Virus record (IMG/VR): IMGVR_UViG_3300050343_000185
Length of the DNA stretch: 64,000 nucleotides
Source: a virus
Direction: 5' to 3' (one strand)
The position numbers and the translations under genes were made by a program. Below, piece after piece: positions 1 to 64,000 of the stretch. Position 1 is the first letter of the stretch. Each line of letters opens with the position of its first letter. Under the pieces are notes generated by a model. That model had not been told where the DNA came from and ran no database searches. It saw nothing but the letters and a program-made list of their open reading frames with translations.

Positions 1-707
1 CCGGTAGCGGCACGTAAAAGACCCGTATAAGCAGAATTACTAGAAAGGTCCTGACCATTCTCAAGAGCACTTTCTTCCGCAGCTGCTTTTGATTTTCTCG
101 CTAATTTATCTGTTTGTTGTCGCTGTGCCCCAGCGATCATTTTTTGCTGATTTGACTGCTCTTTAGTAGCAGAAACTAAACTCATCGTGACAAACGTTAG
201 TCTGTCAATTGCCTGAACTACTTCTTCAGATCCACCACCACTATCACCGAAAGTATCAAGGCGTTTGGTGAACATATCACCACCACCAAGATCTCTCTCC
301 ACACCAAGATTCGTAGCGCCAATATCTACAATAGAGTCGCCAAAATAACCTTCTCCTGTTATACCTCGTCTTCGCGAAACTCCAGGTGTAGCAGCACCAC
401 CAACCACATCAGGATTTACAGCAGATGCACCAGGGAGTGATCTTTGTAATGAACTCCCACCAAGCATTTTTTGTAGTGGAATTTCTGATACGTTAGTATT
501 CCCACCACCACTCAATAAATTAGTCTTACCACCAGATAAAGTTTTTTGCTCATCTAAAATATTTACTTTAGCGGCAACCATATCCGCTGTTTTTCTCTTA
601 TCGTCTATCACGATTATCTTAAAAAATCTCTGATAGCACCAACAATTTTCCCAAGATAATCTACATTACCTCTATTGTCTTGATATGATAGCGTATCCGT
701 GTGCCAT
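1..707 (-). CDS. N-terminal part of a large baseplate hub / tail-length-determinant-like protein (partial, frameshifted)
   Basis: ATG at 707 overlaps the gp51 stop (TAATG). Coding-like sequence (MAHGY..QDNRGNVDYLGKIV..) runs off the window start with indels. Product inferred from position after gp26/gp51. Confidence 0.35.
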
Positions 708-890
708 TATTGTTTAGCTGCTTCGCGAGCTTGTTTGATTTGTTCTAAGTGTTGCATCAAGAGACTAACGTAAACTTGACGCTCCCATGGTATCATGTTT
801 TCAATTTCACTCAAATTATATTTATGATGCTGCATCAAAGAAAAAATTAGTTTTATAATATCCCTCTAGCGTATTATGAAAGAGGGCTAT
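707..890 (-). CDS. gp51: baseplate hub assembly catalyst gp51-like
   Basis: Manual translation ..YYKTNFSLMQHHKYNLSEIENMIPWERQVYVSLLMQHLEQ.. (one indel). The MQHHKY..EIENM.PWER.Y motif directly after gp26 is typical. Confidence 0.8.
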
Positions 891-1600
891 CCGAAAAAAT
901 TGGATAATCCAGTAAGTACAAATTCAGATGGTACTCCAGTATTTGGATTTATTACAGTAAATTTATGTTCTAGTCTAGGACAAGATTGGAAGAATTCTTG
1001 AATTTTTTCAAATTGAGTGTTGGTAAGATTTTCTACAAATTGAACAAATTCTTTTTTTGATGTAGTAGAACTATCATATACGCCTTCAGCATCAAATATT
1101 TGATCGACACAATCAGCAATGATTTCAATAATTCCTTCAGCAGATGGAGACTGTCCCATAACTGATCCAGTAATAAAATCATTCCACTGTGGATATTTCA
1201 TGATTACACCCATATCATCAGATAGCATGATTTTATTACTATGCCCTTCTGGTTTGATAACATTAACCTCAGACAAATTCAAATTATATTGAACTTTTGT
1301 TGTATTATCATCTTTACAAGTTACTTTTATTTCAACAATTTCGCCTACAGACACAGCGCGAATTTGAAGAAAAATATACTCCAAATCAAAAATTGCTAAA
1401 TTTTCAATTTTTACTCTAGATTGAATACAACCTTTTAATGCAGTTTTTACAGCTTCTTCAATTTGTTTTTCGTCATTTGTTTCTAATGCCAAAAGAAGTA
1501 GTTTTTCTTCTTTTACGACAAATGGACGATATTTAATTTTTTTGCCATTAGACGGAATTTCCAACTCATAGGTTGGAAGCACAACTTGTGGTAATGCCAT
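887..1600 (-). CDS. gp26: baseplate hub subunit gp26
   Basis: MALP..PTYELEIPS..KYRPFVVKEEKLLL..DLEYIFLQIRAVSVGE..C motif pattern; late promoter CTAAATA just upstream. Confidence 0.9.
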   Translation of the reverse strand: MALPQVVLPTYELEIPSNGKKIKYRPFVVKEEKLLLLALETNDEKQIEEAVKTALKGCIQSRVKIENLAIFDLEYIFLQIRAVSVGEIVEIKVTCKDDNTTKVQYNLNLSEVNVIKPEGHSNKIMLSDDMGVIMKYPQWNDFITGSVMGQSPSAEGIIEIIADCVDQIFDAEGVYDSSTTSKKEFVQFVENLTNTQFEKIQEFFQSCPRLEHKFTVINPNTGVPSEFVLTGLSNFFG

Positions 1601-1701
1601 TATGTTCAGATCATATCATAATAATATTTAGTGCGACTTTTTTAAGCAAAAATGAGCGGGAAAAATTTTCCCACTTTCATGGAATTGAAAAATCAATTTT
1701 G

Positions 1702-2411
1702 CTATGCTGCGCCGCCATTAGCTCCTCTTAAATCTGCCAAACCAGTCTGTCTTTGTGCCTCTGATAAAATAGTACCTTCCAGTAATGGTTTTAAATTCTT
1801 GATTCCAATGGTATTTCCTGTTACCGCAGTAATATCTCTATTAATAGTGTAGTGTCTCTGATATTTAAACTGAGCAGTAACTTTAGTAATTTGAGAAGAT
1901 CCAAACTGAAGTGGGATAGCATCAACGGCATATGGATATGCCTTCTCCATAACATATGTGATTGGTTTTCTTTGTGTTGGTGAATCTGGACCAGATTCAG
2001 TTTTAGTAATGTTTATAGTGCTAGCATAATCTATCTTTATATGCTAGTCTAGTCGATCGGTTTTCAAGATAAGTTCCACTTTCAATAAAACCAGTTTCAT
2101 TAAAAATAGATCCATACCACAAATTCAAAGATTTCAAAAGATTCAAATTAGCATCCAACATAAAAGAAAGTTGAAATTCAGTAAAGACCCTAGTATGGGG
2201 ATAATCTACAGATCCCAATCCAACATAAAGACCATTTTGTGTCCCAGTAGCAGTATTTACATTTGGTAATTGTGCTTCATCACAGAAAAATTCAACCGCT
2301 TCTGAATTAAAATACTGCCGCAGCAGGTCCTTCAAAACTAACCACAAAGTTATTACTAAATGACATACCGCCATTTTTTGCAACTGTGCTTAAGAATCTA
2401 TTGATTGACAC
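1702..2411 (-). CDS. gp54: baseplate tail-tube initiator gp54-like (tail-tube fold), frameshifted
   Basis: GTG start at 2411 (SINRFL..GGMSFSNNFVV), then FFCDEAQLPNV and AYPYAVDAIPLQFGSSQITKVTAQFKY, spread over ORFs 2021-2383 and 1702-1950. Confidence 0.65.
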
Positions 2412-2442
2412 ACTAAATACCTATGTTGGTCCTTCTATATTT

Positions 2443-2874
2443 ATGGCGTACTCAGGATTTTACAAACCTAAAAATCCTACTAAGTACCGTGGCAATCCTT
2501 CAAACATAGTTTATAGGTCGCTATGGGAACGTAAGTTCATGGTGTTCTGTGATAGTAATCCCTCAATAATCGAATGGGGTAGCGAAGAGATAATTATTCC
2601 CTATCGCGCACCCGATGGTAAAGTAAGACGATATTTCCCTGACTTTTACATTAAAGTAAAAGAAAAGAGTGGAAAACTTACTAAGTATATTATTGAGATC
2701 AAACCCAAAAAGCAAACTCAACCACCGAATGAGAAAAACAAAAAAACTGCTGCCTATCGTAATGCCGCACTGACTTATGTAAAGAACCAAACTAAATGGT
2801 CCGCTGCGAGAGAGTATTGTGAAGACAGGCAGATGAACTTCTTAATACTAACCGAAGATCACTTAGGAGTCTAA
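2443..2874 (+). CDS. gp4: head completion nuclease-like protein gp4
   Basis: MAYSG.YKPKNPTKYRG.P.NIVYRSLWERKFM..WGSEE..IPY..RYFPDF..IEIKP. Confidence 0.92.
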   Translation: MAYSGFYKPKNPTKYRGNPSNIVYRSLWERKFMVFCDSNPSIIEWGSEEIIIPYRAPDGKVRRYFPDFYIKVKEKSGKLTKYIIEIKPKKQTQPPNEKNKKTAAYRNAALTYVKNQTKWSAAREYCEDRQMNFLILTEDHLGV

Positions 2875-2875
2875 A

Positions 2876-3566
2876 ATGGCAACCGGATTTGCGTCAGTCC
2901 AACGTAATAATACAAACAAGGACCCAGGATACAAGACATTATTTGAAAGAGTGAGTGCTTCTACAGGAGGAGAAAAGAAATCTCTTTCTTGGTATAGATC
3001 TGCAGTAAAAGCAGAAGCAAGTAAATACAAAAAGAATTTTAACAAGTACATCTTAGACGAAAAGAAAGATCGTGCTGGTGCTGTTAAAGAACAAGATAAG
3101 AATGAACTGCGTAGATATGCAGTAGCAGGTCATCTGTATATGTTTGAGTATAAGGCAAAGATGAAGTGGCTTGCCTTACTATGATAGATTTCCTTTGGTG
3201 TATTGTTTTAAAGCACCAGGAAAGCATGAATTTTGGGGTGCTAACTTACACTACCTCTCCCCAAAGAAAAGATTGATTGTTACAAAGAAATTGATGCAAG
3301 GCAGAGTTGACATACCTAAGATATGTTTCCATAAATATCTCAGTAGTCATGTAGATGGATTATATCTTGACCTTGCTGCAGATGAATGGGACACTGCTAT
3401 TCTTTTGCCGACCGAGGATTATGTGAAAAATGTTAACGGAAGAGATTTTCCTATCGATAAAAAAATCGTATGGGAAGAGACCGATGACAAATTCTACGAT
3501 AAAATCTCAGGTCAAAGAATGATTAAAGGATATGGTAGCAAGCAGTCTAAGGAGATGGCAAAGTAA
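2876..3566 (+). CDS. gp2: DNA end protector protein gp2 (frameshift near 3175)
   Basis: SLSWYR..GHLYMFEYKAK + PYYDRFPLVY..FWGANLHYL..FHKYL..EW..AILLPTE across two overlapping ORFs. Confidence 0.85.
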
Positions 3567-4725
3567 TGAGTAATTTTCTTGGCGGTCCTATTGGTGGTTC
3601 CGCAGACACACCATTGGTTTATAATCCACCTACAGAACCAGGTAACGAAGGAGATATAAAGTCTACAGCATCTGGAAATATAAATGGGAAACCAGTAGTA
3701 ACCTTCTACAAATTTACTAATGGCAAGTGGGAACGACTCAAAGATGGAGACGCAGCTGCGGAACAAGCTATTGCTGCTAATTCATCTAGATTGAGAGGGG
3801 TTGCCAGAAGCATCATTACCCTCTGCCGGTGGTTCTTTACGATACCCAAATAAAGATATAAATGAAAACGGTGATTATGTTCTTTTTAAGTTCAAAAAAT
3901 ATCAAGCACCATTTGGCGACAGAAAAAAAGTAGATGTTGAAGGTGGAAATGGTAAGGTATATGATTATAACCAGTCTAATGAATATGTTCCCGCAGGAGA
4001 AGACTACAAAACAATCATAATGTATATGCCAGAAGATATTTCTACTGGATTTAAAGCAAACTGGGGAGGAAAAGCATTTTCAAACATAGGTGCAGGATTA
4101 CTCGTAGGTCTTGGAGCTGGAGATGCAGGCAGCAAATTGAAGAGTTTGGGCGAATCGGCAAGCTCACAGTTTGATACTTTATTACCAAAGGGAGGAGCTG
4201 CTGCTATTCAAAAAGCAATTACAAAGATAACTGGTGATACCATATCAAACAATGATATTTTTGGTAGCATTTCTGGAGCAGTTTTAAATCCAAATGTAGA
4301 ACTTTTATTTGATAGCATAGACATGAGAAATTTTAATCTCAAGTTTAAGTTAGTTCCTAGAAATTCAGATGAATCTGCTATTATTAATGAAATATGTAAA
4401 ATATTTAAAATGTGTACACTTCCTGGCAGAAATCCAGGAAAAGTTTTTGGATTTGAAAATAAAGGAACCGCTAATGATTTTCATAGCGGTTCCAAATTTA
4501 TGTCAAGTTTCTTTCATGAGAGGACCAAAGGAACACCAAGCTCTTCCTAGATATAAAATGTGTGCTATTACTAATGTTGATGTAAACTACACACCTGATG
4601 GAGCTTACGCTACATATGCAGATAGCAAAAATCCAGGTCAACCAGTTGCTATTGAATTAGCAATAGGTTTCCAAGAAACAAAACTTGTATTCTCAGACGA
4701 AATCGCAGACAACTCAGTAAGATAA
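3566..4725 (+). CDS. gp48: baseplate tail-tube cap gp48 (frameshifted)
   Basis: LRYP..DYVLFKF..IIMYMPEDIST..NPNVELLFD....R.F...FKLVPRN..ES..I..I + CAITNVDVNYTPDG..F.E in three overlapping ORFs. Confidence 0.8.
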
Positions 4726-4726
4726 A

Positions 4727-5356
4727 ATGTATTTTTCAATTGTTCCAAACATCTCATACGATGAGAAACCAATTAGTTATCCATTTTCAAATTCGGATTT
4801 TGTAACTGCCAAGAATTTCTTTCGTAGATACAGAATTAACGATGACATATTTTCTTATGCTGTCATTTTTAAGAAGTATTCAATTGAAGACGGCGAACGT
4901 CCAGATACTTTAGCAGAAAAAGCATACGGAGATCCATTCTATGATTGGGTTATCATTCTAACAAATAATATGGTCAACGTCCAATATGATTGGCCAATGA
5001 CAAACTATGAGATGTATAAGATTCTAGAAAAAGAATACGATGATCCGTATGGAACTATTCATCACTATGAAACAGACGAGATTGGACCATACAAAAAGGG
5101 TCAACATGTTGATGAGACATTCTACAATACAACACACAAACTAAACATTGACGGCGCTATCACAACAAAAAACGGCAACGAGATTTGTGGTCCCGTCACC
5201 GTTGCTGAGTGGTATAATAATGAGAATGAAAAGAAGAGAGAAATCTTTTTACTGAAACCTGCATATCTAGAATCATTTGTTAATGATTTCAGGAGACAAA
5301 ATTTATACAAAAAAGACGCTAACTTTATTAGTCAGCGTCTAAAGAAAACTGGTTGA
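4727..5356 (+). CDS. gp53: baseplate wedge subunit gp53
   Basis: MYFS..PNI.Y..KNFFRR..Y.IEDGERPD.LA..YGDPFYDWVIILTNN..DWP..HHYET..NE.KR.I.LLKP. Confidence 0.9.
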   Translation: MYFSIVPNISYDEKPISYPFSNSDFVTAKNFFRRYRINDDIFSYAVIFKKYSIEDGERPDTLAEKAYGDPFYDWVIILTNNMVNVQYDWPMTNYEMYKILEKEYDDPYGTIHHYETDEIGPYKKGQHVDETFYNTTHKLNIDGAITTKNGNEICGPVTVAEWYNNENEKKREIFLLKPAYLESFVNDFRRQNLYKKDANFISQRLKKTG

Positions 5357-5396
5357 CTTTTTCAGGCAAAAAAATGCTAGAAAAATTTTCCCAGTT

Positions 5397-5606
5397 TTAT
5401 CGTTTTGAAAAACCCATTTTGTAGCAAGCAGATGTTGCTAGTTTTGGATTCTTTTTCAATACTCTGTAAGCATGACCGTGAACGTCTGCTTCTAAAGTAA
5501 GGTGTGCTTTAGTATGCACGAACTGAATCACAAACAGCATCCCAACAAACGTAAGGTTTAGATAAGTCACTGGGTGATTCAGACCTTTCCAAAGAAACTT
5601 AATCAA
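5397..5606 (-). CDS. small membrane-anchored hypothetical protein
   Basis: 69-aa ORF with one hydrophobic segment; overlaps the gp32 stop. Confidence 0.6.
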   Translation of the reverse strand: MIKFLWKGLNHPVTYLNLTFVGMLFVIQFVHTKAHLTLEADVHGHAYRVLKKNPKLATSACYKMGFSKR

Positions 5607-6506
5607 TCCTCAGCAAGACGTGCGAAGTATGACAGTGCATCGTCATCATCAACGACTGCTTCCTGCTTGACAGGAGAAGGAGCAGATGCAGTGATGTCAG
5701 AGTCGTTGAACCCACCAGTTGTTACCACTGGTTCGTACTCCTCATCATCAACAGAGGGACGTGTAACAGGACGTTGCCCAATACCAAGCACCATGTTCAG
5801 ACGACGCTCAAGATCCTCATAGGACTTGAAGTTTTCCTTAGAAGTGAATGCTTCCAGGGAGTGCTCTGACTTCCAGGTTGCTTCCAGCACGTCATCATCT
5901 GCACTGAGAGCAGAGACATTATCAAACTCAGAACTATCGTAGTTCCAATAACCTGCGACCTTCTTGATCTTCAGTTTGAAGTTAGCACCTTCCCAAAGAT
6001 CAAAGACGTTTACTGGTTCTTCATCTTGGAACTCAGGTTGCATAGCAGCGAGGATCTTGTCGTGGATCTTCTTGCCATACTTGTAGAGGAATACACGACC
6101 CTCATTCTCAGGGTGCTTAGGATCCTTCACAACATAGATGTTGCTGTAGTAGGAGAGCTTACGCTTCTGCTTACGTGCAGTTTCTTTATCTGCATCATCA
6201 CCGCTGTTCCAGAGACGGCGGTTCACTTCACCAACGGGATCCTTATCGTTGAGTGTAGTCAGGGAGTTTTCGATGTACCAACCACCAACACCTTGGAAGG
6301 CGTGGGAGTACAGTTTTGCCCATGGGATGGTCTCACCATCAGGGGCGGGGAGGAAACGGATAACAGCGTATCCATTTCCAGAAGCGTCAACCTCTGGTTT
6401 CCAGAATCGTCTCATCAACGTTCTTACCGCTGGATGATTTCTCTAGTTCCTTCTGTAGGAAGTCAAAGTTGGTCTGGGATTTACGCTTAAGGTCTGAAAA
6501 AGACAT
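5603..6506 (-). CDS. gp32: single-stranded DNA-binding protein gp32 (indel near 6420)
   Basis: MSFSDLKRKS..RFWKPEVDASGNGYAVIRFLP..HAFQGVGGWYIENSLTT..acidic tail DDDALSYFARLAED. Confidence 0.95.
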
Positions 6507-6581
6507 AGATTCTTTTGGATTAAATTGGATTTGGTTTACGTGTTGGGTCTTACGCTTAATACTGTGCTGCCCAACGAAGTT

Positions 6582-6610
6582 ATTATAACAGGTGATGGAG
6601 TGGGTGTCAA
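6582..6610 (-). promoter_or_regulatory. sigma70-type early promoter of gp32
   Basis: TTGACA (6610-6605), 17 nt, TATAAT (6587-6582): perfect consensus. Confidence 0.85.
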
Positions 6611-6969
6611 CTCTTTGGTTTCCAGTCTGGTGGTCCCTCACCATTTTCAAAACGAGTCTTGAGAATTTGAACTTTCTCCAACAACTCATCAAACATCTGC
6701 TCGATGGGTGTACCAGGTGTTGCACCTAGCATAACAACGCCTTGCTTCATTGTCTCAAGGACAGAGACAGCTTCAGGATCGTCACTCAACTTGATGCGAG
6801 CATAAAAGATCTTTTGTTTTTCAATAAGAGTTGCTAGAGTATCAAAGTATTCCAGTTTACGTTCTTCATCGAGAAGAGCAAAGTTCATAGCAGATCTAAA
6901 ACAATACTGCTGGAGTTCCATCATCTCCTGGATATCTCCTCGGATGATTTCTGATTTAAAGAAGCTCAT
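6607..6969 (-). CDS. conserved cyanophage protein (DUF1825-like)
   Basis: MSFFKSEII..LIEKQKIFYARIKLSDDPEA pattern; usual position between gp33 and gp32. Confidence 0.7.
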   Translation of the reverse strand: MSFFKSEIIRGDIQEMMELQQYCFRSAMNFALLDEERKLEYFDTLATLIEKQKIFYARIKLSDDPEAVSVLETMKQGVVMLGATPGTPIEQMFDELLEKVQILKTRFENGEGPPDWKPKS

Positions 6970-7222
6970 ACTAATGTTAACTTGGCACGACTGGTTTTTT
7001 TCATAAAGTTAAGTTGCTGTGCGTCATGACGCAACTTTTCCTTCAGTGGTTTGCTGATCAACTTATTGATAGCTATCTACTTCAATCTCATTCACTTCAC
7101 AGTAGTGGATAACCGAATCAATATAGTTCATGTCGGGATTGTGTAACAGCAATCTTCTCCACCTCCTGCGAAAATCTCGCAGCAGTCATAAACTTATCCT
7201 CTAATAATTGTTTCTTGTCCAT
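6966..7222 (-). CDS. gp33: late promoter transcription coactivator gp33 (frameshifted, not in ORF track)
   Basis: Manual repair gives MDKKQLLEDKFMTAARFSQEVEKI..MNYIDSVIHYCEVNEIEVD..KLISKPLKEKLRHDAQQLNFMKKTSRAKL. Confidence 0.8.
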
Positions 7223-7889
7223 GTTGTTCTTGATACTCCGAGATATAACTCATTAGTTTCATAAAGAATTCTTTCTTAGGTGGAAGCACCTTAACTTGAG
7301 TCTCTCCGTTTTCACAAGCAACAATAGTTACGAGTTGTTTGACACTCAACCCGTAGTTTTCTTGTAGCATACATGCATATGCAGTTTCTTGAACGAAGTA
7401 ATCGTAAAGATATTTCTCACGCTTTGGTTCAGCAGCAGTCTTGAAGTCAATGATAGACAACACACCGTCAAACTCAGCGATACAATCTACTCGCCCTGCA
7501 ATCTCCAAATGTTTAGAGTAGAGCGCCGCTTCCTGTAAGTAAATATTATTTATACGGTCCAAAGTAGGGCGACTATGATGGAACATTAGTACAGGAAGTG
7601 GGTGCGATTTATACTTCTTCAGGTCTAGATCATTATTAAAGTAGTCTTCAGCAATAGAGTGATACTTTGTGCCACGACCAGTAGCACGAGTTGTCTTAGC
7701 ATTTGCTGCCTTCTCGCCAACGCGAGCTCGCCACTTAGCAATGCCTGCTTTCTTTGCTGCGTTGTTGCCAATCACAGTGGTGACAGATGGATAGTGATGT
7801 CCTGTTGGTGTAAGATAAACACGTTTGCCCCCCACCATTTCAGCAGACATTTCAATAGGATCTAGTCCCACATGATTGAACAGTTTCAT
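7194..7889 (-). CDS. PD-(D/E)XK exonuclease (Cas4-like phage exonuclease)
   Basis: YPSVTTV..RGTKYH..E..LYS..IAGRVDCIAEFDG.LSIIDFKT..YFVQ..AYA. Confidence 0.88.
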   Translation of the reverse strand: MKLFNHVGLDPIEMSAEMVGGKRVYLTPTGHHYPSVTTVIGNNAAKKAGIAKWRARVGEKAANAKTTRATGRGTKYHSIAEDYFNNDLDLKKYKSHPLPVLMFHHSRPTLDRINNIYLQEAALYSKHLEIAGRVDCIAEFDGVLSIIDFKTAAEPKREKYLYDYFVQETAYACMLQENYGLSVKQLVTIVACENGETQVKVLPPKKEFFMKLMSYISEYQEQHGQETIIRG

Positions 7890-8641
7890 AGACCTAGATT
7901 AATTTTGTTAATGATGTAAGATTTGACGAGACCAGAGCGAACGATATCTTCCACACCAAACTCAACCAGTGAGAACTCATCCATGTTTTGTAGGATGCGT
8001 TGGAAGTCTAGGATACCTGAACGTTCAGAGATCTTTTGAAGGTCAGTTTGTGCTGCGTCTCCACAGAAAATGATCTTGCTGTCTTGTCCCACACGAGTGA
8101 TGATTGAATCAAGTTCGTGGAAGTTTAGGTTCTGACACTCATCAATGATAACGATAGCATTGTCTAGTGTAGTACCACGTATGAAACTAGTAGACCAGAA
8201 GGAGATAGTTTCCTGTGCCTTCAGGTTATCATAGAGCATTTCATATGATGCATCGTCTGGCATCTCAAACATGGATTGAACCATGTTCTTGTATGGTATC
8301 TGATAGAGAGAAGACTTATCCTCGTGGTCTCCAGGAAGGAAACCAATCTCCCTAGTAGCGACAAGAGAGCGGACAATATAGATCTTTTCAAAAGGTGTAT
8401 ACTCATTGAGTACATCCTTGAGTGCTTTGTAAAGAGCAACATATGTTTTGCCTGTGCCTGCGACACCGTAGGCATAGACCATCTTACCTTTGTCCCACTA
8501 GGCATCAAACATGATTTGTTGATTGTGAGTGAGAGGTTCGATTGGAACCATGTATGCTTCATCAATAGGCTTACGACGCTTCCTCTGCTTCGCATTCATA
8601 CCTTGTCCAGGTGCTTTAGTAGTCTTCTTTCTAGCTGGCAT
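7886..8641 (-). CDS. phoH: PhoH-family ATPase (in-frame TAG at 8498-8500)
   Basis: IEPLTHNQ..G.AGTGKTY..RSLVATREIGFLPG..RGTTLDNAIVIIDECQN..IIFCGD..DIVRSGLV. Confidence 0.92.
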
Positions 8642-8642
8642 G

Positions 8643-8906
8643 TCAGTTATACTTTTGTGTGATGGTTCTGTTTCTTGGTGCCTTAGGAGCAATCTTATTC
8701 TTCATTATATCATGAAAACCAGGATGTGTTCTACTCATCTTGTCTCTCCATTCACCAACTTCACCTGATCCAGGACACGTAGATGGATCACTCCAATCTC
8801 GTTTCCAATCAGGATTATCTTCACACCATTGTGTCCACTCATGAACACTGATTACAAGATCCTTTTGTTCACCAGTTTCTTTATTAATCACTGGGTAAGT
8901 CGCCAT
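8643..8906 (-). CDS. conserved T4-like phage hypothetical protein
   Basis: MATYPVINKETGE..W..DNPDW.RDWSDP ORF, translationally adjacent to phoH. Confidence 0.7.
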   Translation of the reverse strand: MATYPVINKETGEQKDLVISVHEWTQWCEDNPDWKRDWSDPSTCPGSGEVGEWRDKMSRTHPGFHDIMKNKIAPKAPRNRTITQKYN

Positions 8907-9120
8907 CGTCTCCCTCCTTTACTTTATTAAATCCAAATGGACCTGCTCCCTTTTCTTCGAGTGCTAGCTTCAGTGCAACACCACCAATTGCTTCCATAAC
9001 TTTAATGACTTGCTCAGGTTTGGCATCCTCACCAAGTTCTTTGGCAACGTACCAATACTTAGGCCAAAATGTTTGACCTGCTAATTCATAATCTTCTAAC
9101 GTTAATAGTTTCATGTCCAC
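8884..9120 (-). CDS. conserved cyanophage hypothetical protein
   Basis: 78-aa ORF (LLTLEDY..FWPKYWYVAKELGE) overlapping both neighbours in operon fashion. Confidence 0.65.
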   Translation of the reverse strand: MDMKLLTLEDYELAGQTFWPKYWYVAKELGEDAKPEQVIKVMEAIGGVALKLALEEKGAGPFGFNKVKEGDDGDLPSD

Positions 9121-9762
9121 TCCAGTGCTTCAGCACAAATAGGTAATTCATTTACAAATACATCGCGACATTGTTGAGCGATATCCATGTGTTCTTTCTG
9201 TGTTCCATGAGCAGAACGCAGATCGATATAGTGCATCCACGAACGAACTGATCCGCTCATGTAGATTTTTGTGGGCACCGCCAAAGGAAGCACAAATCTA
9301 GCACATTCCTTTGCCACACCTATGATCAAGCATAGTCTGGTATAGATCCATAGCAGAAGCAAAGTGCCTCTCGATAGCAATCTCAAACTCTTGCTTATGA
9401 AAAGCATCTAAATCATCAGTAGAATTCTGACGATTCTTTGTATCCTGACGACGTAAATCAGGTAGAGGAATACGATCTGCTAGCATAGAACTATCAGCAT
9501 ACCGTTGAGAAAACTCTTGGAATGTGAAAGATCTATGCCTCAGGATCTGAGCTGCGATTCCGCGATTCGTTTCTATCTCTAGTGTCATGAACGCTTGTTC
9601 AAATACAGACCAGTGATTATGTTTGATACAATAACTAAGGAGTCCCGATACTTTGGGGTTGTCCTGATTGTTCGGGTTGCTCACCCTCGCTACGTACCCC
9701 ATCATCTTCTCCGCTTCTGGAGTTATAGAGACTAGACGGACTGACCCATGTTGTTGCTTCAT
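9111..9762 (-). CDS. thyX: flavin-dependent thymidylate synthase (frameshift near 9350)
   Basis: ARVSNP..HWSVFE..AAQILRHRSFTFQEFSQRY (ThyX RHRxxSxxExSQRY motif) + KECARFVLP..YMSGSVRSWMHYIDLR..TQKEH. Confidence 0.93.
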
Positions 9763-9928
9763 TCTTGAATCCTTTGCTCATCATTTCACGTTTTTTCTTG
9801 AGACCTAACTTCGCAGCACGTAACTGCAGTCGCATGTAATGGATCTCTTCATCAGTATACATCATCGGATTCTTATCCGCAAGCTTAATCGCTTTCTTTG
9901 CTACTTTAATTGTGTCTTTAAACCTCAA
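9635..9928 (-). CDS. hypothetical protein overlapping the thyX start
   Basis: 97-aa Lys-rich ORF; start overlaps the stop of the upstream ORF. Confidence 0.55.
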   Translation of the reverse strand: MRFKDTIKVAKKAIKLADKNPMMYTDEEIHYMRLQLRAAKLGLKKKREMMSKGFKNEATTWVSPSSLYNSRSGEDDGVRSEGEQPEQSGQPQSIGTP

Positions 9929-10128
9929 TTGGTTACCTCTTCTAAGTATTGAAGAAATGCTTTCTCAGCACCCTCCGTTGATTTATTGCCCTGGGATACC
10001 CAATGATGACAGAATTCATACAGATGCTTTCCTGTTTTTAATTTCAAATAATGTTTCAATTTAATAAACACATCAGCACGAAGAAGCATACGTTCATCGC
10101 TGTATCTCCAATCAGATTCAATATCCAT
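9925..10128 (-). CDS. conserved cyanophage hypothetical protein
   Basis: DWRYSDERMLLR..LYEFCHHWVSQGN; late-promoter-like CATAAATA just upstream. Confidence 0.65.
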   Translation of the reverse strand: MDIESDWRYSDERMLLRADVFIKLKHYLKLKTGKHLYEFCHHWVSQGNKSTEGAEKAFLQYLEEVTN

Positions 10129-10151
10129 ATATTTATGGGTAGTATCAACAC

Positions 10152-10186
10152 ATCATAGCACAAAAAAAGAGGGGTCGCAACCCCTC
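10152..10186 (-). terminator. intrinsic terminator fused with a sigma70 promoter
   Basis: GAGGGG-TTGCGA-CCCCTC-T7. The loop hexamer TTGCGA is 17 nt from TATGAT (10157-10152). Confidence 0.75.
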
Positions 10187-10195
10187 GTGATGATG

Positions 10196-10366
10196 TTATG
10201 CTAAGATTCTCCTACAAATACGTTTACATAATGACTGACCTTCTCGACATTCGATTAAGCATTCATAGTATTCATTAATTGTTTCTAGTTCCTCTTGTGA
10301 TTGTTTTACGGATGATTCAAAATTTCTCCACTCATGTAGTTGATTGAATGGTATTAAATTATGCAT
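10196..10366 (-). CDS. 56-aa Cys-rich small protein (not in ORF track)
   Basis: MHNLIPFNQLHEW..EYYECLIECREGQSLCKRICRRILA; strong SD GGAGG at 10377-10373. Confidence 0.75.
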   Translation of the reverse strand: MHNLIPFNQLHEWRNFESSVKQSQEELETINEYYECLIECREGQSLCKRICRRILA

Positions 10367-10506
10367 GATAAACCTCCTTGGTATAGAATAAAACTAAATC
10401 ATAACTAAGATTTATTTCTTACATCACTAGTCCCCATTTCTATAACTAATTATAAGGGTTTCCTAACATTTTAGCATCCGTAAATATGCTTAAAAATAAA
10501 TAGGCA

Positions 10507-10536
10507 CAAAAAAAGAAGGGCGTTAACCCTTCTTTT
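10507..10536 (-). terminator. intrinsic terminator
   Basis: GAAGGG-TTAACG-CCCTTC followed by T7, with flanking A/T tracts (possibly bidirectional). Confidence 0.75.
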
Positions 10537-10553
10537 ACAAGTTTACAAGTAAC

Positions 10554-10721
10554 TCACTTACTGTAGGTACGACCACGATAACAGAATGTGCCGTGGGGTT
10601 CCTTTAATTCGACACAACGTGTAGTATACTCAACACCACGATATGAGGTGTGATTAATCTGTGCGTCGTGAAGAGCAGATGCTTTGTTGATCTGCTTTCT
10701 GATGATGTTTAGTGTGTTCAT
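10554..10721 (-). CDS. 55-aa DUF4278-like small protein (not in ORF track)
   Basis: MNTLNIIRKQINKASALHDAQINHTSYRGVEY..FCYRGRTYSK: two YRG motifs; SD GGAG at 10733-10730. Confidence 0.75.
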   Translation of the reverse strand: MNTLNIIRKQINKASALHDAQINHTSYRGVEYTTRCVELKEPHGTFCYRGRTYSK

Positions 10722-10727
10722 TTGTCA

Positions 10728-10980
10728 GTCTCCTGAAGTTAGGGTTTTTAATCCCCGTTCCTTCAGTCGTGTGCGTCCCAGAAACACTCAGGGGTAGATT
10801 CCTTTACGGTCTCTATCAACTCTACCTTAAAAGCATTTGAGATATTCTCATTTGCTTTCATCTTAAGCATGATTGTATCAGCTTGTTGGCAGGTGAGTGA
10901 TGAATAGAATAATAGTTCTAACATGGGATGAACGGCTCCGTTCCGCGACTTACTTGCGTCCTCCTTGCGGGGGATGAACG
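10728..10980 (-). ncRNA. tandem Downstream-peptide / glutamine-II riboswitch-like RNA
   Basis: Unit 1: CGTTCA-TCC..GGA-CGCAAGTAAGTCGC-GGAACG (10980-10939). Unit 2: CGTTCA-TCCCA (10934-10924) ... TGGGA-CGCACACGACTGAA-GGAACG (10780-10756), with pseudoknot partner CTTCAG at the SD of a DUF4278-like gene. Confidence 0.65.
10763..10924 (-). CDS. 53-aa small protein nested in the riboswitch-like RNA (not in ORF track)
   Basis: Intact ORF MLELLFYSSLTCQQADTIMLKMKANENISNAFKVELIETVKESTPECFWDAHD*. Confidence 0.7.
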   Translation of the reverse strand: MLELLFYSSLTCQQADTIMLKMKANENISNAFKVELIETVKESTPECFWDAHD

Positions 10981-11017
10981 TATGGTAATTATACCATACT
11001 TTATTTATGATCGCAAG
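10981..11017 (-). promoter_or_regulatory. dual early/late promoter of the riboswitch-like locus
   Basis: TTGCGA-17 nt-TATAAT (extended TG) with CATAAATA inside the spacer; inverted repeat TATGGTA..TACCATA over the -10/TSS. Confidence 0.7.
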
Positions 11018-11287
11018 TCAAGTTCCAGATAGATAAAATGCATCTCCTCTCGCATGACAGACTCTCTTGACCTGTGCGTCATAGATAGGAACTGTTCCAG
11101 CACCAGTGATTAAATTCTTAGCAAAGTCAAATGCTTCTTTAAATCTACCAAATTTATACACATCGTCATAAGTTTTAGCAGACATAAGAACACCATCCTT
11201 CCTCCATGTCTTCATCGTATGCCAGACAGTAGGTTCAGATAATTTACGATAGAAAATACACCAGTTACCAGTTTGATTTGCACTCAT
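11018..11287 (-). CDS. conserved cyanophage hypothetical protein
   Basis: 89-aa ORF in an overlapping operon. Confidence 0.6.
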   Translation of the reverse strand: MSANQTGNWCIFYRKLSEPTVWHTMKTWRKDGVLMSAKTYDDVYKFGRFKEAFDFAKNLITGAGTVPIYDAQVKRVCHARGDAFYLSGT

Positions 11288-11541
11288 TTGCTTTTCTTGT
11301 TAGGATTTTGCCAGAGTTTAGGATTAGCTCTACCCTCTGTTTGTTTCATACTAATCACACTATGATACTTGTCCCAATAATGATCAAATATCTCTGATTG
11401 CTTGGCAGATATAACAATGTCATGTTGAACACCACCTTCAACACTATACTCAATAATGTAAGCGGTACATGGTAGTGATGTATCTTTTGCTAATTCAGGA
11501 TCACAATTTTCATGAAGTAAATTCAAGAGCGACCTCCCCAT
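11284..11541 (-). CDS. conserved cyanophage hypothetical protein
   Basis: LLHENCDPELA....LP.TAYIIEY..DIVIS..IFDHYWDKY..GRANPKLW. Confidence 0.65.
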   Translation of the reverse strand: MGRSLLNLLHENCDPELAKDTSLPCTAYIIEYSVEGGVQHDIVISAKQSEIFDHYWDKYHSVISMKQTEGRANPKLWQNPNKKSK

Positions 11542-11954
11542 TGAATCTGGGGATATGCTTCTTCAACACACTGCTTAGTAATCTTCCAACGTTTGCCTAG
11601 TTTCTTGTCCTTCATCAAACATAATACCTCTGCTTCTCCATGATGAAGACCTTCGAGGAGTTGAATGAACAAGGTTTCACGACGACTTTGAGATACATTC
11701 GCTCCACCTTTAAAGAAGAGATAGAGTTTACGATACTCATGAACTAGTTTCGTATGCTCTGTATCTTCTGGTGCTTCATTCTTTTCATAGGGAACTTCAC
11801 CTTCCGGAAGCATAGAAATAATGCTCTCATCAAAGTTGGCAATTAGAATTTGCCTGAGTGCTGGAGAGTTATGCTCCACCAAAAGTTTAATTTTTTGTGC
11901 CTTAGTCTTAGCGTTGCTTATTTTTTGCAGCACTTCATTCAGTAATAATTGCAT
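11523..11954 (-). CDS. conserved T4-like phage hypothetical protein
   Basis: LLNEVLQK..K..KI.LL....SPALR.IL..NFD..LPEGEVPY..RRETLFIQLLEGLH..EA. Confidence 0.75.
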   Translation of the reverse strand: MQLLLNEVLQKISNAKTKAQKIKLLVEHNSPALRQILIANFDESIISMLPEGEVPYEKNEAPEDTEHTKLVHEYRKLYLFFKGGANVSQSRRETLFIQLLEGLHHGEAEVLCLMKDKKLGKRWKITKQCVEEAYPQIQWGGRS

Positions 11955-11979
11955 GACCTAATTAATATCATAAGTGTAT

Positions 11980-12204
11980 TTATTCTTCTTCAAGTTCCTC
12001 TTCATCTACAAAGCGAACTGATAGAAGTTCTTCGTTGATCCATTGACCGTCTCCATCTAACATTTCTGGGTGGATGTTATCTTCTTGCATACGATACATG
12101 TACTCATGGAGTTTTTCGTTTGCTGTCCACCCAGCAATCACACCTACACATAAAAATATAAAAGAAACAGTTGCTGAGAAATAAACTATGGTTGCTTGCG
12201 TCAT
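11980..12204 (-). CDS. small single-TM hypothetical protein
   Basis: N-terminal TM helix followed by HPEMLDGDG..LLSVRF. Confidence 0.65.
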   Translation of the reverse strand: MTQATIVYFSATVSFIFLCVGVIAGWTANEKLHEYMYRMQEDNIHPEMLDGDGQWINEELLSVRFVDEEELEEE

Positions 12205-12219
12205 TGGTTCAACTCCAAT

Positions 12220-12357
12220 TTAAATTTGCTTGCTGTCCCACAAAAGTTCAAAGTTGAAATAGACTCTTCGCTTTAGTAGGGTAAAAAACCTAGTGATAGC
12301 GATACCTTTTGATGGGGGTTTCGCTTCTTCCTTTTCTGCCTTCGCCCCCCGAAGCAT
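12220..12357 (-). CDS. 45-aa hypothetical protein (not in ORF track)
   Basis: MLRGAKAEKEE..FFTLLKRRVYFNFELLWDSKQI; ATAAATA upstream. Confidence 0.5.
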   Translation of the reverse strand: MLRGAKAEKEEAKPPSKGIAITRFFTLLKRRVYFNFELLWDSKQI

Positions 12358-12389
12358 TAGTTCTATGCCTTTATTTATTTTAAGATCTT

Positions 12390-12635
12390 TCACTTTTTTG
12401 GTGCAGAGACTAATCCATTTTCCAATAAGAATTTAGCAGTCTCTACCAGACCACCAATTTCTTTTCCATCCATAATAACATAAGGAAAAGAACTTGCTTC
12501 GGGATAATCGACACGAAGTTCATCTCCGTTATTACACAACTGCTCATCATATTCAGTGATGTTCGCACGTTCAAAGAGTTGCTTTAACTTACTACAATAA
12601 GAACACCCTGGTGTAGAATAAACTTTAATCTTCAT
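12390..12635 (-). CDS. grx: glutaredoxin (NrdC/NrdH-like)
   Basis: KVYSTPGCSYC..SFPYVIMDGKEIGG: CxxC active site and cis-Pro motif. Confidence 0.9.
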   Translation of the reverse strand: MKIKVYSTPGCSYCSKLKQLFERANITEYDEQLCNNGDELRVDYPEASSFPYVIMDGKEIGGLVETAKFLLENGLVSAPKK

Positions 12636-13591
12636 TGTACTTTTCCAATAACCCAAGACATCATACCATAAGGTGTGTCAGAAATCAAGGTCTGAGTTAG
12701 TTCTGCTACATCTGGTGGCACAACTAAACAGAATCCAATACCACAGTTGAATACATTACGCATCTCTTCCTCAGCAATGTCTCCTGCCTCCTGGATCTTG
12801 GTAAAGAGTTCTGGTCTCTCCCAAGCAGAATAGTCAACGTCAACTGTAAGACCCTTTGGAAGGCATCGTGGGAGGTTCTCAGGCAGTCCTCCACCTGTGA
12901 TGTGTGCCATGCCTAGGATAGGAACTTCATCCAACAGGTGCTGGATCAGACGAGCATAGATGGTAGTTGGAACCAACAGCTCGGGCATCTCCTTATAGAA
13001 AATATAATTTCTCCACAGCATATCATTGACCAGTGTGTATCCATTACTATGAAGACCACTACTCTCAATACCTATGACTACATCACCAGGTCGGATGTTA
13101 CTGCCATCAACAATCTGATTCTTCTCTACAATACCAGTACAGAAACCAGCAAGGTCATAATCATGTGCCCTGAAATGCTCTGCTGTTTCTCCACCAACAA
13201 GTTCCATCCCTGCCATTGTACAACCAACATTAATCCCATACACAATGTCACTCACATTAGCATCAAGTGTTTTGGCAGAGACATAATCTAAAAAATATAA
13301 TGGTTTAGCACCAGAACATATAACGTCATTGACGCACATAGCAACGAGATCCTGACCAATAGTGGTGTAATCATCAGCAATCCTACAGATATTAATTTTA
13401 GTTCCGACACCATCAGCACCAGATACCAGCACAGGTTTCTCATATCCTGATGGGACCTCCATCATTCCACTGAAACCACCAAATCTTAGGTGCCAATACC
13501 TTTAGATACTCTACAAAGGAACGTCCCTTGAGATGTCAACGCCGTCCATTACCTTTAATAATATCAACGTCCAGCAAGTTTTATAGTCCAT
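12632..13591 (-). CDS. purM: phosphoribosylaminoimidazole (AIR) synthetase, N-terminus frameshifted
   Basis: DGVGTK..GQDLVAMCVND..GAKPLYFLDY..VGGETAEH..SSGLHSNGY..HITGGGL.ENLPR..FNCGIGF. Confidence 0.93.
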
Positions 13592-13871
13592 TAGTGAATT
13601 TCTCCTTTGATAATTTGTTCACGGTTCACGACGTTTTAGTTTCCATACGATGTAATCCATGGTAGGGATACACATGAGGATTCCAACCAACAAAGTTGAG
13701 TGATTCTCCACTTGGTATCTTCCAACACTCAGCATCATCATTGTCAAGGTCTAATGATTTACGATACTGCATCATCACCAAGTAGAACAACTGCTCTCTC
13801 TGCTGCATTCAAACTAGTGAAAGCAAGAAAACCAAGTTCTTCTTAATCTCATCAGGGATTTGATGTTTCAT
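13591..13871 (-). CDS. conserved hypothetical protein, frameshifted
   Basis: MKHQIPDEIKK..YRKSLDLDNDDAECWKIPSGES..VGWNP between purC and purM. Confidence 0.5.
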
Positions 13872-14565
13872 TGAATAGCAAGGGGTTGTAGTCTCTCAAG
13901 GATCTCACGATAAGCAGGGACGATATCACCTTCATCGTTTCTGAATAGATCCTTATCGAATCTTTCATCACCACCAATCTTCCACAATCTCATACTATCA
14001 GGACTGATCTCATCAGCAAGTAGCAACTCACCATGAGCAGTGTATCCATACTCAACTTTAAAATCAACCAGATCAATACCTAAGATGTAGAACAATGAAC
14101 GGAGAATGTCATTGATACGTAGAGTCATCTCAATGAAAGGTTCTGGATCATATCCCATCAGACGCACACGATCTCTTGTCAACAGAGGATCATGCTTGTT
14201 ATCATCCTTCAAGAAGAACTCAACAATAGGATGTGGTAGTGAGTAACCTTCTTGTAGAGTTGTCTCACGAACAATAGATCCAGCAGCACGGTTCCTACAA
14301 ATAACTTCCAGTGGAACGATGTCTACTTTCCTACAGATCATCTTGTTAGCACCAACCATATTAATATAATGTGTTGGGATATGTTCTTTGGCAAGTTTCT
14401 CAAAGATAAGAGCAGAAATACTACAGCAGAGGGATCCTTTTCCTAAAGGATGATCAACCATCTCACCGTTGCCTGCTGTCACCTTATCATGATACTCAAT
14501 GATGACACGATCAGCATCGTCACCAGATACACAGTTTTGACCTTGCCTTCTACAATTACTTCCAT
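13868..14565 (-). CDS. purC: SAICAR synthetase (indel near the N-terminus)
   Basis: EGKVKTVY..YHDKVTAGNG..PTHYI..PLEVICRNRAAGS..LVDFKVEYG..LADEISPDSMRLW..FDKDLFR. Confidence 0.93.
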
Positions 14566-14589
14566 AGAAATAGGGCGTTTAACTTTCAT

Positions 14590-14628
14590 AGTATACAATA
14601 AAAAAGCACTCCCGTCAAGGAGTGCTGT
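14590..14628 (-). terminator. intrinsic terminator fused with a sigma70 promoter for purC
   Basis: AGCACTCC-TTGACG-GGAGTGC-T6. TTGACG (14618-14613) is 17 nt from TATACT (14595-14590). Confidence 0.8.
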
Positions 14629-14685
14629 GTCGGTTTAGGAGGTGGTCTGAATGGACAGTCTGGACATCCAGCACCACAACATCCT

Positions 14686-14890
14686 CTAGAAAGGTTCAGT
14701 GAAGTGCTTACCGATAACTTCGATACGTTCTTCTTCATGAGCAATGATATCTAGTTGTTCTTGAATAGCAGCAAGCACATTGCTCACCATACCAACAGTA
14801 TACTTCTACGTTTGCTTTTGCTTTGGCAATATTACCTTGAGCATCAGCAAGTAGAGCATCTAACATTTTAACGCGAAGATTACAAGACAT
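14686..14890 (-). CDS. small conserved hypothetical protein, frameshifted
   Basis: MSCNLRVKMLDALLADAQGNIAKAKANVEVY..AAIQEQLDIIAHEEERIEVIGKHF. Confidence 0.55.
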
Positions 14891-14909
14891 AATAATTTTA
14901 GATTTGTTT

Positions 14910-15117
14910 TATTTATTGTATAGATCTTCCAGTTTTTCTCTGGATAGATCTACATACATCAACTCTTCACCTGCTTGTGGTGCTTCTGGATGACGTGGTT
15001 TAGGTCTATTCATTTCTACTTTAATAGATTGAATGTTAGACCCACATCATAGCGAAGGCACCACCAGCAATGAGAGCGAAGCATATGAAGTATAGTGTGA
15101 CTTCAAATTGGTTCACA
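14910..15117 (-). CDS. small membrane protein (DUF2973-like), frameshifted
   Basis: [43 protein letters not shown] downstream of psbD. Confidence 0.5.
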
Positions 15118-16171
15118 GTGCGTTACCTCTAGGTAGAACTTCTTCAGGGAAGATGAAGTTTTCATGTGGTTGATCAGCAGGTGCCAACCAAGCACGTAGT
15201 CCTTCATTCAATAGGATGTTCTTTGTGTAGAACGTCTCGAACTCAGGATCTTCTGCTGCTCTGATCTCTTGACTTACGAAATCGTAAGCACGAAGATTGA
15301 GAGCAAGCCCAATAATGCCAATAGAGGATGTCCAAAGACCCATAACAGGCACAAACAACATAAAGAAATGAAGCCAACGCTTGTTAGAAAACGCAACCCC
15401 GAAGATCTGCGACCAGAAGCGGTTTGCAGTGACCATAGAATAAGTCTCCTCCTCTTGCGTTGAATCAAATGCCTTAAAGGTGTTTGCCTGTTCTCCATCT
15501 TCATACAGAGTATTCTCTACTGTTACACCATGGATTGCTGATAGCAATGCTCCACCCAGTATACCAGCAACTCCCATCATATGGAAGGGGTTGAGGGTCC
15601 AGTTGTGGAAACCCTGAAGGAACAATAGGAACCTGAAGATTGCTGCTACCCCAAAGGACGGAGCAAAGAACCATGAGGACTGACCCAGTGGATAGATAAG
15701 GAACACGCTGACAAAGACAGCGATAGGACCAGAGAATGCAATAGCATTGTAAGGACGGATACCAATGAGACGTGCCAGTTCAAACTGCGTAAGCATGAAT
15801 CCAATGAGGGCGAAGGCACCGTGGAGAGCCACGAAATTCCAGAGTCCCCCAAGTTGGCACCACCGCTGGAAATTCCCCTGAGACTCAGGACCCCAAAGTA
15901 GAAGAAGAGAATGACCCATAGCATCAGCAGGCGTCGAGACAGCTGCCGTAAGAAAGTTAGCACCTTCAAGATAGGAAGAAGCAAGACCGTGGGTGTACCA
16001 ACTCGTAACAAAAGCTGTGCCAGTAAGCCAACCGCCAATGGCAAGATAAGCAGTGGGAAGAAGTAGTAGTCCAGACCAGCCCACAAAGACAAAGCGGTCG
16101 CGTTTAACCCAGTCGTCCAGGACATCGAACCACCCCCTTGTTGGTGTTGTAAGTGTACTTAGTTAAGTCAT
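15113..16171 (-). CDS. psbD: photosystem II D2 protein
   Basis: [47 protein letters not shown]; indel in the first codons. Confidence 0.98.
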
Positions 16172-16230
16172 TTTTTGTTTACCGTAGACATAAAACTTTA
16201 CATTATAGCACCCATCAAGAAAAAAATAGC

Positions 16231-16255
16231 AGGGGTCCGATAATTAAAGACCCCT
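16231..16255 (-). terminator. hairpin after psbA (probable terminator)
   Basis: AGGGGTC..GACCCCT stem followed by a T-tract within a few nt. Confidence 0.55.
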
Positions 16256-16315
16256 AAGCAGTTATTATCCATAAAACTTTACATTATTCAAATTACCCCG
16301 GTATTATAGAATCAA

Positions 16316-17410
16316 CTATTGGATTTTGAAATCAACCAACAGAAGGAGCAACAAGGCCACAGGTGTGGACTCAGCTGCTGCAAGATCAAGCGGGAAGTTG
16401 TGCGCGTTGCGCTCGTGCATGACTTCCATACCGAGACCTGCACGGTTCAATACGTCTGCCCAGGTGTTGAGGACACGTCCTTGTCCGTCGAGGATGGACT
16501 GGTTGAAGTTGAATCCATTGAGGTTAAATGCCATGGTGCTTACGCCCAGTGCAGTGAACCAGATTCCAACAACAGGCCATGCTGCAAGGAAGAAGTGCAG
16601 TGAACGTGAGTTGTTGAAGGATGCATATTGGAAGATCAAACGACCGAAGTAACCATGTGCTGCGACGATGTTGTATGTCTCTTCTTCTTGTCCGAACTTG
16701 TAACCATAGTTCTGTGACTCAGTTTCAGTCGTCTCACGGACGAGTGAAGATGTAACCAAAGAACCGTGCATGGCGGAGAACAATGAACCACCGAAGACAC
16801 CTGCGACTCCGAGCATGTGGAAGGGGTGCATCAGGATGTTGTGCTCTGCTTGGAAGACAAGCATGTAGTTAAATGTACCACTGATACCAAGTGGCATTGC
16901 GTCAGAGAATGAACCTTGACCGAAAGGATAGACGAGGAATACAGCAGATGCTGCAGCGACTGGAGCAGAGTATGCTACACAGATCCAGGGACGCATACCT
17001 AAACGGTATGAAAGTTCCCACTCACGTCCCATGTAGGCATAGATGCCGATAAGGAAGTGAAATACTACGAGTTGGAAAGGACCACCGTTATACAGCCACT
17101 CATCAAGTGATGCGGCTTCCCAGATGGGATAGAAGTGAAGACCAATTGCGTTGGAAGATGGTACAACTGCACCAGAGATGATGTTGTTACCATACATGAG
17201 TGAACCAGCGACGGGTTCACGGATGCCGTCGATGTCCACAGGGGGAGCAGCGACGAAGGCGACGATGAAACAGATGGTTGCTGCCAACAGAGTTGGAATC
17301 ATCAGTACGCCGAACCAACCGACATAGAGGCGGTTATTGGTAGAAGTTACCCACTCGCAGAAAGATTCCCACGATGAGGTTGATTGTTGCCTTGAAAGTG
17401 TTGAAGCCAT
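16316..17410 (-). CDS. psbA: photosystem II D1 protein, intron-less; true stop probably near 16333
   Basis: Full D1 sequence ..[28 protein letters not shown]; a 1-nt deletion turns the expected ALVAPSVG* into [13 protein letters not shown]. Confidence 0.99.
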
Positions 17411-17545
17411 TGTATTAAAAAAAAAGTAAGATCATCAGGGAAATGATGGTTTTACTATTCCTGTATCACCCTTAGATACAGGTATGAAAGACGTGATTTA
17501 GACACCCTATAGGTCTTGGTTTAAGGGGTGTTACGAAACGTTAAG
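17411..17545 (-). ncRNA. PhotoRC-II-like structured psbA 5' leader
   Basis: AGACCTATAGGGTGTCT..CGTCTTTCATACCTGTATC-TAAGGGT-GATACAGG-AATAGTAAAACCATCA-TTTCCC-TGATG hairpins upstream of phage psbA; family recalled, not searched. Confidence 0.6.
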
Positions 17546-17574
17546 AAATGTTTTGATTCCTTAACTTGCCGATG

Positions 17575-17608
17575 TATTTAGTATAGCAGGTTGTGCTATG
17601 TCCGTCAA
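17575..17608 (-). promoter_or_regulatory. dual early/late psbA promoter
   Basis: TTGACG (17608-17603), 17 nt, TATACT, overlapping late box CTAAATA (17581-17575). Confidence 0.8.
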
Positions 17609-17636
17609 CCCCTGAAAGATGAGTGATTATACTCAA

Positions 17637-17810
17637 CTAGTAGGAGGGGTCTTCCGAACTGGGATCAGTATAGCACGTTTCTACCTCCCAGTGCTTCCAA
17701 TCTACCTCTCTTTTTGCTATCATTTGTTCCAGTTCCTCAACTGTCATACACACTTTGACAGGTTTACTAGTCTCCTTGTCGTAGATATGGAACATTTGTG
17801 TATCAATCAT
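17637..17810 (-). CDS. 57-aa hypothetical protein (not in ORF track)
   Basis: MIDTQMFHIYDKETSKPVKVCMTVEELEQMIAKREVDWKHWEV.. intact ORF on the operon strand. Confidence 0.6.
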   Translation of the reverse strand: MIDTQMFHIYDKETSKPVKVCMTVEELEQMIAKREVDWKHWEVETCYTDPSSEDPSY

Positions 17811-17833
17811 TACTTATTTTAATTCGGACAATA

Positions 17834-17870
17834 AAAAAGGGACCTTCTGTTATGTGGCAGAGGTCCCTTT
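17834..17870 (-). terminator. intrinsic terminator
   Basis: AAAGGGACCTCTG..CAGAAGGTCCCTTTTTT. Confidence 0.75.
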
Positions 17871-17892
17871 AGGCGGCGACGATATATTTTAT

Positions 17893-18018
17893 TTAGGCAG
17901 GATTGGTAACAGGAACCATCATGCCACCACCACCTTGATCATCATCGTCAATATCAATATCAGATAGGACTGCGTTAATAATAAAAAGAAGTACTAGACC
18001 TGATGCGAACATTAACAT
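17893..18018 (-). CDS. 41-aa membrane peptide with acidic/Gly motif
   Basis: MLMFASGLVLLFIINAVLSDIDIDDDDQGGGGMMVPVTNPA*. Confidence 0.6.
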   Translation of the reverse strand: MLMFASGLVLLFIINAVLSDIDIDDDDQGGGGMMVPVTNPA

Positions 18019-18138
18019 TTACCATACCCCTGGAATAATTTGTCCTGTGGTTGCATAAGTTCCAACGGCTACGATGAAACCAAGCATTGCTAGACGTGAG
18101 TTGAGGATCTCTGCCTCAGGTGTGAATCCGAATTTCAT
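18019..18138 (-). CDS. hli: high-light-inducible protein (39 aa, not in ORF track)
   Basis: MKFGFTPEAEILNSRLAMLGF..TTGQIIPGVW: AExxNxRxAMxG chlorophyll-binding motif. Confidence 0.92.
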   Translation of the reverse strand: MKFGFTPEAEILNSRLAMLGFIVAVGTYATTGQIIPGVW

Positions 18139-18284
18139 TTGTTTTGCTCCTGTGATTTGTTGTAGATAATGACTCTGCCATTTTCATGAGTGAATACTAA
18201 TTCATCATGATGCCCCCAGCAGAGTTCTTCGTAAAGGGCATTTAGTTTCTCCATGTCTTCATAGAGAGCATTAGGATTTGTCAT
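18135..18284 (-). CDS. 49-aa conserved cyanophage hypothetical protein
   Basis: MTNPNALYEDMEKLNALYEELCWGHHDEL..; ATGA-coupled to hli. Confidence 0.6.
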   Translation of the reverse strand: MTNPNALYEDMEKLNALYEELCWGHHDELVFTHENGRVIIYNKSQEQNK

Positions 18285-18608
18285 CTTCCTCCTTAACTTC
18301 CCAAGAACCACCTACACCGCCGTCCATGTTGACAACAATGTCTGATGTCTTTGAATGATGAGGTTCGTGTGGTCTATCCATGGGTTGAGACTTAGTGTCA
18401 TCATTCCTGGATAGATTTTTAAGGACGATGAATGCATCCTTATTATATTTGCGATCCCCGTATTGGGCTGCCCACTTTTTGTTGTACTCTTCACCTTGGT
18501 AGATACCAGATACCTGTGTACCACCAATCTCAATTACAATGTTATCATTTCTGACATCCCAACCGAGAGTTGCAATCTGATTCCAAAGATCATCTTGTGT
18601 AAATTCAT
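18271..18608 (-). CDS. conserved hypothetical protein (indel at the start)
   Basis: Repaired frame: EFTQDDLWNQIATLGWDVRNDNIVIEIGGTQVSGIYQGEEYNKKWAAQYGDRKYNKDAFIVLKNLSR. Confidence 0.55.
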
Positions 18609-18901
18609 CAGTAAAGACTCTCTTCCTGTTCAGTCAAGACTACGCAATCGCTAGTGGGATATGACACACAGGTCAGAATAAATCCTGACTCCATTTGATC
18701 GTCATCCAAGAACGATTGATCGCTTTGATCTACACTACCACTCTCAAGTTTACCAGCACAGGATGAACAAGCACCAGCGCGGCATGAATAATTAATATCA
18801 ACACCTGCTTCTTCAGCGGCGTCGAGGATGTACTGATCGTCTTCACAAGGGAAGGACTCTTCAGTTCCATCTGGTGCTCTAGTTGTGATAGTAAATGCCA
18901 T
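18608..18901 (-). CDS. petF: plant-type [2Fe-2S] ferredoxin
   Basis: [36 protein letters not shown]. Confidence 0.97.
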
Positions 18902-18987
18902 TAGTATGTTTCAGAAAGTTGTTCTACAGAATATGCCAGTGCTACTAGGAACACGACACTTACCATTGTAAAGAATGATGCCGCCAT
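18901..18987 (-). CDS. 28-aa hydrophobic peptide
   Basis: [28 protein letters not shown], coupled TAATG to petF. Confidence 0.5.
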
Positions 18988-18989
18988 TG

Positions 18990-19199
18990 TCAAGCTACTC
19001 CAAAAAAGAAGTTGCCTGTGATGGCATATGACAGGAAACCAGCAATAATGCCAAGCATTGCCCAGCGACCGTTTGCTTTCTCTGCTTTCTCAGCATAGGA
19101 CTCATATCCATAACGCTCTGCGTCAGTCTTAGAGATATACATTTGAGGTTCTTTAGCAAACAAGTTTTGTTGTCCTTGTTCGTTGGTTGTAACGGTCAT
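18990..19199 (-). CDS. hli: high-light-inducible protein
   Basis: QNLFAKEP..AEKANGRWAMLG..ITGNFFFG. Confidence 0.95.
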   Translation of the reverse strand: MTVTTNEQGQQNLFAKEPQMYISKTDAERYGYESYAEKAEKANGRWAMLGIIAGFLSYAITGNFFFGVA

Positions 19200-19226
19200 G
19201 ATACGTTTCGTAATGAATCTTTACAT

Positions 19227-19255
19227 AGTATATAGTAATTCTTAAGATCTGTCAA
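19227..19255 (-). promoter_or_regulatory. sigma70 early promoter of the hli-petF operon
   Basis: TTGACA (19255-19250), 17 nt, TATACT (19232-19227). Confidence 0.85.
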
Positions 19256-19320
19256 GTGATGTGTGCCACTTTGAACATAGGCACACCAACTAAATATATC
19301 AGATCCAAATATTATACGTT

Positions 19321-19818
19321 ATGAAGAAATTACTTCCTATCGTTATGCTATTGATGACCGCTTCTGCTGCTCAAGCAGGTGGACTTGTATCAAAACACTC
19401 TTCGAGTGTTCAACTGACTGTTGATTCAGCTAGAACTCAGGCAACGTACGAATTGGTTCCTCATTTAGTATTGGTCAGGTTCTAATATTGATACCACAGA
19501 TGGAACAACTGCTGGTGCTGTATCTACTGGTACTATCACTAGTGGTATCTATTCTCCTGGCACTATTGGTGCTACTCAAGACACAGCTGGTGCTGCGTTC
19601 TCATTTAATCAGTCTTATACACAGGGTGATGCAATCCCAACTGCTGCTCCTACCGTAGGTGAAGTACCTAACTATGGATCAGTCCTTCTTATACTGCTGG
19701 TTCAGCAGGATCATTAGCTGGTACAGTAACTTCAGCTGGTGTTCTCACCGTGACGGCTGGTGGGGCTGGTACGACAGCAACAGGACAATTCGTAAGTGAG
19801 ATCACTGTCATTGACTGA
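19321..19818 (+). CDS. secreted Thr/Gly/Ser-rich protein, frameshifted
   Basis: Signal peptide MKKLLPIVMLLMTASAAQA; SSVQLTVD..AFSFNQSYTQGD..GTTATGQFVSEITVID; late box CTAAATA at 19290-19296. Confidence 0.65.
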
Positions 19819-19824
19819 GGTTAG

Positions 19825-20266
19825 ATGACAATGAATACTATGATTCGTTGGTCTGTGATGTGCGGTGGGTGCAAGTGTCACACTTGCTCCTGCCCTGGCG
19901 GTCCCCGTGGTCCCAAATTTCACTCAGGGATCCATGACAAGCCGAACGGAGACAACACAGAAAATAACTGAGACCATCAATTCGATGGACTATAACACTG
20001 GGTATCAGTATTCTGCTACTGGCACTGGTGTATCAGCATCTGGAAACCTATCACCAGGAACAGGTGCTACTAATGTAACTATTAATGGAGTGACTTCATC
20101 ATGGACTGGAGCAACAAACAAACCACAGTTCACACAAACAGTACCAGGAGCAGCGTTTCAGTTTACAGAAACTTATCGCGGACCTGGTTTAAGCAACCAA
20201 ACGATTATTCAAAGAGAAACCGACGTTATAAGCATAACCGATACCACAAGTATCTTCTCGCAGTAA
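19825..20266 (+). CDS. secreted protein (VPVVPNFTQGSMTS family)
   Basis: ALAVPVVPNFTQGSMTSRTET..GAAFQFTETYRGPG..TTSIFSQ. Confidence 0.7.
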
Positions 20267-21012
20267 CATTATTATTTGCTAATCCTTCTTATGCTGAAAC
20301 TGTTGGTGGTGTGTCTGCTACTGCTAATCCTGTGGCTAATAGTTCAGGCTCCGTTACAAACCAAGCTATTCAAGTCCTTCAGGGACCATACATTACAAAC
20401 ACCTACGGTGGAGGTATACAATGTCAAGGTCCCACTCGCAATTTCACTCCGTATGTAACAGGTAGTGTCTCTGCTTCCAAACCATTTGAAGGTTATTATG
20501 ATGACCCAGTATATGATGTAACCGATAACTTTGGTGCCTACGATGCTGACGGGAATCCAATGGGAGATGGTATCTTAGATAATCCTGGTGATGTAAGTTT
20601 CTACAAAAGAACTAGGACAGGACAGAAAGATAACTATAGTTTAGGTGTAGGTTTCTCTATGACATGGAGCACACCTACAGATAAAAAGTTACAAGATCTT
20701 TGTAAAGAAGCAGCAACTTCTAACATCGCAATGATGAAACAACTGACTGCTAATAAAAGATTAGACTTTGAGATTGCTCGCCTTAAGAATTGTGGTGAGT
20801 TAAAGTTAAAAGGAATTCAATTCCACCCCAAGTCACCATACTATTCTGTATGTGCTGATGTCTTAGTAAACAACCCACCAGGACATAAGCATCCACACTA
20901 CCACAATATCCCTAGCGTTTCTTCTTCCTCCTCGGGAAGACAGAGCGAAGCTCCTTCACAGCATGATTCATCTGACGCTGCTCTGCTAGGCGCTCCCCTA
21001 CAGACAAAATAG
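20101..21012 (+). CDS. secreted/exported conserved cyanophage protein (true start probably near 20240)
   Basis: LLAVTLLFANPSYAE signal; ANPVANSSGSVTNQAIQVLQGP..CQGPT..LDFEIARLKNCG..C.DV. Confidence 0.7.
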   Translation: MDWSNKQTTVHTNSTRSSVSVYRNLSRTWFKQPNDYSKRNRRYKHNRYHKYLLAVTLLFANPSYAETVGGVSATANPVANSSGSVTNQAIQVLQGPYITNTYGGGIQCQGPTRNFTPYVTGSVSASKPFEGYYDDPVYDVTDNFGAYDADGNPMGDGILDNPGDVSFYKRTRTGQKDNYSLGVGFSMTWSTPTDKKLQDLCKEAATSNIAMMKQLTANKRLDFEIARLKNCGELKLKGIQFHPKSPYYSVCADVLVNNPPGHKHPHYHNIPSVSSSSSGRQSEAPSQHDSSDAALLGAPLQTK

Positions 21013-21732
21013 GAGGTTTCTTACCGCGTAAGGTAGCAATCTTTTTCATAACTTTCTTAACCGCTGGTTTGACTGCTTTCAATAGTAGATCTGCCAGCGG
21101 TTTTGCTAATAGTGCTGATGATGTAGCGATGACAGCAATACCACCTACCTGCATAACCTGTCCACCACTAGGTAGACCAGCAAGAATTTGTGTGGGTAGA
21201 GGAACTGCTTCTGTTATCTGAACACATGTCTTATCAATGAGTTTATAACCAACAACTTCTCTTTCTAAATCCTTCTACTAATGTTCCTACAGGTTCCTGT
21301 GCTTGCTGTACCTTAGTAGGACATTCTATTTTGGCAGTAGGTGGTGGAGGTGGGGGTGGTGTATCTGTTTTTGTTTCTGGTGGTGTAGGTTTATCTGGTG
21401 TTCTGTTATCCACCTGAGGTGGACCAGTCATAATCATCTGGTTTGGTTCATAAGAAATAGGATTAAAATTGGGAACACCAGAATCGCAAAACGTAACCAC
21501 ACCATTAGGATCATCCTCTCTTAATTGATTATTTTTAGCAGTATTAGTTTCAGTCGCCTCAACACATCCTGGTATATTAACCACAGGCACACCAATGTTT
21601 ACAACTACTGGAGCTGCTAGTGGTAGTGATGTTGAAGTGTTATTAAAGTCATAGGTGCGTATAGTATTAATTTGAATATCTTTAATACTGTAATGATATC
21701 ATTAGTCCACCTGTAATAATAGGTATATCCAT
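20912..21732 (-). CDS. Pro-rich membrane-anchored conserved hypothetical protein, frameshifted
   Basis: VPVVNIPGCVE..C..G.PNFNPI.YEP..PPPPPP..CP + TSSALLAKPLADLLLK.VKP in consecutive ORFs. Confidence 0.6.
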
Positions 21733-22308
21733 TAGCAATCATTAAATACGCTTCCAGTTAGCACTTGTGAACCGTAGTGTTGACCCTGCTTTCTGTCCTA
21801 GAAGCAGAGCCCAACCACCTGCTAACCAACCCACGTAAGGGATGCTAGCGACCGCTGGAACGGCGAGACCAGCAGCTATGCTAGTTCCTGCCATCGCACC
21901 TTGTGATCGTGCTCCAGCGTCCGCGATCAAACACTCTACTTCTTTCGCAGACTTTCCCTGCTCGTCTGTTGCACCTCCTAGGTTCCTAGTACCCTCACGG
22001 GTGAACTGATCTGTACGCCATTCACGGCGACTCTCTGTGCCACCACCGAAGAATCCTTTCTTGGTAACATCAGAAGATAAAGATCTTTGTGATTCTAAAA
22101 CCTTAGGATCGTCAGCACGGAATTCAATTTCATAACCATCCTTACCTGCCTTAATCCTATAAGAAGAGTAAGGACCACGGGGGATGTGAAATGTAGGAGG
22201 TTGGAGCACAGGTTCAGGTTCCTGCCTGAAAACATATCCAAGCAGACCTATGTGTGCTACAACAAATACTCCACCAACTGAAGCGGCGACGATCTTAAGT
22301 TTATTCAT
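21732..22308 (-). CDS. membrane-associated conserved cyanophage protein
   Basis: YSSY...AGKDGYEIEFRADDPK..EC...AGARSQGAM.G..PYVGWLAGGWA.LLGQ. Confidence 0.7.
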
Positions 22309-22310
22309 GG

Positions 22311-22550
22311 TTAGAATGGCATAGTGGGACTAGGCACAGCAGGACCAGTAATCTCAGGGACACCTGGAACAGCAGCATCTACCAGTGATGGTAGTGCTTC
22401 TGTAATTGCTTCAGTGATAGCAGCAGTTACTCTCTCCCTTGATTGCTCGATTAATGTATCCTTTTGAACGTAAAGATAAGCACCACCCCCTAAGACAGCT
22501 AAAGAAACTAAACCAGATAACAACGCGACACCATTAATCAATTTTTGCAT
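22311..22550 (-). CDS. small single-TM protein
   Basis: MQKLINGVALLSGLVSLAVLGGGAYLY; Pro-rich C-terminus. Confidence 0.65.
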   Translation of the reverse strand: MQKLINGVALLSGLVSLAVLGGGAYLYVQKDTLIEQSRERVTAAITEAITEALPSLVDAAVPGVPEITGPAVPSPTMPF

Positions 22551-22818
22551 CTTTCTTCTCCAATGTAGGTGCTTGCTTTGATTCATCCTTCTTCTTAGAA
22601 GGCATGACCCCGAACGTAGCTAAAGTTCCAGTAAAAACACTGGCGATAAAAGTTGGATCGATATTTTTCTGAGGAACACCAGGAACAGTTACATAATTAA
22701 GAGTCAGAATTGCTGCTGACCAACCAAGAATAATAACTCGGACGAGAGTTGATACACCCTCATCCGCCCACTCAAATTTGTTTTCCTTTTTGGCTTCCTC
22801 TTTCTTTGGATTATCCAT
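22534..22818 (-). CDS. two-TM membrane protein (holin-like size)
   Basis: STLVRVIILGWSAAILTLNY..IDPTFIASVFTGTLATFGV; late box GATAAATA upstream. Confidence 0.65.
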   Translation of the reverse strand: MDNPKKEEAKKENKFEWADEGVSTLVRVIILGWSAAILTLNYVTVPGVPQKNIDPTFIASVFTGTLATFGVMPSKKKDESKQAPTLEKKDAKID

Positions 22819-22845
22819 AAGTAAAGAGTTAGGCTCTTCTATTTA

Positions 22846-23364
22846 TCAAAACCATGCCATATTACCAGCAACTGATACTCTAGGTTCATCAGTTCCATAA
22901 AAAGGATATACATACTCAAATTGAAAACATGATACACATTGACTAGTAGTTTTACTAGCGAAGGGTAACTGCAACTGATCTCTAGTATCAACAGGCATCT
23001 TCAACCATATGACAAAAGAGAATGCACCGAAGTGTACGTGTGATGGATTGAACTCAGTTTGATACTGCCAGTTCACCCAGAGATCATGTAGTTGTAAACT
23101 TGCGTCATCAGATATCCTACTAACCATTTGATTTGGTTTGTAATTAAACTGTTCGCGATACTCACTCGTTACGTTATCCATAAACGAACGAAACATATCA
23201 GTAGGATCCATCTCCAAACTACTAGAGATGTTACCTGCTAATTTATCTTTGGCATCCACCTTTGCGAGATCAACCATACTCCACACATCTTTCATGATGT
23301 CTTGTGGCACACGAACTTCTAACCACCCATCTCTGATAGGTATGATAGGTCTAGATTCAAACAT
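22846..23364 (-). CDS. 2OG-Fe(II) oxygenase-like protein with apparent internal deletion
   Basis: WVNWQYQTEFNPSHVH.G.FSFVIWLKMP and VYPFY..RVSVAGN; no distal His-bearing segment. Confidence 0.7.
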   Translation of the reverse strand: MFESRPIIPIRDGWLEVRVPQDIMKDVWSMVDLAKVDAKDKLAGNISSSLEMDPTDMFRSFMDNVTSEYREQFNYKPNQMVSRISDDASLQLHDLWVNWQYQTEFNPSHVHFGAFSFVIWLKMPVDTRDQLQLPFASKTTSQCVSCFQFEYVYPFYGTDEPRVSVAGNMAWF

Positions 23365-23407
23365 AATAAAGAATAGTTGGTTATATTATAGCAGAGATGC
23401 TTGATAT

Positions 23408-25048
23408 TTAGAATATATTTTGACCGCCACCACCAATAATAGTAACGAAAACGCCAACATCACTGTCTTTGTTAACAACAAGGCTGTTACCGCTAACAGT
23501 AACGTTAAATGTTGAGATACCTGATCCTGCGTAGGCGGGAACAATTGTTTGATGAATTACAGAGTTACCGCCACGAGGCATGTGCCAGTACAATAAACAT
23601 CCTCCCCAGTGTTGCAAACTACCAGTCCCACCGAGGCTTATGTTAATTAAAGCTGTATTGTTATCTCCCATTCCCATATTTGTAGATGTAAATGTTTCAC
23701 TGGTATTGCCAGTACCTCGTGCAATTTGTCTTAAAATATTATTCGATCCTTGATAATTTCCAGTTTGGATTTCACCTTTTGAAGTTATACGAAATCTTTC
23801 TTTTAAAGAAGAGTTATCATTTCCACCTGGAAAACTACCAATAACAAATGAACCACCAGCACTGTTGGTGTTTTCATTTATTGCTCTGAGAACCACACTT
23901 GGTCTACTAGTTTCATTAGCATTACCAAAAGTATTAAGACCAGCTCCAGCACCACTCCATAACTGGAATGCGATCTCAGCATAATCACCAGTAGTAGAAC
24001 TTTTATTTAATTTTAAATTGAGAGTGAGGGGACTTGTAGTAGATTGTAAGTCAATCGGGTATGCACTCCTACTATTCCCAATGCCAACATTACCATCAGA
24101 AGTTATACGAAGTTTTTCATCAGATATCGCCACTCCATCAGCATCATTAGTTGATCTAAATGCAAAGATCATATCAAGATCATTGTAAGAATCTTGCCTC
24201 TGAACAAAGATACCTGCTTTTGAATAATCACCAGTGCTACCACCAGCAACAGTAAATTTGATTCCAACACTACTTGAATTATTAGTGGATCCAGTTGATG
24301 CTAGCATCATTGTAGGATCTGTACCCCACAATAAAAGGTTTGGAGAACCATGATTAGTTGGTGTTCTTTCACCTTGTGCAATACGACCAGAACCATCTAT
24401 ACGAAGTGTTTCTGCTGTCCCACCACTAGCAAAACGAATGTCTCCAACACGATGCCTGAAGTTAAGATGATCTTGACGATACTGAATCTCTCCTAAGTTT
24501 GTGGTTCCATCTGCTTCATAAAAACTTATCGCACTAATATCATCCGCTGCTCTACCGTAACAAACAATATTCTGCGCTTGAGAATCAGCAGCAACTTGTA
24601 TTGGGTGAGTTTGTGATGTTGAAGTTAGTGCTGCTTGTCCTGATTTTAATAACCGACCAGAACCGTCCAGGCGCATCTTTTCACTACCACCAATCTCAAA
24701 AGCAAGTGGGTCACCTGCTGTAACATCCAATACTGGACCAAAGGTATCAAATCTTATATTTAATTTGTTATTAGTTGCTCCTTCAAAAGTTGAAACAAGT
24801 GATCCGTCATTTGCTCCAGATTTAGCATGGAAAATGGCAATTGGTGTGACCTGATTGACACCAACCTTACCTCCAGTCCAAAGTAATTCATTGCCAGCAG
24901 TAATCTCTAAACTATTGCTACCTTCAATCAATCTATCAGTAGGAGTAACACCCAGTCCAATCCACTTAGAACCATCATAGGTGTAAGTGATAGATCCTAC
25001 AGTAAAAGTATCATTGTTACTAGGACTTGCTGGAAATACAATTGCCAT
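23408..25048 (-). CDS. tail fibre / receptor-binding-like protein
   Basis: MAIVFPASP..TYTYDGSKW N-terminus; repeated EKMRLDGSG/ETLRIDGSG/EKLRITSDGNVGIG fibre repeats. Confidence 0.75.
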   Translation of the reverse strand: MAIVFPASPSNNDTFTVGSITYTYDGSKWIGLGVTPTDRLIEGSNSLEITAGNELLWTGGKVGVNQVTPIAIFHAKSGANDGSLVSTFEGATNNKLNIRFDTFGPVLDVTAGDPLAFEIGGSEKMRLDGSGRLLKSGQAALTSTSQTHPIQVAADSQAQNIVCYGRAADDISAISFYEADGTTNLGEIQYRQDHLNFRHRVGDIRFASGGTAETLRIDGSGRIAQGERTPTNHGSPNLLLWGTDPTMMLASTGSTNNSSSVGIKFTVAGGSTGDYSKAGIFVQRQDSYNDLDMIFAFRSTNDADGVAISDEKLRITSDGNVGIGNSRSAYPIDLQSTTSPLTLNLKLNKSSTTGDYAEIAFQLWSGAGAGLNTFGNANETSRPSVVLRAINENTNSAGGSFVIGSFPGGNDNSSLKERFRITSKGEIQTGNYQGSNNILRQIARGTGNTSETFTSTNMGMGDNNTALINISLGGTGSLQHWGGCLLYWHMPRGGNSVIHQTIVPAYAGSGISTFNVTVSGNSLVVNKDSDVGVFVTIIGGGGQNIF

Positions 25049-25087
25049 TTGATTTTAGATTAGAGATACCCTGATGTATTTATCCAA

Positions 25088-25624
25088 TCAATATGATACT
25101 AACATTCCACTATATTGAGTATACTTTCCATCACTATCAAAATAATGATTACCGCCATTATTGTAAGATCTAAAAGTAACTTTATCTCCAGCAACCAAAG
25201 GAATTAATGCAGTAAAAGTTTTATGTCTCCAACTTTGACCGTTACCATAAGTTTCATACGCTCTAATATATTCTGTCGCATTAACATAATACTGATTAAC
25301 AATTACACTATTAGAACCTGAAAGACCTTGTGTTCTCATGTTAGAGGTAAAAGTAAAATAATATAGTCCACCAATAGGAGCTGTGTACTCTCCTGTTGCA
25401 GTGCTGTATGCACCATAATTGTCATACTTTACATCTTCTGGTATGATAATAGTACCAGGACTACTGTTGTCCGTGATTATAGAATTCTGACCACCTTGGT
25501 CATTATCGTTGTTTAATTGAACAACAAACGCAGGAACTTTAGATGGTTTGTCTAGAAAAGCTTGCTCACCAAGGAATTGGTTAAGTGGAATATCCTGTGG
25601 TCCTGTTCCGATATTAGTAGTCAT
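25088..25624 (-). CDS. C1q/TNF-like domain fibre-tip protein
   Basis: PAFVV..Y.TATGEYTAPIGGLYYFTF..L.AGDKV..YSGMLV: C1q-type pattern. Confidence 0.6.
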   Translation of the reverse strand: MTTNIGTGPQDIPLNQFLGEQAFLDKPSKVPAFVVQLNNDNDQGGQNSIITDNSSPGTIIIPEDVKYDNYGAYSTATGEYTAPIGGLYYFTFTSNMRTQGLSGSNSVIVNQYYVNATEYIRAYETYGNGQSWRHKTFTALIPLVAGDKVTFRSYNNGGNHYFDSDGKYTQYSGMLVSY

Positions 25625-25628
25625 TGTT

Positions 25629-26903
25629 CTAAGAAGTAAGTAGTTGAAGTTGAGCGTTGGTGAGACGCTTGGGATAATATTTAAATTGTCTAATGTGTCC
25701 GCTAGTCATACCATCAGAATAATATTCTCCAAATCTTACTCTATCAATACTAGTAGATAATGTTCCACTATTATCAGTTAAAGGAGTTGTTCCGTTAACA
25801 ACTGAAGCAAGATCATCTGTTTTATATGCAAATGCTTGTCTAAACTCGGAATTAACAGTTACTCCAACACTATGATCTTTGAATGTAGCTGTAGCACCAT
25901 TACCTTGATACCAACCACCAAGATTTCCAGAAGCTCCTCCACCAACTCTATATCCTAACGCAATTAAATCTGTAGATTGACTTGATGTATTTTCAAATAC
26001 TACTGCAGATTGATTAGATACAGGAAGATAACCAATGTCTGCAGACAATACCAATGTTCCTTCACTTTGGTTATAAAAATCAGTGAAGTTTGTTCCTGTA
26101 ATGAGTGGAGTATCTTGGGCACGAGTCGCTGCGGTTCCGCTGGTGGGAATGTAAGAGGTTGGGAAAGCACCCTGTTCCATTTGTGCTCCCGCAACAATAC
26201 AATAATCACTGGCTCCACCAGAAGGAGCTAAGTAAAATCTGGCAGTAGTAGTAACTGATCCAATATAGTTAGCTTTTAAAATCAATCTATAAATTCCACC
26301 GCCACAATCAATAAATTCCTGACTTCCACTATTATAGTTAGAACCATTAATACTAAAACTTTCAGTAGGGACTGGAACACCTGTCGATATATTCCAAGTA
26401 TGATTAATATAACCAGAACCAAATAAAAATAATGTTATTGTATCTGAAGTAGAATTTACGGCATCAACATAGATCGACATACACATTGAGATTGAAGATC
26501 CTGTGCCAAAATTAGAACACCCCAGATAAGGACTATCACCATCACTAGGACTATCTGCCACTCTTGTCGTTGCCAATCCTTTAATTGGATAAGTTGTTTC
26601 GTTAACAGCAGAAGCAACCACATTCCAAGAACTATTGTTAGTACTATTATTAACAAGGTTTGTTCTTGACTCCTCAATCAACAATCCTAAACTCTCTAAA
26701 GTTAATGGATCATGATCGAAGCGTGCTTCATCATTACCAGCAGTTTTAAATTGTCCATTCCCATCAACATAAGTTCCAACAGATGCTCTCGTAAATGTAA
26801 TACGAGGATCTAAAGCACGAGATCCAGCAAAATTTAAATTCAATGATGGTCGAATTGACGGGTAATCATCCGACAACTCAATACTAGATGTGAATAATGG
26901 CAT
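25629..26903 (-). CDS. structural protein with concanavalin/LamG-like C-terminus
   Basis: PSLNLNFA..RITFTRAS..ARFDHDP..GLLIEESRTNL..AFPTSYIPT..YYPKRLTNAQLQ.LT. Confidence 0.65.
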   Translation of the reverse strand: MPLFTSSIELSDDYPSIRPSLNLNFAGSRALDPRITFTRASVGTYVDGNGQFKTAGNDEARFDHDPLTLESLGLLIEESRTNLVNNSTNNSSWNVVASAVNETTYPIKGLATTRVADSPSDGDSPYLGCSNFGTGSSISMCMSIYVDAVNSTSDTITLFLFGSGYINHTWNISTGVPVPTESFSINGSNYNSGSQEFIDCGGGIYRLILKANYIGSVTTTARFYLAPSGGASDYCIVAGAQMEQGAFPTSYIPTSGTAATRAQDTPLITGTNFTDFYNQSEGTLVLSADIGYLPVSNQSAVVFENTSSQSTDLIALGYRVGGGASGNLGGWYQGNGATATFKDHSVGVTVNSEFRQAFAYKTDDLASVVNGTTPLTDNSGTLSTSIDRVRFGEYYSDGMTSGHIRQFKYYPKRLTNAQLQLLTS

Positions 26904-26906
26904 TTA

Positions 26907-29900
26907 CTAAACCTCTGTAAGATTGAACTTATATGTCTTACCGTTCCTTCTATTTATTAGGAACAGGTCATCTTCACCCTCTTGAATTGTGTACTGACCC
27001 CAGGTTCCATCTACCTCGTTAGCAGCACCCTCGTTAGATAGTTGAAGGTCAGCAGAGTAGATGTTCGCCCAACGATTAGTTGCTGAACCTAGGTCGTAAG
27101 TATCATCAGCATGAGGTAGAGTATGACCGTTGCTATCAATTCTCAATCTTGTAGTAGCGCCAGTCGCAAATGACATATCACCTACATCTTCATTGTAAAT
27201 TGTAAAATTATTTGCATTCTTTTCAATGAATGCTTTGAGAGTTGATGTGCTTTAACATCGAGAGATTAGAAATTTCAACAAGGTGATGTAGTGCCATTTA
27301 CCCGATGATATTTCCTGAATCCTAACATAGACCCAACAAGATTATTTGATATCTGGGTTTGAATTAAATGTAGAAGTTCCATCAACAGTTAGTGTGCCAT
27401 CAACAGTTAGATCAGTTGGCAATCCATACGGCGAGGAATCAACCCACTGAGATGTAGCTCCATCGTTATAGTATACAAACAAACGACCATCATCAGAATC
27501 ATACCAAAGATCTCCAGGGTTAGGAGCAGAAGGAGCAGTGGTTGAAATAATAGCTCCACCACCAATGTTACCCCAAGCAGATCCATCATATACTTCAGTA
27601 GAACCAGTCGTGGTATTCCACCTAAGCATACCAGTTTCAGCAGAACTATCACGTTCAGCAGTAGTACCATTTGGAACTTTAAGTGATCCAGTTCCAGTAA
27701 ACGCAAACGATGGAGCACCACAACTGGTTACTGCACTACCAAGTGCGTAAGGTGTTCCAGCATTACCTAAATCAATTTGACCTTGACCGCCACCATTAGT
27801 AGGTCCAATGACTTTACTTGTATCACTAGCAATCAAAATACCATTTACATAATAGTTCTTGCTAGATGCAAGATCCATATGCTCAGAAGATAACCAAGTG
27901 TTGTAAGTTACACCACCATCAGTTCCTTTCCAAAGGAATGTCTTATCAGTTAATCCCTTGACAATAAGACCACCATCTTCAGCCGCAGAATCAGAAGGAC
28001 CAATAGCACTAAAGGTAACAGCACCAGAACCAGTTACATTGTTTGTAAGTACAGCAGAGTTGCCAGTAATAGAAAGAATTGTTGTGCCGCCAGGAACTGT
28101 GATGCCTGCTGTGTTAGATATGACTTCCATACCAGGAATCAATCCTAGTGTGGGAGCAACGTTTGCAATATTTGCGCTGCCATCAGTTGTGTTAGCAGTA
28201 AACTGTGTACTGACAACTGCTGCCAACTCAATGTTTTTATCAGTAATCTGAATAATATTTGACTTGATCGTGGTGGTGACACCATTAACTGTTAGGTTAC
28301 CTTTAACAACAGCATCACCATCTACTGTTAGATCATTGTTTAAAGTAATATCATAGTTAGAATCACCACGAATCCATGCTTGACCACCAGAACCAATAAC
28401 TAATTGGTTGTCTCCCGAAACATCCAATGGTCTGAATGTTACATCAGAAGAATTCTCATTATATGCAGGACCAATAAGGACATTGTTACTTCCTAATACA
28501 TCAAAACCTGCGTAGTGTCCGATACAAACATTGGAATTACCCGTTTGATTTGACTCCAATACATTATTACCAACACCAATATTTCTACTGCCAGAAAGAT
28601 TAACAAGCAATACATCTTTACCAACACCAACGTTGTTACTTCCAACACCATTTACTCTTAATACTCTATGACCTACTGCAGTGTTAGAAGCACCAGCATT
28701 ATTTGTAAACAGTGATTGATATCCAAATGCCGTGTTCTGAGAACCAGAAGAGTTTGATTGTAATGCTTGTACACCAACACGAGTGTTTGTATTAACAGCA
28801 CCGCCGCCACGACCAACGCTCATTGCATCTACATCGGTTCCACGAATTAGAATGTCAGCACTCTCAGAATTAACAACACCATTAAATGTAATGGTATCAT
28901 TTGTATTAACACCAACTGTTAGATCTTTGGTGACTACTAAATCATGATTGATTGTTGTCGTGCCAGTAGCAGCACCCATTGTAATACTACCTGCTGCTCC
29001 ACCAAATTGAATGCTAGTAGCACCAGAATTAAGTAGATTAAAACCAGTAGAGGTAGTAGTGATACCTGTAAGAATTGTTGGGTTGGTTTGGAACACCAGT
29101 TTATCCAAACCCGTCGTGTCTGTAATTAAACCACGCATCTGTGTGGATGTGGTTGATGCAAACGTTGCTAATGTGTCTGATGTATAAGCAACGTTACCAC
29201 CTTGCCTAAAGTTTGCTGTGATAGATCCATTAGAATTATCAGAAGTTAATAATAAAGATTCATCCACATCAAATACTTTTGTGGAAGCAATATCAATACT
29301 AGCAGATGCTGTAGATACAATCTCCAGACCGTTAACTGATGTAGCAGTAGCTGCTCCAAGGGTAGGTGCGGTAAGAGTTGGAGAAGTTAAAGTTTTGTTT
29401 GTAAGAACTTGTGTCTCATTTTCTGTTACAAATCTATTGTCAACAGATCCATCAAAAGATCTCCAATATCCACCAGCATTATACCATTGAATAGATTGAT
29501 AGGTTGTTACAGATCCATTAACATCAGATGTTAGGTTAACCTGAACGCCGCCATCATTAGCAACTAGACTATCACCTTTTCTAAGTTCAATAATATTATC
29601 TTCTACTACCAAGGTAGTAGTGTTCAGAGTTGTTTGAGTTCCATCAACAACCAAGTCACCACCAATAGTAACAGTAGAACCATTGTCAGTAATCAAACTA
29701 TTAGCTAACTGACTGTTACCAGCATCCCATTTAACTACTGTATTACCACTGAAGTTAGCAGCATTTTTTAATTGGAAATCTGCGCCAGATAATATGACAC
29801 CATTAGATGCAGTAAGAGAAGCACCTGTATCAGAGTTAATAGAACTAATAGTTAGTGTAGTTACACCTGCTGCGGTTGCTTGACTAACACTAGTAGCACC

Positions 29901-30926
29901 TGTTCCGACAATTTTAAAGTCTCCTGCTGTTACAACATTCGATCCAGACGCAAGTCGAGTTACCGTATTAGTATCAATACTAGCAATACTAATTACATTT
30001 CCTGCTTGAGATACAGTAACATTTGATCCACCTGTAAACTCAACATCTCCTGTTACTAAAGTTCCTGCTCCACCACCTTTGACTCTAGTGATAGTATCAA
30101 CAGAACTATAAGTAATTGTGGCATCACCGTTCCCATCTAAACCTTGGGTTACTGTGGATGCGCCACCATCCAAGAAAGTATAATTACCAGATGCTAATGT
30201 TTGACCTGATGTTGCTCTGATTTTAGTAATCGTATCAACATATGTTGAATTGATTGTAATTGTTTTTGATACTGGATCCTGAGATACCGTAGAAGATCCA
30301 GTTGCAGCAATAGTAATATCACCTGTCTGTGCTGTGCCACCAACAGAAGATTTTAAAGTAGTTACTGTATCAGCATCAGGAGCAGTACCAGAAATAGTTA
30401 CAGTATCACCAGATCTATCAATAGAAAGAGCAACAGCATTAGAACCACCAGGAACAGAACCAGGAGGTCCGACTGCGATGTTAATATCATCAGTGCCAGT
30501 TCCAGATCCACCAGCAGTTAATCTAAATGTTTTAGTGTTACCGTTAATGCCATCGACCGCGCTGATGGCATACGTTGTATTATCGTTTGGTGTTACTACA
30601 CTTCCGCCTAGAGCAATAGCAGAACCATTAATTGTAATAGTAGAGTTTGTAAACGCACTGTTTGGAATGTTAGTTAATGTATTAACAGATCCAGAAATAA
30701 TACTATTTTCTAAAGTTTTATTAGTTAGTGTTTGTGTTTGAGTTAAGTATACATCACCCGGAGCGCCCCAGAATACCGTAGTTCCATCACTACTCAAATA
30801 CTTACCGGCACCAGTATCACCACCAACAACAATCCCGTTGCCAGTTAATTCTAAATTGTCCCCTGCTACAATTTCTTCAATCTTCTTTGAAATTGCATTA
30901 ACAATTAACGGAAAGCGGTCAGCCAT
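26907..30926 (-). CDS. long tail fibre with chaperone-like C-terminus (indels near 27180-27350)
   Basis: Gly/Thr-rich repeats, N-x-A-x-G beta-helix repeats and LTNKTLT motifs. The C-terminal NRWANIYSADLQLSN..WGQYTIQEG..RRNGKTYKFNLTEV is in ORF 26907-27176. Confidence 0.75.
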
Positions 30927-30967
30927 TTAACTACCAATGAATACTAGTGCTCTTGTTTATTTATGCC

Positions 30968-33031
30968 TTAGGATATAATGATCTGTCCTACCATTCCACT
31001 ATGAAACTGACAGATATAATAGTATGTTCCAGGTGTTACTCCAGTAGTGTCCCATGTGACAGCAGCACTAACAGTTCCTTGTCCGGTAATAGTTCCAGTA
31101 GAAACTTGGTTACCTGTTCCAGTGGTAGCAGATGTCTTTACAAAGAATGGATGACCAGCTGCGTTAACATTAAACACTAATGTATCACCAGCATTACAGT
31201 TAATCGTTGGATCATTATCACCAGCAAAAGTGTTATCTCTATCACTGCCAGTAAATGTATAATGTGATGCTCCACTGTTTCCTACAGTAAACGTATACGT
31301 TTGTGGTGTTGGTGGAACTGCTGTAGGAGTTGGTCTATGGAATGTAGCAGTTCTAGGAAAGGTAATTCCAGTAGATCTATTGCCTTCCACTTCACTCATA
31401 TATCCAGACACAGGTCTCGGGTTTTTAATATGAAGATACTTATTAGGACTACCTTGCTGACAAGAGTTGTCATTCAGCAATCCACCAGCAGCATCAAATC
31501 CCATATTTCCATAGATGCTATGCCGATCCAAATATGCCAAAGCATCTGCTTGCGTGAATCTCTCTTTGCCTGTAGCAAGACATGCGATCACACCACATAC
31601 CTGTGGTGATGCCATACTAGTTCCCTGAATAGGGTAGTAATAATTTCCACCGCCACCATATTTGGTATCAGCAAATCCTCCTGTATTACCATATGATGAA
31701 AGTATCTGATCTCCCGGAGCAAAGACATCAACAGCAGGTCCAAACATAGTGTAAGTAGATCTCCTGAATTCAGAATGATCTGATAAGGCACCTACAATAA
31801 TCGATCCACTATCAGGTGTATTAGGCCACGATCCTCTATTATAATAGAAAGATACATTCTCACCATTTTTAAAAATTGTGAGATAGTTATTGTAATTTAC
31901 ATCACCAATTTCTGCTACTAACAGATTATCATTACCAGCAGATCCAATGATTACAATACCATCATCAATTGCATCCTGAACATCAGCAGCAATAGCAGAA
32001 GACCATAATGGATAATCAGGCAGTCCAAATCTTACACCAAAATCTAATTCCAATCCAACTTCAGTCCAACCAGATGGTCCAGGAGAGTTTGGATCATATG
32101 TGACTCCCTGAAAGGTTACAGATATGAGATCAGGAAGATCTAATCTATAGATGTTATTACCTTCACCATCAGTACCTTTCTGTGGCATGTATCTAATACC
32201 ACCATAACTATGGTTGGTGATGGTAGGATTTTTAATTCCTGTTTCTGGATTGATTGGTTTGTTTAAATGAAATGCTCTAAGGTAATCAAAGGTAAGTAGA
32301 GGAGGAAATTGTTGCCCACTATCCCACGAATCTGTCACTGCCATATTATAAATGTTTGCCTCAGTCGCCCACCCATAATGTCTACCTGCCGCAGTTCCGG
32401 TAACATGTATCCCATGGAACTGAGAGGTATTGAGGTTGGGAGCATAGACAATTGTTCCTGTTGGACGAACCTGGTTATCATCGTCAATAGAACTAACAGA
32501 ACTATTCAGTTCGTTGAACCATTGATACTCAACAAACCTTGATTGTATTGTTGAAGGACTATACCACTCCTGACTATCAAATGACACAGGATCATCTACG
32601 ATAACTACATCAACATGTCTTCCATTATTAAATACTTCTACATTATCAGTAACAATTTCTGTTGTTATCGGGTCACCCCATGTATTCTTCCTTCTCTGTG
32701 CTTGATCTCCAGCACAATGTAGTTGTCCCCACTGTCTTAAATTAGAATTTAATGTTGTTCCTACAGGACCATCTTTCCAAAAATCCCCACCAATATTATA
32801 AGGTTCGTTGTTAATAACTTGTCGTTTAATTTGAAAGCTATCTACTGCTTCAACTCCCCATACTCTAGGGTCTTGACGCAATCTTTCTGCTTGATCTTCT
32901 GTCATCATATAGTGTGTGTTCCTACTCATAGGACGCTTCATCACTAAAGGAAATCCAGTAAGTTGCATCTCATTATAAAACTTCTCCAGATCATTTTTAT
33001 CACGGAGAGTTACAACATATTGTTTATCCAT
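30968..33031 (-). CDS. S8 subtilisin-like serine protease with C-terminal cupredoxin-like domain
   Basis: VDVVIVDD (Asp), HGIHVTGTAAG (His), GSAGND oxyanion, GTSMASPQV (Ser); C-terminal GHPF..YYICQFHSGM. Confidence 0.8.
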   Translation of the reverse strand: MDKQYVVTLRDKNDLEKFYNEMQLTGFPLVMKRPMSRNTHYMMTEDQAERLRQDPRVWGVEAVDSFQIKRQVINNEPYNIGGDFWKDGPVGTTLNSNLRQWGQLHCAGDQAQRRKNTWGDPITTEIVTDNVEVFNNGRHVDVVIVDDPVSFDSQEWYSPSTIQSRFVEYQWFNELNSSVSSIDDDNQVRPTGTIVYAPNLNTSQFHGIHVTGTAAGRHYGWATEANIYNMAVTDSWDSGQQFPPLLTFDYLRAFHLNKPINPETGIKNPTITNHSYGGIRYMPQKGTDGEGNNIYRLDLPDLISVTFQGVTYDPNSPGPSGWTEVGLELDFGVRFGLPDYPLWSSAIAADVQDAIDDGIVIIGSAGNDNLLVAEIGDVNYNNYLTIFKNGENVSFYYNRGSWPNTPDSGSIIVGALSDHSEFRRSTYTMFGPAVDVFAPGDQILSSYGNTGGFADTKYGGGGNYYYPIQGTSMASPQVCGVIACLATGKERFTQADALAYLDRHSIYGNMGFDAAGGLLNDNSCQQGSPNKYLHIKNPRPVSGYMSEVEGNRSTGITFPRTATFHRPTPTAVPPTPQTYTFTVGNSGASHYTFTGSDRDNTFAGDNDPTINCNAGDTLVFNVNAAGHPFFVKTSATTGTGNQVSTGTITGQGTVSAAVTWDTTGVTPGTYYYICQFHSGMVGQIIIS

Positions 33032-33032
33032 A

Positions 33033-34007
33033 TCAAACCTCTAATGGAACTAAAGTTAATGTGATTTGTAAGCTCACCGGACCACCACTCTTGTTAACAA
33101 TTTTAGCATAAGTAATATTAGATCCACCACTATTATAACAAATTGTTCCTGGTGTAATTAATTGTGTTACAGCACCTGTAGTTACAATCTCTGCTAATAC
33201 ACCAGAACCAGGAACTGGATCAGTAGTTTCTGATCTACTCTGATCATTTGATCTGCTAGTTGTATCTGCATACAACGTTGCCCAAACAGCATGAGATGTT
33301 TCCATCTTCAATAGAGCATATGTTTTTGGTGTCGTAATTGAAATATCAGTAGCAACATTATCTTGAATTCCATTAGCAGTATACGAAATAGTTTTTCTAA
33401 CACTAGGAGCATCAGCATTTACCCAATTGCTACCATTATAACTAAGAACTTGTCCCGTAGTAAGAGTTGTCTCTACAACATTACCAACAGCATCTAGCGA
33501 TCCCAGAGACCCTGCAGATCCAGTGACACTAATAGTATAAGATCCTGATAGTCTAGCAGCAGGTAATGTGCCAGCATTTTGATTGCTAGAGTTTAGATAG
33601 TAAGATCCCTCTTGTCCGTCTAAGAGATCAGCATCTAGTCCACCGCCAATACCAGTAGCAGTATTTTCCCACTTGAGATTTGATTGATTCCATGCCAACA
33701 CATCTCCATCAGTAGGAACTCCATGGTTAACATCAAGGTGTGTATTAAGATTACCAGTTGATGTCAGATAAGATGAAAGATCGGGTGGAGTTAATGTAAA
33801 AACACCATCATTAAAATTATATGCTAGTGAACCACCCCCAGAAGCAGCAGCATTAGTAGCACTAAAGACAGTTCTGTCTGTAGCAGTAGCACCACCGCCA
33901 GCAGCAGTCCAACTCTCGCCGTTCCACGAGTAAGTAATACCTGCTACAACATAGGTAAATGTTCCATCTACTGCTTGCCCTGCTGTTGAGGGAAAATTAA
34001 TTGCCAT
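33033..34007 (-). CDS. modular structural/fibre protein
   Basis: MAINFP.. start, GLDADLLDG motif, GQVLSYNGSNWVN; C-terminal domain shared with 37644-40645. Confidence 0.65.
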   Translation of the reverse strand: MAINFPSTAGQAVDGTFTYVVAGITYSWNGESWTAAGGGATATDRTVFSATNAAASGGGSLAYNFNDGVFTLTPPDLSSYLTSTGNLNTHLDVNHGVPTDGDVLAWNQSNLKWENTATGIGGGLDADLLDGQEGSYYLNSSNQNAGTLPAARLSGSYTISVTGSAGSLGSLDAVGNVVETTLTTGQVLSYNGSNWVNADAPSVRKTISYTANGIQDNVATDISITTPKTYALLKMETSHAVWATLYADTTSRSNDQSRSETTDPVPGSGVLAEIVTTGAVTQLITPGTICYNSGGSNITYAKIVNKSGGPVSLQITLTLVPLEV

Positions 34008-34039
34008 TTCTTAAAGTGCTCCTTCCGTAGTATTTAGAA

Positions 34040-35002
34040 TTACCATGTTGCAAGTGCTGCTCTCTTCCACGTATCAGTAGCAATACAGATGTATACATAA
34101 TCTGCATCATATCTGATATCACCTACACTGCCCGTAGAACTAGCAGTAGCAGGAGGGTTAGAAGATAATGATGGAGCGAGTGGTGGTGAAGCATCAACCC
34201 ACTGTGTGCTATCAGTATCGTTGTAGTAAATCTTTAAGCGTCCTTTATCACTCTCCCACCACAGATCACCCGCATTAGCAGAACCAGGAGCAGTGTCTGA
34301 GATGGTTACATTAGCACCACCGCCTCCACCAGTAGGAGCAGCAGGTCCCCAGTTAGATCCATCCCACGTTAAAACATCACTCGCACTTGGTGCTGTAGTA
34401 GCAACATCAGCAAGTTCGCCAAGAGAAGAACCAGTGTCTAATAGTTGCGTCCAAGCACCAGCATGTGCGAAGTATCCATGACCTTCAGCATGAACGTGAG
34501 CGAACATACCATGATAGGTAGTTGCATTTGGAAGATCAACTGAGTTGGCAAAATTATTAGAGTAATAAATTTTACCTGTAGTTGTAATATCTCTAGCAGT
34601 GGTAGATCCAACTGACAAGACAGCATCCAATGATTGTGATTCTGCCGTTAGATATCCGGCAAGACTATGATCGCCCCATCCATATGCAGTATCCCATTCA
34701 GTAATCTTAGCGGCAGTTACATTAGCAGCATCAGAAGCAGAGAATACAGGATCAGTTTCAGTATAGGTTGTTAAGTATCCAGCACCAGCATGATCTCCCC
34801 ATCCATGTGCTGCGTTCCAGTTATTAATATTCTGAGTAAGAATACCAAACGATGGAGAACTAGTAAAGATAGGGTCAGTTTCAGATGAGGTAAACTGGAA
34901 CCTACCTAAAACTTTCCACGTTGTTCCATCATAAGTCCAAGTTACACCACCAAATGTATACGTGTCGTTAATATTTGGTGATGCAGGAAAATCTAATGCC
35001 AT
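34040..35002 (-). CDS. modular structural/fibre protein with TETDP repeats
   Basis: MALDFPASP start, two (S/T)ETDP..W..A.GWGDH repeats, AGDLWWESDKG..QWVDASP motif. Confidence 0.65.
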   Translation of the reverse strand: MALDFPASPNINDTYTFGGVTWTYDGTTWKVLGRFQFTSSETDPIFTSSPSFGILTQNINNWNAAHGWGDHAGAGYLTTYTETDPVFSASDAANVTAAKITEWDTAYGWGDHSLAGYLTAESQSLDAVLSVGSTTARDITTTGKIYYSNNFANSVDLPNATTYHGMFAHVHAEGHGYFAHAGAWTQLLDTGSSLGELADVATTAPSASDVLTWDGSNWGPAAPTGGGGGANVTISDTAPGSANAGDLWWESDKGRLKIYYNDTDSTQWVDASPPLAPSLSSNPPATASSTGSVGDIRYDADYVYICIATDTWKRAALATW

Positions 35003-35035
35003 TTCTAGACTATACTACCTTTCAAATATATTTAG

Positions 35036-35311
35036 TTATCTATTGTAGTACCCTCTTGGGAAGAGCAATCCAAAGTATGGTCTCCTACCACGTAGGAATC
35101 CACGTTCAGACCTTCTACGTTCACGAGGAGAAGCACCTTTGTCTAGATCAGTAATGTCAAAATTTTGTGGTCCCAATGGAGGACCAGAAACTCTATCTAA
35201 ACTAGAGAAGTCTGGTGTGATAACCGCAGTAGAAGTAGTAGCAATCAATTTAGTTGTGTCGAAACCAGACACCACAGCGCCTGGTGTTTCGGAGAGTGTT
35301 ATATTTGCCAT
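35036..35311 (-). CDS. hypothetical protein with Arg-rich C-terminus
   Basis: 91-aa ORF coupled to the upstream gene; ends RGRRPYFGLLFPRGYYNR. Confidence 0.6.
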   Translation of the reverse strand: MANITLSETPGAVVSGFDTTKLIATTSTAVITPDFSSLDRVSGPPLGPQNFDITDLDKGASPRERRRSERGFLRGRRPYFGLLFPRGYYNR

Positions 35312-37638
35312 CAGGTTGTACGTGCGAGGAATAGCATACCCATAGAACTATTATTATCTACGTTATCAAGACCGTTCTGACTAGTTTGATATCCAGCTAG
35401 AACAACTTCATAAATCTCAGAAGCACTGACTGTTACAGTATCTCCTGGTCTGAATACAGTTGCTCCTGGTGTAGTTGAGAACTGAAGCATGACAAAATCA
35501 TCAGGTAAGTAGTAAGGGCATGGAACCATGTTATGTGCGACAGGAATACCTTTGATTGGTTTGTAATAATCAGCAGCAGGATTTACAGAATTACCATTAT
35601 ATTGATCGTAAGTGCTGTTTCTATAGTAAGTCATAATCTCATTACTAGTAGTTTCTTCATTGTCAGTGTCAATATTACATTTATATCTTGACAAGAAATT
35701 AGTTCCATAATTTGTATCTCTCATGTATCCGTAAGAAGCTTCCCTAGATTTAGAGTATGTGTTTGCTGGTTCTTCAGTTGGTCTATCAGTAGATCCGGCA
35801 TAATATCCGGGGGAAATATATGACATGTCAATAGCTCTAGTTGTGGTGCTATACTGTGTGATTGATCCAATGTATACATTGTCTAAGTCCCAGACATTGG
35901 ATCCAAAGGTAGCACCATTATGAATTGTGAATTGTCCGTATGGAATAATACTTCCATTAATTGTTTGGGTGAATTGAATGACCGCAAAATTTGTATCTTG
36001 TGGTGCCTGTGCTCTATACACCCTGATACTCAATGGATAAGCAGTTGGTGTCGAGGAACTAGCATATGTAAATCTCGTGAAAGAACTATTACTATCTCTA
36101 TTAATATAATTTTGACTATTTCGTCTATCTAATCCAGGAGCTCCACCAAAGTATCCATATTCAGTTGTACCATTAAGAATTCCAGAATTTGTGCCAAATC
36201 TATTTAAGTAATTCCAATGATTACCACTATTAATATACATGGTATTGCTATTATAATTTGCCGTACCAAAACCATAATATGATGTGCCATAATCTTTAGC
36301 AGCATCATTCACAACTTTCAATACAGCAAAACGACCGTCATCACTTTTCTGATAGAAGTTAGATCCTGCACCCAAATTTGTTATGTAAATTTGACAGACT
36401 CCATCATTAGCACCAGTAGAAGATTCTGGAGTTCTTGTACCAAAATTAATATCATCCGATGGAGTCTGTCCACCAACCTGATCTCCTGGGATTGTAAACG
36501 TATCACCATTAGTCCATCCAGATCCAACACTATGAATTGTAATTCCTTCAAGTTCCGAACTTTGACTTACATCTCTATAAACTCTCAATTTTAATTCCGA
36601 TCTACCACCATTTGCTGGAACAGTATATTTCCAGTATGGATCCCATCCTGAGTTAGAACTAGCTCTTGGATTAACACGGATTTCTCCTTTCATACCAGCA
36701 TGGGTATCATTAGCATAGATATACTTTTTGATTCCATAATTGTCAGTGATAGATCTGTATACTAAAGGAATTCTCTCATCAGGAAGGCTTCTTTCATCTT
36801 CAGTTTGTTTCCAATAATAAGCTTGCCAATTCAATTCACCGGAGGTAATATTACTAGTGCTAGCAAGAGATGCAGAGCTAGTAGTAGCGTAAGACGTTCT
36901 AAAAGTCGAATCATTTAGTAGTTTAGCAGCATCGTAGTTATCAGTGCCGCCACAGAGACTGAAGTCACCACCACTTGTGTCAGTTACATTAAACTTAATC
37001 TGATCTCCAGTTCCTATTTCAATAGTGCGGTTATCAAATTGAGCGTCATCAATGTCTCTAAAGTAAGAAAGACTAGAACCTAGTGCAGCACTATCACTCC
37101 AAATATTACCATACAACAAATCAATTGCTACTCCATTACCAGCATCAACAGCATTAGCCGCTAGTTTAATCTTTGTAGAATCAACTACAATAACATAATA
37201 AACTGTATCTAATGTAAGTCCATTTAAATTTTTGTTATTATCAGATTCACCAGGACCCCAGTGAATTGGATCTCCTGTTGTTAAACCATGCATCCAACTA
37301 AAAGTAATCTCATCAGTATCAGAGTTAGGACCACCAGATGTATAAGTCGCAATAATATTTTTTTTCAGCATTCTATATGCCGAAGTTCCCTGACTGATCA
37401 CATCATATTGCCATACACGATATGAAAGATTTCCCCGATCCTGAACAGCAGTATTCCATCCTAAATTAAAACCTCTTTCTCCTGTTGGAGAAACAACAGT
37501 TACAGGAACTCCACTTACAGCGGAACCACCATGAAATCCTAGGTTGGCAAACACAGTCTCTAACGCATCCATTACGTCGGTATTAGTCCAACCTGTGTTG
37601 CCGTTATTGACATCAACGACTGACCTTAAAATTGCCAT
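35311..37638 (-). CDS. virion structural protein
   Basis: 775 aa, beta-rich; VNNGNTGWT..V.DALE..FANLG start, YYKPIKGIP..PCPYYLPDDF end; lies in the fibre cluster. Confidence 0.65.
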   Translation of the reverse strand: MAILRSVVDVNNGNTGWTNTDVMDALETVFANLGFHGGSAVSGVPVTVVSPTGERGFNLGWNTAVQDRGNLSYRVWQYDVISQGTSAYRMLKKNIIATYTSGGPNSDTDEITFSWMHGLTTGDPIHWGPGESDNNKNLNGLTLDTVYYVIVVDSTKIKLAANAVDAGNGVAIDLLYGNIWSDSAALGSSLSYFRDIDDAQFDNRTIEIGTGDQIKFNVTDTSGGDFSLCGGTDNYDAAKLLNDSTFRTSYATTSSASLASTSNITSGELNWQAYYWKQTEDERSLPDERIPLVYRSITDNYGIKKYIYANDTHAGMKGEIRVNPRASSNSGWDPYWKYTVPANGGRSELKLRVYRDVSQSSELEGITIHSVGSGWTNGDTFTIPGDQVGGQTPSDDINFGTRTPESSTGANDGVCQIYITNLGAGSNFYQKSDDGRFAVLKVVNDAAKDYGTSYYGFGTANYNSNTMYINSGNHWNYLNRFGTNSGILNGTTEYGYFGGAPGLDRRNSQNYINRDSNSSFTRFTYASSSTPTAYPLSIRVYRAQAPQDTNFAVIQFTQTINGSIIPYGQFTIHNGATFGSNVWDLDNVYIGSITQYSTTTRAIDMSYISPGYYAGSTDRPTEEPANTYSKSREASYGYMRDTNYGTNFLSRYKCNIDTDNEETTSNEIMTYYRNSTYDQYNGNSVNPAADYYKPIKGIPVAHNMVPCPYYLPDDFVMLQFSTTPGATVFRPGDTVTVSASEIYEVVLAGYQTSQNGLDNVDNNSSMGMLFLARTT

Positions 37639-37643
37639 CTGTA

Positions 37644-40600
37644 TTATTCTCCGATCTGTAGTGCTGTTAGAGTAACTGTAATTGTAGTTGCCGATCCACT
37701 TCTGTTAGTGACTGACAAATAAATGGTGTCCGTTCTTGGACTATCATTATTAAACCCCATGATGCCTGGGGATATTAGAATTGATTCTGCTCCAGATGTT
37801 CTCACTTCAGAAATAACACCGCTACCTGGGGTAGGATCTTCTCCCTCACTTCGTGTAGTATCAGCATCTCTTGACGCATCATCTACATACACTCGCACCC
37901 ATGCCTCAGCATCAGTAGTAACTTTAAATAACGAATAGGCTTTGTAACCTGTAATATTTAGTTCTGCTGATTGGTCAGCAGCAAGTGATGCGGTAGTTCC
38001 AGAAAGATCTTGAATTGATGGAACACTAGAACCACCAGTAGCAGTCAGGACTCCATTGCCATCGATAGATAAACCAGAACCTACTTTAATACCACCAAGT
38101 GTTGTGGCATCTGCTGTTGGTAGTGTATATCCCCCAGCATTAGCACTAAGAATACCATCGCCATCTATGCTCAGATTAGCACCAACTTTAATACCACCTA
38201 AAGTTCCTGCTGCAGCAGTAGGTAATGCATATGCTGACGGAATAGATGGTTTATTGAGAATCTCTGCTAGTCCTGATGTTGCATCCCAGTCTGGTTGAAC
38301 TGGTGCTGTGCTACTAATAGTAATTTTTTCATTGGGACCATCCCAAGAAACGTCAGTTCCACCACCACCAGTAATTTCAATATTATCTTCGTTATTATTA
38401 GCATCCAGTAGAGTAATAATAGCATTATTGCTATTAGTATTAGAACCCACTAAGTCATAAGTAGTTCCACCACCACCTCCACCGCCTGCTTGTGCTGTGG
38501 CACTAAGAGAGTTGTTAGTATCATCATATGTAAATGTGATATTTGTATGTGTACCATTAGCAAACATCGTAGCAACAGCATCTTGTGCTTCCTCATCAGT
38601 ATAGAACTGAGAAGAAATATCAGGTGCTCTGAATGTAATTGTATTTGCGTCAGTGTTTTCTACTGTTAAACCATCAGCACCAGCAAAAACAACATCATCT
38701 AGGACTCCCTGACTATCAGTTAATCTTAAGATGGAGTTAGCACCAGAAGATGCCTCAACAGAAATGCCATACGTGGTGTCAACTACATCATTGTTGAATG
38801 TAATCTCGTTATTAGATTTGACTACTGATAATCCTGTTCCTGCTGTCAGGATAATATCACTAGTAACACCTTGAGAATCCGATAATCTTACAATTTTTCT
38901 AGCATTATTATATGCTGCTGATCCACCTGTAGTATAATCTATTGCGCTAACAGAATATGTTAGTTGAGTATTAGCAAGTAGTGTAGCAAAGTCGGATGAA
39001 GTGGAACTATTGGTAGTAACAAGTCTCTGACTAGTCCAACTTACAGAGTTGGAATAATACATCGCACCAGTCGCTTCAGAGTATGAGAAAGCACCAGTAT
39101 TTACATTTGCTCCAGGGAAGAATGCTACACTAGCATACACATTTTCAAATGGATCGCCAACAGGAGAAGCATCAACCCACTGTGCTGTGTTGCCATCATC
39201 ATACCACACCTTCATGGTGCCTTCATCAGACTTCCACCACATGTCTCCTGGCGATGGACTAGATGGAGCAGCATCTGAAATAGATGCTTTAGCAGTAATT
39301 GATGCTGGAGCATTTACCCAATCACTACCATTATATGATAATACATCACCATTAGTTGGGTGTGCTAATTGTAACATCACCAAGAGAATTGATAGAACTT
39401 GAAGTTGTTAGATACCCAGCATCATTTGTAAGTTCACTTGCGTTGATAGCAAAATTATAATAGGTAGATCCATCGTTAGTAAACTGCCACCTATCAGTGG
39501 TTTCATTCCATTTAATACTTACATCAGCATCAGTACCCCTCTCATTTGTAAGGAGAGCATCTAATCCACCAGACGCTTGGTTCTCGTTGAGAACTATTTC
39601 GTTATTAGTTACATTTAAGGTTGAAACGTTATTAGTAGTTGTTGTTCCAAGAACATTTAAATTTCCACTTATATTAAGATCGGTTAGAGTAACTGTAGTT
39701 GTTGTGCTAGCTCCTCTGGCAGTAATACTAGCTAGTGTATCGGTTTCTGTATACGATTCTAAGTATGATGGAGTATAATTAATCCAATTAGAACCATTAT
39801 ATTTCAACAACTGATCTGCAACTGGTCCACTAATAGCAACATCACTCAATAATCCAATTGAAGAGGAAGAAAGACCAGTTAGATAACCTGCTTGCCCATG
39901 ATCTCCCCACGTATAAGCAGTGTCCCCAGTTAGATACATTAGTAAGAGTAATTCCAGCAGCAACTGAAGCAGTGAATACAGGGTCAGTCTCTGAATATGA
40001 GGTTATATAACCCTGAGTGGCATGATTACCCCACCCATATGATGTGTCCCAGTTAGTCTTATTCTGTGTAGTAATTCCAGCAGCAACTGAAGCATTAAAT
40101 ACAGGGTCAGTCTCAGTATATGTTGTAATATATCCTGCTTGACTATGATCTCCCCAAGAATATGCAGTACTCCAGTCGATTCTATTCTGACTGGTAATCT
40201 GATACGCTGGAGACGCTAAGAAAATAGGATCTGTTTCTGTATATGTTGTAAGATATGAAGAAAGATCTGGCGGAGTAAATGTAAACTCACCATTTGCTTG
40301 GTTGTATGTTAGTGTCGAAGAACCAACACCAGTTAATACAATACTAGGTTGTGCTGGAATAACTGGTTTGTTTAAAATCGCAGAAACATCATTACCAGTA
40401 GCATTCCAATTAGATTGAATTTGAGCAGCAGGAATTGTAGGTGTGTTGGTAAGACTAAGATAACTGCCATCAAAAGGAGTAGTCCACTGAATAGAAGCAC
40501 CAGTTGCTGTAAGAACTTGACCAGAAGCACCTGGAATGCCTGCTGCTTGTAGTGGTTTTCCAGCAGGAATATTTACACCCTCCTTCACCTCAACAGGAGA

Positions 40601-40645
40601 GTTATCCCCGTAGTTGGCAATTTGGTTTGCAAGAATTTTTGACAT
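37644..40645 (-). CDS. long modular structural/fibre protein (two frameshifts)
   Basis: Fragments 39842-40645, 39352-39963 and 37644-39383 join end to end; TETDP repeats, PGDMWWKSD motif and YxLPTA..TLGGIKVG repeats. Confidence 0.65.
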
Positions 40646-40685
40646 ACTTCCAGTCCTGAAGACACTATTTCTAAGCTAGAAGTAT

Positions 40686-41138
40686 TTATGAATATACAAG
40701 ATTGCCTGCTACTATACTACGTCCAACACCTTTATTAGGAGGAACATAGTGATCCACATACCCAGGAAATAATAGCATCATACCAGCAACAGGTTTAATC
40801 CTCTTGCTCATTCCCCTGAATACAATTGGAGATGACCCTGGTGGTGTATTAACATAGTAAACAAAAGACCAGTCATTGTGTATATGATTATGAAAGGTTT
40901 GATAATGTCCCTCGTTATATACTTGACCCCATAAGTCAACTAACTTGGTTGGTTTATCAAGCAAACTCTTTGCGTAGTCGGCAAGAACATTAAATTCTTT
41001 AACATCAAAACAATCCCACTGTGTCATCAATGCTCCCTTATCACTGATAACACTGTTGTCACATATAATTTTATGGAGAACAGGATTAATATCTGCTGCT
41101 TCTGGATACTTATGTGCTTGTATATCTCCTATCTTCAT
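40686..41138 (-). CDS. 2OG-Fe(II) oxygenase (TIGR02466-like)
   Basis: WGQVYNEGHYQTFHNH..WSFVYYV..G.MLLFPGYVDHYVP..RSIVAGN. Confidence 0.8.
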   Translation of the reverse strand: MKIGDIQAHKYPEAADINPVLHKIICDNSVISDKGALMTQWDCFDVKEFNVLADYAKSLLDKPTKLVDLWGQVYNEGHYQTFHNHIHNDWSFVYYVNTPPGSSPIVFRGMSKRIKPVAGMMLLFPGYVDHYVPPNKGVGRSIVAGNLVYS

Positions 41139-41153
41139 ATCTATATTTTAAAA

Positions 41154-41225
41154 AGCGAATGATCGGACTTGAACCGACGACATCTAACTTGGAAGGATAG
41201 CGTTCTACCGCTGAACTACATTCGC
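41154..41225 (-). tRNA. trnG: tRNA-Gly (TCC)
   Basis: GCGAATG..TAGTTCAGCGGTAGA..anticodon loop CTTCCAA..GGTTCAAGTCC..CATTCGCT. Confidence 0.93.
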
Positions 41226-41248
41226 AAAAAAAGGGGAGGTCAATCCCC
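41226..41248 (-). terminator. intrinsic terminator between the manA-like RNA and tRNA-Gly
   Basis: GGGGA-TTGACC-TCCCC-T7. Confidence 0.75.
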
Positions 41249-41405
41249 TAAGGCACATGCACGCCACTTGTTTGTTTCAGTTGTAAACAAGAACCAACCA
41301 CACGGAAGGGGTTTTGGCACCACCACTTACTTTTTATCAGAAGTAAGAAACTGAGCGGCAACGTAATCACCCGCACCAGGGCTAGTTTAGAGTCTTACCG
41401 AGACT
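41249..41405 (-). ncRNA. manA-like structured RNA
   Basis: ORF-free region: AGTC-TCGGTAA-GACT, GCGG..CCGC, two related hairpins CTTACTT..AAGTAAG and CTTGTTT..AAACAAG, plus GGTGC/GCGTGCA and CCCTTCC elements. Family name from recall only. Confidence 0.55.
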
Positions 41406-41709
41406 AACTGAAGGTGATACTATCATCACTATTAGTATTGATACTAATGTTACCACCAAAATCAATAACATTATCAAAATTATCCAAATCTCCCCCAGGA
41501 CGAGGGAGATAATCAGACGACAGATTGAAATTGTAATTTGAATCATAAGCAAAATGAGTTAAGTCATTTACTTTTTTATTCAGATTACTGATTGCTTGAT
41601 ACTGAGTAAACAGTTCGGACAAACAATCTTCATCTCCCTCAGCAAGAGCGTTAATCAGTGCTTGACGGAGTGCTTCTTCAGCAGCTTGAACTTGTGATCT
41701 TACGCTCAT
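41404..41709 (-). CDS. hypothetical protein
   Basis: MSVRSQVQAAEEALRQALINALAEG.. 101-aa ORF. Confidence 0.6.
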   Translation of the reverse strand: MSVRSQVQAAEEALRQALINALAEGDEDCLSELFTQYQAISNLNKKVNDLTHFAYDSNYNFNLSSDYLPRPGGDLDNFDNVIDFGGNISINTNSDDSITFS

Positions 41710-41718
41710 AATAACCTC

Positions 41719-41961
41719 TTAGTTTGTTACAGTGTCACGGACATAGCAGGGCACACCATCTGGATCTAACCATTTGGTATACTCTACATCTTCTAGACAG
41801 GTGTCTAGTTGCATTTGGTTGTCAAGGAAATACATGTCAAAGTATCTCTTCTTCCACTCATGATACTTTTGAATACGGTAGTCAGGTCTACCGTTGATCT
41901 CCAGAAGACCGCACTGAACGTAGCGGTAAGGAAATCTCTCAAGAATGACAGTGGGTTTCAT
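41719..41961 (-). CDS. conserved cyanophage hypothetical protein
   Basis: MKPTVILERFPYRYVQCG.LEING.PDYRIQK..MYFLDNQMQLDTCLED.EYTKWLDP. Confidence 0.7.
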   Translation of the reverse strand: MKPTVILERFPYRYVQCGLLEINGRPDYRIQKYHEWKKRYFDMYFLDNQMQLDTCLEDVEYTKWLDPDGVPCYVRDTVTN

Positions 41962-43004
41962 AGGACGAAGGTGACGAGTGCTGCGTACCCAATAAGTATA
42001 GCACATAATCGGGTGAGGACAACGTAGTATTTACGAATTGGTGTGCCGAAATACTGTTGTCCGATCATGAGACACTTGTGAGCGGGTGAGATAAGGTATC
42101 CTGAATACTCAGTACAGAGGAACCACACCAAGTATTGAGGACCAAAGATTGCTACCAGAGCAGAGGTCATGCCAGCATACTTACCAGATGAACCCATAGC
42201 ATAGGCAGCAACCATTGCCACCAGAGAGGCAGGTATAAGCATCCCAGGCGTTGCTGCGTTGAGATACTCCATAACTGGTCCTTTCACCAATCCTACCACA
42301 CCACCAAGGGCAAGGACAAGTGTAGCGATGATGGCAAACTTACCATCCAACCACTTGCCCCACTTCCAATCCTTGAACACAATAGAATAGTAGATTGCCA
42401 TTCCAAGGAACCAAGGGAAGAAGAAGATTGCCCCACCTTTGCCTGTATTCAATAGAAGAATCACAGTAGCAATCAGTGGTGCCCATCCAGTAAGAGCACG
42501 ACGCCAGTTGAACTCACGAACATAATCTAGGTTGGGGACAACAGACGAAGCTGGAACCTTAGTAAAGATGTACCACCATGTGTATGTCAAGGTGATAATC
42601 AAAGGAACAATAGTATATCCTAGGAATGTTCCATAGGATACACCCATCACTGCCATAGGTAGAACAACTGTCTTCTCTAGTGGAGACCACCAGTAGTAAT
42701 GGTGGACTGATAGGTAATCAATTACACCAAAATCAGAACGGCGTTCTTGATCTCTTGGTGCAATGGCATCTAGGAGTGGTGCTGATAAAGCAACACGTCC
42801 TGGAATAGGTAGTATACCACCCAACAGTGAGGTGATAATAACAAGGACACGATTGTCCTTGATGTATTTCTTTGCTAAAGCATATACATCCTCAAGAGCA
42901 CTATAATCACGGATGAATCCACCCAAGATCATGATGCCAAAGATGTACCCCATGTAGAGTTCATTCTTAGCAATAGATTCTAATGTTTTAACTAGCATCG
43001 TCAT
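41958..43004 (-). CDS. polytopic membrane protein, ion-transporter (IT) superfamily-like
   Basis: About 9-10 hydrophobic segments; LGGILPIPGRVALSAP and YLISPAHKCL motifs resemble DUF401/IT-type re-entrant loops. Confidence 0.6.
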   Translation of the reverse strand: MTMLVKTLESIAKNELYMGYIFGIMILGGFIRDYSALEDVYALAKKYIKDNRVLVIITSLLGGILPIPGRVALSAPLLDAIAPRDQERRSDFGVIDYLSVHHYYWWSPLEKTVVLPMAVMGVSYGTFLGYTIVPLIITLTYTWWYIFTKVPASSVVPNLDYVREFNWRRALTGWAPLIATVILLLNTGKGGAIFFFPWFLGMAIYYSIVFKDWKWGKWLDGKFAIIATLVLALGGVVGLVKGPVMEYLNAATPGMLIPASLVAMVAAYAMGSSGKYAGMTSALVAIFGPQYLVWFLCTEYSGYLISPAHKCLMIGQQYFGTPIRKYYVVLTRLCAILIGYAALVTFVL

Positions 43005-43191
43005 GTGTTGTCATCATATTTTCCCAATCAGTATCAGTAACCTGATCTGTTAGTTCTTTGTATTCATCAGCAGGGACTGCCATAACAGCAGTTCCATCTG
43101 GTTTACGAACTATAAAGCTTTCGCCTGCTTCAATGCGATCCATGTAAGCATCGAAGTCTTTTTCAAATTCATCAAACGGAACTTCAACCAT
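42988..43191 (-). CDS. Phd/YefM antitoxin-like small protein
   Basis: MVEVPFDEFEKDFDAYMDRIEAGESFIVRKPDGTAVMAVP fits the Phd beta-alpha-beta-beta N-terminal pattern. Confidence 0.5.
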   Translation of the reverse strand: MVEVPFDEFEKDFDAYMDRIEAGESFIVRKPDGTAVMAVPADEYKELTDQVTDTDWENMMTTHDDAS

Positions 43192-43831
43192 TGATCTCCT
43201 TAAAATCTTTTTCAAAAATTGCCAAACCAGAATCGGTCAGCACATGGTTATACATTTTGTCGAATACAGCAGGTGGCAATGTAACTACACTAGCACCATA
43301 CATCAAGCAGCGAGAGACATGGTGGACATCTCTCAAACTGGCAGCAAGGATCTTGGTGCGAACACCATGAGCACAGTACAGACCAGAGATAGCACGAACA
43401 AGTTCAACACCACTGAGTGAATTATCATTCATACGACCCACGAAAGGTGAGATGTATGTGGCACCTGCCTTCGCTGCCATCACTGCCTGAGCGGCGCTGA
43501 AGCATAGCGTAACGTTAGTCTCTACACCTTGAGCAGTGAGTTCTTTACATGCCTTCAAACCCTCTACAGTGAGGGGCAGTTTGATCGTAACATTCTCACC
43601 AATATCACGATACTTAATAGCATTGGTAAGCATCTCAAAGCAAGACTCACCTTCTACTTCAGCAGAAATGCTTTCAAAGGCAAAGTTATTTGCTAGAGTT
43701 TTAATGAACTCCACATAGTCCACACCAGACTTACGAACTAGTGTAGGATTTGTAGTGATACCATCAACTAGACCAGTCGTATAGCGTTCAGCAATTGCTT
43801 CGTAGTCAGCAGTGTCTAGAAAAATTTTCAT
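43184..43831 (-). CDS. talC: transaldolase (TalC type)
   Basis: MKIFLDTA..GITTNPTL..IKLPLT..TNVTLCFS..AAKAGATYISPFVGR..ILAASLR. Confidence 0.96.
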   Translation of the reverse strand: MKIFLDTADYEAIAERYTTGLVDGITTNPTLVRKSGVDYVEFIKTLANNFAFESISAEVEGESCFEMLTNAIKYRDIGENVTIKLPLTVEGLKACKELTAQGVETNVTLCFSAAQAVMAAKAGATYISPFVGRMNDNSLSGVELVRAISGLYCAHGVRTKILAASLRDVHHVSRCLMYGASVVTLPPAVFDKMYNHVLTDSGLAIFEKDFKEING

Positions 43832-43845
43832 ATTCAGTAGGTTGA

Positions 43846-44052
43846 TTACACTCCGATGCGTTGCTGCATCGAGATACATTGTTCTTTCATATTATACTGG
43901 AGTTTATAGTTCTTTGTCAAGACATAATACCCATTAATGGTCACTCCATCATCTGTCCACCCGTAGGCGATTACTTTTTCACATGCTCCATCGATAGTAA
44001 AGCATTTGTTACTATGTAAGTATTCGTGATAACGAGCGTCTAGATTAATCAT
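43846..44052 (-). CDS. conserved cyanophage hypothetical protein
   Basis: MINLDARYHEYLH..KVIAYGWTDDG..GYYVLT. Confidence 0.6.
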   Translation of the reverse strand: MINLDARYHEYLHSNKCFTIDGACEKVIAYGWTDDGVTINGYYVLTKNYKLQYNMKEQCISMQQRIGV

Positions 44053-44300
44053 TAGCGTTCCTCAAAAGTGATGCGGCGGACCTTGCGTTGGCGTCGTTCC
44101 TCTTGGTATTTTAGGTCATCAGGTGTCAGGATACCATGATATTTGATCTTTTTGTCATGTTTCGTTAGAACTACTTGACCCAAGTCAATTGCTCCCACGG
44201 TATCGTCCACAACCTTCATCTGATTCGGACACCCACAGAACTGAACCTTGCTATTGCTTGTCAGTTCTTTGTTGCATAATTTACATCTTGCAGATAACAT
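44052..44300 (-). CDS. small Zn-ribbon-like protein
   Basis: CKLC..CGCPN Cys pairs. Confidence 0.6.
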   Translation of the reverse strand: MLSARCKLCNKELTSNSKVQFCGCPNQMKVVDDTVGAIDLGQVVLTKHDKKIKYHGILTPDDLKYQEERRQRKVRRITFEER

Positions 44301-44328
44301 TAGTAAGCATTTAACCTCATATGAGTAA

Positions 44329-44400
44329 TGCTCGAAGAGGGGATCGAACCCCCGACAATCTCCGTGTAAAGGAGGTGCTCTACCTCTGAGCTATTCGAGC
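44329..44400 (-). tRNA. trnV: tRNA-Val (TAC)
   Basis: GCTCGAA..TAGCTCAGAGGTAGAGC..CTCC-TTTACAC-GGAG..GGTTCGATCCC..TTCGAGCA. Confidence 0.93.
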
Positions 44401-44403
44401 GAG

Positions 44404-44485
44404 TGTCGGTAAGAGGACTTGAACCTCCACGTCATAAGACACCAGAACCTAAACCTGGCGCGTCTACCAATTCCGCCATACCGAC
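44404..44485 (-). tRNA. trnL: tRNA-Leu (TAG)
   Basis: GTCGGTA..GGCGGAATTGGTAGACGC..CCAGG-TTTAGGT-TCTGG, long variable arm, GGTTCAAGTCC..TACCGACA. Confidence 0.93.
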
Positions 44486-44562
<77 letters not shown>

Positions 44563-44570
44563 ATATTTTT

Positions 44571-44954
44571 TTAACTTTGCCAATGATAATGGTAAAAGTT
44601 TCCTCTACGATCACACATTGGATCTTCTGCAACTACACGATAAGGCAACATACGCTGTCCTTTAAAACTGGTCCTGTCTCCAATAATTGAATACGCTTCC
44701 AGAAGATTGTCTGTGTTTTTTAACCTAGCAACAACACTTGACTTTGCTGCTGGACGACGGTATAAGAAACCTTCGTATTGACCAGGAGCATAAACTACAT
44801 CGGCAACATTGTTAGGGAATACAGGGGAGTTAACCCTGTTAAGGATGGAAACCGCAACGCAGTATTCATCTTTAGTTCCAGTTGCTGCTTCAACTTGTAC
44901 TGCTCTCGCAAGGTGGTCATAGTCAGCAGGCGTCAATGCCAGAATTGTTTCCAA
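44571..44954 (-). CDS. cell wall hydrolase (SleB / Hydrolase_2 family)
   Basis: LARAVQVEA..VAVSILNRVNSP.FPNNVADVVYAPGQYE..HYF-like end; probable TTG start. Confidence 0.8.
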   Translation of the reverse strand: METILALTPADYDHLARAVQVEAATGTKDEYCVAVSILNRVNSPVFPNNVADVVYAPGQYEGFLYRRPAAKSSVVARLKNTDNLLEAYSIIGDRTSFKGQRMLPYRVVAEDPMCDRRGNFYHYHWQS

Positions 44955-45402
44955 AATCAAAATAGTCTTTCCTGTAGTAACGTCCGAGGATGTTGCTATT
45001 ATAGTAGGCAGGGGTGCCATCTGTCAAGCTTTCCGTCAGAACACCGTGTAAGAAGAGTTGGCGGGTCTCTTCGTAGTTGACTCGTCCTGGTGTGGTGTGT
45101 AAGGAGAGGATTTCTCTAGCAAAAGACTCCCGTCCATATTTTTTAATATCATCACTAAGTTCTGGACAACTTCCATAGTAGTTTCTCCAGTTACTTTCAC
45201 TTGTAACTCTTCGCCGCTTCTTAGTTTGACCAGTATCTCTAGGCTTTCGTTTTTGCCAGAAGTATTTTCTACCGATGTAGGAACGGTTGGTGGTGCTACA
45301 GGCAATCTTGTAAACAAAACCATAGTTGTCCCCAATAAGAGACCCGTCAAAGACGCTCCCACAATACATCCAGGGATTCGGATACTCTTTATTTTCTGCC
45401 AC
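44923..45402 (-). CDS. GIY-YIG-family nuclease-like protein
   Basis: GFVYKIACSTTNRSYIGRK..W.NYYGS..F.REIL..NY.E..YYNSNI. Confidence 0.7.
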   Translation of the reverse strand: MAENKEYPNPWMYCGSVFDGSLIGDNYGFVYKIACSTTNRSYIGRKYFWQKRKPRDTGQTKKRRRVTSESNWRNYYGSCPELSDDIKKYGRESFAREILSLHTTPGRVNYEETRQLFLHGVLTESLTDGTPAYYNSNILGRYYRKDYFDFGNNSGIDAC

Positions 45403-45427
45403 ATACTCATGATATAACCTCCATTAT

Positions 45428-45589
45428 TTATTCAGTCCCATGGGTCACGTATTTGTATTTTATTGCCTGCATTCGCCACGCTTGAGCGAGACTTGACGGA
45501 CCCTTTGAGAGGAGATCTCTCTCCTCCTGATTGAGTAGGTTTGTCCGTAGGAGATCTTCCCTCCAACCAGGTAAAGAATATCTTATCAC
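45428..45589 (-). CDS. 53-aa conserved hypothetical protein (GTG start; differs from the ORF-track frame)
   Basis: IRYSLPGWREDLLRTNLLNQEERDLLSKGPSSLAQAWRMQAIKYKY; GTGA-coupled to the nrdB stop. Confidence 0.55.
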   Translation of the reverse strand: MIRYSLPGWREDLLRTNLLNQEERDLLSKGPSSLAQAWRMQAIKYKYVTHGTE

Positions 45590-46776
45590 AACTGAAAACC
45601 AGCGAACGTATCTTTTTCAACATCTTGTTTAATACTCCCAATTAGATATGATTCTACTTCTGTTTCCTGAGGAGCAACTTGCATACCTTTAGAAGATAAC
45701 CAGTGCTCGGTCCATGGTAGAGGGTTGTTTGTGATAGGAGTATCAAAAATTGCCTTTAATCCAATAGACTTTAGACGACGATTAGCAGTCCACTCAACAT
45801 ACTTAGCAAGAAGTTTGTCATTAAGACCAATAAGAGAACCATCTTTAAACAAATACTCCGCCCAAGACTTCTCTTCTTCTACACACTCACGGAACATCTG
45901 ATATACATTCTCTTCCTCTTCCTTAGCAATCTCGACCATCTCAGGATCATCACCTTCCAACCACTTTTTGATAATGTTCTTGGTAATAGTCATGTGTTGA
46001 CTCTCATCTCTAGCAATGAGACCAATAATCTTAGCAGATCCTTCGAGAAGTTTGAGTTCACCAAAAGCAAATGAACAAGCAAATGATACGTAGAAACGAA
46101 TACCTTCTAGAATGTAGACATTGACCACAGCACGATACAATTTACGCTTGAGTTCACGAAGTTCTATCTGTGCTGTTGGAACTTCATCCAAAGCATGTTC
46201 CCATTGATTACCAGCACCCCATTCCTGTGCTGCCTGTAGAAACTCATCATAAGCACTAGTAACTGACTGTGCTCTAGCAAGAATCCTGTCATCATCTAAG
46301 ATTTTATCAAAGACATCAGAAGGATCAGCATATACATTCTTGATAATGTGGGTGTAGGAGCGACTATGGATCATCTCCATGGTCTGCCAGATATTCATGG
46401 CACCCTCAAGCTCGGGTAGGCTGCAATAAGGCATGAAAGCCATGCCAGGACCACGACCTTGTACAGAGTCAAGGAGGATTTGATACTTAAGGTTCGACGT
46501 GAAGATGTGTTTCTGTGCATCATTTAAAATTTGATAATCAGCGCGATCTTTTTGAAGAGATACCTCTTCAGGACGCCAGAAATAACCTAGTTGTTGCTGT
46601 GTAAGTTTATCAAACACAGGGTACTTAAACTTATCATATCTCTGAACCCCAAGAGGGGGTCCAAAGAACATTTTTTGCTTGGTGCTGTCAACAATGCTCG
46701 TATTAAACACCGTCATACCATCTACTTGACTACGCATTTGATTATTTGTTCTAAATTTTGCAACTGTCACAGTCAT
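45586..46776 (-). CDS. nrdB: class Ia ribonucleotide reductase beta subunit
   Basis: FWRPEE..QILLDSVQGR..E.IHSRSY..LEGIRFYVSFA..IARDESQH..QVAPQETE. Confidence 0.97.
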   Translation of the reverse strand: MTVTVAKFRTNNQMRSQVDGMTVFNTSIVDSTKQKMFFGPPLGVQRYDKFKYPVFDKLTQQQLGYFWRPEEVSLQKDRADYQILNDAQKHIFTSNLKYQILLDSVQGRGPGMAFMPYCSLPELEGAMNIWQTMEMIHSRSYTHIIKNVYADPSDVFDKILDDDRILARAQSVTSAYDEFLQAAQEWGAGNQWEHALDEVPTAQIELRELKRKLYRAVVNVYILEGIRFYVSFACSFAFGELKLLEGSAKIIGLIARDESQHMTITKNIIKKWLEGDDPEMVEIAKEEEENVYQMFRECVEEEKSWAEYLFKDGSLIGLNDKLLAKYVEWTANRRLKSIGLKAIFDTPITNNPLPWTEHWLSSKGMQVAPQETEVESYLIGSIKQDVEKDTFAGFQL

Positions 46777-49073
46777 CCTCCTCGGTTTCTAAAATTTCTG
46801 ATAATAAATCTTGGACTTGATTTGGTTTCTCATCAATAGCATCTAACAAATCATCTTTGTTATCATATGTGTTTTGATAATAAGAAGTTTTCCATCCATA
46901 CTTGTATGTCTTCAGGAAATCACCTGCCATAACAGATACTGGGACCTCATTATTGTCAATAGTTCTCTGGATTATAACTCCAGTTGCCAGAAATTGCCTG
47001 ATCAAAGAACTTCTGCATAGCAGCGACAACTTTAATGTATCCATCGTTGCCCTTCATATCCCATAGAAGAGTGTAATTATTCTTGAGAGTACCATACTGA
47101 GGAACGATCTGTTTGAGTGGTCCTTTTTTAGACTTTTTAGTGGACAGATATCCTCTAGGTGGCTCGATTCCATTAGTTGCGTTTGACACAACGGAACTGC
47201 TCTCTGAAGGCATCTGTGCGGACAGTGTTGAGTGCCTAAGACCGTAGGTAGCGATAGATTCTCTAAGACTTTCCCAATCATGATTCAATTCCGTTCCACA
47301 GAACTCATCGATATCACGCTTGTAAGTGTCGATTGGGAGGATACCGTCTGCATACTTGGTTCTATCAAAATATCCACACCTGCCCTTCTCTTTAGCGATG
47401 GCATTACTTGACTTGAGCAAGTAATATTGGAAAGATTCAGACAAGTCGTGGACGAGTTTCCATGCTGCGGGATCATCATAGTGTTCTCCATTTTTTGCTA
47501 GGTAATGTGCGAGTCCGATATAACCAATACCAAGAGATCTACGATTCTTGGTGCTCAATTCTGCTGCTTCTACTGGATACTCCTGATAATCTACCAGTTC
47601 CTCCAGACCACGAACAGCAAGATCACAAATTTCTTCCAGTTCATCTTTCTTTGATACCTTACCTATGTTAACAGCAGACAAGATACACAAAGCAATCTCA
47701 CCGTTAGGGTCATCGATATGCTGAAGTGGTTTTGTTGGGAGAGTGATCTCCTGACAAAGATTACTCATGTAAACTTTGTCCTTAAAGGAAGAATGTGCAT
47801 TACAATGGTCAATATTCATAAGATATAATACGACCTGTCTCTGCTCTCTCCTTCAGAATATCTAGGATAAGTTCCTGTGCCCCGATAGTCTTTCTCGGAA
47901 CAGACTGATCTGATTCATAGTCCACATAGCGAGCGTCAAATGCATCAGTACCAAAAGCATCATAGAGACCTGGTACGTCATGCGGTGAGAAGAGGCTAAT
48001 CTCTCCATTCGCAATGAAACGTTCGTAGAAAAGTTTTGAAATTTGGATTGAGTAGTCAAGTTTCCTCACTCGATTGTCTTCTGTACCCTTATTATTCTTA
48101 AGAACAATAATGTCTTCTATTTCCTGGTGCCAGATAGGAAAGTGAACTGTAGCAGAACCACCTCTGATGCCGTTTTGTGTACAGCATCTGACAGTTGCTT
48201 CAAACTTTTTAAGGAAGGGGACAACACCTGTGTGTTGTACCTCGCCGCCTCTAATTTTAGAATTGATGCCACGAATTCTGCCTGCGTTAATACCGATACC
48301 AGCCCTTGTGCGACGTACCTACCAATAGCCATATCGCTGCTAAAGATACTATCGAGGGAGTCATCAACATCAACGAGAACACAAGATGCAAATTGACGGA
48401 GTGGTGTCCGAACTCCTGCCATGATTGGCGTTGGGATGTTGATCTTGTGCTTGCTGATTGCGTTGTAGTATCGTCTGACATAATCCAGTCTAGTATCTAT
48501 AGGATAATTTTGGAAAAGAGTTGCCGCAATCATCATGTACATGTATTGAGGAGTCTCATACATTTCACCACAACTACGATCCTGAACAAGATACTTATCT
48601 ACAACTTGGCGGAGACCAGCGTATGTAAACAACATATCACGATCATGATCCATGTAAGAATCAATCTTGTTCCACTCTTCCTGAGTATATTTACGCAAGA
48701 TACCATCATCATAAACACTTTTGGAGACACATTTTATTGCGTGATCCAACACAGTAGGGTATCCTCTGATCCAATCAGGACCAAAAACTTGCTTACGAAC
48801 TCCAAATAAAAGTAATCGAGCAGCAACAAATTGGTAGTTAGGATTCTCCAAACTAATCAGGTCGCTAGCAGAGCGAACAAGGATCTCTTGAATATCGCTT
48901 GTCTGAATCCCATCAAAGAATTGGAGACCGGAGTTCATCTCTACCTGAGAGGCACTCACACCGCTCCCTAGACCCTCACATGCCTCTTCTACCATCTTAT
49001 GGATCTTATCAAGGTTCAAACCCTCTACAGCGCCATTACGCTTCTTTACTTTAATACCGTGTCCGTTTGTCAT
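46751..49073 (-). CDS. nrdA: class Ia ribonucleotide reductase alpha subunit (several indels)
   Basis: N-terminal ATP cone VKKRNG..; PTPIMAG..SCVL; SNLCQEI; MPSESSS..NGIEP; YYQNT..CDSCKI. Total length is consistent with no intron or intein. Confidence 0.95.
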
Positions 49074-50059
49074 ACTTTCTTCCAGTCGTTTAATTTAAGG
49101 GTTGCTTCTAATCCAGCATAGACATTAGAGTCTACCATGTTCTGAACGTCGTGTCCAGCAAGGAACATATCGTTTATGTCCTTTTCCTGTATCTTCTTTG
49201 GCCAAATGACTACCTTATCTCCTCGGTGCTAATAACTTTAGAGATTCGGTTGACGATTTCTTTGTTGCGTGGTTCATTATCAAATACCCAGATGTAATTG
49301 TTCCAACCAAAGGTTCTAACATCAGCATCAGATCCTGCCATAGCAACAGAATTACTGAGGAAGGTAGCATCGAATGGTCCTTCCACAATGTATACAGGTT
49401 TGTCGTCTTTTATTTTATCCAGTCCGAAGATCTTTGGGTGTTCTTCGTCTAGCATGATCGTTATATATCTTAGTTTTGCCTTAGGGGCGAGCGATCTGCC
49501 TTGGTATCCAAACAGGTTACCTTCTTTGTCTCGGAATGGAATAATAATGCGAGCACTATCTTGTCTAAGGTATCAAACATCTTCTTTTGCTCATTTGTCC
49601 AAGCCTTAAACTTGGGACAATAGTAGAAGTAATCTAGATCTTTGATCCCTCGGTTCTCAAGATATTCTCTTGCCGGGTGAGATATATTTAGCGAAGAAAT
49701 CTTTTCAAGATTTGTATCTTTCTTGCAAATTTTGGTGGTTTGAATTCAAACTTGGGATTGGGTACAGTAGTTCCCTTACCAGTCCTACCATCTTTAAATT
49801 TCTCCATGACATATTGATCATGGAGAAACATATCCTGGTCTTTTAAAAAATTAGAAAGTGTTCTACCCATGCCACAGTTATGGCACTTAAACACAAAGTC
49901 ATTCTTGATCTTAAAAAGATATCCCCTCGTTTTATTCTTCCTCTTTTGTGAGTCACCACAGTAAGGACACCTGAAATTATACAGGTCTGCCTTCTTGCGA
50001 CTAAAAAGAGTCAAACGAGAGGATACTAGTTGTATATACTTTACGTCAATGAATGACAT
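49070..50059 (-). CDS. gp61: DNA primase gp61 (frameshifted)
   Basis: FRCPYCGDS..RGY..KCHNCG zinc finger; IIIPF..GYQGR..YIVEGPFDA..VFDNEPRN..KDINDM. Confidence 0.92.
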
Positions 50060-50065
50060 TCACTA

Positions 50066-50485
50066 CTAGGGATTCGCTGGTCCTATAATAGCAGCGTTTA
50101 CTTGGGGTGTCAACAGTTTGAAGACAGGAGGGAACCACTTGTAATACTGTCACAAGAGTTGTCAAGACAGCAGAGGTAGCAATTACAAACCTAGTATTGC
50201 TTTCCGTTTTTTTCTGGATCTTGCCAATTCGCTCAGTGTTGCATCAACATGATCTTTCTCATGTCTTTCCTTCATCTCTTCCAGCATACCGATGATAAGT
50301 TTATCGGCACGTTCAGATTCATCCAAACGATTTTCATGGCGCTCCAAGATTACAGCAACTCTGTTGCTGTTCTCTGAGATTGTGCCAACTGCTCTTTCGA
50401 GCTTATCAAGCATCTCTTTCGAGAGGTCTTCATAAATATCGAGTTTTGATTCTAATACTGCTAATCTACCAAGACCGAATGCCAT
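50066..50485 (-). CDS. coiled-coil protein with C-terminal TM, frameshifted
   Basis: LAVLESKLDIYEDLSKEMLDKLERAV..ILERHENRL heptads, followed by a hydrophobic stretch after an indel. Confidence 0.55.
50085..50113 (-). promoter_or_regulatory. sigma70 early promoter of primase-nrdAB
   Basis: TTGACA (50113-50108), 17 nt, TATTAT (50090-50085). Confidence 0.75.
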
Positions 50486-50487
50486 AC

Positions 50488-51198
50488 TTAAACGTTCCTT
50501 ACTGCGAAATTGAGTGCTGTTTGATATGAAGAAGCATCTTTGTTCAGTAGATACTGGAACTGTTGCTTATGACTATCATCTAATTGAGCATAGCAAGCAG
50601 CAATACGTTTTGCTGAGAAGTTATCAAGGTTTTGTGTAGATCCATCGCCAAATTGTACCTTAGCAAATGATCCTTCACCTTGTGGATTGAGTTCTGATGT
50701 CGCAACGTCTAATGCAACTTGAACTACATCTTGATTTTCAGTCATAATTTCACCTGTGGGTTCATAAGAATTTTTTTGTTGGACCTTTTTTTCTTGATCC
50801 TTTGCTTTCTTTTTAAAGTCAGACATACGTGCCTTCATGAGAGTATCCATCTCACCAGACTTATTCATCATTTTTTCTTTCGCCTCTTTACGCTTTTTTT
50901 GCATTTCTTTCTGGCGATTCAATTTCTTACCCTGTTGGATAACTTTCTGTGCCCTCTCTGTATCGGACACAATTGCTTCGTCAATTTGTGTTTCTAGTTG
51001 TTCTTTCATTTTTCTTTTTTGTATACGATCGAAGAGGGTACGAGCGCCGGATGTGCGCCCATCAACTTTGTCTTGGTTATTCTTTTTATATTTACGGTGC
51101 TGTCTAGGATTCACCATAACAAAAGCAGGTGGCAACTGAAGACCAGAACCGTCTCCTGCCATCATTTCATTTAAATTAGATTCAGACTTCTTAGACAT
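50488..51198 (-). CDS. Lys/Glu-rich structural hypothetical protein
   Basis: 236-aa charged ORF; FA.VQF.DG...NLD.FSAK.I...Y..L C-terminal domain. Confidence 0.65.
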   Translation of the reverse strand: MSKKSESNLNEMMAGDGSGLQLPPAFVMVNPRQHRKYKKNNQDKVDGRTSGARTLFDRIQKRKMKEQLETQIDEAIVSDTERAQKVIQQGKKLNRQKEMQKKRKEAKEKMMNKSGEMDTLMKARMSDFKKKAKDQEKKVQQKNSYEPTGEIMTENQDVVQVALDVATSELNPQGEGSFAKVQFGDGSTQNLDNFSAKRIAACYAQLDDSHKQQFQYLLNKDASSYQTALNFAVRNV

Positions 51199-51524
51199 TC
51201 TTCGTCAGCATCAGTAAAAGTGGGCGGTAATCTATTTAGAAACAACATAAACGCCTTGATTTGAGACCAGTATGTTGCTTCAATTTTATAAAACAAGAGT
51301 GGTGTTCCTGCTTCACCAAACACATTATATAATACAATCACATGATTTAAAATAAGATGTGTTTTTAACTCACCCGTCGTCTCATATCGTTTTAGTAATC
51401 TTTTGATATACTTAAATCTCTTTAAGTCTTCTTCAAAATCACTATAAGTTACTGACGACGGGTTGTTATAATTTTGAATAGCAAAGAAGAGCCAGTTGTC
51501 TGGCGTCAATTCAGCGAAGTTCAT
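51171..51524 (-). CDS. conserved T4-like phage hypothetical protein
   Basis: F.ELT.DN...FA..NY.NP..F.EDLKRFKYIKRLL.RY...GEL..HLILNH.I.LYNVFG. Confidence 0.75.
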   Translation of the reverse strand: MNFAELTPDNWLFFAIQNYNNPSSVTYSDFEEDLKRFKYIKRLLKRYETTGELKTHLILNHVIVLYNVFGEAGTPLLFYKIEATYWSQIKAFMLFLNRLPPTFTDADEECLRSLNLI

Positions 51525-51527
51525 TCA

Positions 51528-52139
51528 TCAACTTCCGAAGGTTAGTGTTGCAGCACCATCTGACATTACTTCTTCAGTACCACCCGCAGAGGTGATCTTG
51601 ACTCTAAACTTGTTACCGTCCAGAGTATCGCCAGCGAGACCACTGTAAGCAAGAGTTGCTGTCGTGAAGTCTGCATAAGTAATACCTGTGTCTGTGCCAG
51701 CAGCGATGTTAACCCAACGCTTACCAGTTGCAGTTTGACGCTGCCACTGATATGCAAGTGCTCCAGGTGTTCCTGTTGTCGTAGTGGTGAGGGTATAAGT
51801 ACCAGAACCTGAAGAAGATGTAGAGTTAGCAGGTTGAACCGTAATGGTAACTGCCGATGCTACGTCTGCTGCGATGGCATCATCTGCCTGAGTTTCTGTG
51901 CCATCAGGATTAGCAACAAAAATAAGTTGCTCTGCCTTATGACGGGTTGCGCCAGAAGAATCAGTATAGGTGAAATAAGACCACCAACCAGGACCAGTAA
52001 TACCACGGGACTTGGTTTCGTTTAGTTGTGCTTCAGTCTCGTCAACGAAGACTGTAGTTTTTGCTTGACTTGACGCTGCAATGCCTACACCAGCTTTGGT
52101 TTTATTTGCATTGCTGTCAGTTCTTCCGTATAGAGACAT
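51528..52139 (-). CDS. virion structural protein with Ig-like C-terminus
   Basis: MSLYG..GWW.Y.TY.D..G.TRHKAE; ITVQP..LAYQWQ..FRVKI Ig-like strand pattern; TATAAATA upstream. Confidence 0.65.
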   Translation of the reverse strand: MSLYGRTDSNANKTKAGVGIAASSQAKTTVFVDETEAQLNETKSRGITGPGWWSYFTYTDSSGATRHKAEQLIFVANPDGTETQADDAIAADVASAVTITVQPANSTSSSGSGTYTLTTTTTGTPGALAYQWQRQTATGKRWVNIAAGTDTGITYADFTTATLAYSGLAGDTLDGNKFRVKITSAGGTEEVMSDGAATLTFGS

Positions 52140-52179
52140 GTTTATTCAGCGTTTATTTTCCTAATGGTTATTTATATTC

Positions 52180-52383
52180 TTAGGAATCTTTGCGAGCAGC
52201 AATCGCTTTCGATACAACTTCCAGAAGTTGATCGTCCATGTCAGTCTTAGTTAACTTAACTGCCTTAGCAAGAATAGCAAGACAGATCTCAACAAGTTTC
52301 TCGCCCAGTTCTTCATTTTCTGGAATTTTATTAACAGCATCAGAAATAATTTTGGATGCTAGTGGAAGTAGAAAGGATAACAT
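52180..52383 (-). CDS. small conserved cyanophage protein
   Basis: LLPLASKII..IP.NEELGEKL..L.KAVKLTKTDMDDQLL. Confidence 0.65.
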   Translation of the reverse strand: MLSFLLPLASKIISDAVNKIPENEELGEKLVEICLAILAKAVKLTKTDMDDQLLEVVSKAIAARKDS

Positions 52384-52410
52384 TGGTTCATGTCATAGAG
52401 CATGAACTAT

Positions 52411-52770
52411 TTATTTCTCCCACTCGTCTAAAATAGATGTCAATTTTGACATGAACTGTTTAAAATTTAAAAGTGTTCCAGAACGGTAGTCGCGTCTTGC
52501 TTTTGCTACACCAGTTTCAAAAGATTCTTCTAGTGGATCAAAACCTCTGCCTTTAACAACAGCAGACCATGGAGCATACAAAGGACCCTGATAGTTCTTT
52601 GACTCATTAGTAGGTTTAGTAACCATGCCCTTCTGTCCGTCATTAACAGTAGGCATGACTTCTACAGTGCTCTTTTCTTTTTTCTTGGTTTTTTTATTAC
52701 AGCAACTTTTCTTACAATCTTTGGGGCAACTACTGCCACAATCTTCGCGAAGTTGTTTGAATGTTTTCAT
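52411..52770 (-). CDS. putative head-internal protein
   Basis: Begins MKTFKQLRE; highly charged. Confidence 0.5.
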   Translation of the reverse strand: MKTFKQLREDCGSSCPKDCKKSCCNKKTKKKEKSTVEVMPTVNDGQKGMVTKPTNESKNYQGPLYAPWSAVVKGRGFDPLEESFETGVAKARRDYRSGTLLNFKQFMSKLTSILDEWEK

Positions 52771-53321
52771 TTTTTCTTTGACATACCAATGATCTTAGAG
52801 ACCTTCTTACGACGCATGTGGAGATACTTGTCAGACTTATCTACATCGCCATCGTTATCGATGTCAGCATCTGCCTTACCTACGGGGTCAAGTTTCTTTT
52901 CAGTGAGTTCATCACCTTCATATTCAACGCCTGCTTTTACACAGTTGTTAACTTCTTTACCACCTTTTTTCTTAGTGCCTTGCTTCTTATATCCTTTCCA
53001 GCATGAGGTGTTGCCGTTGTCATCAACGCCATCCATCTTTACTTTCTCGATGACATAAATCTCGCCATCGATCTCATACTCTTCACGCTCAAGAACTTCT
53101 ACTTCTTCTTTCTTGACCGTTTTCTTTGCTTTCTTTGCTTTTACCGTAGTGTCTTCAATTTCAGCACCATTGGACTGCTGTGGCATACCATCAAATGCTG
53201 CTTCGCTAATGGTAGTATTCTGGAAGGTGTCTCCACCCATCCACTTACCATATGCTTCCATCAACTCAGACGAAAACTCGTCATTATTGTTAACACTATT
53301 GACTGTCTTCTGATACTTCAT
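52767..53321 (-). CDS. acidic/basic low-complexity putative head-internal protein
   Basis: CWKGYK..GTKKKGGK.VNNCVK and LDPVGK.D.DIDNDGDVD.SD motifs; TATAAATA upstream. Confidence 0.55.
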   Translation of the reverse strand: MKYQKTVNSVNNNDEFSSELMEAYGKWMGGDTFQNTTISEAAFDGMPQQSNGAEIEDTTVKAKKAKKTVKKEEVEVLEREEYEIDGEIYVIEKVKMDGVDDNGNTSCWKGYKKQGTKKKGGKEVNNCVKAGVEYEGDELTEKKLDPVGKADADIDNDGDVDKSDKYLHMRRKKVSKIIGMSKKK

Positions 53322-53553
53322 CGTTTAACAAGGAGGTTCTTCTCGTATTATTTATAGATCTAATATTCTTAATCCACTCCCTAAACATATTACCTTCTTC
53401 AGAAATTACGATAGCATAGTTTCCACCTACTCTATGGAGATGTCCTTTCTCTCCTGTACGTGATGACATGACAGCATCACCTTCTTTAAATATTTCTTCC
53501 TGCCGCTGTTGTTGACGCAGTGCTTCTTCACGTAGTTTCTTGAAATCTTTCAT
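53296..53553 (-). CDS. conserved small protein (KOW/SH3-like)
   Basis: MKDFKKLREE..IFKEGD.V....TGEKG...RVG.NY.I..WI. Confidence 0.6.
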   Translation of the reverse strand: MKDFKKLREEALRQQQRQEEIFKEGDAVMSSRTGEKGHLHRVGGNYAIVISEEGNMFREWIKNIRSINNTRRTSLLNDEVSEDSQ

Positions 53554-54113
53554 TTAAAATTCGCAGGTAGATTTGCTTGTATCTCAATCATCATTTGCTG
53601 GCACTGTTTATCATTCAATGCTCTGGGAATACCAGAACGAAATGTTTTAAAGTCGTTAGCAAATGCGGCACGTCTCATCTTCGTTCCAGAAATAGCAAAG
53701 GTATCTCCATCAGCATCTCTGCTACCAGAAGATTGTATCTCGATTTTTCTGAACGAGAAGTCTTTACCATTGTATTTGTGTAAGAACTGCATCGCACCAA
53801 CACGATCGGATCCAACTAAAAATACAACTTCATTATATCCTCCCAACATTAAGTCTTGCATAATAGCGACAGGATCTTTAGGTCCAGAAATTATTTTACC
53901 ACGATGTTCTGGAAACATCAAGTTCATATAATACAATTTACGATCAGGTGGTAAGGGGTTCTTACCTTTAGTATCAAACGTCTGAGAGATATAGATCCGA
54001 TAGTCATGACTACCCGCGATACGTTTCACCCCATCAAAGTTATCTTTGTGTCCTGTGGTAGGTGGTTGAAACCTACCAAATGTAAAGTAGCAAGTATTAC
54101 AATTTAACGCCAT
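53550..54113 (-). CDS. HIGH-superfamily nucleotidyltransferase (cytidylyltransferase-like)
   Basis: FTFGRFQPPTTGH, VGSDR and ISGTKMR motifs. Confidence 0.85.
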   Translation of the reverse strand: MALNCNTCYFTFGRFQPPTTGHKDNFDGVKRIAGSHDYRIYISQTFDTKGKNPLPPDRKLYYMNLMFPEHRGKIISGPKDPVAIMQDLMLGGYNEVVFLVGSDRVGAMQFLHKYNGKDFSFRKIEIQSSGSRDADGDTFAISGTKMRRAAFANDFKTFRSGIPRALNDKQCQQMMIEIQANLPANFK

Positions 54114-55306
54114 TGCTTCTGTAGGGTGAAGTTATTGTAAGCAAACTCCATACGGTTGACAAACTTAATCATATCACCGTCTTTATGTAAGACATATCCT
54201 TCAGGAGTTGTGACCTTATATCCTTTTTCTGTTTGGACAAAAGTCCTGAACTCTTCTAGATGGTCAAGTTTATCTATAACCATTTGCTTGACTGCTTGTA
54301 GTTCTTTATACAAAGTAAGCATTGCTTTGAACTTGTATACATTATCTACTACGTAGTTCTGACTACCATATACAAGTTCTCTCTTCTTAGTCAGGTTTGC
54401 AACTGTCTTGATCTTGGCAAGTTCTTTACTTGTTTTCTCCTCATAGAAGTTCAACATGTCATACATCGTCTCATCAATTCTAACAATACTACGAGCATTC
54501 TTGATTTCATTATTAAAGAACTGTTTGAGATAAGATGCTATATGAAATTTAGAATCACCAGTAGTGCCTGTCTTGGCAACTAATTCGTCCAAGAAATTAC
54601 CACAGATACCACACATACGTTCGATCTTTGAAATATAGTTATTGAATTTAGTCATCTCCGCTTTAGAGAAACCAACCCTATCCATAGGAGTATCATTTTT
54701 GACAAGTAGAACTTCAGGAATATCATTGTAAGTATCAACAGGAGCTCCCGCCAATGCTTGCATTGTAGGTAAGTCAGTTCCCCGATAATGAGTATGAAAT
54801 ACTACACCAATTTTTGATCTACCTGCTGCTTTACCAATAGGATGATCTACTGGAATACCATAGGTAATAGTGTTAGGTCTAAAAGTGTATAGTAGTTCCC
54901 CATTTATAGTTTCTTTTTTAATATCAGAAGTGTAAAGAAGATCTCCTTGAATAACTCCCGTGATACCAAGTTTACTAAAATACCTATACGAAAACTTGAG
55001 TTTTTCTGCAAGGTCTCCACTATACATGGAGTCAACATCTTCTTCCGAATAACAAATCTTGGGAGTGTCTTTATTAAATACAGACTTAGTTCCCACAAAA
55101 AAGATATTAGCGAGAGGATCCATACCACAGATAACAGAAGGCGCACCGTCCCATTTAGTTTGCATAAAACCACCACTCTCTTGCTGACCCAACATCTTGC
55201 GGAGTTCTTTTAAAAATGATACTGCTGCCTTACACCCATCGACGCCATAGTTCAGCATCTCATCTTCCAAGTGCTCTAGGTGCTTGAGCTGTTTAATGTT
55301 TGCCAT
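54104..55306 (-). CDS. conserved hypothetical protein with ligase-type nucleotidyltransferase motifs
   Basis: HLEHLED; TKWDGAP; IQGDLLY; TPEGYVL; IKFVNR. Confidence 0.65.
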   Translation of the reverse strand: MANIKQLKHLEHLEDEMLNYGVDGCKAAVSFLKELRKMLGQQESGGFMQTKWDGAPSVICGMDPLANIFFVGTKSVFNKDTPKICYSEEDVDSMYSGDLAEKLKFSYRYFSKLGITGVIQGDLLYTSDIKKETINGELLYTFRPNTITYGIPVDHPIGKAAGRSKIGVVFHTHYRGTDLPTMQALAGAPVDTYNDIPEVLLVKNDTPMDRVGFSKAEMTKFNNYISKIERMCGICGNFLDELVAKTGTTGDSKFHIASYLKQFFNNEIKNARSIVRIDETMYDMLNFYEEKTSKELAKIKTVANLTKKRELVYGSQNYVVDNVYKFKAMLTLYKELQAVKQMVIDKLDHLEEFRTFVQTEKGYKVTTPEGYVLHKDGDMIKFVNRMEFAYNNFTLQKQWR

Positions 55307-56451
55307 TAGTCTACGTACCCATCCTCAGGAACACTGAACACAGCTTCACCATCAAACTTATACGCTGACTGTAGTTTATCAGGCCATGGGTCCGCACTGC
55401 CGCTAGTGTCACGAATGTTAAACTTAAGTTCCATGATGGGTGTGTTGACCGTGATATCAACACGTTGTCCTGTCCCAGTCTTGCCGCCATAGTGGACAGT
55501 TACAGAAGTGATACTAGTAGCGCGATCACATAACTGTTTTGTCATGGGAAAGTTTTTAATTTTACTTCCCTGCTTATGTGTATAGTGATATCCATATCCA
55601 ATAGATCCACGAATCATACCCTGCAACAAAGTTCTATTAAATTGTGGGTTGGGATCATTTCCACCACTTCTAACTCTACCCATCGCTGCTTCATTAAAAA
55701 TTCTACAAAACCTATCGTTATTAATACCAAAAGTTTCTAAAACTTTTAATCCAACATCAGTTTGGATAACACCTTTCTGTATATCATCCTTGGTAAATAT
55801 TTTTTTTACTCCCAAGTTAGACATGGTAGTAGTACCACTAGTTTTAAGAGAAAGATAGATAACACTTTTTTTAGATCCTTTCTTTGTTGTCAGTGTAAGG
55901 TCTGTAACTGTAGATCCAATATCATAGTGTGATCCATCAGCATCGCCAACTTTCCAATTTCCATTCTCATACTTAAGAGGTCTCTTTTTATTTTCACCAC
56001 CTTCAGCAACTACTTTCACAACTTGACAATCTTCTAGATCGTAATACTTAATTAAATCATCAATAAATCCTTTGTATTGATTGTTTGTATATTCTCCATC
56101 TTCAATCCAATCGTTCAATCCATTCTCAAGTTGTCCTTCAAATAAATTGCCTCTATTACCTGTGCCACGATTACCTCTGCTACCATCACCCCAAGTAATT
56201 TTAAAATTAGTATCTAATCCTACCTGTTTTTTAACCTTTGTTACATCAACTGTTCCTTTCAAACCACGCATAATTTTACAACTCTTACCTGCTTTAGTTT
56301 TAGGATTAAATGCCAACGCATCTTCTATGCCATAATGCTCTTTAATATGGTTGTAGAACTGAATGATTGGTCCTATGTATTTCTTTTCAATACTACTCCC
56401 AGCAAGAGATCTCATCTCAGAGGAGTTTTTAGGTATGCTATTAAATGCCAT
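55306..56451 (-). CDS. PD-(D/E)XK-like nuclease candidate
   Basis: GNLFE..VTDLTL..YLSLK (E..D..SLK variant); CTAAATA late box upstream. Confidence 0.5.
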   Translation of the reverse strand: MAFNSIPKNSSEMRSLAGSSIEKKYIGPIIQFYNHIKEHYGIEDALAFNPKTKAGKSCKIMRGLKGTVDVTKVKKQVGLDTNFKITWGDGSRGNRGTGNRGNLFEGQLENGLNDWIEDGEYTNNQYKGFIDDLIKYYDLEDCQVVKVVAEGGENKKRPLKYENGNWKVGDADGSHYDIGSTVTDLTLTTKKGSKKSVIYLSLKTSGTTTMSNLGVKKIFTKDDIQKGVIQTDVGLKVLETFGINNDRFCRIFNEAAMGRVRSGGNDPNPQFNRTLLQGMIRGSIGYGYHYTHKQGSKIKNFPMTKQLCDRATSITSVTVHYGGKTGTGQRVDITVNTPIMELKFNIRDTSGSADPWPDKLQSAYKFDGEAVFSVPEDGYVD

Positions 56452-56470
56452 AAGAAAACCTCCCGCCTAA

Positions 56471-56668
56471 CTATTTAGAGGGGAGGTTGAGATAATCTTT
56501 TTCACTTTGATATGGGTGGGTTTGTCCTGTCCATAATCTATACCCTTCCTTAACTTCTGGCAAGAGCCACTGGTCCACACGAACACATTGCTCCCAGTTG
56601 ACAGGGTGAGCACAACTCACCACTACAACAGAAAAGAATGCTCGTAGGTGGATCCAGAGACTGAACAT
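56471..56668 (-). CDS. conserved cyanophage hypothetical protein
   Basis: FFSVVVVSCAHPVNWEQCVRVDQWLLPE..PY..E. Confidence 0.55.
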   Translation of the reverse strand: MFSLWIHLRAFFSVVVVSCAHPVNWEQCVRVDQWLLPEVKEGYRLWTGQTHPYQSEKDYLNLPSK

Positions 56669-57071
56669 TATCTGTCGCCAGCAGCACGAACTTCTGAGTT
56701 ATGAACATTGAACTCACCACCTGGATAACGCTTCTTGAGTTTGTTGACGTTAGTTTCAATTACCTCATCGAAGGATATATCAAGTGCCATTGTAGCTTGA
56801 GCAACATACCACATAACATCACCCAACTCAATGATAAGATGCTCACGATTATCTTCGTTCCACGGTTTTCCTTGGAAGACCATTTTTTTAATGATCTCAA
56901 GGAACTCACCGCCCTCAGCATTAATTCCAACCCCAGCAGTAAGAAGTCTCTCAATATTGGCACCTTGTCGATCAAGATCCCCAATACGATCAGCAAAGTC
57001 AACAAAGTTTGTAGAGCCTCTGAAGTAACTGCTGAAACAAATTCTTCATAGCGTTCAAATTTAATAGTCAT
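56668..57071 (-). CDS. mazG: MazG nucleotide pyrophosphohydrolase (frameshifted)
   Basis: Y.EFV.AVTS + ERLLTAGVG.NAEGGEF.EIIKKMVFQGKPW..HL.IELGDVMWYVAQA..N..KL.KRYP.G.F. Confidence 0.88.
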
Positions 57072-58457
57072 ACGTTCCACTCAGCAAATTTAGATAGTCG
57101 GTTTTGTGTTTGTGCAAATTGTGAGAACTCTTCACCAGGGTCCTCTTCGATTGATGTTGATGTCAGAAGCATCCTCCGCTACATCATACAGCCTCATCTT
57201 GGATCTGTCAATTCCCACCATGAATTTTCGTGAGGCAGCGGTTTCGTTGTATCTGTTCTTAAGTTGTTTGACCATGATGCGACCCTGTTGTTCAAGTTCA
57301 TCAGTACTGATAAGAGCAAACATAAAGTCAGCAGTGGCAGGCAAACCAAAAGACTCAGAAGTATCGGTAAGGTCAGGATCACTATTGCCATAACCACTGC
57401 GAGTAGTTTGAGTAGCTGTGACAATAGGAACATTACATTCCACAGCAAGACCCCGAAGCTCCTCAGCAATCGCCTTGACATACGTGTAAGAATTGACAAT
57501 CGCACCTTTATACCTCGCTGATGCACAGATGTTTAGATAATCAATATAGATTATATCTGGTTTGAAATCTCTCTTGAGAGACAGATCACTTATGAGTGAT
57601 TTGAAGTGTCCAGCATGTGCTGATGCTGTGGGATACTCTTTGATAATAAGTTTGCCTCTAGTTTTCCTAGAGATCTCTTGAACTTTAGAATTGAAGATAA
57701 CTTCAGGTAGTTCAGCAATATCTTTGATAGAAACATTTAAAAGATTCGCGTCAATTCGTTCAGCAATTTTCTCCTCTGCCATTTCACATGTAATATAGAG
57801 TACGTTCCTCCCCTGGGTGAGTGCGGCACCAGCGCAATGGCACATGAATAGAGACTTGCCGACACCCGTTCCAGCAAGAGCGACACTGAGAGTCTTGTTA
57901 GAGATACCACCTTTAGTAATATAGTTAAACTTTTCCAGATCAAAGGGAACCTTCTCTTCTTTGCGGTGATAGAATTCATAGCGGTCTTTTGCTTGTTCAA
58001 TGTAATCGTGTCCTATGTGTTCGTCGAACGATACTGCCAAGGCTTCTTGTAAGATACCTGGGATCGCATCCTTTGATATTTTTTTATCGCCTCCATCTGC
58101 GATCTTGATCGAGGACATAAGGGCGAGATAGATTGCTCTGTCTTGACACCACTTTTCGGTTGCGTCGAGGAGCCACTCGTAGTCAACCCATTCGTCTGTG
58201 AGTCCTCGTATTGTCGATAACGAATCTCTGAACGTTTCGTCAGTAAGATCATTACGATTTTGGAGATTAATCGATAAGACTTCTTGAGTAGGAACTTTGT
58301 CATACTTACCAGCGAAGTCAGCGATCTCTTCAAAGATAACTTTCTCATGATACTCCTCAAAATAATCTGCTCTTAGGAAAGGAACTACCTTACGATAATA
58401 CTCTTCAGTGAAGATGAGATTACGTAAGATAGTTTGTTGAATGCGCTCAGTTGCCAT
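57068..58457 (-). CDS. gp41: replicative DNA helicase gp41 (indel near the C-terminus)
   Basis: [59 protein letters not shown]. Confidence 0.96.
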
Positions 58458-59459
58458 AAGAGAATTCTTTCTGTGCTGCTTCTTCAAGTTTAGTCATTAC
58501 TTCTTCAGTGAAGTATTTTTCAGGGTCTGCGAGAATCGATTTAGGATAAACAGAAGAACCATCAATCTTAATACGATTGCCAACACGCTCAAAGACTCCG
58601 TATCGTTCACCCAGTTCCAGTAGTCCGTAATACTTGTCAAGTCCACGTTCGTCAAAAAATAAACGTGTCTCAATTTTACTACCTTCTTTTGTTAAACGAG
58701 ACTTCTTCGCCTCACACTTGATGATGTTACCTACTAATTCAGTACCATCTTTCTCTTTCTTCTTACCAAGATAAATGATTGTGGAAGCAGCATACTTAAG
58801 ACCTGTTCCCCCACCCATTTCTTTCATCGGAACATAAGAACCGATAACATCATATGTATGGTTGGTAACAATCATAGGAACAGATGCCTGTCCTAGTTTG
58901 AGGGTAAGCACACGAAAGGCACCCTTGATCAACTGACTCTTAGTCATGTCTCTGACCTGCTTGTCATTAGCAACGTCTTCCATCTCCTTAGATGTTGAGA
59001 GCATACCAAGAGAGTCTAACACAAATAGCATAGGAACCCTCTCGTCTTTAGGTTCTTTCACATACTTGTCTAGGATACGACAAGCTTGTGTCCTAAACTC
59101 TTCGATCGTTGCGACAGGCATGATGATCATACGTGAACTGTCAATGCCACGAGTCTCAATCATATCACGCGAGATAGCAGATTCAGACTCAAAATAAATG
59201 ACTCCACCCGTAGGATTATCAGCAAGGAAATTACTAACGACGCTGAGAGCAAAAAAAGTCTTACCAGTGCTTGATTCTCCAGCCAAGGCAGTAACTTTAT
59301 TGGAGGGTAGACCTCCAAACAACGAACCACTAACCAGGGCATTAAAGATGTAAGACCCAGTATCAACGTAAGATGTAATATCGCCAGCAGCAACCCCTTC
59401 ACTAACACGACTAGCAAACTCATTGCCACTATCCTTAATTACTGTGTCTAGAATCCCAT
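58447..59459 (-). CDS. uvsX: RecA-like recombinase UvsX (indels at the N-terminus)
   Basis: [56 protein letters not shown]. Confidence 0.94.
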
Positions 59460-59623
59460 TGGTTTACATTCTCCTCGTAAAAGTTTACATAATTATAAGA
59501 CTGCTTCATGAGTTTAGAAAACCCAATAGCAGTTTGGTAGTCCTCAAAGCACTTAATGTCCTCTGGTCCTACTTGACCGACAAGATGGTTAGTCCATGTC
59601 ACAACAAAGATTCTCTTACTCAT
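59435..59623 (-). CDS. small hypothetical protein
   Basis: [32 protein letters not shown]; ATGA-coupled to the gp43 stop. Confidence 0.55.
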
Positions 59624-62112
59624 CCAAAGAAACTCGTAATGGTAATGGTTTTCTCGTGTTGCCAACCGACACAGTATAGCACGTTTTTCAGTGGTTCGAG
59701 AAAAGACTTTTCAAATTGTGTCTGGTAGTCCACATACTTCTCGATACCAAACTCCTTAGGCAACTCGCCAAAGAAACTAACCACATTCTCATGGAGAGGG
59801 TTAGGTGTCTTGAGATACATGAACTTGATCTTCTCACCTTCTTGAATAAGAGGATGCTTGTGTTCTACCTTATGTTTCTTGACATAATAATTATAGAGCA
59901 GAGCACCCCTTACCGCAATGGGTGTTCCTTTCTGGTAAATCTCAGTCGGGTGGCGATATTTTGCCAGGTTGTTAACGCCTCTGGGGAAGGCAACCTCTTC
60001 GTAAGGTCGCAGTCTGGTCTCTGCTCGGACAACATTGATGAAATCGATAAGTTCATCATTTGTCTTGCCGATAATAATCTTAAACGCTGCATACAATTTA
60101 TCCCTAAAATAAGCTGGAGTAGAAGAACGAGCAGTCTCCAGACCCATGATTTTCATCTTTGGTTCTTTATATCTAACGCCTTCACTGTCCCATACGTTTA
60201 GAATGTAACGCTTCTTCGCAGTCCAGATACCACGATCAGCGATGTTCTCACGCTTCATACTCATCTTTTGATCATACGCCGCAACGTAATCCGCAAGTTC
60301 CTGATAAGAGGATTCGATGAATGGTTCCAACTTGTCTTCACAGATCTTGTCAAGTATGGAAACAATTGCTGCTTTGTCGCTAGACTTAGCACCAAAAAAT
60401 TTATCAACAAGAGGTCCGAGATTAAGATAAATTGAGTCAGTGTCAGATGCGATGACATAATCAACCGAATCTGTAGAGAGCAGTTTATTTAGGTACTGGT
60501 TCATCTTGCTCTCAATCCATCTGATGGAAACCTGACCGGATAGAGTGATTGCCTCAGCATTAGCAAGACGATAGTATCTAAAGTGTTCGTTGCCGATAGC
60601 ACCATAAGCAGAGTTCAAAGAGATCTTCTTTGCCATCTGGATGTTATTACAACGGGCAATCTCTTTCATGAGTTCAACAGTAGGAGTTTTCTCATACTGT
60701 TGCTTCGCCTTGATCATTCTCTTCTTGAATATAACACGACTGTCATACATCTTCTTCATCATTTGTGGCAGGAACCCGTGCTTATCTTTACGATACTGAG
60801 CTCCATTAGCACACACAGCATACTCACCATCAATCTCTACTTCGCCCTCAAGGATCTTATCAACTGTAACTGTTGAATGTCTCTGGTCGAGTAGTGTCTC
60901 GGGTGAAATATTGTACTGCATAATGAGATGAGGATACAGAGAGTTGAGATCAAAAGACACCACCCAATCATAGAATCCAGGCTTCGGTTCCTTAACATAT
61001 GCCCCCGCATACTTCTCTGTTTTAGTTGCACTCTCTTTCTTAGGAGGGATAGCAATCTTACGCCTAAGAAGTTCACAGTAAATGTAGTTGTCCCACATAC
61101 GAACCTGTGAAAACACGTCCTCATAGTTTACCTTAGCATCATATGCCATGGTGTATGCTAGTTCAACCAACTTCATCTTATCATCTAGTTGATCTACCAG
61201 ACGAACATCATGAATGTTGTATTCAATAAACTTCTGCCAGTCTCCCTCGTAGAACTCTTTGAATGTGTCAAACTCTGAGTGATCTAGTTTCTTAGATCCA
61301 AGTTCAACAAAAGCAATATGGTCCAGACGATATGATTCTTGGTTGGTGTAAGTAAACTTCTTATACAACTCAAGGTAATCAAGTTGCGAGATGCCAAGCA
61401 TATCAATAGAGAAGTTCTTACGACCTTTGATAAAGATCTCACGTTGCGATACAAGTTTCCAAGGCGACAACAGTTTCACAAATTTCTCACCCATAATACG
61501 ATTGATACGATTATGGATGTATGGCATATCGAACAGCTGACAGTTCCAACCGGTAACCACATCAGGATAGTTCTCCTGCCAATACTGTAGGAAAGCACCC
61601 ATCATGGTCTCCTCAGACCTGAAGTGCATGTAGTCAACCATCTTGTCCTGGTTGTCAAATGGACGGGCACCAAAGACCGTTATACGACCCGTGAAGGAGT
61701 CCTTGATACTGATAGCAAGAATCTCTTGGTCTGCCGTCTCAATGTCAGGGAAACCATTCTCAGCAGCAGTCTCGATGTCAATAGTAAAGACACGGATCTT
61801 GCTACTATCAAACTTCAGTTCCTCTTCAGGATGTTGCTCGGCAATGTATTGATACAAGAAACGAGAGTTTCCATAGATATCAAAGTCATCAACTTCTTTA
61901 TATTGTTTGATGAACTCACGAGCATCATTGATAGAACCAAACTTATGTGGTTCTACACAATCACCTTCTAGTGTTTTCCACTCAGAATAATTCTTACTAG
62001 GCAAGTACATCGTGGGACTAAACGGAACCCTTACGCTGTAGCGATTGCCATTCTCATAACCACGGACAAGCAGACGATTGCCTGCTTGCTCAACACTAGT
62101 GTAAAACTTCAT
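59620..62112 (-). CDS. gp43: family B DNA polymerase gp43
   Basis: DIET (ExoI), GWN..FD..Y, YNIHD; SFDLNSLYP, K...NSAYG, ASDTDS, KKRY; intact 830 aa. Confidence 0.98.
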   Translation of the reverse strand: MKFYTSVEQAGNRLLVRGYENGNRYSVRVPFSPTMYLPSKNYSEWKTLEGDCVEPHKFGSINDAREFIKQYKEVDDFDIYGNSRFLYQYIAEQHPEEELKFDSSKIRVFTIDIETAAENGFPDIETADQEILAISIKDSFTGRITVFGARPFDNQDKMVDYMHFRSEETMMGAFLQYWQENYPDVVTGWNCQLFDMPYIHNRINRIMGEKFVKLLSPWKLVSQREIFIKGRKNFSIDMLGISQLDYLELYKKFTYTNQESYRLDHIAFVELGSKKLDHSEFDTFKEFYEGDWQKFIEYNIHDVRLVDQLDDKMKLVELAYTMAYDAKVNYEDVFSQVRMWDNYIYCELLRRKIAIPPKKESATKTEKYAGAYVKEPKPGFYDWVVSFDLNSLYPHLIMQYNISPETLLDQRHSTVTVDKILEGEVEIDGEYAVCANGAQYRKDKHGFLPQMMKKMYDSRVIFKKRMIKAKQQYEKTPTVELMKEIARCNNIQMAKKISLNSAYGAIGNEHFRYYRLANAEAITLSGQVSIRWIESKMNQYLNKLLSTDSVDYVIASDTDSIYLNLGPLVDKFFGAKSSDKAAIVSILDKICEDKLEPFIESSYQELADYVAAYDQKMSMKRENIADRGIWTAKKRYILNVWDSEGVRYKEPKMKIMGLETARSSTPAYFRDKLYAAFKIIIGKTNDELIDFINVVRAETRLRPYEEVAFPRGVNNLAKYRHPTEIYQKGTPIAVRGALLYNYYVKKHKVEHKHPLIQEGEKIKFMYLKTPNPLHENVVSFFGELPKEFGIEKYVDYQTQFEKSFLEPLKNVLYCVGWQHEKTITITSFFG

Positions 62113-62366
62113 TCAAGAGATTCGATATAACGAGCAAGGAGTGCCTTGCTTGGATTAGTCACAACAGTCAGGTCAGAAGACCTAACGTTGAATTCACGTT
62201 CAGCAGCATGAGGAGCCCATTGATTTATTTGACCTTCACAGTCTACCACATAGGGTTCGATCATCCACACGTCAGGGTCACCTGGTAAGGTGTCCCCTTC
62301 AGCAGGTTCTACTTGAGCGATGATCCACTCATTCTGCAACTTGATTAGGTTCGCTGTTATTTCCAT
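62109..62366 (-). CDS. small beta-rich (Sm-like) hypothetical protein
   Basis: LIKLQNEWIIAQV..W..EPYVV..W.P..F.V....VV.NP. Confidence 0.6.
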   Translation of the reverse strand: MEITANLIKLQNEWIIAQVEPAEGDTLPGDPDVWMIEPYVVDCEGQINQWAPHAAEREFNVRSSDLTVVTNPSKALLARYIESLE

Positions 62367-62733
62367 CAGTCTCCTCTTGAGTAAAGAATAATTGATCTTC
62401 TGTAATTCCAAAATTACCAAGTTCAGTAACAAAATTACTAAGAATATTATTATCTGGATAAGTAACAGCAATCAAATGCTCACCAGGAATTTTAAACTCT
62501 TGAACTGGTGTAAAAGGACACCAGCGAGTATATTGGATAGGCAAAGTTCCATCTTCGTTTTGATCTCCCAAGGACAAAACATAAGGATAAAGAAGTCTAT
62601 ACCCAAGTATTTTATCATCATCACCTTTAATCTCACCAAAGAGACAAAGAAGTGTTTCGTTAGTCGTTAGTTTTACAACACGAATATTATGATTCGTCTT
62701 CAGTATTGGTGCTTCCTGTGTCTGTTCCGTCAT
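62329..62733 (-). CDS. small beta-rich (Sm-like) hypothetical protein
   Basis: IRVVKLTTNETLLC..L.YPY.L..WCPFT..F.I....I.V..P. Confidence 0.65.
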   Translation of the reverse strand: MTEQTQEAPILKTNHNIRVVKLTTNETLLCLFGEIKGDDDKILGYRLLYPYVLSLGDQNEDGTLPIQYTRWCPFTPVQEFKIPGEHLIAVTYPDNNILSNFVTELGNFGITEDQLFFTQEETDGNNSEPNQVAE

Positions 62734-63058
62734 TTTGCTTTGCTCGTTTTTCTGTGATTTTATTTTCATATGCTTCTTGTAGTCCTGGTTCGGGATTGCT
62801 GATTGTCATGATGCAATCATAAGGCATCTTAAATTGCCAGTCTGAAGAATAAGGATTCCACTTACTAAATTTGATTTGGTATTCCATACCATACTCTTCA
62901 GTAAGGTATTGAGGATTACCACCTTCAAGATTCAATACATATGGTTCTTCCATAAGAAGACAGACTCCACGTTTGTCGTCTCCCTCCCCATCAAAGATTT
63001 CTTTCAGTTCAGCAATAACACGATCGCCAGTTTTCAAAGTTAGGATTGATACTGCCAT
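62687..63058 (-). CDS. small beta-rich (Sm-like) hypothetical protein
   Basis: VSILTLKTGDRVIA..LMEEPYVL..WNPYS..F......MTI.NP. Confidence 0.7.
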   Translation of the reverse strand: MAVSILTLKTGDRVIAELKEIFDGEGDDKRGVCLLMEEPYVLNLEGGNPQYLTEEYGMEYQIKFSKWNPYSSDWQFKMPYDCIMTISNPEPGLQEAYENKITEKRAKQNDGTDTGSTNTEDES

Positions 63059-63079
63059 AGTTATTATGAATTCTTTCTA

Positions 63080-63118
63080 AGTTTAGCATTAAAAAAAGGC
63101 ACCGTCAAGTGCCTTTCG
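63080..63118 (-). terminator. hsp20 terminator fused with a sigma70 promoter
   Basis: AAAGGCAC-TTGACG-GTGCCTTT-T. TTGACG (63108-63103) is 17 nt from TAAACT (63085-63080). Confidence 0.8.
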
Positions 63119-63125
63119 TTTTTAT

Positions 63126-63530
63126 TTAGAACCAAGTCTTTCGTTTCTGTTTCTCTGGTAGGTTCTTAACCAGAATAACTGTGAGAAGACCGTCTTCAAA
63201 TTTTACTTCTTCCACTTCTACATCATCTGCCATTTGCCAGTTGCGAGCAAAGGTTCTGTATGAGATTCCTTTATGAGAATATTTACGTTCTTTGTCTGGT
63301 GGTGCTTTATTAGCAGATACTGTCAGAACATTTCGTTCTGTTGTAACTTCAATATCTCCTCCTGAAAATCCTGCAAGAGCGACTTCCAGCAAGGTTCTGC
63401 CATCATGTCCGTCCACCACATTGTATGGTGGGTAATTTGATCCACCTCCCGCAATAGATTCCAGTCTGCTGAATGTTTCATCAAATCCGATTGAGTAGGG
63501 AGTATAAGTTTCCCAGTTGATATTTACCAT
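63126..63530 (-). CDS. hsp20: small heat shock protein
   Basis: SIGFD..YPPYNV..LEVALAGF..I.V......L.V..HKGIS.R.F.R.W.MA..DGLL.V.L..PE. Confidence 0.95.
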   Translation of the reverse strand: MVNINWETYTPYSIGFDETFSRLESIAGGGSNYPPYNVVDGHDGRTLLEVALAGFSGGDIEVTTERNVLTVSANKAPPDKERKYSHKGISYRTFARNWQMADDVEVEEVKFEDGLLTVILVKNLPEKQKRKTWF

Positions 63531-63674
63531 GTCCTTTAATAAGCGACGTTAACTTTAAGACCCCGAAGGCATCTTGCGTAAAAGGGGGATGTTTCCACCC
63601 CAATCCTCTCACAGTATTATTTAACAATAACCGTTTAAACTTTAATAACGGTTTTCCTTATTAAAGATTGCGGT

Positions 63675-64000
63675 TTACTCTACCGCAGTTTTTTTACGAC
63701 CGATATTATACTTTGACTCAAGTGTCCACTCACCTTTCTCTCTGAAAGACAGGACTTTAATTTGATTCAAAGGAGCAAGATCAGTAATTGTTTCAATGTT
63801 AACAACAGTAATCAATCCCCAATCACTAAGCAATTGAATGATACGATTACGACGTTGCACATCATTCAAAGACAGGTTAGTATTTTTACCATCAAGAGCA
63901 AACAACTCTTTGAAGTGAACAATATAATACTTACCTTGCTTATGTAAAATATGACAGGACTGATAGATCTTTTTTTCTTTACGGGATGCTACTCCAATAC
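63675..64000 (-). CDS. regA: translational repressor RegA (partial, 5' end outside the window)
   Basis: IGVASRKEKKIYQSCHILHKQGKYYIVHFKELFALDGK..NRI..LL.DWGL..APLNQIKVL..EWTLE.KYNIG. Confidence 0.95.
   Translation of the reverse strand, partial: IGVASRKEKKIYQSCHILHKQGKYYIVHFKELFALDGKNTNLSLNDVQRRNRIIQLLSDWGLITVVNIETITDLAPLNQIKVLSFREKGEWTLESKYNIGRKKTAVE

Follow-up and report, generated by a model that had tools for sequence, protein, structure and literature searches.

A candidate composite glutamine riboswitch with nested cores, folded around a small protein gene in cyanophage DNA

Riboswitch aptamers are regarded as compact non-coding domains, and searches for them presume contiguity. Whether a glutamine sensor can be built around a whole protein gene, and how many sensors are then present, is the question raised by a locus on the minus strand of the virus record IMGVR_UViG_3300050343_000185, of which one stretch of 64,000 nt was analysed (referred to below as the window). 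A preliminary description of this locus recognized two glutamine-riboswitch-like units upstream of a gene for a YRG-motif peptide, the second unit carrying an intact ORF in its P2 loop, and read them as two tandem aptamers of the Downstream-peptide (Glutamine-II) type. All elements named there were found base-exact, the element has a single copy within the window, and the same layout of units, nested ORF and complementary segments recurs in 405 phage records and in at least 120 contigs of IMG/VR, well beyond what chance would produce. We favor, with a probability of roughly 0.6, a different reading, namely a composite glutamine riboswitch of nested topology around the embedded gene (ORF-A), which would act as an ON switch for the downstream gene (ORF-B). 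The features of the locus are as follows.

10988..11016, minus strand: sigma-70-type promoter (TTGCGA 11016-11011, 17 nt, TG-n-TATAAT 10993-10988), with 10/12 matches and the TG present
10980-10939, minus strand: unit 1, with the sequence pattern CGTTCA-TCC..GGA-CGCAAGTAAGTCGC-GGAACG
10976..10980, minus strand: strand a (CGUUC), 5' strand of outer P1, pairing with b' at 10760-10756 (a5/b'1: CG 87, UA 9)
10959..10974, minus strand: H1, the P2 hairpin of the outer core, UCCCCCGCAAGGAGGA, with covariation at three pairs (UA/AU/GC, CG/UA, CG/GC/UA/AU)
10951..10958, minus strand: CGC-1 linking strand and J23, CGCAAGUA, fitting the type-1 consensus CGGAAGUA; CGC is the equivalent of C17-G18-C19
10946..10950, minus strand: P3 5' strand (AGUCG), pairing with 10769-10765 across 181 nt, from covariation and the Rfam P3
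10938..10943, minus strand: strand a' (GAACGG), 5' strand of the inner hairpin P1', pairing with b and holding the inner C39, G40 and G41 equivalents (a'1/b5: GC 82, CG 16, 0 unpaired)
10936..10939, minus strand: ORF-A Shine-Dalgarno (SD) GGAG, divided between the a'/b stem and the 4-nt loop of that stem and located 11 nt upstream of the AUG, from linker comparison
10934-10924, minus strand: start of unit 2 in the sequence, CGTTCA-TCCCA
10930..10934, minus strand: strand b (CGUUC), 3' strand of P1', from covariation
10924..10928, minus strand: H2 5' strand (UCCCA, inner P2'), whose last base is the A of the ORF-A AUG; pair 4 covaries across the ORF (CG 72, UA 18, UG 4, GC 1)
10763..10924, minus strand: ORF-A, 53 codons plus TGA, phrog_504, T4-GC_430, in the H2 loop and hence also inside P3 and P1, from the ORF list and homologues
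10780-10756, minus strand: completion of unit 2 in the sequence, TGGGA-CGCACACGACTGAA-GGAACG
10776..10780, minus strand: H2 3' strand (UGGGA, a Trp codon plus GA), from covariation
10770..10775, minus strand: CGC-2 linking strand and junction of the inner core (CGCACA), from sequence
10765..10769, minus strand: P3 3' strand (CGACU), whose U is the first base of the ORF-A UGA, from covariation
10761..10766, minus strand: sequestor 5' strand (CUGAAG), overlapping P3 (CU), the stop UGA and the J31/E-loop GAAG, from covariation
10755..10760, minus strand: strand b' (GAACGG), 3' strand of outer P1, holding the outer-core equivalents of C39, G40 and G41, from covariation
10741..10756, minus strand: small hairpin GGGG-AUUAAAAA-CCCU in the sequestor loop, overlapping b' by 1-2 nt, variable yet paired in relatives
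10730..10738, minus strand: sequestor 3' strand (CUUCAG, 10738-10733), overlapping the ORF-B AGGAG Shine-Dalgarno (10734-10730), from covariation
10554..10721, minus strand: ORF-B, 55 aa, phrog_545, T4-GC_937, DUF4278/IF17-like with two YRG motifs, from the ORF list and profile search
10508..10532, minus strand: intrinsic terminator, GAAGGG-UUAACG-CCCUUC followed by U7, from direct reading and terminator-hairpin alignment

The predicted transcription start (about 10983-10981) lies 1-3 nt 5' of the first CGUUC, and the promoter -10 element sits within a perfect 8-bp inverted repeat (10999-10980). No NtcA box (GTA-N8-TAC) occurs in the 120 nt upstream of the cassette. The terminator hairpin was not listed by a simple terminator scan, though it is visible by direct reading. 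Metatranscriptome contigs from four RNA studies, which come from mixed relatives and may include DNA carry-over, span 10509-11009, and one of them (184 nt) has 0 differences over 10751-10934; such contigs give no transcript ends, and the uncovered 11020-11174 is no evidence for the start site. Promoter, leader, ORF-A, ORF-B and terminator probably form a self-contained phage transcription unit, the 5' part of which would be the composite riboswitch.

The strands a, a', b and b' have consensus sequences that can pair either way. In the tandem reading, unit 1 is closed by the first CGUUC and first GAACG (a with a'), unit 2 by a pseudoknot of the second CGUUC and second GAACG (b with b'), and the other pairings act as competitors. 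Related cyanophage loci (about 170, with a formal count on 98 distinct sequences) were used to decide between the two registers. Because the loci were gathered by exact patterns in the conserved cores, invariance inside these patterns is uninformative, and because many loci are related, cell counts exceed the number of independent events. The nested fold leaves 98.7% of cells paired in the 98 sequences, with a covariation score of 0.136 vs. 0.047 in shuffles (0/500), and compensatory changes occur in every helix of the element. The sole variable pair of the CGUUC/GAACG strands covaries outer with outer and inner with inner; tandem pairing leaves it mismatched in 15 and 17 of the 98 sequences, nested pairing in 1 and 0. 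Scans that left the partner strand free agree: b'=AAACG was paired with a=CGUUU in 11/11 loci having a within reach, and a'=CAACG with b=CGUUG in 8/8. Loci that carry all four of these variant strands can pair only in the nested register. P3, a mere competitor in the tandem reading, covaries as well (GC/AU/UA), with AAUCG matched by CGAUU in 14/14 loci and AUUCG by CGAAU in 3/3; an uncompensated A.C occurs at the outermost P3 pair in 3 loci, and scans for the P3 variants AGUDG and AGVCG gave no loci, which is uninformative and no argument against the pairing.

The two units are thus shown by covariation to be one nested fold rather than tandem aptamers, and the tandem topology is rejected by the count on the 98 sequences. 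We consider it very improbable as an account of the locus, although a transient or apo alternative with 4/5 pairs could still exist. The three long-range stems in which covariation had been anticipated (TCCCA/TGGGA, AGTCG/CGACT, and CTGAAG/CTTCAG) all covary across relatives. The three pairings that the preliminary description listed as competing are likewise all real, selected helices, but only CUGAAG/CUUCAG is a true alternative to the aptamer; AGUCG/CGACU and GAACG/CGUUC are P3 and the inner P1', since covariation is outer with outer and inner with inner.

In the proposed fold, the outer core would be a type-1 (glnA-like) three-way junction, with the first CGUUC and last GAACG as P1, H1 as P2 and AGUCG/CGACU as P3, and with junctions (CGCAAGUA and GAAG) that fit the type-1 consensus. 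P3 has no terminal loop and leads instead to another three-way junction, formed by P1' (GAACG-GAGC-CGUUC) and H2 and followed by the second CGC strand. This inner core has the aptamer element order, circularly permuted, with all glutamine-contacting nucleotides of the solved structures kept. ORF-A fills the H2 loop, with its SD in the P1' hairpin and its AUG adjoining H2, and its last five codons and stop traverse H2, CGC-2, P3, and the E-loop. P1 closes over about 220 nt, and the H2 stem pairs across about 150 nt.

In another reading, an ancestral aptamer was disrupted when ORF-A inserted, and its halves persist only as coding sequence and ribosome binding site. Such decay would agree with the score below the Rfam threshold and with the 3' half doubling as codons (WDAHD). 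It is contradicted by compensatory changes that span the insertion in H2, P3, and P1, including changes of the last sense codon of ORF-A from GAC to GAT or GAA that are matched by the distant P3 strand; further, the 5' half-sites, which no ORF covers, are still conserved in >100 distinct loci. We regard a decayed riboswitch, like the tandem reading, as very improbable.

As to the family of the nested fold, the Rfam gathering scores are 35 bits for Glutamine-I (RF01739) and 33 bits for Glutamine-II (RF01704), and the whole window gave no match to a glutamine family at the gathering score. Under permissive settings, unit 1 (its first 48 nt for RF01739) scored 20.8 bits as Glutamine and 20.4 bits as Glutamine-II. 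This weak match to both models fits tandem aptamers, as does the contiguous unit 2 of locus L041, which alone scores 34 bits on RF01704 and is the only ORF-free relative reaching that cutoff. Each unit alone, however, contains just one half of the E-loop consensus of type 1, and scores rise by about 20 bits in the nested register. ORF-free relatives with the same cores reach 38.4-43.6 bits on RF01739 in the nested register, so the Rfam comparison that fails for the window succeeds for these relatives and upholds a kinship with glutamine riboswitches. The window falls below the RF01739 cutoff because of the 170-nt content of P3, an operational rather than a structural criterion; Rfam misses the element because its pairings bridge 150-220 nt and enclose a working gene.

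The fold fits type 1 rather than the Glutamine-II type first proposed. Like Glutamine-I, it has a CGUUC/GAACG P1 (10980-10976 with 10760-10756), a P2 hairpin (H1, 10974-10959) right after CGUUCA and then the CGC strand (10958-10956), and a P3 flanked by AAGUA and GAAG (E-loop), with CGCAAGUA and GAAGGAACG aligning to the consensus in ORF-free relatives. All ligand-contact nucleotides are present in the outer core, namely the equivalents of C1 (10980), G2 (10979), G18/C19 (10957/10956), and C39-G40-G41 (10757-10755); those of the inner core are at 10934, 10933, 10774/10773, and 10940-10938 (both mapped from PMC6698751, which also summarizes the Glutamine-I structure of Ren et al., 2015). In known glutamine aptamers only U4:A37 and C5:G36 vary (PMC6698751). 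The Glutamine-II pseudoknot, in which the 5' CGUUC pairs with GAACG in its own 3' hairpin loop, is contradicted here, as b/b' is mismatched in 17/98 sequences without compensatory change and b covaries with a' instead. The inner junction has no E-loop, a mere CG standing in place of the type-1 GAAG, and may thus extend P3 structurally rather than act as a second sensor.

ORF-B matches DUF4278 (PF14105) with 20.8 bits (E 5e-4; Pfam cutoff 25.3), and 6/6 relatives tested score 18.1-21.6 bits, all below that cutoff; DUF4278 is nevertheless the top match for every ORF-B protein tested, and two YRGxxY motifs are visible. The earlier placement of a glutamine-riboswitch relative in front of a DUF4278-like YRG peptide gene is supported. 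The Synechocystis gifB (IF17) leader is an example of Glutamine-I, the riboswitch being an ON switch in cells with a link to DUF4278/IF17 (Klahn et al., 2018, PMC6212724). The phage leader resembles it in preceding a DUF4278/IF17-like gene and in an RBS-masking platform consistent with an ON switch. Unlike in Glutamine-I, its P3 forms no hairpin but leads to a further aptamer-like junction in circularly permuted order, its P1 and P3 close over such long distances with a protein gene in one hairpin loop (and a second in relatives), and it is phage-encoded.

Judged from its pattern of sequence change, ORF-A is a genuine conserved gene, in agreement with the initial claim of a whole gene in an aptamer hairpin loop. 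Its ATG begins on the final base of TCCCA, TGGGACGCACACGAC supplies its closing W-D-A-H-D codons, and its TGA lies in CTGAAG. The frame stays open in every locus (123/123, against ≤10 for the other frames), and the loci encode 113 distinct proteins, with a dN/dS of about 0.28 over codons 1-48 and an entropy by codon position of 0.88/0.42/1.19; the zero entropy of the last four codons is a product of the search pattern and was not counted as evidence. ORF-A matches phrog_504 (E 3e-28), and its product is a predicted three-helix protein (AF2 pLDDT 82) with invariant Cys12 and Cys47; no Pfam family matched the protein, and its predicted fold had no PDB match at E 0.001 or better. The SD is tied to the ORF, the linker starting with AG (GGAG) in 96/112 ORF-containing vs. 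0/9 ORF-free loci (Fisher 1.8e-7). In about 27 relatives another small gene, ORF-C, occupies the H1 loop, and the embedded ORFs of H1 and H2 are probably paralogous. In these split H1 the stem tracks the stop codon (UCUUA/UAAGA in 6, UCUCA/UGAGA in 6, UCCUA/UAGGA in 2), and about 10 of the stems are reduced to 3 base pairs. Embedded genes in these elements have 50-67 codons, belong to their own PHROG families and are under purifying selection.

Such genes may be passengers: the riboswitch would work as in ORF-free relatives, and genes tolerated in its terminal loops would gain a promoter with no regulation. ORF-free short-loop versions exist and pass Rfam, and insertions are tolerated in each of the three terminal loops (in H1 either ORF-C or a non-coding extension of 30-50 nt, in H2 ORF-A, in the a'/b loop of L090 about 60 nt). 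Recombination in the conserved flanks of the aptamer could also relocate the embedded ORFs, which are probable paralogues. Against this, the ATG is exactly 4 nt past CGUUNA (CGUUCA in the window) in 125/133 loci, the ORF reads through the core to a stop inside P3/E-loop in 123/133 although an earlier end is possible (4 loci), and the ORF-A SD uses the inner-core G40/G41 equivalents, so each initiation or termination would unfold the sensor, selected or not. A neutral passenger would more easily have its own spaced RBS and a stop inside the 150-nt loop. We therefore see simple hitch-hiking as possible but rather unlikely.

Returning to the composite riboswitch, its switching would depend on the sequestor. 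CURAAG/CUUYAG covaries (pair 3: GC 34, AU 33, GU 29), and an ORF-A stop TAA is always accompanied by CUUUAG (42/42). Since CUGAAG shares bases with P3 and the J31/E-loop GAAG, the sequestor stem and the aptamer fold are mutually exclusive. The computed energy of the sequestor hairpin is -11.0 kcal/mol, and those of the two designated folds are -24.5 and -25.4 kcal/mol. Without glutamine, CUGAAG would pair with CUUCAG and mask part of the ORF-B Shine-Dalgarno; glutamine would stabilize P1 and P3, which use CU and GAAG, so that the sequestor opens and ORF-B is translated. The sequestor covariation, its exclusion by P3 and the masking of the ORF-B site together suggest a glutamine ON switch, although we infer ligand binding by either core, the number of sites and the switching direction.

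Ribosomes initiating or terminating on ORF-A would melt P1', H2, P3, and P1, so translation and sensor folding would be exclusive at those moments, and the closed fold would probably repress ORF-A. Nitrogen sensing and translation thus probably compete on the same RNA, and the first proposal, in which ribosomes translating the nested ORF would reshape the sensor and thereby control the peptide, is plausible. Should ribosomes that terminate on ORF-A expose the ORF-B SD as well, ORF-A translation could override glutamine control, in which case the simple ON-switch logic would be incomplete. A more elaborate, quite tentative version is a two-site translation-gated device: glutamine in the inner core would lock P1'/H2 over the ORF-A AUG and SD, whose G's are the pocket G40/G41, turning ORF-A off; glutamine in the outer core would pull CU-GAAG from the sequestor, turning the IF17-like gene on; ribosomes on ORF-A would reset the sensor; and "half-aptamer, gene, half-aptamer" cassettes would spread between hairpins by recombination via the conserved flanks. 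If true, one ligand would regulate two genes in opposite directions.

Several known RNAs share parts of this architecture. Glutamine-II (RF01704; Huang et al., 2019, PMC6698751), which in marine picocyanobacteria immediately precedes a gene for a short DUF4278 peptide and has the same binding pocket as type 1, shows a similar order of CGUUCA-hairpin-CGCA..CGA and a stem flanking GGAACGG. Its crystal form, a domain-swapped dimer with hybrid PK helices (PMC6698751), resembles the strand exchange within one RNA here. It differs in its defining pseudoknot of adjacent CGUUC with a 3' hairpin-loop GAACG, and in that the phage flanking stem CURAAG/CUUYAG competes with P3 and is not part of the bound fold. 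Like tandem glnA RNAs (2010, PMC2864571), the phage element has one leader, one ligand and two sensor-like cores, but these are nested, share a helix and each use strands of both units; ORF-free versions were probably counted in published surveys as tandem glnA RNAs.

The preliminary description was aware of no gene nested inside an aptamer stem. The nearest precedent is the uORF uMetE2 in the Mycobacterium tuberculosis metE B12 aptamer, about 16 codons over the aptamer's own structured sequence, weakly translated and not shown as a conserved protein (PMC11260477). Its authors argue that ribosome binding inside the aptamer affects folding (Kipkorir et al., 2024, PMC11260477); mutation of the uORF start codon changes downstream expression >10-fold, and termination-reinitiation at the uORF of the ppe2 leader (PMC11260477) may parallel a coupling between ORF-A and ORF-B. 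Both are ORFs within a riboswitch aptamer, uMetE2 being translated and ORF-A known here from sequence; unlike uMetE2, the phage genes sit in a terminal hairpin loop whose stem spans the whole gene. The earlier impression of novelty thus needs qualifying; for the architecture seen here, our literature search found no paper describing it and no description of nested helix-sharing glutamine cores.

The alpha core gave 6 matches in 185,579 species genomes, all resembling phage DNA (2 are 188-194 kb contigs and 4 are in MAGs that are not cyanobacteria). In an earlier survey, cyanophage genomes yielded only two glutamine aptamers, from which a rare use of riboswitches by phages was concluded (PMC5473149), whereas hundreds of cyanomyovirus records and contigs carry the element described here. 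The IF17-like ORF-B peptide suggests that the phage manipulates nitrogen assimilation in its host. If the proposed reading is right, a natural sensor keeps its fold via widely separated strands around a working gene, and the nested, strand-exchanged double core would be a new way of combining two sensor units. With its start, SD and stop inside functional helices, the embedded gene would offer a direct, testable case of ligand sensing versus translation.

The window is from a T4-like cyanophage, with PhotoRC-II and wcaG RNAs and a tRNA cluster detected by Rfam, and its nearest record by BLAST is Synechococcus phage ACG-2014e (92% identity). Read on the minus strand, the element order bears out every coordinate of the preliminary description.

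Features of the riboswitch locus and RNA genes of the window
17447-17543, minus: PhotoRC-II RNA (80 bits), and 41312-41408, minus: wcaG RNA (50 bits), standard cyanomyovirus features
41154-44562, minus: four tRNA genes, standard cyanomyovirus features
10993-10988, minus: -10 hexamer of an extended -10 promoter (TTGCGA, 17 nt, TG-n-TATAAT)
10980-10976, minus: strand a, CGUUC
10974-10959, minus: H1, the outer P2 hairpin
between H1 and AGUCG, minus: CGCAAGUA
10950-10946, minus: AGUCG, 5' strand of P3
10943-10938, minus: strand a', GAACGG, then AGC
10934-10930, minus: strand b, CGUUC, then A-UCCCA
10924-10763, minus: ORF-A, 53 codons, its AUG beginning on the final A of A-UCCCA
end of ORF-A, minus: UGGGA-CGCACA-CGACU-GA, i.e., 3' strand of H2 (the inner stem around ORF-A), second CGC strand (CGC-2), CGACU (10769-10765) and stop codon
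10760-10755, minus: AG-GAACGG, strand b', a small hairpin coming next
10738-10730, minus: CUUCAG-GAG, 3' of the small hairpin
10721-10554, minus: ORF-B, 55 codons
10532-10508, minus: terminator hairpin with U7 tail

A perfect inverted repeat, GUAUGGUA-UAAU-UACCAUAC (10980-10999, minus strand), is centred on the -10 hexamer, and its arms covary in relatives (GGTCTATAATAGACC, TGGTATAATTACCA, GGTGTTATAATAACACC). A stem of at least 6 bp is present there in 95 of 109 relative loci, compared with 41 of 109 shuffled ones. The repeat might serve as an operator, or it might fold into a hairpin in read-through transcripts. The NtcA-box core GTA-N8-TAC occurs 31 times in the whole window vs. 14.5 expected (0 of 100 shuffles reached 31), and none of these copies lies in the promoter region of the riboswitch cassette.

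With consensus sequence, the four CGUUC/GAACG strands are able to pair either in tandem (a/a' and b/b'), as in the two-aptamer arrangement of the preliminary description, or in a nested manner (a/b' as P1 and a'/b as P1'). Rfam at gathering score gave no glutamine family match at the element, and a scan of the window at permissive settings gave weak matches to the first unit only, with 20.8 bits for Glutamine and 20.4 bits for Glutamine-II (cutoffs 35 and 33 bits respectively). ORF-free relatives, by comparison, reach 38.4-43.6 bits on the Rfam type-1 model (Glutamine-I, RF01739; cutoff 35), which pairs a with b', assigns H1 to P2 and AGU/ACU to P3, and treats the intervening stretch as a P3 insert. 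The 3' junction GAAGGAACG fits the type-1 consensus in this nested register, and neither unit alone is able to supply it. Strand variants follow the same register: a' is CAACG in eight loci, with CGUUG as b in all eight, and a scan for b' variants that left the partner strand unconstrained found AAACG with CGUUU in 11 of the 11 loci where a fell within the examined stretch. Loci with both changes can therefore pair only in the nested way. In a formal count on a 98-sequence alignment (A1), 98.7% of cells are paired under the nested model (a/b' CG 87, UA 9; a'/b GC 82, CG 16), and its covariation score (0.136 vs. 0.047 shuffled, 0/500) lies far above every slid register. Under the tandem model, the same two positions fail to pair in 15 and 17 cells, and covariation thus contradicts it. 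The predicted topology is nested, as decided by the Rfam register on ORF-free relatives, the strand-variant scans and the 98-sequence count, and we put the probability of this structure at about 0.9. The varying pair in P1/P1' is C5:G36, which together with U4:A37 makes up the only pseudoknot-helix pairs not >97% conserved in known aptamers (Huang et al., PMC6698751).

Comparison among relatives also indicates that P3 (AGUCG/CGACU) and H2 (UCCCA/UGGGA) pair across the gene. The initial patterns fixed both P3 strands, and P3 invariance in those sets is uninformative; when 5' strand variants were sought with the 3' strand unconstrained, all 14 loci with AAUCG had CGAUU opposite it, and all three with AUUCG had CGAAU. 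These variants change the final sense codon of ORF-A (GAC to GAT or GAA) and are matched by the strand ~190-220 nt upstream. The scans found no variants at two other P3 positions, and the outermost pair is an uncompensated A.C in three loci. In L146, L147, and L148, the change of the ORF-A stop from UGA/UAA to CAA/CGA is also the A.C mismatch in P3, and ORF-A extends five codons through the E-loop and GAACGG (...DQRNGN, ...DRRNGD). The AGTCG/CGACT pairing, previously listed as a competitor, is thus real and covarying, but it is P3 of the aptamer. The suggested covariation of TCCCA/TGGGA was found as compensatory changes at the fourth H2 pair (CG 72, UA 18, UG 4, GC 1), and further H2 types are UCCUC/GAGGA, UCCCU/AGGGA, and UCUAU/AUAGA. 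Where H1 is split, its 5' strand tracks the 3'-strand stop codon (UAA/UCUUA 6, UGA/UCUCA 6, UAG/UCCUA 2), while ~10 other split H1 stems keep only the three UCC/GGA pairs.

The inner junction runs CGUUC (b), A, H2, CGCAxA, P3, CG, GAACGG (a'), a circular permutation of the aptamer order in which a 3-4-nt loop closes P1' and P3 is common to both junctions; the inner one is without an E-loop. The published glutamine contacts are C1, G40, G18 O2', and C39, with a G18>G2:C39 triple and a long-range C19:G41 pair (Huang et al., PMC6698751), and every contact nucleotide mapped from this list is retained in both cores. The inner core is a candidate glutamine site.

The ORF-A frame is open to its canonical stop in 123 of 123 loci (any other frame in at most 10), which encode 113 distinct proteins, with entropies of 0.88, 0.42, and 1.19 by codon position and a dN/dS of 0.28 over codons 1-48, which are free of any search pattern. 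ORF-A is a coding gene. It matches phrog_504 (E 3e-28), is predicted to form three helices (pLDDT 82, AlphaFold2 on 53 homologs), has invariant Cys12 and Cys47, and gave no Pfam family or PDB fold match. Its 64-codon and short forms are homologous (hhalign 93%, E 4e-7), and the former aligns Cys-to-Cys with ORF-C, the H1-loop gene of some relatives (73%, E 3e-5; short form vs. ORF-C 18% only), so the genes of the two hairpins are probably paralogs. ORF-C (phrog_6471; 65-67 codons) is found in L002:726-926 (Synechococcus phage Sf-CH1b, PV340850.1, where it is unannotated) and in ~26 IMG/VR loci. H1 in Sf-CH1b reads CGUUCA-UCUUA-UG ... GUG-UAA-GA-CGCAAG; the 3' stem strand begins with the ORF-C stop codon, and three loci instead extend to the conserved UAA of CGCAAGUAAGUCG. 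ORF-B is phrog_545, with two YRG motifs and sub-threshold DUF4278 matches in seven of seven homologs tested, the window's own included. In phage S-BM3 (L005:829-1050, OQ319121.1), the annotated CDS of the ORF-B homolog begins within the last part of ORF-A and spans the 3' half of the riboswitch; all relatives share the start that lies at ATG 886.

BLAST matched the region in 405 phage records, and eight records from at least six genera share the same element order, with two very different ORF-A sequences and differing genomic neighborhoods. An exact-pattern scan found the 3' core on at least 120 IMG/VR contigs. H2 is split by an ORF in 114 of the 129 loci parsed and is contiguous with a short loop in 11, so the same cores also occur in an ORF-free form. 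H1 is itself interrupted in 27 loci, there by the different, ~66-codon ORF-C. L090:279-645 has an insertion of ~60 nt in the inner GAACG/CGUUC hairpin loop, making this a third terminal loop of the fold that accepts extra sequence. An extra conserved hairpin, AAAACGGAUCC-stem-GAGAAGGUUAAUUU, lies between GAACGG and the sequestor 3' strand in L019, L043, L076, L101, L129-L145, and others, and extends the sequestor loop to ~60 nt. Exact core copies in genome assemblies (L167-L172, labelled Nonlabens xiamenensis, 188-kb contig; Verrucomicrobiales; Euryarchaeota TMED129; Synechococcus MAG, 194-kb contig) most likely come from cyanophage contigs that were co-assembled with other organisms or placed in their bins.

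Cyanophage glutamine riboswitches are known as Rfam hits (PMC9964418), and one survey, with only two glutamine aptamers in cyanophages, judged riboswitch use to be rare in phages (PMC5473149). The literature searched holds no description of the nested double core or of genes in its hairpin loops. The preliminary description knew of no gene nested in an aptamer, but one precedent exists: uMetE2 (~16 codons) lies inside the metE B12 riboswitch of M. tuberculosis, and mutation of its start codon raises MetE >10-fold (PMC11260477). On the whole, the original observation is confirmed and its interpretation partly supported.

Among the competing pairings proposed there, the sole true alternative is the sequestor, in which CURAAG (10766-10761) pairs with CUUYAG (10738-10733). 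It covaries: a UAA stop goes with a CUUUAG partner in all 42 loci, a UGA stop goes with C or U, and the varying pair is GC in 34, AU in 33, and GU in 29 (98.6% paired). Because its 5' strand uses CU of P3 and GAAG of the E-loop, the sequestor excludes the aptamer fold, and with its 3' strand it partly covers the AGGAG of ORF-B. In their designated helices, the two folds differ little in energy (-24.5 and -25.4 kcal/mol; sequestor hairpin alone -11.0), and the unconstrained minimum-energy fold already includes a'/b, H2, and the sequestor. The natural reading is that glutamine would favor the aptamer fold, open the sequestor and so free the ORF-B ribosome site; we hold this regulatory logic tentatively, at slightly less than even odds.

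Translation of ORF-A would meet the sensor at both ends. The AUG lies exactly 4 nt past CGUUCA in 125 of 133 loci, and the linker after a' begins with AG, creating GGAG, in 96 of 112 distinct ORF-containing loci vs. 0 of 9 ORF-free ones (Fisher 1.8e-7, with independence overstated as the loci are related). Two bases of this GGAG belong to the loop, and the other two are the inner-core equivalents of G40 and G41; a 30S subunit on ORF-A would therefore be incompatible with a closed inner core. A ribosome terminating at the ORF-A stop would cover CGC-2, P3, the E-loop, and b' and thereby unfold both the outer core and the sequestor. This mutual exclusion of translation and sensor follows geometrically from the sequence, and we infer that the phage may put it to regulatory use.
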